Notes: a model not told the origin generated them from the letters alone. 25,351 nucleotides of DNA from Candidatus Hydrogenedentota bacterium (GCA_029974275.1 JARKSN010000011.1:1-25351); one strand, 5' to 3'. Numbered from the stretch's first letter, positions 1 through 25,351 are shown. Program-made: numbers and translations.

Positions 1-10
1 AAGCAGACCC

Positions 11-35
11 GCCCGGCACAGAGACCGGGCGCTAC
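11..35 (-). repeat. GTAG-type REP-like hairpin (minus strand GTAGCGCCCGGTCTCTGTGCCGGGC)
   Basis: GTAG tetranucleotide followed by an imperfect palindrome GCCCGG-N7-CCGGGC. A near-identical degenerate copy lies at 25257-25276. Confidence 0.65.
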
Positions 36-85
36 AAAGACATCAACGATGCCTATTCCCATGCACAATTTCCCTCGGCCTTTTA

Positions 86-99
86 ATGCAATTGCCCTG
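86..99 (+). mobile_element. Possible ISAs1-family-like terminal inverted repeat (right end of an IS remnant or MITE)
   Basis: ATGCAATTGCCCTG (reverse complement CAGGGCAATTGCAT). ISAs1-family ends begin CAGGG and the right end often reads '..AIAL', as here (FNAIAL). No transposase or partner end is visible in the window. Confidence 0.35.
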
Positions 100-122
100 C
101 CCTTCGTGCGCGCTGCGTTCTG

Positions 123-152
123 TTGCAACCTCGGAAGAGGGGGGCGTATAAT
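123..152 (+). promoter_or_regulatory. sigma70-type promoter for the arg/exb operon
   Basis: TTGCAA (123-128), 18-nt spacer, perfect TATAAT (147-152), about 200 nt upstream of argC. Confidence 0.7.
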
Positions 153-232
153 CCGGCGTTGCAACGCGGGTCGCGCCAGACCTGTACACTCCCCAAGAAT
201 CGTCCCGGGCGGGGTTCATTCCTTTGGCCGGG

Positions 233-269
233 GGCGTTTCGTGCGGGCTTGTCGCGAGGAACGCCTTTT
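233..269 (+). terminator. Hairpin plus short U-tract in the argC leader (possible attenuator)
   Basis: GGCGTTTC (233-240) pairs with GGAACGCC (258-265), with further inner pairs, followed by TTTT (266-269). Confidence 0.35.
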
Positions 270-352
270 CTGGGGCATCGCCTTGGATCGGGCCGCGGCG
301 GAAATCCGGAAAGAGGCGTTGAACGGCGCGGACGCGGGACGGGAGGTGTCGC

Positions 353-1366
353 GTGATCAAGGTGGGAATTGTTGGCGCCACGGGATATGGAGGCCGCGAG
401 CTGATTCGCTTGTTGGCGATGCATCCCAAGGCGCGTTTGGTCGAGGTCGCCTCGACCAGCGCTCCGGGCGAACGGCTGGATGCGGTGTTGCCGGCGTTTC
501 GGAAAACGACGGATTTGGTGTTTCAGCCGTTTGACGCGGAGGCGATGGCCAAGGCATGCGATGCTGTGTTTGTGGGAGTGCCCAGCGCGCATTCGATGCC
601 GATTGTGGCGGCGCTGCGCCGCGCCGGGGTCCGGGTGCTGGACATTGGGGCGGATTTCCGGTTGAAGGACCCTGTTCAGTGGACCAACTATTATAAGAGC
701 GAACACACGGCCCCGGAATGGCTTCCGGAGGCGACCTACGGCTTGGTTCCATATTACCGGGAGGCCTTGCGCGAGGCGACGTTGGCGGCGGTGCCGGGGT
801 GTTACCCGATCAGCGTCATCTTGCCGGTCCGCCCATTGTTGGACCAGGCGTTGCCATCGGTTCCGATCGTTGCCGATTGCATCAGCGGCATTTCCGGCGC
901 GGGACGATCGTTGAACGAGGCGTATCATTTCCCCGAGATGAACGAGAACCTTCGTGCATACAAGCTCGGGACCCATCAGCATATCCCCGAAATCGAGCAG
1001 GAACTCGGGGGAAGAGCGACGGTGCAGTTTACGCCGCATGTCGCGCCGTTGACCCGCGGCATTCTGAGCACGATTACAATTCGTTTCGCCGGAGACGTCG
1101 ACATCGAGGCGGCGTACGACCGCTATGCGCACGAGCCGTTTGTGCGCGTGCTGGGCGAGGGCGTTTTGCCGGAAGCGAAGCATGTGCGAGGATCGAATTT
1201 CTGCGACATCGGCTGGGTGAACGATGCGCGGACGGGCAATCTGCTCCTCGTCAGCGCGATTGACAATTTGATGGGGGGCACGGCGGGCATGGCGATTCAG
1301 TGCCTGAATGTGATGTTCGGCTTGGACGAACGGCTCGGCCTCGGGTTTGGGGGGATGACGCCATGA
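353..1366 (+). CDS. argC: N-acetyl-gamma-glutamyl-phosphate reductase
   Basis: Rossmann motif VGIVGATGYGG, catalytic PGCYP, SGISGAGR, HQHIPEI, FTPH and IDNLMGGTAG. GTG start with GGAGG RBS. Confidence 0.97.
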   Translation: MIKVGIVGATGYGGRELIRLLAMHPKARLVEVASTSAPGERLDAVLPAFRKTTDLVFQPFDAEAMAKACDAVFVGVPSAHSMPIVAALRRAGVRVLDIGADFRLKDPVQWTNYYKSEHTAPEWLPEATYGLVPYYREALREATLAAVPGCYPISVILPVRPLLDQALPSVPIVADCISGISGAGRSLNEAYHFPEMNENLRAYKLGTHQHIPEIEQELGGRATVQFTPHVAPLTRGILSTITIRFAGDVDIEAAYDRYAHEPFVRVLGEGVLPEAKHVRGSNFCDIGWVNDARTGNLLLVSAIDNLMGGTAGMAIQCLNVMFGLDERLGLGFGGMTP

Positions 1367-2568
1367 TGGCCATTGCAGGCGGGGTGACAGCCCCGAAGGG
1401 GTATCGCGCGGCGGGCGTGGCGGTAGGCATCAAGCCGAACAGCGCGAAGCTGGACTGCGCCCTTGTCGTGAGCGATGTGCCGTCGATTGTGGCGGGCGTT
1501 TTCACCACGAACGTGATGAAAGCGCCGTGCATTGCATGGAATCAACAGGTTTGCGCCCGGGGAATGGCCCAGGCCGCGTTCATCAATAGCGGCAATGCCA
1601 ACGCGGCCACGGGAGATCGCGGGGTTGCCGACGTGAAAGCGACGGCGGCGCTGGTGGCGGCGGGGTTGAACCTTGCGCCGGACCGCGTGTGCGTATGCAG
1701 CACGGGCGTGATTGGCGTGCCGCTTCCGATGGACCGTATCGGGAACGGCGTGCGCGGCTGTCTGGAATCGCTGTCGCCGACGGGCGGCGGAGACGCGGCC
1801 CGCGCCATCATGACGACGGACCTCGTGCCCAAGGAGCGCGCCGTCGAGATGCCGTTGTCGTGGGGCAAGGCGCGTCTTGGGGCGATCGCCAAAGGTTCGG
1901 GCATGATCGCCCCCAACATGGCGACCATGATTTGCGTGATCACGACCGATGTGAGCGTGGCCGCCGGGCCGTTGCGCGATGCGCTTCGGAAGGCCGTGGA
2001 CGCGTCGTTCAATCGCATCTGCGTGGACAACGACATGAGCACCAGCGATGCAGTGTTGTGTTTTGCGAACGGCCAGGCGGGGGGGGGCGCGTTGGCCCCG
2101 GGAACGGAAGACTACGAGACGTTTTCAGCGGCGTTGACGGGCTTGTGCAGGGATTTAGCGCAAGACCTTGTCCGCGACGGCGAAGGCGCGACCAAATTCG
2201 TCGAGATCGCGGTAAGCGGCGCGGATACGAACGAAAACGCCCAAAAAACGGCCCGGGCGATTGCGACGTCGGCGCTGTGCAAGACGGCCTTTTTCGGACA
2301 AGACCCGAACTGGGGCCGGATCGCGTGCGCGGCGGGCTATAGCGGCGTCGCGTTCGATCCGGCGAAACTATCCATCTGGATCGAAGACATCCAGCTCATG
2401 CGGGACGGCGCCGCGGCTGCGTTTGTCGAGGCGGAAGCGGCGGCATGCATGCAGCGCCCCGCGTTTCGCATACGGGTGAGTCTTGGCGATGGACCCGGCG
2501 AGGCGACGTATTGGACGTGCGACCTCAGCCACGACTATGTCGCCATCAACGCGGATTACCGAACCTAA
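1363..2568 (+). CDS. argJ: Ornithine acetyltransferase / N-acetylglutamate synthase ArgJ
   Basis: GVFTTN, NSGNANAATG, STGVIG, AIMTTD, KGSGMIAPNMATM (autocleavage Thr), DGEGATK, DPNWGR and C-terminal INADYRT. ATG overlaps the argC stop (ATGA); ATG at 1366 is an alternative start. Confidence 0.97.
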   Translation: MMAIAGGVTAPKGYRAAGVAVGIKPNSAKLDCALVVSDVPSIVAGVFTTNVMKAPCIAWNQQVCARGMAQAAFINSGNANAATGDRGVADVKATAALVAAGLNLAPDRVCVCSTGVIGVPLPMDRIGNGVRGCLESLSPTGGGDAARAIMTTDLVPKERAVEMPLSWGKARLGAIAKGSGMIAPNMATMICVITTDVSVAAGPLRDALRKAVDASFNRICVDNDMSTSDAVLCFANGQAGGGALAPGTEDYETFSAALTGLCRDLAQDLVRDGEGATKFVEIAVSGADTNENAQKTARAIATSALCKTAFFGQDPNWGRIACAAGYSGVAFDPAKLSIWIEDIQLMRDGAAAAFVEAEAAACMQRPAFRIRVSLGDGPGEATYWTCDLSHDYVAINADYRT

Positions 2569-3440
2569 TGAAACAGATGCAAGCGCTTATCGAGAAAGTG
2601 GCGACGCTCGTGGAGGCGTTGCCCTACATTCGCGAATTCGAAGGAAAGACCGTCGTCATCAAATACGGCGGCGCGGCGATGGAAAACCCGGTATTGCGGC
2701 ACAGCGTCGCCGAAGACATCACCTTGTTGAAGTACGTCGGCATGAACCCCGTCGTCGTGCACGGCGGCGGCCCGGAAATCAATCGCCGCCTCAAGCAATT
2801 GGGCGTCGAGGCGAAATTCCATAACGGCCTGCGCGTAACGGACGAGGAAACCATCCGCGTGGTCGAAATGGTGTTGTCGGGCACGATCAACAAGGAGATC
2901 GTGTCGCTGCTGAACATCGAAGGGGGCAACGCCGTCGGCCTGAGCGGCAAGGACGCGAACCTCATACACGCGAAACGGATGACGGCGGCCGACGGCGCCG
3001 ATCTGGGCTTTGTGGGGGAGATCACCGGCGTTCATTTTCAAATCCTCAACGTGCTGTGCCAAGCCGGAATGATCCCCGTAATCGCTCCCTTGGCGACCGA
3101 CGAGAAGGGCGGCACGTGGAACATCAATGCCGACACCGCGGCGGGCGAAGTGGCCGCGGCGTTGCAAGCCGAAAAACTTTTGTTTTTGACCGATACGCCG
3201 GGCTTGCTGCGCGATCCGAGCGATCCGGCGTCGCTCATTCAGCATGTGACCTACCAAGACATCGAGGCGTTGACGCGGGACGGCGTCATTTCCGGCGGCA
3301 TGATTCCCAAGGTGGAGGCCTGCCTCAAAGCGCTTGACTATGGCGTCAAGAAGACGCACATTATCGACGGGCGCGTGCCGCACGCCTTGTTGCTCGAAGT
3401 GTTCACCGTCCGCGGACTGGGCACCCTCGTCAGCCATTGA
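2568..3440 (+). CDS. argB: Acetylglutamate kinase
   Basis: LVEALPYI, VIKYGGAAM, VHGGGPEI, GLRVTD, NINAD, GGMIPKV and HIIDGR. ATG overlaps the argJ stop (TAATG). Confidence 0.97.
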   Translation: MKQMQALIEKVATLVEALPYIREFEGKTVVIKYGGAAMENPVLRHSVAEDITLLKYVGMNPVVVHGGGPEINRRLKQLGVEAKFHNGLRVTDEETIRVVEMVLSGTINKEIVSLLNIEGGNAVGLSGKDANLIHAKRMTAADGADLGFVGEITGVHFQILNVLCQAGMIPVIAPLATDEKGGTWNINADTAAGEVAAALQAEKLLFLTDTPGLLRDPSDPASLIQHVTYQDIEALTRDGVISGGMIPKVEACLKALDYGVKKTHIIDGRVPHALLLEVFTVRGLGTLVSH

Positions 3441-3473
3441 GACGGTTCCGGCCGGGTGCGGGAGGAAATCGCC

Positions 3474-4106
3474 GTGTCTTTGACCCCCATCGAAATCATC
3501 TGGCAAGGCGGGCCGCTGATGTGGCCCATCCTGTTGTGTTCGATCATCGCCCTCGCGATCACGATCGAGCGCTTGTATTCGCTGCGCAAGGCCGATGTCG
3601 AGATGCGCGAGTTCATGGACGCGATGCGCACCTTGTTGCGGCAAAATCGCGCGCAGGAAGCGGCGGACGTCTGCGAGACGACCGAGGGGCCGTTGCCGCG
3701 CGTGGCCAAGGCGGGCCTGCTCAAACAGGATCGCGGCAAGGCGGACATCCGTGCGGCCATCGAGGACGCCGGGCATCTGGAGGTGCCGCGCCTGGAACGG
3801 TATCTGGCGGGGCTGGCCACCTGCGCGAACGTCGCCCCGCTGTTGGGGCTCCTGGGCACGGTCACCGGCATGATCAAGGCGTTTCATAAGATAGCCGCGT
3901 TGCAGGGACAGGTGAATCCGGCGGACCTGGCCGAGGGAGTCAGCAACGCCCTGATCACCGCGGCGGCCGGCCTTACGGTGGCCATTCCGGCCCTGGTCGC
4001 GTACAACTATTTCGTGACGCGCGTGGACAACATGATCCTCGAAATGGAAGTGCGTTCGTCGGAATTGGTGGACTTGTTGACGCGAGGCCGCGATGGACTC
4101 GGATAG
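3474..4106 (+). CDS. exbB: MotA/TolQ/ExbB proton-channel family protein
   Basis: GGPLMWPILLCS..IER N-terminus, APLLGLLGTVTGMI and ALITAAAGLTVAIPA. GTG at 3474 is preferred because GGAGG lies at 3461-3465; the ORF track starts it at 3456. Confidence 0.93.
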   Translation: MSLTPIEIIWQGGPLMWPILLCSIIALAITIERLYSLRKADVEMREFMDAMRTLLRQNRAQEAADVCETTEGPLPRVAKAGLLKQDRGKADIRAAIEDAGHLEVPRLERYLAGLATCANVAPLLGLLGTVTGMIKAFHKIAALQGQVNPADLAEGVSNALITAAAGLTVAIPALVAYNYFVTRVDNMILEMEVRSSELVDLLTRGRDGLG

Positions 4107-4123
4107 GGAAGGCTTTTCTTTCC

Positions 4124-4567
4124 ATGGATTTCCGCAGAGGACGAAAACGAAAACTCGTGGCCGAGATGAGCGCAACGCCGATCATCAACGTCGTGTTTTT
4201 GCTGTTGGCCTTTTTTTTGCTCTCCTCCTCCTTTGTCACGCGCCCGCCCATTCTTCTCCACATGCCCGCAACGCAGGGAGCGCGGACAGTTGATCCGCAA
4301 GACGCCACGGTTTCCCTTCTTCCTCCGCCGGGCGGTCCCGACGACAAGGGCCCCGTTTTTTTCAACGACGAGGAAGTGGCGACGATGCGTCAGTTGGGGC
4401 AGTTGCTGACCGAGGCCCGGCAGCGCCGCCCGGAAATGGCGCTGATGATCCGCCCCGATGCCCGCGTGGACACCGGGCGGCTGGTCGAAGTCCTCGGCTT
4501 GGCGAACAGCGTCGGCATTGTCCGCTATCGGATTCCGGCTCAATCGCCGACGGAGACCGCCCCATGA
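4124..4567 (+). CDS. exbD: ExbD/TolR family biopolymer transport protein (TM Asp replaced by Asn)
   Basis: Basic N-terminus, TM segment TPIINVVFLLLAFFLL, periplasmic domain with IRPD..V..G.LVEVL...GI, directly after exbB. Confidence 0.88.
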   Translation: MDFRRGRKRKLVAEMSATPIINVVFLLLAFFLLSSSFVTRPPILLHMPATQGARTVDPQDATVSLLPPPGGPDDKGPVFFNDEEVATMRQLGQLLTEARQRRPEMALMIRPDARVDTGRLVEVLGLANSVGIVRYRIPAQSPTETAP

Positions 4568-4621
4568 GGCGGCGTCTTCCGGGAGAAAAACCCGCGATCG
4601 CGCCGCGGAGCGTCCCGCGCC

Positions 4622-5428
4622 TTGCCGGCTAGCCGCCCCATATGGCTTGCGTTGGCGGTGTCGGCCCTGCTGCATCTTTCCGCCGTCACCTTGTTTCGCA
4701 TCGTGGTCATGGCCCCGAGCGGGGGATCGCAGTACGGCGTTCTTGAGATTTTGCCCGCCGAGGACGGATCTCGCTTGGCGAAACTGGCGTTGTTTTCCGG
4801 AAATGACCAGCCGCTTCCGCCTTGGGAAGCCGATCGAAGCCCGTTCATGATGCCGGATTTTCACGCGGATGCGGAGGATGCAGGCCCCAAACTGCCCACT
4901 ATCCAATTGCCGCGCTTCGCGGCTGAGCCCATGGCCCCGCCCCGGCTCGCGACGGAGGATATCAGGCGAATCGATCGTCCCGCGGGCGAGCCGCGCGTCG
5001 AGCGATCGCCCGACTCTTGGGCGCGTTTGGGGCAAGGCGTCGAAGCGTTGCGGCTTGCCCTTTCGCGGGCGACGGGGCTGGAGGATCCGCGCATGCAGGA
5101 GGAGGGCCGCATCGCCATTGTGCAAACGCCGGCAGGGGTATCGGTCGACTTGACGTGGCTTTCGGATCCGCGCGATCGTGCGGTGACCTACTATCCCCGA
5201 TTGTCTGGCCTCTACGCCGTGAAGGATGCGGACCTCTCGCAGCCCGTGACGCTGCTGATAGCGGTCGACGCAAGCGGCAAGGTTGTTGAAGTGAAGGCTC
5301 CGCCGGAGGACGAGGCGGGAATCGTCAAGCTCCTGACGGACGCCCTGTGGAAATTCGAGTTCGTTTCGGCGTCCGAAGATATGCAACGGGCCGAAGTGAC
5401 GGCGTCCCTGGGAGCGCGCCGGCCATGA
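4622..5428 (+). CDS. TonB/TolA-like energy-transducer protein (divergent)
   Basis: N-terminal TM with SxxxH (VSALLHL), Pro-rich linker, C-terminal YP...VTLLIAVDASGKVVEV...ALWKFEF resembling TonB_C. Start uncertain (TTG with GGAG at 4607-4610). Confidence 0.7.
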   Translation: MPASRPIWLALAVSALLHLSAVTLFRIVVMAPSGGSQYGVLEILPAEDGSRLAKLALFSGNDQPLPPWEADRSPFMMPDFHADAEDAGPKLPTIQLPRFAAEPMAPPRLATEDIRRIDRPAGEPRVERSPDSWARLGQGVEALRLALSRATGLEDPRMQEEGRIAIVQTPAGVSVDLTWLSDPRDRAVTYYPRLSGLYAVKDADLSQPVTLLIAVDASGKVVEVKAPPEDEAGIVKLLTDALWKFEFVSASEDMQRAEVTASLGARRP

Positions 5429-5793
5429 TCCAGATCGAATTGGCCAGCGCGGTCTTGATGTATAGCGCCATCTTGTTGACGATCGTCGCTGGAATATGGG
5501 CGTACACCGAATTTTCCGTGCGGCGCGAACGGCGCTTTCTCGAGAAGCAGTACCATTGGCGGTGCGTTTTCTGCGGATTCACCTACCTTGATGAAAGCGG
5601 CGATCCCGTGTCGCAATGCCCACGATGCCGCAGTTACAATTCCGTCGAGGATGAGCGCGCCCGCGAAGTGCGTCCGATCGCCGTTTCGATCGCCGCCGAG
5701 AAGGGCCCCGCCCCGCCCGGAGAGGAGTTGCGCAGGAATCCCTCGCGCCGCAAACGGCCCCACCAGCGGCGGCGCGGCCCTCGCCGCAGGTAG
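5425..5793 (+). CDS. Hypothetical single-TM protein with CxxC...CxxC zinc ribbon and Arg-rich tail (122 aa)
   Basis: ATG overlaps the preceding stop (ATGA). Hydrophobic N-terminus, WRCVFCGFTY...SQCPRCRSYN and terminal RRNPSRRKRPHQRRRGPRRR. Confidence 0.8.
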   Translation: MIQIELASAVLMYSAILLTIVAGIWAYTEFSVRRERRFLEKQYHWRCVFCGFTYLDESGDPVSQCPRCRSYNSVEDERAREVRPIAVSIAAEKGPAPPGEELRRNPSRRKRPHQRRRGPRRR

Positions 5794-5846
5794 AAATAGC
5801 TGTTTCGAAAAGCCGCGAGATCGGCCACCGCCTGGCTAAACGGCGG

Positions 5847-7256
5847 CTAGTGTTTGTCCAGGTATTTGGCGACGATTCCCAGACTGCGCAACGAACCGCG
5901 GTGTTCCGGGTCGATGGCCAAACAGTTCAGAAAGGCTTCCCGCGCTTCTTCGTACTGGCCTTGGTTGAAAAAGACCACGCCGAGGTTGTTGTGCGCGGCG
6001 GCAAGCCCCATCGCCCCCGCCCGGCGGAAATGCGTCTTGGCTTCCTCGATCAAATGGTCGTAAAAAAAGAGTTCGCCGATCACGTTGTGCAGATTAGGGA
6101 GATCGTGACCTTGGCTCACCAGATCGAGCAGGGCCGCGCGCGCTTGGGGACGGCGTTCGAGACGAAGCATTTGGTGGACGTACAACTGCAGAGCTTCCAC
6201 GGAATCCGGCGCGGATTCGAGGGCGGCGCGCGATTCGAGGGCGGCTTCCTCAAGGCGGTTATCGCCTTCGAGCGCGAGGCTCAGGTGGCGATGGACCTCC
6301 GGCGCTTCCGGCGCATGTCGCTGCTCTTGTTGGAAGCATTCGACGGCGGTTCGCCACTGTTTTTCGGCCATCATGATGACGCCTAGGGCGCGCCAGGCTT
6401 CCGCGTACGCCGGGTCGAGCTCCAGGGCCACTTTGATGAAGCGCTTGGCTTCGTCGTTGCGGCCAAGCAGATGCAGCACGCCCGCCAGGTCTTTCAGCAC
6501 AACGGGGTTGGAGGGATCCCGTTTGAGCGATTCGCGATAGGCCGCCGCCGCTTGGGGATAGTTGCCGATCTCGGCGTATTGGTTGCCGAGTTCGGCGGCG
6601 GCGCGCGCGTCATCCGGGGCGGCTTGCAGCTTGTGCAGGCCAAGGCGGATGTATTGCTCCTGCTTCTGCCGGACGCGCTCCGATCCGCGTTCAAGCGGGT
6701 AGTGGTGAATGGGGATGGGGCAATCGACCACAACGATTCCGGCGCGTTCGAGCGACGCGACCACGCTTTCGTGCACGTTGCCTTCGAACGCGGCACCCCG
6801 GCGATTGGGAAACAGCCGCACCTTGGCGCTTGGGTACCATCCTGCGAATCCGCGCGCTATGGGATCGTCCGGGGCGCAGGGGTGAAATTCGCTGACGGAT
6901 CGGGTGTTGGTGTAGTTCCGTGTGACGAAGCGGTAGCAATTGTCCTGCGATCCCTGGGCCAGAGCGCGGATGGCGGGCAGATCGTCCGGAACGATGCGCT
7001 CGTCCGCGTCGATGATGAAAACCCAATCCGCGGTGCAGTGCCACAGCGACTCGTTGCGCGCGGCGGCGAAATCGTCGCACCACAGAAAAAAAGGCACTTT
7101 GGCTCCGGCGCTCCGGGCGATGGCGACGGTGTCGTCGCTCGATCCCGTGTCGACCACCACCAGTTCATCCACGAGCCCGCGCAGACCCTGGAGACATTCG
7201 GCAAGAAGAGCGCTTTCATCGCGGACGATCAAGGCCGCGGCAATGGTGCGCGCCAC
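5847..7256 (-). CDS. Family 2 glycosyltransferase with C-terminal TPR repeats
   Basis: LIVRDE, VVVDTGSSD, FAAARN, IDADE (DxD) and VHE, followed by multiple TPR-like helical repeats (LGNQY.., AWRALG.., AHNNLGVV..). Confidence 0.9.
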   Translation of the reverse strand: MARTIAAALIVRDESALLAECLQGLRGLVDELVVVDTGSSDDTVAIARSAGAKVPFFLWCDDFAAARNESLWHCTADWVFIIDADERIVPDDLPAIRALAQGSQDNCYRFVTRNYTNTRSVSEFHPCAPDDPIARGFAGWYPSAKVRLFPNRRGAAFEGNVHESVVASLERAGIVVVDCPIPIHHYPLERGSERVRQKQEQYIRLGLHKLQAAPDDARAAAELGNQYAEIGNYPQAAAAYRESLKRDPSNPVVLKDLAGVLHLLGRNDEAKRFIKVALELDPAYAEAWRALGVIMMAEKQWRTAVECFQQEQRHAPEAPEVHRHLSLALEGDNRLEEAALESRAALESAPDSVEALQLYVHQMLRLERRPQARAALLDLVSQGHDLPNLHNVIGELFFYDHLIEEAKTHFRRAGAMGLAAAHNNLGVVFFNQGQYEEAREAFLNCLAIDPEHRGSLRSLGIVAKYLDKH

Positions 7257-7260
7257 AGCG

Positions 7261-7623
7261 CTAGGCCTCGTTTCCTTCCTCGGAGCCGGCGATCCGCGGA
7301 GGCATGGGGACGGAATTGGCTGGGGGCTTGGTTTTAGGCCGGGGCGGGGGAATGGCGCCTATGGCGATAAGCGCTTCGTAGGTCTGCCGGTCCACCGCAT
7401 CGCCGCTGGTGACCAGCCGGGTGCAGCCGTTCACCGTGACGCCCAACTGGCGGATGGGCTTGCCGCGGCGCATGATGACGGCGCCTTTGAGCATCATGTC
7501 GTATTCGACAAGGAACAGATCCTCCGTTTCCTGCGCCGGATCGGAGCCGGAAGATTTGTGTTCTGAAGCGGACGGTTGGGCATGTCGTCGAAATAGCATG
7601 GGCGCGGTCTCTCTTTTCCTCAT
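7261..7623 (-). CDS. Hypothetical protein (about 120 aa)
   Basis: ORF with GAGG RBS and a globular-looking core (FLVEYDMMLKGAVIMRRG...RLVTSGDAVD). Stop is 4 nt from the GT2 start. Alternative ATG at 7599. Confidence 0.7.
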   Translation of the reverse strand: MRKRETAPMLFRRHAQPSASEHKSSGSDPAQETEDLFLVEYDMMLKGAVIMRRGKPIRQLGVTVNGCTRLVTSGDAVDRQTYEALIAIGAIPPPRPKTKPPANSVPMPPRIAGSEEGNEA

Positions 7624-7684
7624 CCGCCTCGTTCGCGCGCCGACGTCCCATGGCGAATTCGTGCGGGGTTGTCAACGTCTTCCT

Positions 7685-7705
7685 CAATCCGATTGGATTG
7701 TATCA
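7685..7705 (-). promoter_or_regulatory. Extended -10 promoter candidate with overlapping inverted repeat
   Basis: Minus strand TG-A-TACAAT (7705-7697) overlapping the inverted repeat CAATCC-GATT-GGATTG (7685-7700). Confidence 0.4.
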
Positions 7706-7925
7706 TGCCCGCCTAGGCGCCCACAACACTCCCCTCAGGGCCGTCGCATTCAAAAGCCGAGGAATGGCGCATGCGCATGGTCATCGGCGGTTTTTCCGCA
7801 GCGCCCGATCTGCATGTTGCGAACGGCTTAGGCTCCCCAAAACAGACTACAGACGCACACAAAAATCAAAAACAGCAGGGGGGCGTGGGACAGGCGAAAA
7901 ACCGGCAAGACGAAGCAAAAAAAAC

Positions 7926-8019
7926 TGGCGGAGAGGCGGGGATTTGAACCCCGGGTACGAGTTTAAGCCCGTACAACGCCTTAGCAGGGCGCCACCTTCA
8001 GCCACTCGGTCACCTCTCC
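7926..8019 (-). tRNA. tRNA-Ser (anticodon GCT), 94 nt with encoded CCA
   Basis: Acceptor stem GGAGAGG/CCTCTCC, discriminator G, CCA end; anticodon arm GCGCC-CTGCTAA-GGCGT; long variable arm GTACGGG/CTCGTAC; T arm CGGGG-TTCAAAT-CCCCG. Confidence 0.97.
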
Positions 8020-8033
8020 GCAGCGTCGTGTGA

Positions 8034-8063
8034 AGTCTAGCATGCTGCCCCATCGGGATGCAA
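8034..8063 (-). promoter_or_regulatory. sigma70-type promoter of tRNA-Ser
   Basis: Minus strand TTGCAT, 18-nt spacer, TAGACT with extended TG, 14 nt upstream of the mature tRNA 5' end. Confidence 0.55.
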
Positions 8064-8148
8064 CTGCAATTGGGCGATGAAAGGCTGCGGGCGCCTCTTT
8101 CCTGTGGGCGCAGGCCGACCCCGGGCAATCAGACGCCAGCGAAAACGG

Positions 8149-9771
8149 CTATTCTTGGCGCGGGGACCGGCGGTAGAGGTCCGCCACGTGCAGTTCCCCC
8201 CCCGGAACCCATGGCGGCGCGTGGTATAGCTGCCCCGGCACGAAATCATACTTCACCTCCCCGAGCCTGATCGTTGCTGGAGGAGGTGGAATGGCGTCGG
8301 GCTTGCTTCCATAGATGCGCATGAAGTAGTCCGGCTGAAACTTCCGAAAAACGGCGGCCTCATGGCGGCCATACACGTCCGTCATGTGGGCTTCGTGCAT
8401 TGCGACAAGCATTTTCGTGACTTCCGGCGAGACGAGCCCCGCCAAATCGATGACGCGGTTATTCGAGTAGTAGCCCAAGTAGCCTATCTCGCCTGCCGCA
8501 ATGGAATCGGTCGGCTGGGCATGGCGATTGAGCCACTCCGCGATTTGCATGTAAGGATAGGAACGGCGATCTCCCCCCTTCTCGAGCCAATGGACGGAAC
8601 GATCGCGCATGTTCTTCCAGGTTGGAGCCAGCGCCAAGGCAAAAAGCAGCGGCGCGGCGATCGCCGCCGCGATTGGGCGGCGCGACCACGCCCCAATCCT
8701 CTCGACGAAAAAGGCGGTTCCCAACGCCAACAGCGCGCACGAGAAGAACAAAACATGATACAAATACCACCAATATCCGGTGACTCCCAGGATCGTGTAT
8801 CCCAGCATTTGCCCCATGGACCAAGCGGCATATATCACGAAAGCCGGGCTCTTTCGGAAGGCGAGGAACGCACCCGCCGCCGCGAATGCCGGCACTCCGT
8901 AGGCCTGCCATGAATGACCCAAAATAATATCCCGGAACACATGAACCACCGTGGCTGTATAGGGCAAGGCCCCGGGCCACCCGATTTTGTGCTGAATCAT
9001 CTTGATTTTAAGGGTTTCGGGCAAGACGGCCCCGAAGGTGACGTAGGCGTAAACGGACCAGACGCCCAGCACAACTCCCAGTCCCGCGCTCATCGCCGCC
9101 AACTCCTTCAAGAGTGCGCGAAGTTCGGGCCCTCGGGGCATGACGCCGCTGCGAACGCTCACAAACGCCCGATACGCGAAAAGAAGCGGAAACAACAACG
9201 CTCCTTCTCCGCGAACCAGAAACAACAACGCGCAGCCTACGCCGGCAAGCGCGTAGAGGCCGCAAAAGTAAAGGCCAATGGTCAGGAGCAAGACGCATTG
9301 AAACGGCGCCATCTCGCCGCCCAGATAGGGAGCGTTCACGCACGTCATGGCAACGGCGAGGATCGCGCTATGCCACAAATCCAACCCAAAAGCCTTCCGA
9401 AACACGAAGACCGCCGCCATGCAGCCGCACCACGCCAGGCCCGACACCCAAATGGCCAGTCGGATCAGGTCGATCGAGGGAACCATGGCCTTGATGGCCG
9501 CGAACAGCAAGGCCGATAACGGGGAGGTGGTCCCGAGCGAGGCGGGCGGTTGATTGAACACGAATCCATTGCCCGCCGCCAGGTTCTTGGCGTAGGTCAA
9601 GGTAATCAGAATATCGTCGTTGACGTGCACGGGAGAACGGTAGGTTTGGAAAAGGGCCCAAAGCATGCTCGCCGCGAGCGCCCCGTAACAAATCCCCTTC
9701 AAAAGGATGCGCCGCGTCGGCGCGGCCTTTTTCATCTCCTTGACGCTGGACGACGCTCGCTCATCGGGCAT
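8149..9771 (-). CDS. Polytopic membrane GT-C-fold glycosyltransferase, AftB-like
   Basis: NDDILITLTYAKNLAAGNGFVFN..GTTSPL after TM1, LVRGEG, roughly a dozen hydrophobic segments and C-terminal GYLGYYS..RVIDLAGLVSP. ATG at 9771 has an AAGGAG RBS. Confidence 0.8.
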   Translation of the reverse strand: MPDERASSSVKEMKKAAPTRRILLKGICYGALAASMLWALFQTYRSPVHVNDDILITLTYAKNLAAGNGFVFNQPPASLGTTSPLSALLFAAIKAMVPSIDLIRLAIWVSGLAWCGCMAAVFVFRKAFGLDLWHSAILAVAMTCVNAPYLGGEMAPFQCVLLLTIGLYFCGLYALAGVGCALLFLVRGEGALLFPLLFAYRAFVSVRSGVMPRGPELRALLKELAAMSAGLGVVLGVWSVYAYVTFGAVLPETLKIKMIQHKIGWPGALPYTATVVHVFRDIILGHSWQAYGVPAFAAAGAFLAFRKSPAFVIYAAWSMGQMLGYTILGVTGYWWYLYHVLFFSCALLALGTAFFVERIGAWSRRPIAAAIAAPLLFALALAPTWKNMRDRSVHWLEKGGDRRSYPYMQIAEWLNRHAQPTDSIAAGEIGYLGYYSNNRVIDLAGLVSPEVTKMLVAMHEAHMTDVYGRHEAAVFRKFQPDYFMRIYGSKPDAIPPPPATIRLGEVKYDFVPGQLYHAPPWVPGGELHVADLYRRSPRQE

Positions 9772-9981
9772 ACAACGCTCCTTGTGCGACGAAACGCGAC
9801 GCGAAGGAAACAGGGTTTGGACGAAGCCAGCTCCTGTCATGCGGGTCCTATCGCCGTGTTTTCCTGGCCCTATGTTGATGGTTTCGCGAAAAAAATTTTC
9901 TGAGTCTGCCACAAGTCAAGAGCGCAAGACAACCGCCCGAATGCGATCCAATAGCGAGAAACCAAGAGGAGGCACCGAGGA

Positions 9982-10425
9982 TCAAGAATCCGCGCGGCGA
10001 AAAAAACGGTCGAGCCCGCACCGGTTGTCGCGCGACGCGAACCAGAGGGCAATGGCTGTGATCAGCAGGTAGTTGAGGTTTTGCGCCACCACCGCGAACT
10101 CCTGTTTCACGGCCATGCCGAACGCCAGCGAAAGAAGCAATAGGCCTGCCGCCGTCAGCGCGGACTGGGTGAACAGGCCCAACAACAACAGTGCGCCCAC
10201 GGCAACCTCCAGATAGGGCAGGGCGTAGGCATAGGGAGCCACCAGGATCCATGGCAAATACGTATCCGAGAATTGTTCGATGATCCCTTGGGAGACCGCC
10301 GCGGCCCCTTTGGGTCCCATCACCTTGTTCAAACCGGCGACGAAAAACAACATGCCTATGCTCAACCGGAGCAACGCGCCGGCGATGGCCTCGGCCGATA
10401 TGCCATGGCAGCACTTCTTGTTCAT
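9982..10425 (-). CDS. DoxX family membrane protein
   Basis: LLRLSIGMLFFVAGLNK and PYLEVAVGALLLLGLFT, four TM segments, AGGAGA RBS before ATG at 10425. Confidence 0.85.
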   Translation of the reverse strand: MNKKCCHGISAEAIAGALLRLSIGMLFFVAGLNKVMGPKGAAAVSQGIIEQFSDTYLPWILVAPYAYALPYLEVAVGALLLLGLFTQSALTAAGLLLLSLAFGMAVKQEFAVVAQNLNYLLITAIALWFASRDNRCGLDRFFRRADS

Positions 10426-10558
10426 CGCATGTCTCCTGTTTTTTTCGGCGGTTTTGGTGGGGCCGCCGTATGCTTCGTTCCCCGCTTCCAACGTAACACG
10501 CATCGGGGCGATTTTTATCCCGCGCAATCGGACAGGGGGGCGGCGGGAAACCGGCTTG

Positions 10559-13500
10559 TCATGGCGTGATGACGATAGGCGCCGGGGCGTCCGCAAACAG
10601 GCGTTTGATCGTCACGGCGCGCAGTTTCGGATCGTATAGCCAGCCGTTCGTCTGTTGCGCGAGGACGGCGCTGTCCTGCACGCGCGGTCCGGATCCGGTC
10701 ACAGCCTTGGGCTCGGCTATCGGCGCGACCAGAAGGTATCCTGCCCCCGGCGCTGACGCCTTGAGTTCCAGGTGAACGGCGCCGGCGGCATCCCGCGTCG
10801 CGCGAAGAATCGTCGCCGCCGCGTTTACGAGGATGCGGGAGCCATCGGGCGCTTCCACGCGCGCCCATGAGGGTTCCGGCGAGACGCCGTTAAGCCGCAG
10901 CCCGTTGGCAAGGATGTCCCCGGGATTGAGGTCGGCGGGATTGGGCGCGTTGCGAATCATGTCCCAGGAATCGGGAACACATCCTGTGCTGGGGCCGTCG
11001 GAATATTGCTGATGCATGGCGCTGCTTGTGATGCCTTGGGCAATGGCGCGCCAGGGAAACGAGTCGTCGAATTCGGCAAGGTCTTGCAAGGCGTATGCGT
11101 AGATCAAGCCGCTGCGTATGACGGGCAGACCGATCCAACTGCGATGAAAGAAGGTTGACCCCAGGATGCCTATGGAATTGTACAGCATTGCGGGGCGGCC
11201 TTCGGCGCTCCACGTGTAGAGGAAGGGCAGGCCGGTCCACGCCCAATACCGCGCGTGAACAAGGTGCGCGGGATCTCCCGTGAGACGATACGCCTCGCAG
11301 TAGGCGCGCACGGCTTGGGCGGACGCGATCATGTCGGGTTGACGCAACGGGCATTCCTGCGACTGTGCGCCGCGCGGCACGTCGTGCCGTTCCATCTGCC
11401 GCATGGCGTCGAGGCCTTGTCGCGCCAGTTCCGGGTCGCCCGAAAAGCGTGCGGCTCGAAGGACCAAAAACGACGCCTGTGCGGCTTGGGATAGGGTCGC
11501 GTCGCCCGACTCGCCCAGCGCCGCTGTTTCGGGGCTCTCGGGACGCCATACCCATGGGCCGTTTTCGCGTTGTGCGAGCGTGGCGCGGGCGGCGTCGCAC
11601 ATCGCGGCGATGTTTTCGGGCAGCCGCCCGAAGAGGAAAGGGGCCTCGCCAAGCAGGATGCGGGATCCGGCGCTTGTCCAAAGCCGGTCGGGGCCTTCCT
11701 TTTGGACGACATGGCCAATCGCCGCATCGATGCGCCGGGTCATTTCCATGTCCGTTTCCGCGTTCACGCCGGCGCGGCGGTCGAGCTCCAGCAATGCGGC
11801 GTAGCCCGGAAACGCGCCGGGCTTTCCGTCTTTGCACGCGGACCAGCCGGGAGGCGTTTCGTTCCATAGCGTGCGGAGATACGCTTCGCGGCACAACGCG
11901 CGCGTGTCGTTCCAGGAGCGGGGCGGTGCGGACGGTTCGGGCATGCCGAACGTCTCGAAATACTGTCGCATGGATTCCAGCAGAAGTCCGCAGGCGTGAG
12001 GAGCGGCGACGGGGTTGCCCAGATCGCCGGCGTGCCGGGCTTTGGGGTCGATCACGAGCAAACCGGCGATCTCGACATGTTCCGTGCGCTCCATGTGATG
12101 GGGGCGCACGCTTTCGATCGCGTTTTCCGGCACGTATTCGCCGCCGACCGACGGCACGAACAACGACAGGCGCGTGCAGCGCAGTCCCATGTCCGGAGCA
12201 GGGGACACAAACCGCGCGGCCGGATAGAACGTTTCATGGGCCCATGGCTGACGGATGTCCCACATCCATGCGATCAAGACATCATCGCCTTGCACCGCCA
12301 TGAGGGGCGTCGTGATTTTGTGGACCGCAGGAACGCGACGATCGTTATACGGTCGCGCCAGATCGCGTTCGGAAGAGGAACTCTCCTCCCGTTCCAGGAA
12401 CTCCAGCCCTGGAAAAAGCGCCCCGGTTTTGTTCGCGCCGAACGCGCGGTCTCCTGCAAGGATTTCGGGACCGGAGAACGCGACCAGGTCTGTGGGACGC
12501 GGCGCGCCGAAACGGCTGAGAATGCCGAATCGGCCGTTTTCCTTGTCGGGCGCGATGAGGATGCGAATCGGCCATGTCTCGCCGCCCGGCGCTTTCGCTT
12601 CGGCCCCGACGATCAGCAGGCGCCGGTCGTTTTCGTACGTGCATTCGTTGAGGCGGATGGCGAGTTCCTGCCGCGCGCCCGCCTCGTCGGATTGCGCAAT
12701 GACCGCACGCGCCAGTGGATACAGCGTTGCGGCGCGCTGCCACGTCGCGCCGTTCCAGGCTTCCGCGATGAGGTACGCGTGTTTGTCCTTGTCTGCAACC
12801 ACCATCAGTCTCGCCCACGGCGTGGCGACCATGGCCTGCGCATCGCCAAGGAGAAGATGCGTCTCCGCCTGGGAAGGCCTGTCGGAAGTGCGCGCCGGTT
12901 CGGGCGGAAAAACGTGCACGGCAAGGCGCCGGTCGTCATAGACCGGCGGAGCGCCTTCCTTCCAAACCAGCCGGGTCCTGATCGTCCGGTCTCCGGGAGA
13001 ACTGGCTTTCCGTCCGGGCCAATAGATGACGCGCCGCTCGCCCGGCTCCATGGGAGCGATTTCTTGAGACTCCTCGATCGGCTGCGTCAGAGATGCGTCC
13101 GAAGATTCCGGCGCGGCGGGGGAAGCGGCCTCCGTGTTTCCGGAGACATCGGTCAGCGCGGCAGTCGCCCCGCCAGGGTAGACGCCGCGGCCCGCATTGC
13201 GCACCGTCATCAAGACGTCGTAAGGCCTGTCCACGGTGAGGAACGGCGAGTCCAGCGCCACATCCTCGACGACGAGCTTCGCAGCGAAAGGAGCGATCGC
13301 CACCGATACCAGTCGCACATCGTTGGATGCAGGTTCCAGCGTGACCGGGGCGTTCTTTTTGAAGAAGATGGGGAGCCAGCGCTCTCCCTCGGGAAGGTCC
13401 GCTTCCTCGGTTTGATCGCCCATGCGCAGCGTCACATGAGCGGGAACGGCGCACCGCACCTGAGCCAACGCCACTCCTGTCTCCTCGCCCGTCGCGGCGC

Positions 13501-14119
13501 CGGCATTGTCGTGCGACGGCGGCAAGGAAACGAGCAGCGGATCGCCAAACACGGCCCAATCGTAGCGGCTGTCACCGTCGATGGCGTTTGTCCGGAACTC
13601 GATCCGCACGGTTTTGCCCACATACGCCTCCATGTTCACGGCGCGGCAGCGGTATGCGCTCGCCTTCAACTCCTCCTCGAAGACGGTTGCGCCCTCCACG
13701 GTGACGCGGAACCGCACGCCGTTGGGCGGGTTCTCGGCAACGCTCCACGGAACGCCCTCCCTGATTCCGATCCAAAACACCAAAAAAGAGCGTTTCTCGG
13801 GAGAAGATGGAAATATCATTACGCCGTCGTACGCGAGAACGGCGTCTTCCAACGAAGCGGTCGGGTGGAGATACACGCCGGGAAGCCGACTCGATTCGCG
13901 GCGCCCGTCCTTGATGCATCGAACCTCCCCGGCGTTCGTCGCCCTGGCCCCGTCAAAGGCATGACAAAAATCCAGGTCCACATTCGCGAAGTTTGCGCTC
14001 CCCTGCGCGGATCCGTCCGATACGTTGACATATTGAATCGTCGCAAAGGCCGGAATGGTCGCCAGAATCGTCCACACGGCCACGCTCGCCGCCATACGGA
14101 TGAAATTCGCCCGTGACAT
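10559..14119 (-). CDS. Large secreted multidomain protein (signal peptide, NPCBM/NEW2-like, CARDB/Ig-like, probable alpha/alpha toroid); putative carbohydrate-active enzyme
   Basis: 1186-aa ORF with Sec signal ending IPAFA; NGVRFRVTVEG..YVGKTVRIEF..DWAVFGDP; LMTVRNAG; helical C-terminal repeats such as RAARFSGDPELARQG and EAYRLTGDPAHLVHARYWA. Confidence 0.8.
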   Translation of the reverse strand: MSRANFIRMAASVAVWTILATIPAFATIQYVNVSDGSAQGSANFANVDLDFCHAFDGARATNAGEVRCIKDGRRESSRLPGVYLHPTASLEDAVLAYDGVMIFPSSPEKRSFLVFWIGIREGVPWSVAENPPNGVRFRVTVEGATVFEEELKASAYRCRAVNMEAYVGKTVRIEFRTNAIDGDSRYDWAVFGDPLLVSLPPSHDNAGAATGEETGVALAQVRCAVPAHVTLRMGDQTEEADLPEGERWLPIFFKKNAPVTLEPASNDVRLVSVAIAPFAAKLVVEDVALDSPFLTVDRPYDVLMTVRNAGRGVYPGGATAALTDVSGNTEAASPAAPESSDASLTQPIEESQEIAPMEPGERRVIYWPGRKASSPGDRTIRTRLVWKEGAPPVYDDRRLAVHVFPPEPARTSDRPSQAETHLLLGDAQAMVATPWARLMVVADKDKHAYLIAEAWNGATWQRAATLYPLARAVIAQSDEAGARQELAIRLNECTYENDRRLLIVGAEAKAPGGETWPIRILIAPDKENGRFGILSRFGAPRPTDLVAFSGPEILAGDRAFGANKTGALFPGLEFLEREESSSSERDLARPYNDRRVPAVHKITTPLMAVQGDDVLIAWMWDIRQPWAHETFYPAARFVSPAPDMGLRCTRLSLFVPSVGGEYVPENAIESVRPHHMERTEHVEIAGLLVIDPKARHAGDLGNPVAAPHACGLLLESMRQYFETFGMPEPSAPPRSWNDTRALCREAYLRTLWNETPPGWSACKDGKPGAFPGYAALLELDRRAGVNAETDMEMTRRIDAAIGHVVQKEGPDRLWTSAGSRILLGEAPFLFGRLPENIAAMCDAARATLAQRENGPWVWRPESPETAALGESGDATLSQAAQASFLVLRAARFSGDPELARQGLDAMRQMERHDVPRGAQSQECPLRQPDMIASAQAVRAYCEAYRLTGDPAHLVHARYWAWTGLPFLYTWSAEGRPAMLYNSIGILGSTFFHRSWIGLPVIRSGLIYAYALQDLAEFDDSFPWRAIAQGITSSAMHQQYSDGPSTGCVPDSWDMIRNAPNPADLNPGDILANGLRLNGVSPEPSWARVEAPDGSRILVNAAATILRATRDAAGAVHLELKASAPGAGYLLVAPIAEPKAVTGSGPRVQDSAVLAQQTNGWLYDPKLRAVTIKRLFADAPAPIVITP

Positions 14120-14174
14120 GGATGCCCCTTCTTATATGCCGTTCCGCGTTGTCGCGATCGATGCGCACGAAAAC

Positions 14175-14203
14175 AGTGTAGCGGGTCTTTCGCCGCGTGT
14201 CAT
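14175..14203 (-). promoter_or_regulatory. sigma70-type promoter for the 1186-aa gene
   Basis: Minus strand ATGACA, 17-nt spacer, TACACT, about 55 nt upstream of the ATG. Confidence 0.5.
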
Positions 14204-14250
14204 ATTTCCGGCGCGACCACGCTCCGTGTCGCGTTCCGAAAAGGCGGCTG

Positions 14251-15120
14251 TCACGCGCGCGGAGAGCTGTTTCTCGGGGAAGACGGAGAAAGGCGGGACA
14301 GGGCATCCTGGAGGCAATCGAACGCGTCGTCGACGGTGTCGCAAAAATGAAACAAGTTCAGATCGTCCTTGTCGATCATGCCATGCTTCACCAAACCGTC
14401 GAAATGCACAATCTCCTTCCAGTATTCGCTGCCATACAGGATCACCGGCATGGATTTGCGCGTCTTGGCGGTTTGCAGCAGCGTCAGCGTCTCGAACACC
14501 TCGTCGAGCGTGCCGAAACCTCCTGGGAAGGCCACCAATGCCTTCGCCAAGTAGACGAACCAGAACTTGCGCATGAAAAAGTAGTGAAACTCGAAGGCCA
14601 GTTCCGGCGTCTGAAAGGCATTGGGGTTCTGCTCCATAGGCAGGCTGATGTTGAGGCTGACCGACATGCCCCCGCCCAGACTCGCCCCCAGGTTGGCCGC
14701 TTCCATGATGCCGGGGCCGCCCCCTGAACAGACCAGGAAATGGCGGCCATTGCCCGGCAGCGACATCGACCAACGGGTGAGTTTTTCGGCCAACGCGGCG
14801 GCGTCCGAGTAGTAGCGCGACAGCGCCACGGAATGCCGGGCATGGGCCAAGGCCGATTTCAACGCGGCGGACTCTTCGGGATATTCGGCTTGAGATCGTT
14901 CGATGGTTTCGAGGCGCGCCGTCGCTTCGGCGGGAGAGAGAATCCGCGCAGAACCGAAAAACACAACCGTATCGCGCACGCCCAAGCGGCGGAACCGGCT
15001 CTGAGGCTCGAGGAACTCGGACAGGATGCGGACCATGCGCGCGTCCGGACTATTGAGCCAGGCATAATTCTTATAGGCCTTCTCGGGCCATTTGGGCATG
15101 TCATCGCGCTCTTGCGTCAT
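14251..15120 (-). CDS. LOG family (TIGR00730-like) nucleotide phosphoribohydrolase
   Basis: VFFGSAR, SGGGPGIMEAAN, FHYFFMRKFWF and FPGGFGTLDE. Start at 15120, or at 15099. Confidence 0.92.
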   Translation of the reverse strand: MTQERDDMPKWPEKAYKNYAWLNSPDARMVRILSEFLEPQSRFRRLGVRDTVVFFGSARILSPAEATARLETIERSQAEYPEESAALKSALAHARHSVALSRYYSDAAALAEKLTRWSMSLPGNGRHFLVCSGGGPGIMEAANLGASLGGGMSVSLNISLPMEQNPNAFQTPELAFEFHYFFMRKFWFVYLAKALVAFPGGFGTLDEVFETLTLLQTAKTRKSMPVILYGSEYWKEIVHFDGLVKHGMIDKDDLNLFHFCDTVDDAFDCLQDALSRLSPSSPRNSSPRA

Positions 15121-15151
15121 GTCGCACCGCCTTCCCGCTCCACATAGCGGT

Positions 15152-16378
15152 TCACTGCAATCGCAGGTTCCGTTGCACGCTGGCGACCGCACGTTCGATG
15201 TCCTCAACGTGGCCAAATGCGCTGAGACGGAAGAAGCCTTCGCCGGCGGGCCCAAACCCGGAACCCGGCGTGCCCACCACGTGCGCCTCGCGCAGCAGCT
15301 TGTCGAAGAAGTCCCACGAACTCAACCCGTTCGGCGTTTTCATCCAGATATACGGCGCATTCACGCCGCCGTACACCGTGATGCCGATCTGTTGCAACCC
15401 TTCGCGGACGATGCGCGCGTTGTTCATGTAATAGCGGATGACGTCCATGCACTCGCGCTGCCCCTGTTCGGAGAGCGCCGCCTCGCCGCCTTCTTGCACG
15501 ACGTTTGACGCGCCGTTGAAAAGCGTCGATTGCCGGCGCAGCCACAAACGATTAAGCTTGCCGGGCTCCGCATTCTCGCACACGCAGGCCTTCGGGATGA
15601 TGCACCAACCGAGGCGAACGCCCGTGAATCCGGCCTCTTTCGAAAAACTGTTGATCTCGATCGCGCATTCTTTCGCGCCGTCGATCTCGTAAATCGATCG
15701 CGGTAGACGGGGATCGGAAATAAACGCCGCATAGGCCGAATCGAAAATGATGATGGCCTTGTGCTCGCGTGCGTAGTCGACGAACGTCTTCAACTGCGCA
15801 TGCGTGGCCACCGCGCCCGTCGGGTTGTTCGGGCTGCAAATGTAAATAAGATCGACCTTCTGCTTCGGCGCCTCTGGGAAAAAACCGTTCTCGGGCGTGC
15901 ACGGCATGTACACAAAACCCTCGTAACGCCCATCGTTATACCCGCGACTACGCCCGCCGATGACATTACTGTCCACGTACACCGGATACGCCGGGTCTTG
16001 CACGGCCACGGTATTGTCGACGCCAAAGATGGATTGGATGTTGCCAGAATCGGACTTCGCGCCATCGCTCACAAAAAATTCATCCGCGTCCAATGAAACG
16101 CCGTATCCCTGATAGCGCTCAACGAGCACCTTGCGCAACGACAGATTTCCCTCGTAATCGCCGTACCCGGTATAGGTTTTCGCGTCGCCCAGTTTATCCG
16201 CGCCGCGATGCAGTCCCGCGACAATTGTGGGGCCTAGGGGTTCGGTCGTATCGCCGATTCCGAGCCGCATCACCGTCACACCAGGATTCTCAGCGATAAA
16301 GGTGCGCGTACGTTTGGCAATTTCGGGAAACAGATATCCCGCCTGGAGCTTGTCGTAATTCGGGTTCGTCGTGGCCAT
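15152..16378 (-). CDS. dapL: LL-diaminopimelate aminotransferase
   Basis: GYLFPEI, LGIGDTT, SDGAKSD, DPAYPVY, CSPNNPTG, DSAY, SFSKEAGFTGVRLGW (PLP Lys) and GTPGSGFG..GEGFFRLSAF. GAAGGAG RBS. Confidence 0.96.
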   Translation of the reverse strand: MATTNPNYDKLQAGYLFPEIAKRTRTFIAENPGVTVMRLGIGDTTEPLGPTIVAGLHRGADKLGDAKTYTGYGDYEGNLSLRKVLVERYQGYGVSLDADEFFVSDGAKSDSGNIQSIFGVDNTVAVQDPAYPVYVDSNVIGGRSRGYNDGRYEGFVYMPCTPENGFFPEAPKQKVDLIYICSPNNPTGAVATHAQLKTFVDYAREHKAIIIFDSAYAAFISDPRLPRSIYEIDGAKECAIEINSFSKEAGFTGVRLGWCIIPKACVCENAEPGKLNRLWLRRQSTLFNGASNVVQEGGEAALSEQGQRECMDVIRYYMNNARIVREGLQQIGITVYGGVNAPYIWMKTPNGLSSWDFFDKLLREAHVVGTPGSGFGPAGEGFFRLSAFGHVEDIERAVASVQRNLRLQ

Positions 16379-16625
16379 GGTTTCTCCTTCCGGAACGCTT
16401 TATCCCGCGTGCGCTTGTCGATGCCAAACGCCCGCACACGGGCAGGCATGATAGCGCAACCTCTGCCTCGAAGGGAAGAAAACGAATGTCTTTTGCAAAA
16501 CTTGCATTCAGCGCTCTGCTCGGGCATGTTCGCAGCGTTCCTCCGTCAACCAGACGCATGCGCGAAGGGCGCGGGACGGGGAATCGTTGGCTTGACGTTG
16601 AAGATGGAAAGGCGATCGAGACGCA

Positions 16626-18569
16626 ATGACGACCCGCATTGTTTCAAGTCCGCGGTTGCGGATTTGCGCGCGCGACCCAAACGAGACCGTTGTGTTCGCC
16701 GTGCGCGAGCTGTCGGAATGCTTGACCCGCATCACCGGCGTCGAAACGGAAACGGTCCTTCCAGAGGACGGCAGCCCGGCGTCCGCGCTGTGCGTGGGAC
16801 GTATGGATTGCTTTCCATCGTTGATTCCGCCCGGGGTGGCGGACCCGCGGATGGACGACGCCATCGCCATTCACGTGACCGGCGGTCAGGGCGTGATCGC
16901 GGGCATCAACCCCAGAAGCGTTCTCCTCGCGGCGTACCGGTATCTCACGGAACTGGGATGCCGTTGGGTGCGTCCCGGAAAAGATGGCGCGTTCTTGCCG
17001 CGCCTGGAGACGCTGCCGGAAGTCCATGTGGAGGAACGCCCGTCCTGTCGCCACCGCGCCGTCTGCATCGAGGGGTCCGTGAGCCTCGATCACGTAGTCG
17101 ACATGGTGGATTGGCTGCCGAAGATCGGGTTCAACGGCTATTTCATTCAATTTCGCGAAGCGTACACCTTTTTCGATCGATGGCATTCGCGCGTCGGACG
17201 CCCCGAAGGCAAGGCCATGTCGCTGTCCGTGGCGGATGCCGCCGGATATGTCGCCGCCGCCGAGGCGGAAATCCGCAAACGGGGCCTGATCTACCACAAG
17301 GTCGGTCACGGGTGGACGTGCGAGCCGTTCGGCATCAGCGGGCGGGCCTGGGAAAAAGAGTCCGCCCCGCTCCCCCCCGAGGTCGCGCCCTATCTGGCGG
17401 AAGTGAACGGCAAACGCGAATTGTGGGACGGCATCGCGCTCAATACAAACTTATGTTATTCGAATCCTGAGGTCCGGGCGAAGATCGGGAACGAAATCGT
17501 TTCATACGCCCAGAACCACCCGGACGTCGACCTGCTCCATTTCTGGCTTGCCGATGGCTGCAACAATCATTGCGAATGCCCGGAATGCCGCAAAGCGCGT
17601 CCCGCCGACGTTTACGTCATGATGCTCAACGAGGTTGACGCCGCGCTTGCGGCGCGGAACCTTCCCGCGAGGATCGTTTTTTTGATATACGTGGACCTGT
17701 TGTGGCCGCCGGAAACGGAATGGATACGCAATCCGGACCGCTTCGTCTTGATGTTCGCGCCCATTGCACGGACCTACAGTCAGTCGTTTCGCGTTATGGG
17801 GCAGCCGCCCGCGCTGCCGTCTTTCGAACGGAACCGTCTGGAATTTCCCCGCACGATCGAGGCGAACATCGCGTTCCTCAAGGCTTGGCAGCAACTGTTT
17901 TCAGGAGATAGTTTCGATTTCGACTATCACCTGATGTGGGACCACCTGAACGATCCCGGCCACATGCATATATCCCGAACCATCGGCGAAGACATGAAAG
18001 CCCTCAAGGCCATCGGCCTGAACGGTTTTGTCAGTTGCCAGGTCCAGCGGGTCTTCCTGCCGACCGCGCTGCCCATGATTGTCATGGGCAGAATGCTGTG
18101 GAATAGCCAGGAATCTTTCGAAGATATTGCGCGCGATTATTTCGCCAGCGCCTTCGGGCATGATGCCCCCGCGTGCGAGGAGTACCTGACGAAGTTATCG
18201 TTGCTGTTCGATCCCGTCTATGCGCGGGGGGAAAAGAACGACGAAGGCGCGGCGGCGCGGTTTGCCGAAATCATCGAGGTCATCAACGCTTTTCTGCCGG
18301 TTATTGAACGCCATGCGGCGGCCATGGACGGTTGCCGCCAGGCGTCCTGGCGCTACCTCAAGCGCCACGCCGGTTTGTGCCTTGGCCTCGCGCGCGCCTA
18401 TGCCGCCAAGGCCGCGGGCGATGCCGAACGGGCGGCATCCATTTGGCGCGGCCTCGCCGAACAAGCGTGGCGCGAGGAACCGGATATGCACCGCGTGTTC
18501 GATGCCTGGATCTTCACCGAAGTGCTGCGGCATCGATTCGAAAACCTTCCGCCGCAGACGCCAAGCTGA
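16626..18569 (+). CDS. DUF4838-like / glycoside-hydrolase-like protein
   Basis: 647 aa; N-terminal GH20/GH67-type domain (RSVLLAAYRYLTELGCRW), LCYSNPEV, ADGCNNHCECPEC and FDFDYH. No signal peptide apparent. Confidence 0.75.
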   Translation: MTTRIVSSPRLRICARDPNETVVFAVRELSECLTRITGVETETVLPEDGSPASALCVGRMDCFPSLIPPGVADPRMDDAIAIHVTGGQGVIAGINPRSVLLAAYRYLTELGCRWVRPGKDGAFLPRLETLPEVHVEERPSCRHRAVCIEGSVSLDHVVDMVDWLPKIGFNGYFIQFREAYTFFDRWHSRVGRPEGKAMSLSVADAAGYVAAAEAEIRKRGLIYHKVGHGWTCEPFGISGRAWEKESAPLPPEVAPYLAEVNGKRELWDGIALNTNLCYSNPEVRAKIGNEIVSYAQNHPDVDLLHFWLADGCNNHCECPECRKARPADVYVMMLNEVDAALAARNLPARIVFLIYVDLLWPPETEWIRNPDRFVLMFAPIARTYSQSFRVMGQPPALPSFERNRLEFPRTIEANIAFLKAWQQLFSGDSFDFDYHLMWDHLNDPGHMHISRTIGEDMKALKAIGLNGFVSCQVQRVFLPTALPMIVMGRMLWNSQESFEDIARDYFASAFGHDAPACEEYLTKLSLLFDPVYARGEKNDEGAAARFAEIIEVINAFLPVIERHAAAMDGCRQASWRYLKRHAGLCLGLARAYAAKAAGDAERAASIWRGLAEQAWREEPDMHRVFDAWIFTEVLRHRFENLPPQTPS

Positions 18570-18632
18570 GGCAATCCGTCCATTTCCCCTTCTGGATCGG
18601 CGCGGAACGCGCGCCAGGACAGAAAAAAAGAA

Positions 18633-19484
18633 TCAGCCCCCGTTGACAACGCGGGCGTTGGCGTATTCGCGCCGTCGCACCGTCAACGTCGCCAAGCCGA
18701 TCAATAGCGCGGAGATCGCTATCAGGATGACGGCGGCGCTCACGGGCCGGATGAGAAGTTCCTCCTTGGCGTACATGCCCAGCGCGGTTTGGAAAGAGGG
18801 CTTGGCGCGCTCCGTCGGCAACAAGGGAAGAAGCGCCCGGACATATTTTTCGATGGTGAGAAAATCGATGTAACCGGGCACGATGTTGGCCAAACGTTCC
18901 CATCCGAACACAAGGACGATGCCCGCGATGACGGGCTTCCTGAAAAGCGCCCCCAGCAGCATGCAAAGCCCCCCGTATCCCAGCAACGCCATGGCAATAA
19001 CAACGCAGTAATGACACGTCAGCAACAGGGTCGCCCGGGACACCTCCATGCCGCCGGCGGCGGCGCACGCGGCATAGGTCATCCAGACGGCAGGCAGCAG
19101 CAGCAGCGCGGCTACGCACCAATAGGCAAGGAACTTTCCAAGAACCAACGCGCCTCGCGGCATCGGACGGATGAGCAAATAGGGCATGGTTTGAGACTCG
19201 ACCTCTTCTCCCAAGAGCATGGTGGCGAGAAAGAGCGCCATCAACGGAGCCAAGGCGGCGAGCAATAGAGTTTCCGAGAGGGTGACAAAAAGTTCGATGC
19301 CCGCGTAGGTTGGCGTCTCGGCGCGGACGAAAGAAACGGCCACCGGAACGGCCACCGGCAAGAGACAGACGATTGCCGCAAGAAGGGTGCGCTTCCGGCG
19401 AGCAATCGTGGAAACGGAACAGCGAAAAACCGCCCCCACATACCGGAAATAGGGCGGCCGCTCCATGGCGTCGGCGCCGATCAT
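18633..19484 (-). CDS. ABC-2 type transporter permease
   Basis: About six TM segments and the motif EEVESQTMPYLLIRPMPRGALVLGK. Start at 19484 or 19466. Confidence 0.85.
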   Translation of the reverse strand: MIGADAMERPPYFRYVGAVFRCSVSTIARRKRTLLAAIVCLLPVAVPVAVSFVRAETPTYAGIELFVTLSETLLLAALAPLMALFLATMLLGEEVESQTMPYLLIRPMPRGALVLGKFLAYWCVAALLLLPAVWMTYAACAAAGGMEVSRATLLLTCHYCVVIAMALLGYGGLCMLLGALFRKPVIAGIVLVFGWERLANIVPGYIDFLTIEKYVRALLPLLPTERAKPSFQTALGMYAKEELLIRPVSAAVILIAISALLIGLATLTVRRREYANARVVNGG

Positions 19485-19565
19485 CGCGGCGGATTCCCGG
19501 GGCTTTGCCTTGATGGAAAAGCCCCGTCGCGGCGCGTGCGGCTACGCGTCATGCCGGGCACGGGC

Positions 19566-20948
19566 CTATACGCTCCATCCCGCGCGATAGGTGGACCGCA
19601 CGAACGCGTCGGCCTCGGGCGCATTGAGGACGCGCATGTTTTGGCTGTCCCATTCAATCTTCTTGCCCGCGCGCAGCGCAAGATTGCCGAGCAGGACGGT
19701 CTCCGTGAAGGGACCGGCGTAATCGAAATGGCTGCATGCGGGAGCCCCCCCTTTGCACGCGTCGATCCAGTTCCGATAATGGTTGCCTTGGGGAACGCGA
19801 TCCAGCATGCGCGGAGGGCGCCGAAAATCTTTCATGCGTTCGGTGGGCGTCAGCGTCACGCTTCCGGCGTAACAATCGGTGGTCACAAGGTCCTTATCGC
19901 CGAGGAACAACAAGCCGTTTCGTCCGTCGCCTATCCGGACCCGGGGATCGATCCCCTCGGGCATCACAGGGGCCATGCCCCCATCATGCCAGGTTAGCGT
20001 CACGGGAGGCATGTCTTCGCGCGCGGGGAACTGGTATTTCAGGACGCTGCCGCGCGGCGCCATTTCGCCATCGGGACTTGCGCCTTCGATGCGCGTCGCC
20101 TCCACGCTCACAGGAGCGCCCAACTTAAGCGCCCAGTTGGCTGCGTCGAGAATGTGGCAGCCCATGTCGCCCAACGCGCCTGCGCCGAAGTCCCACCAGC
20201 CGCGCCACACGAAGGGGCAATAACAGGCGGCCTTCGTTTCGGGATGCCTATGGACATAGGGACGGTAGGGCGCTCCGCCGAGCCACAGGTCCCAGTCCAG
20301 CGAAGGCGGCGCCGGATCCTCGCCGGCGGGACGGGAAAGTCCCTGCGGCCAGATGGGCCGATCGCTGATCGCGATGACCTCGCGCACCTGGCCGATCATC
20401 CCCGACCAGATGATTTCGCACAGAAGCCGCACGCCGTCGCACGAATGACCTTGGTTGCCCATCTGAGTGACGACGCCGTAACGGCGGGCGGCCTCCGTCA
20501 TAACGCGCGTTTCCTGGATGGTGCGGGCCATGGGCTTTTGCACATAGACATGTTTTCCGAGTTGCATCGCCGCCATTGCGATGGGGGCATGCATATGGTC
20601 GGGGGTCGAAATCGTGACGGCGTCGATGCTTTTTTCCTTTTCCAGCAGGACCCGAAAATCGCGGTAGCGCGTCGCCTTGGGAAACTTGGCGAATATCGGA
20701 GCGGCGCGCTCGTCGTCCACGTCGCACAAGGCGACAATGTTTTCGCCCTCGATGCCCGCGTCGGGGTCTCCGCCCACGCCCATGACGTCGCCCGAACCCT
20801 GGCCGCCCACGCCGATGCAGGCGATGTTCAGCTTTTCGTTCGGGGAAACGCGCCGCCGCGCCGGCTTGACGCGTCGTGAGGTCGCGCATCCTGCGAGAGC
20901 CGCCATCGATCCGATGATGAATGTTCGCCTGGTGTATTCGCCGCGCAT
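19566..20948 (-). CDS. Gfo/Idh/MocA family oxidoreductase with Tat-lipoprotein signal
   Basis: TRRTFI..LAGC signal, IGVGGQG, STPDHMH, KHVYVQKP, QMGNQ and WRGWWDFGAGALGDMGCH. AAAGGAGG RBS before ATG at 20948. Confidence 0.92.
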   Translation of the reverse strand: MRGEYTRRTFIIGSMAALAGCATSRRVKPARRRVSPNEKLNIACIGVGGQGSGDVMGVGGDPDAGIEGENIVALCDVDDERAAPIFAKFPKATRYRDFRVLLEKEKSIDAVTISTPDHMHAPIAMAAMQLGKHVYVQKPMARTIQETRVMTEAARRYGVVTQMGNQGHSCDGVRLLCEIIWSGMIGQVREVIAISDRPIWPQGLSRPAGEDPAPPSLDWDLWLGGAPYRPYVHRHPETKAACYCPFVWRGWWDFGAGALGDMGCHILDAANWALKLGAPVSVEATRIEGASPDGEMAPRGSVLKYQFPAREDMPPVTLTWHDGGMAPVMPEGIDPRVRIGDGRNGLLFLGDKDLVTTDCYAGSVTLTPTERMKDFRRPPRMLDRVPQGNHYRNWIDACKGGAPACSHFDYAGPFTETVLLGNLALRAGKKIEWDSQNMRVLNAPEADAFVRSTYRAGWSV

Positions 20949-21116
20949 GCCGCCTCCTTTCAAACGCCGTGGGAGCTTTCCTGCATCACTTCGCGGCGTC
21001 ATTCTACTCCCGCGCCATTGTGGAATCCACGCGCCGCGGGAATTCCTCACAAGCATACGAGGAATGTCCCAATCGCGGTTTCGCGAAGCGGGAGAATTCG
21101 GTTACAATCGCATCCA

Positions 21117-22469
21117 ATGCAGCACGAACAAGCCGAGATTCTGTCCGTCGGGCAACTGACGCGGCGCGTGAAGGACCTGCTCGAAAACCAGATCAGCTAT
21201 GTCTGGGTGTCGGGCGAGGTGTCGAATTGGCGCGTCTCGCCGGCGGGGCATGCCTATTTCACGTTGAAGGACGCGGACAGCCAGATCGACGCGGTGATGT
21301 TTCGCGGACGCCTGATGCAACTAAAGTTCGCGCCGGAAAATGGGCTCGAAGTCATTCTGCACGGTCTCGTCACCGTCTATGAAAAGCGTGGCAATTACCA
21401 GATACTTTGCGAGGAGATGCACCCGAAGGGCCTCGGCGCGCTGCAACTCGCGTTCGAAAAACTCAAGCGCAAGCTCGACGAGGAAGGCCTGTTCGATCCG
21501 GCGCACAAGAAGTCGTTGCCGATGCTGCCGCGTCGGATCGGCATCGTCACGTCACCCACAGGCGCGGCAGTCCGCGATATCCTGAACGTGCTGGGCAGGC
21601 GCTTCGCGAACGTGCACGTCCTTATCTATCCCGCGCGCGTCCAGGGTGAGGAAGCCGCCGTGGAGATCGTCGAGGGCATCCGCACGCTCGAGGAGTACGG
21701 CGTGGATGTGATGATCGTCGGACGCGGCGGCGGGTCGCTCGAAGACCTGTGGCCATTCAACGAGGAGATCGTCGTGCGCGCCATTCATGCGGCCCATACG
21801 CCGATTATCTCGGCGGTCGGCCACGAGATCGATTTCACGCTGTCGGACTTTGCCGCCGACGTGCGCGCGGCCACGCCGTCCGCCGCCGCCGAGATGGTCG
21901 TGCAGGAACAGGACGTTCTTTTGCGGCGTGTGCGCGATGCAGGCGCGTCGCTCGCGAAGGCCATGTCGGGCCGGATGGAACAGGCGCACGCACGATTGCG
22001 GCTGGTATCGGCGAGCTACGCGTTCCGTCGCCCCGAGGAACTGTTCCGTCAACAACGGCAACGGACCGACGAGTTGCGCATGCGGCTCGACTCTGCGATG
22101 ACCGGCACGACGGAATCGTTGCGCCGACGCACCAAGCAGGCGTCGCGTGCGTTAGGGCTGCTATCGCCCGCCGTTCGCGTGCAGCGGGCCATCGAGAGTC
22201 TCGCTGCGTTGCGCGCGCGGTTGGTGCAGGGCGGCGCGGGAACGGTGCAACGCAGTCGCGCACGGTTCGGGCCGTTGGCGGCGCAGTTGAACGCGTTGAG
22301 TCCGCTGGCGATTCTGGGGCGCGGGTACGCGTTGGTGCGGAAGGAGCCGGGATTGGAATTGGTGCGGCAGGCGGACCAGCTTGCCGTCGGCGATCGGGTG
22401 CGCGTGACGTTGGGAGCGGGCGGCATCACCGCCGCCGTGGAACACATCGAGGAAGAGGGCCATGGCTGA
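21117..22469 (+). CDS. xseA: Exodeoxyribonuclease VII large subunit
   Basis: VWVSGEVSN, GHAYFTLKD, IGIVTSPTGAAVRD, RGGGSLEDLW, SAVGHEID, ATPSAAAE and LSPLAILGRGY. Confidence 0.96.
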   Translation: MQHEQAEILSVGQLTRRVKDLLENQISYVWVSGEVSNWRVSPAGHAYFTLKDADSQIDAVMFRGRLMQLKFAPENGLEVILHGLVTVYEKRGNYQILCEEMHPKGLGALQLAFEKLKRKLDEEGLFDPAHKKSLPMLPRRIGIVTSPTGAAVRDILNVLGRRFANVHVLIYPARVQGEEAAVEIVEGIRTLEEYGVDVMIVGRGGGSLEDLWPFNEEIVVRAIHAAHTPIISAVGHEIDFTLSDFAADVRAATPSAAAEMVVQEQDVLLRRVRDAGASLAKAMSGRMEQAHARLRLVSASYAFRRPEELFRQQRQRTDELRMRLDSAMTGTTESLRRRTKQASRALGLLSPAVRVQRAIESLAALRARLVQGGAGTVQRSRARFGPLAAQLNALSPLAILGRGYALVRKEPGLELVRQADQLAVGDRVRVTLGAGGITAAVEHIEEEGHG

Positions 22470-22803
22470 ACTGAAATTTGAAAAAGACCTCGAACGCTTG
22501 GAAGGCATTGTGCAGGCGCTGGAGGACGGCGGCTTGCCGTTGGACGACGCCCTGAAACGTTTCGAGGAAGGCATCCGTCTCGCAAAACGGTGCGAACGCG
22601 CCTTGCAAGACGCGGAAAAGAAGATCGAACTCCTCACGAAAAACGCCGACGGCGAGTTCGAAGCGCAACCGTTTGGCAACGCGGAGGCCGAGAATGCGGA
22701 CGAGCCTGTCGCGAAAAAAACGAGCGCACGCAAGAAATCCGCGACGCACGAGGCGAAGCCGGACGAAGGCGAAGACGACGAGGACGGGGGGCTGTTGTTC
22801 TGA
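22462..22803 (+). CDS. xseB: Exodeoxyribonuclease VII small subunit with acidic C-terminal extension
   Basis: FEKDLERLEGIVQALEDG.LPLDDALKRFEEG..L...C...L..AE; overlaps the xseA stop. Confidence 0.95.
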   Translation: MAELKFEKDLERLEGIVQALEDGGLPLDDALKRFEEGIRLAKRCERALQDAEKKIELLTKNADGEFEAQPFGNAEAENADEPVAKKTSARKKSATHEAKPDEGEDDEDGGLLF

Positions 22804-23666
22804 TGTCCGTATCGCAGTTCCTAAACGAGAAGGCCGAGAAGACGGAGCGTGCGTTGCGCGACCAGTTCGCGACATGGCGCGGCGTGCCGGAGGTATTGCA
22901 CGAGGCGATGGCATACAGCCTGTTCGCGGGCGGCAAACGGCTGCGACCCGCGCTCGTGCTGGGGGCGTGCGAGATTATCCGCGACGACGATGCGCCCGCC
23001 CTGCCCGCCGCATGCGCCATCGAGATGATCCACACGTATTCACTCATTCACGACGACTTGCCCTGCATGGACGACGACGACTTGCGGCGTGGCAGGCCGA
23101 CGTTGCACAAAGTGCACGGCGATGCGATCGCTGTGTTGGCGGGCGACGGGTTATTGACGATGGCGTTTGACGTCGTCGCGCAGACGGGCAATCTGGCCGT
23201 CGTGCGCGAACTCGCCCAAGCCGCCGGTGTTACGGGCATGGTCGGCGGGCAAGTGCTCGACATGCAAAGCGAAAACCGGCAGCTCACGCTCGACGAGTTG
23301 CGCCGCGTACACGCATGCAAAACCGGCGCGCTAATCCGCGTCGCCGCGCGAATGGGCGCGATACTCGGCGGCGCATCACAAACACAACTCGAAGCGCTCA
23401 CCGCCTACGGCGAAGCCATCGGCCTGGCCTTCCAAATCGCCGACGATATCCTCGATGTCGTGGGCGATGAAGCCAACCTCGGCAAACGCACCGGCGCCGA
23501 CGACGCCCGCAACAAGTCCACGTACCCCGCCCTCCTCGGCCTCGACGGCGCCCGTCAACGCGCCAAAGACACCATAGACTGTGCCATCGACGCCCTCGCA
23601 GCGTTCGGCGAGGAAGCGAATGCGTTGCGGGATTTGGCGCGGTTCGTGGTGGAACGCAACGCATGA
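22803..23666 (+). CDS. ispA: Farnesyl/geranylgeranyl diphosphate synthase (polyprenyl synthetase)
   Basis: GGKRLRP, HTYSLIHDDLPCMDDDDLRRG (first Asp-rich motif), GQ..D, KTGAL, FQIADDILD and KSTYP. ATG overlaps the xseB stop (TGATG). Confidence 0.95.
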   Translation: MSVSQFLNEKAEKTERALRDQFATWRGVPEVLHEAMAYSLFAGGKRLRPALVLGACEIIRDDDAPALPAACAIEMIHTYSLIHDDLPCMDDDDLRRGRPTLHKVHGDAIAVLAGDGLLTMAFDVVAQTGNLAVVRELAQAAGVTGMVGGQVLDMQSENRQLTLDELRRVHACKTGALIRVAARMGAILGGASQTQLEALTAYGEAIGLAFQIADDILDVVGDEANLGKRTGADDARNKSTYPALLGLDGARQRAKDTIDCAIDALAAFGEEANALRDLARFVVERNA

Positions 23667-23685
23667 AACACCGACTCGCGCCTGA

Positions 23686-24213
23686 TCACATCCGCGCGAG
23701 ATAGTCAAGCAAGAGCCGCAACCCCAGCGCGGTTTTCATGTCGTGAAAACCGCATGTTTCAAGCCCCTTCCGTACGTCGGCGAGGGACATTTCGACAAGT
23801 TCGAGGCGCTCGTCGAACTCCAGGGCTTGTTCCGTTTTCACCAAATCCAGGGCCAAAAAAAGATAATCCGCCTCATTGGTGAAGCCGGGCGAACAATAGT
23901 ACCGGCCCATGGGCAAAAGCCGACCGGCGCGGTGTCCAGTCTCCTCTTCGAGCTCGCGCGCCGCGCGATAGGCCGGGTCCTCGTCTCCTTCCAGACAGCC
24001 GGCGGGGAGTTCCAAAACTTCGTGGCCGACGGCGATGCGGAATTGGCGCACCAGAATGACCTTGCCGTCGTGGTACGGCACAACGCCGACGCCGCCGTTG
24101 TGTTCGACGACTTCGCGCTGGGCCAACGAGCCGTCGTCAAGCGTCACGGCGCCCGTGCGAAGCGTGACGATGCGCCCCGTGTACACAACTTCGCTGCGCT
24201 TCCAGATTTCCAT
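23686..24213 (-). CDS. Nudix hydrolase, ADP-ribose pyrophosphatase type
   Basis: Nudix box GCLEGDEDPAYRAARELEEETG, REVVEH, LVRQFR, ELPAG and SPG. GGAGGAG RBS before ATG at 24213. Confidence 0.92.
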   Translation of the reverse strand: MEIWKRSEVVYTGRIVTLRTGAVTLDDGSLAQREVVEHNGGVGVVPYHDGKVILVRQFRIAVGHEVLELPAGCLEGDEDPAYRAARELEEETGHRAGRLLPMGRYYCSPGFTNEADYLFLALDLVKTEQALEFDERLELVEMSLADVRKGLETCGFHDMKTALGLRLLLDYLARM

Positions 24214-24259
24214 CGTCTCCTCCAAACCGATGCTGCAACGCCATGCCGCGCCGATGAAC

Positions 24260-25213
24260 TTATGCGTAGATCGCTTCCTCGCGCCAGACGTTCCACATCA
24301 ATTCGTACCGCTCGAGCGCGAGCCCCGTGTAGGCGCAGTTGCTTGTCGAAAAAATGTAGCCGCCGCCAGGCATGCCGTGGCGGATGCAGTAGCGCGCCGA
24401 CTCGACGACCTCTTCGTCCGTGCCGGATTGAAGCAGGCCGCAGTTGACGTTGCCGATCAAGCAGACCCGATCGCCATAGAGGCGCTTGACCTCGGCGATA
24501 TCCACGCCGGCCTGCGGGTCGATGGAGTGCAACGCGTGCGGCTTTGCGGCGACAATCTGATCGATGATGGGCATGATATTGCCGTCGGTGTGCTTGATGA
24601 CGTAAAACCCCAATTCTCGCTGGCCCGCGATCAATTGGGCGAGGTATGGCGCGACGACTTCCGCGAACATCTCCGGACCGAGGAACGGGTTGGTGTTGAG
24701 GCAATAGTCCGAACACAACGCAAAGCCGTCGAGTCCGCCGTGCCCGGCCAAGCGTTCCGCCCAGGCGAGCGCGCCGTCCACCTGCTGTTGCGCCCGTTCC
24801 TTCGCCTCATCCAGATGCTCATACAGCCACAGCGTGAAATCGGCCATATGCGCGCCGTCCGGAATGCCATAGGTCGCGTCGCCGTGGATCATGAGAAAAT
24901 ACGCGTCGCCGGATTTCTCGCGCACGAGATCGATCAGGCGCAACGTTTCCTCCTCGGAGCCGGGGTTCGGGTGCAGAAAAATGGCGTTGTGCTCGTAGCG
25001 CTCGGCGGTCATGATGAAAATATCGGTGATTTCGTTGCGATGGAGGTTCCGTTCCGATTCGCTCATCTGGTCCCACTGCGCATAATTCCGTTGCGACGGA
25101 TGGACCTTGCCAAAAGCCTCCATCGTCAGATAGAACACGAGTTCGAAATGCGGGACACGCCCCGCAAACGGCTTGCGCTCGAGCGCAGCGATAAAACGTT
25201 CACGCGGCGTCAT
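24260..25213 (-). CDS. Uroporphyrinogen decarboxylase (URO-D)/MtaA-CmuA-like family protein
   Basis: MTPRERF..AL start, SDY, PFLGPEMF.E...PY, KHTDGNI, CLIGNV and GGGYIFSTSN. AGGAG RBS. Confidence 0.88.
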   Translation of the reverse strand: MTPRERFIAALERKPFAGRVPHFELVFYLTMEAFGKVHPSQRNYAQWDQMSESERNLHRNEITDIFIMTAERYEHNAIFLHPNPGSEEETLRLIDLVREKSGDAYFLMIHGDATYGIPDGAHMADFTLWLYEHLDEAKERAQQQVDGALAWAERLAGHGGLDGFALCSDYCLNTNPFLGPEMFAEVVAPYLAQLIAGQRELGFYVIKHTDGNIMPIIDQIVAAKPHALHSIDPQAGVDIAEVKRLYGDRVCLIGNVNCGLLQSGTDEEVVESARYCIRHGMPGGGYIFSTSNCAYTGLALERYELMWNVWREEAIYA

Positions 25214-25256
25214 GGGATGCTCCTATTGGTTTTTGCGGCTTGCGCCGCCGCACGCT

Positions 25257-25276
25257 GCCCGCACAGAGACCGGGCG
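25257..25276 (-). repeat. Degenerate copy of the REP-like hairpin at 11-35
   Basis: GCCCGCACAGAGACCGGGCG versus GCCCGGCACAGAGACCGGGCG (one G missing); the GTAG foot is not retained. Confidence 0.6.
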
Positions 25277-25292
25277 CCGAAGCCCCTGATCT

Positions 25293-25351
25293 TCACGCTT
25301 CTTGCCCTCCTGCGTCGAGCGTTTCGGCCCACCCCTGCGGCAGAAGGCCAT
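25293..25351 (-). CDS. Possible 3' end of a gene entering from beyond the window
   Basis: Open minus-strand frame ..GLLPQGWAETLDAGGQEA* ending 80 nt upstream of the UroD-family gene; too short to verify. Confidence 0.25.
   Translation of the reverse strand, partial: GLLPQGWAETLDAGGQEA

Follow-up and report, generated by a model that had tools for sequence, protein, structure and literature searches.

In all motors of the 5:2 stator type, the transmembrane (TM) Asp, that of MotB, ExbD and TolR, is regarded as a proton acceptor that the motor cannot do without. In the part of a study of E. coli ExbD that was available, 18 of the 19 substitutions at D25, all but Glu, gave no activity, and the D25N protein was inactive and dominant-negative yet could still be cross-linked to ExbB and formed dimers (bioRxiv 10.1101/2022.09.26.509584). 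The same portion of that preprint describes a limited cross-talk between TolQR and ExbBD in E. coli (bioRxiv 10.1101/2022.09.26.509584). The D22N substitution of MotB is presented as a protonation mimic in the available part of another report (PMC9389320). A literature search found no paper on an ExbD lacking the conserved Asp, and none on a cassette combining ExbB and ExbD with a zinc-ribbon protein or on ExbB or Tol-Pal of Hydrogenedentes.

Gene layout and conservation of the cassette

The window, a 25,351-nt stretch of DNA from a Candidatus Hydrogenedentota bacterium (GCA_029974275.1 JARKSN010000011.1:1-25351), carries at positions 3456-5793 (+ strand) four same-strand genes encoding an ExbB/TolQ-like protein, an ExbD/TolR-like protein, a protein that we call P3, and a membrane zinc-ribbon (Zn) protein. 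A preliminary description of this DNA had listed adjoining ExbB-like, ExbD-like, TonB-like and Zn-ribbon genes at this place, and all four were located. Spacers along the cassette are 15, 17 and 54 nt, followed by an overlap of -4 nt between P3 and the Zn gene. Despite the substitutions described below, all four frames are uninterrupted, as had been noted earlier. The genes argJ (1300-2568, +; PF01960 ArgJ, 2.3e-146) and argB (about 2565-3440, +; PF00696 AA_kinase, 2.4e-52) precede the cassette; this segment (1300..3440) is a housekeeping context of conserved synteny and lies outside the machine. When 1100-6100 was scanned for promoters and terminators, the counts equalled those of shuffled sequence and no operon boundary was indicated. 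No profile match to a TonB-dependent transporter, tolB or pal was found within the window, which agrees with the preliminary description.

The ExbB/TolQ-like gene (3456-4106, +) encodes 216 aa if translation begins at GTG 3456; this start is uncertain, and GTG 3474 had been used before. Its product matches PF01618 at 114.7 bits (3e-33; cut-off 22.9). Among NCBIfam models the best match is the tolQ equivalog TIGR02796, whose cut-off of 221 is not reached (112.9), and the exbB equivalog TIGR02797 is not reached either (62.6 versus 206.2). The closest solved relatives are TolQ chains (9e-15), with ExbB behind (3.9e-10). The protein is 61-69% identical to 16 orthologues. The ExbD/TolR-like gene (4124-4567, +; 147 aa) matches PF02472 at 70.8 bits (1.5e-19; cut-off 25.4). 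A family profile of this protein matches the structures of TolR (6.6e-11) and ExbD (6.1e-10), and the window ExbD used alone in a phmmer search of the PDB gave no match at E ≤0.01.

P3 (4622-5428, +; 268 aa) was assigned to a divergent TonB/TolA family on the basis of its SxxxH anchor and fold matches. Its N-terminal TM anchor carries the SxxxH motif; a disordered linker leads to a helix (132-150), and the C-terminal domain (163-263) is rich in beta structure. The retention of the SxxxH contact motif reported earlier holds, S14 and H18 being invariant in 19/19 sequences and lying outside the conserved P3 columns that are changed in Asp-less lineages. In a fold comparison the top 17 rows are TonB C-terminal domains (CTDs; Z 6.8 for VIA, with 82 residues aligned at rmsd 3.8) and TolA-III (Z 6.1 and 5.3), all of them below Z 8. 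Foldseek gave E of about 1e-2 and a probability of up to 0.98. TonB CTDs are also the top matches when the P3 profile is compared with the PDB, weakly, at E of about 0.1, and a homologue of P3 from a distant cassette (L222) passes Pfam TonB_C (PF03544; 28.0 versus 24.6).

The Zn gene (5425-5793, +; 122 aa) most likely starts at ATG 5425 and not at GTG 5347, the start chosen in the preliminary description. An ATG or GTG is present at the aligned start in 114/114 loci, and the -4 nt overlap of P3 stop and Zn start is found in 106 of these 114; both favor ATG 5425. In the product, a TM helix (about residues 2-37) is followed by a CxxC...CPxC ribbon at 42-82, which is predicted to be cytoplasmic; the Arg-rich tail (RRNPSRRKRPHQRRRGPRRR) is conserved. 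A Foldseek search with the model of this protein returned generic zinc-ribbon, IBR and ribosomal-protein rows only, at E ≥0.26. HMM searches of all four proteins, proposed in the preliminary description, thus had a divided outcome: ExbB and ExbD exceed their Pfam cut-offs, P3 has no match in Pfam or NCBIfam, and Pfam gives the Zn protein rubredoxin-like matches only, all below threshold.

The Hydrogenedentota genomes searched yielded 120 loci: the full order argB-ExbB-ExbD-P3-Zn was found in 102, a fragment of argB precedes ExbB in 104, and the cassette genes detected are on one strand in all 120. P3 is present in 40/41 related genomes and the Zn protein in 126/135 genomes of the phylum. Short relatives of the TM + Zn-ribbon type number 483. 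In two families (f10 and f15) P3 and Zn are both absent and argB-ExbB-ExbD persists. Distant relatives were sought in metagenomes with an alignment of six closer Zn sequences as the query. Sixteen of the 29 loci were informative, having at least 1000 bp upstream (the other 13 were too short), and in 16/16 of these ExbD and/or ExbB lies upstream of a short Zn relative on the same strand; the ExbB-ExbD-TonB-like-Zn combination likewise occurs in 16/16. The cassette is therefore not strain-specific. The 120 related and 16 distant loci bear out the synteny of the Zn-ribbon gene with motor genes, and the earlier view that the four-gene combination is undescribed stands, since the cassette is real and conserved and the literature search found no paper on it.

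Substituted motor residues, their recurrence and selection

The Asp conserved in the single TM helix of the ExbD/TolR family is absent from the window ExbD. In the TM segment TPIINVVF, the residue that a family-profile alignment places in the column of TolR D23 (ExbD D25) is Asn22 (codon AAC, 4187-4189, +), as had been recognized before. The second substitution noted earlier, at the equivalent of ExbB T181, is also present: in the motif ALITAAAGL of the window ExbB, Ala169 (codon GCG, 3960-3962, +) aligns with the Thr of TolQ ‘ALIATAIGL’ (T178). The TM2 Thr (GLLGTV), equivalent to TolQ T145, is kept, and the polar Thr ring formed by the T145 and T178 equivalents is consequently incomplete.

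Both altered codons were seen in contigs from four runs of four studies (2016-2023), with no other letter at either codon, and one contributing strain carries both yet differs at about 20 other sites. Samples from wastewater and digesters contain the window's species. The exact window ExbD protein was found on five contigs in a protein collection, and the window contig is fully syntenic with its relatives. The source genome is a 342-contig draft (rated 100% complete), which leaves room in principle for a sequencing or assembly error or a chimeric contig. Because contigs of four runs from four studies agree at both codons, assembly error is discounted; we regard error of either kind as effectively refuted, its probability being negligible.

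At the Asp column, 115 ExbD orthologues have Asp in 107 cases, Asn in five and Thr in three; a further sample, made up of 120 protein clusters, has Asp in 115 and Asn in five. On a tree the Asp has changed at least five times independently, all five changes being forced by well-supported branches. The T178-equivalent Thr is present in 114 of 115 ExbB orthologues, the window being the sole one with Ala. The preliminary description had taken a degenerate channel to be a property of the cassette; retention of the Asp in 107/115 orthologues and of the Thr in 114/115 contradicts this, and its own refuting condition, that orthologues keep both residues, holds for most relatives. It had also proposed a check for covariation of the D-to-N and T-to-A changes; there is no general covariation, as the pair occurs together only in the window genome. 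The idea that a T-to-A change in the ‘TT’ pair of ExbB generally follows loss of the Asp was rejected since the T178 equivalent is lost from no orthologue but that of the window. In genus g48 the altered Thr is the first of the TT pair, a position at which E. coli TolQ has Ala too.

In paralogous ExbD proteins, whose frames were chosen by HMM, the Asp was found in 62/62, including those of Asp-less genomes and three in the window genome; one further ExbD orthologue also keeps it, which makes 63/63 of the other ExbDs examined. Within this sample, loss of the Asp is confined to the cassette motor. The contrast of 8/115 with 0/62 is small, and related genomes are non-independent observations.

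Analysis of dN/dS, which had been proposed as a check, indicates that Asp-less orthologues are under purifying selection. Asn-Asn pairs of ExbD gave 0.14-0.24 and the Thr-Thr pair 0.07; values from these two measurable clades (0.07-0.24) lie inside the range of 27 independent Asp-Asp pairs (median 0.084, range 0.02-0.31). The next relative of the window ExbD is at most 51% identical. Since the window lineage has no close relative, selection after its own D-to-N change is beyond measurement over a long branch there. When the five Asp-less lineages were pooled, lineage-specific changes exceeded sister-specific changes in ExbD (107 versus 62; p=7e-4); the counts were 165 versus 117 for P3, 115 versus 80 for ExbB, 67 versus 68 for Zn and 43 versus 32 for argB. 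Judged by these substitution counts, there is a partial relaxation in Asp-less lineages that appears to be limited to the motor parts.

The same data bear on decay in progress, in which the system is dispensable in the window's species and the two substitutions are first steps of pseudogenization. Both key residues are altered in one genome, the window ExbD is the most divergent among 29 genera of its family, and in the same ranking window ExbB and P3 come close to last, with argB and Zn average. Among strains of the window's own species, P3 has seven non-synonymous codons versus five synonymous sites, which suggests that P3 could be losing constraint there. Against decay, the four frames are intact with the start/stop overlap kept, the same codons recur across the four studies spanning 2016-2023, and strain differences (X4/X5 strain) are three synonymous and no non-synonymous in ExbB and one and none in ExbD. 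The dN/dS values of the two measurable Asp-less clades also argue against it, as does a relative-rate test of the window alone against its nearest sister, which was not significant for ExbD (24 versus 14, p=0.14; ExbB, 17 versus 31). We consider ongoing decay very unlikely. Strain-specific decay and sequence error, by which the preliminary description would have explained orthologues that keep Asp and Thr, are thus both contradicted, by the agreement of four studies, at least five losses, dN/dS of 0.07-0.24 and retention of the Asp by paralogues.

In another reading the motor still works, with Asn or Thr and neighboring polar residues carrying the proton or another ion along a non-canonical path. 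The Asp is replaced only by polar Asn or Thr and never by Ala, Gly, Val, His, Tyr or Glu. Side changes on the same TM recur in Asp-less lineages, namely T36S of ExbD in three and a change in the ExbB TT pair in two, and selection on Asp-less ExbD, ExbB and P3 is inside the Asp-bearing range. However, all substitutions of E. coli ExbD D25 except Glu abolished activity in the available part of the preprint cited above, and neither the TM segments of Asp-less ExbD nor the conserved columns examined in ExbB contain a new acidic residue. In the window a ring Thr is lost as well, so that a polar ligand has been removed and not gained. A motor that still works by such a path is, in our judgment, unlikely.

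Other motor sets and Tol-Pal parts of the genome

Two further ExbB/ExbD sets with intact Asp and Thr are present in the window genome, one arranged as ExbB-ExbD-ExbD and the other as ExbB-ExbD-TPR-VWA. Within the order, each of the 52 high-quality genomes has two to five ExbD matches. The window ExbB or P3 might therefore draw on one of its genome's two other loci for an ExbD that has the Asp, or for a complete ExbB-ExbD unit, and the limited cross-talk of TolQR and ExbBD described in the available part of the E. coli study is in line with this. Such a rescue would leave purifying selection on the Asp-less ExbD itself unexplained, and in the same partial source D25N is dominant-negative in E. 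coli. Paralogue numbers moreover do not differ: the Asp-less genomes G000, G011 and G025 have four each and the others three to five. We think rescue by a paralogue quite improbable.

TolB (375.7 versus a cut-off of 343), Pal (136.3 versus 125.35) and CpoB (96.3 versus 90.1) are encoded on other contigs of the window genome, and two further TonB/TolA-like proteins are encoded elsewhere in it. Since these parts lie elsewhere, the lack of tolB and pal in the window says little. A search of the genome gave no match to PF07715 (Plug) or PF00593 (the TonB-dependent transporter barrel), which in a draft genome does not prove absence, and none to TonB_C. One of the additional TonB/TolA-like proteins belongs to PF13103 (TonB_2) and combines an SxxxH anchor with a KPEP linker; it is encoded directly upstream of tolB and is, as judged by family and gene position, a better TolA candidate than P3. 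The family search that revealed it overturned the view of P3 as the sole TolA candidate.

These findings also bear on the identity of the cassette: its argB-linked ExbB-ExbD might simply be TolQ-TolR, belonging to a Tol-Pal system with dispersed genes, and P3 would be TolA. TolQ and TolR are the best NCBIfam and PDB matches, and TolB occurs in 135/135 genomes of the phylum. The window genome has TolB, Pal and CpoB with no match to Plug, the transporter barrel or TonB_C, and argB-ExbB-ExbD is present even in the families without P3 and Zn. On the other side, scores are far under the tolQ and tolR equivalog cut-offs, the protein adjoining tolB is the better TolA candidate, and the two other ExbBD sets could equally be TolQR. 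In an hhalign comparison, the P3 profile had no significant similarity to either of the two PF13103 proteins of the genome (E 0.12 and 0.13), the tolB-adjacent one included. We hold a Tol identity to be possible but doubtful.

Proposed reading and comparison with known systems

We favor, at a probability of about 0.5, the reading that this is an uncharacterized 5:2 motor cassette whose product would be unresponsive to the proton motive force (PMF) in the window's species and would be retained for an assembly-dependent function. By analogy with described motors, a TolQ/ExbB-type pentamer and a TolR/ExbD-type dimer would form a 5:2 ion-driven motor, and P3 would be its own TonB-family periplasmic arm. 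The Zn protein may be a small inner-membrane partner, translationally coupled to P3, that contacts P3 and the motor; its ribbon would face the cytoplasm, as would the Arg-rich tail of the Hydrogenedentota forms. Most carriers have the canonical proton path of TM Asp and Thr ring, and in these the motor presumably uses PMF to move P3. Asn is the classical protonation mimic; together with Ala for the T178-equivalent Thr, it would give, in the window's species, a complex that assembles yet does not respond to PMF, by analogy with ExbD D25N and with TolQ T178A and TolR D23A. The preliminary description had suggested that the complex might assemble without acting as a proton motor, and purifying selection on Asp-less orthologues is consistent with this.

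Because a complex predicted to be PMF-unresponsive is still kept by selection, we propose that it has a second function independent of proton flow, perhaps as a scaffold or stabilizer for P3 and Zn or as a passive trans-envelope link. Such a function would be enough for the window's species and for four or more further lineages. Retention of the Asp in 107/115 orthologues speaks against this preferred reading, as it is odd if proton flow is dispensable. A broader proposal is more tentative, and we doubt it somewhat: the Asp-less ExbB-ExbD-TonB-like-Zn complexes may be a natural class of 5:2 ‘motors’ without proton coupling, in which Asn or Thr acts as a permanently protonated mimic, the complex is a passive swivel, a scaffold or a differently coupled device, and the Zn ribbon with its Arg-rich tail is a cytoplasmic effector or regulator.

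The cassette shares with E. coli TolQ-TolR-TolA the succession of an ExbB-type subunit, an ExbD-type subunit and a TM-anchored SxxxH protein whose C-terminal domain probably has the TonB/TolA fold. By sequence both motor proteins match TolQ and TolR best, and TolB, Pal and CpoB are in the window genome. The cassette differs in that the equivalog cut-offs are missed by a wide margin, neither tolB nor pal adjoins it, a second TolA-like gene stands by tolB, a fourth, zinc-ribbon gene is part of the cassette, and the equivalents of D23 and T178 are Asn and Ala in the window's species. With ExbB-ExbD-TonB it has in common the three-part architecture and a P3 C-terminal domain that by fold is closest to TonB CTDs, and the homologue from a distant cassette scores above the Pfam TonB_C cut-off. 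Unlike that system, it has the additional Zn-ribbon protein, its P3 has no TonB match in Pfam, its Asp is lost here, and no TonB-dependent transporter was found in the window genome, a draft rated 100% complete. That carrier lineages apparently lack such transporters points to a novel Ton-like output.

Zorya ZorAB, AglRQS and GldLM resemble the cassette as cases in which a 5:2 stator-like unit has been combined with new partners. The PADLOC ZorA model, however, matches ExbB only marginally (E 0.005, 13 bits) and the other three proteins have no match; the cassette lies in an argJ-argB housekeeping context and not in a defence island. If the broader proposal is true, this undescribed and widely conserved cassette, defined in uncultured wastewater and sediment lineages, would be a new trans-envelope system beside Ton, Tol, Mot, Agl, Gld and Zor, and the ‘universally essential’ stator Asp would be dispensable for a selectable function. 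The residue changes are at positions aligned with those of the laboratory mutants ExbD D25N, TolR D23A, TolQ T178A and MotB D22N. Those mutants, as described in the available parts of their sources, are engineered loss-of-function alleles, whereas the changes in the cassette are natural, fixed and recurrent in five lineages and were followed by purifying selection. One orthologous group that has lost the Asp at least five times with its genes still under selection thus offers a natural experiment on non-proton roles of these motors.

Gene content and conservation of the cassette

Directly downstream of argJ and then argB lie four tightly packed genes (window 3456-5793, +). Gene 1 (3456-4106, +) encodes a MotA/TolQ/ExbB protein (PF01618, 114.7 bits) and gene 2 (4124-4567, +) an ExbD/TolR protein (PF02472, 70.8 bits). 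The best NCBIfam scores were obtained with tolQ for the ExbB-like protein (112.9) and with tolR for the ExbD-like protein (28.4), both far under the cut-offs. Against solved structures, the ExbB-like protein matched TolQ (9e-15) better than ExbB (3.9e-10), and the ExbD family profile matched TolR (6.6e-11) better than ExbD (6.1e-10). Gene 3 (4622-5428, +), encoding P3, has no Pfam or NCBIfam match. Gene 4 (+) encodes the small Zn protein, in which a single TM helix is combined with a CxxC...CPxC zinc ribbon and a tail rich in Arg; alignment with relatives places its start at ATG 5425, giving a 4-nt overlap with the P3 stop. Its only Pfam matches were rubredoxin-like, all sub-threshold. Convergent with the cassette is a gene (5847-7256, -) whose product joins a glycosyltransferase family 2 domain to an extended series of TPR repeats, and two further ORFs of 587 and 1186 aa (8149-9912, - and 10559-14119, -) are without a Pfam match at E ≤1e-5.

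P3 is probably a TonB-family protein. S14 and H18 of its SxxxH motif are invariant across 19 orthologues, and an AlphaFold model built on the alignment of these orthologues (mean pLDDT 66.8) consists of a TM helix (5-23), a low-confidence linker, a helix (132-150) and a confident beta-rich domain (163-263). Foldseek ranked TonB C-terminal domains at the top, with E near 1e-2 and probabilities reaching 0.98. In a second look with VIA the top 17 rows were all TonB CTD or TolA-III families, with Z of 6.8 for the TonB CTD (82 residues, rmsd 3.8) and 6.1 and 5.3 for TolA-III; being below 8, these Z values alone do not prove homology. TonB CTDs were also at the top when the P3 profile was compared with the PDB, though with E about 0.1, and the nearest foreign clusters in a protein atlas carry the label TonB C-terminal, which is a lead only. 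The Pfam TonB_C cut-off is cleared by a distant homologue from the cassette (28.0 versus 24.6).

The four-gene combination pointed out in the preliminary description is borne out among relatives labelled Candidatus Hydrogenedentota/Hydrogenedentales. P3 is present in 40 of 41 related genomes. Of 135 genomes from the phylum, 126 carry the Zn protein, which is missing from families f10 (0/6) and f15 (0/1). We inspected the loci of 120 of the 126 Zn-positive genomes; in three of the six left out the gene is at a contig end. Every detected gene is on the same strand, and the order is argB-ExbB-ExbD-P3-Zn in 102 loci and ExbB-ExbD-P3-Zn in nine; the remainder comprise four without P3 detected by BLASTP and five that are truncated. 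The 4-nt overlap between the P3 stop and the Zn start is found in 106/114 loci. In both f10 (genome G033) and f15 (G042), argJ-argB-ExbB-ExbD, with the Asp, is followed by neither P3 nor Zn, which argues that these two genes are gained or lost together. The gene directly after argB-ExbB-ExbD in G033 (L146:2855-3544) resembles an ECF-type sigma factor by eye.

Searching 1.84 billion sequences with the Zn profile gave 483 representatives at E ≤1e-3. Some 17 of these span the full length and have the basic tail; the others are 70-100 aa, with the TM helix and ribbon and no tail. One representative of 189 aa (P0142), in which an unrelated N-terminal part precedes the ribbon and tail, probably reflects a faulty gene call or assembly. 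For 29 metagenome loci of short relatives the GC content is 35-48%, with two at 71-73%, versus 62% here; from this composition and atlas labels (Omnitrophota, a lead only) we infer that they lie outside Hydrogenedentota. ExbD and/or ExbB occur on the same strand in all 16 loci with at least 1000 bp upstream, the other 13 having too little upstream DNA for synteny. ExbB HMM E values range from about 1e-25 (cut by a contig end) to 1e-90 (full-length), and in most of the 16 a P3-like gene lies between the motor genes and Zn. The Asp is retained in 14 of 14 such loci. In two long ones a TPR protein of approximately 820 aa precedes ExbB.

Substitutions at the proton path and their recurrence

The window ExbD reads TPIINVVF in its TM helix, with Asn (AAC, 4187-4189) in the column that the family profile aligns to TolR D23. 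The window ExbB reads ALITAAAGL; phmmer aligns its Ala (GCG, 3960-3962) to the Thr of TolQ ALIATAIGL, and the TM2 Thr is retained. The E. coli ExbB numbering (T148/T181) comes from the preliminary description; the equivalents verified here are those of TolQ/TolR. The stretch is present in runs of many studies, and in eight runs half or more of its words were found. Contigs from four runs of four studies cover both codons with no alternative letter at either, and two of these runs represent a strain with differences at about 20 further sites and both codons unchanged. The exact window ExbD protein is found on five contigs in a protein collection. The two substitutions are thus real, as had been proposed.

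The degenerate channel of the same description does not characterise the cassette as a whole, but it recurs. Among 115 orthologues the ExbD column holds D in 107, N in five and T in three; the T178-equivalent of ExbB (TolQ numbering) is Thr in 114 and Ala only in the window, and the TM2 Thr is invariant. Asn is found in the window, in G118 (the sole case among six species of its genus) and in G048, G050 and G051, of one genus; Thr is found in G011 and G110 (two of five species of their genus) and in G025. On a tree of argB, ExbB and Zn (ExbD excluded; FastTree, modest branch support), five independent changes of the Asp are needed, all five forced by well-supported branches. An independent public sample, the best 120 of 309 ExbD cluster matches, gave D in 115 and N in five, and includes one sequence type absent from the genome set. 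In most cassette ExbDs the residue four positions beyond the Asp, at a distance of one helical turn, is a polar Q/N (IDVVFQLL); this position is hydrophobic in paralogues and E. coli TolR, and L in the window.

As a control, we took 60 further ExbD genes from a set of 52 high-quality genomes in the order, and added three paralogues from the window's genome. The Asp is kept in 63/63. Once one of the 60 had been recognised as an orthologue from the cassette, 62 paralogues remained, which include those of the Asp-less G011 and G025. Both Thr are retained in the paralogous ExbBs of the window's genome. Rescue of Asp-less motors by paralogues is a possible explanation.

Selection on the Asp-less genes

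In the N-bearing genus, dN/dS was 0.14-0.24 for ExbD, 0.10-0.19 for ExbB and 0.12-0.15 for argB; for ExbD of the T-bearing pair it was 0.07. Since 27 independent nearest D-D pairs gave a median ExbD dN/dS of 0.084 (range 0.02-0.31), the Asp-less genes are as constrained as the others. Strains of the window's species differ by three synonymous and no non-synonymous changes in ExbB, one and none in ExbD, five synonymous sites versus seven non-synonymous codons in P3, and two and two in Zn. Two extra non-synonymous ExbD differences occur only in low-depth contigs from run X1 and may be errors.

When relative-rate counts were pooled using one representative for each of the five Asp-less lineages, lineage-specific exceeded sister-specific change in ExbD (107 versus 62, p=7e-4), P3 (165 versus 117, p=0.005) and ExbB (115 versus 80, p=0.015). 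The excess was absent in Zn (67 versus 68) and argB (43 versus 32). For the window alone the counts were not significant (ExbD 24 versus 14; ExbB 17 versus 31, the sister being faster), and its ExbD is the most divergent among 29 genera of its family. At conserved columns, the changes shared by at least two Asp-less lineages are ExbD T36S (three), ExbB T50M (two) and an alteration of the 'TT' pair of ExbB (two), at the first Thr in genus g48 and at the second in the window. Early decay of the motors is possible.

Genomic setting and possible function

Besides two MotAB pairs, the window's genome (342 contigs, rated 100% complete) carries three ExbB/ExbD sets: the cassette, ExbB-ExbD-ExbD on contig C193 and ExbB-ExbD-TPR-VWA on contig C191. 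In the C191 set (L033:4764-10161) the genes after ExbB-ExbD encode a TPR protein (788 aa) and a VWA protein. Distant relatives of the cassette have a similar TPR protein, about 820 aa long, immediately upstream of ExbB (L219:229-2694; L222:176-2656), so the C191-type and distant cassette loci may be linked.

TolB, Pal and CpoB score above the NCBIfam cut-offs on contigs other than the window's; TolB is present in 135/135 genomes of the phylum, 116 over the cut-off. Two PF13103 TonB/TolA-like proteins were found, one encoded beside ffh and the other directly upstream of tolB (L042:4004-4975 on contig C121, +), the latter with an SxxxH anchor (SFILH) and a KPEP-repeat linker. Since Pal and CpoB are encoded next to gyrA on a different contig, the Tol-Pal genes are spread across three or more loci. 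The draft genome encodes three TonB/TolA-like anchors alongside its three ExbB/ExbD sets, yet Plug, the TonB-dependent barrel and TonB_C gave no match in it. Two identities are therefore possible for the cassette motor: it may serve as TolQR in a dispersed Tol-Pal system, P3 being an additional arm, or it may form a separate Ton-like system.

In E. coli, the D25N variant of ExbD lacks activity and is dominant-negative but can still be cross-linked to ExbB and dimerises, and activity is lost with 18 of 19 replacements of D25 (bioRxiv 10.1101/2022.09.26.509584). Two other reports describe TolR D23 as hydrogen-bonded to T145/T178, TolQ as contacted by the TolA SHLS motif (both PMC12583513), and MotB D22N as a mimic of the protonated state (PMC9389320). 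Given the ExbD D25N, TolR D23/TolQ T178 and MotB D22N precedents, the window complex should assemble with P3, SxxxH being kept, and would be unresponsive to PMF. A retained function that needs assembly, not proton flow, fits the replacement by N or T only, the constraint kept, the slight loosening of motor parts but not of Zn, and paralogues that are never Asp-less. Alternative coupling in Asp-less motors is also possible. We infer the role of the Zn protein from synteny, co-loss with P3, translational coupling and topology; by the positive-inside rule its short N-terminus would lie outside, and its ribbon and basic tail inside.

In the freely accessible literature that was searched, we found no description of the cassette or of natural Asp-less ExbD/TolR orthologues. 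The component families of the cassette are already known; the novelty lies in joining them to a zinc-ribbon partner and in an Asp loss that is both recurrent and selected.
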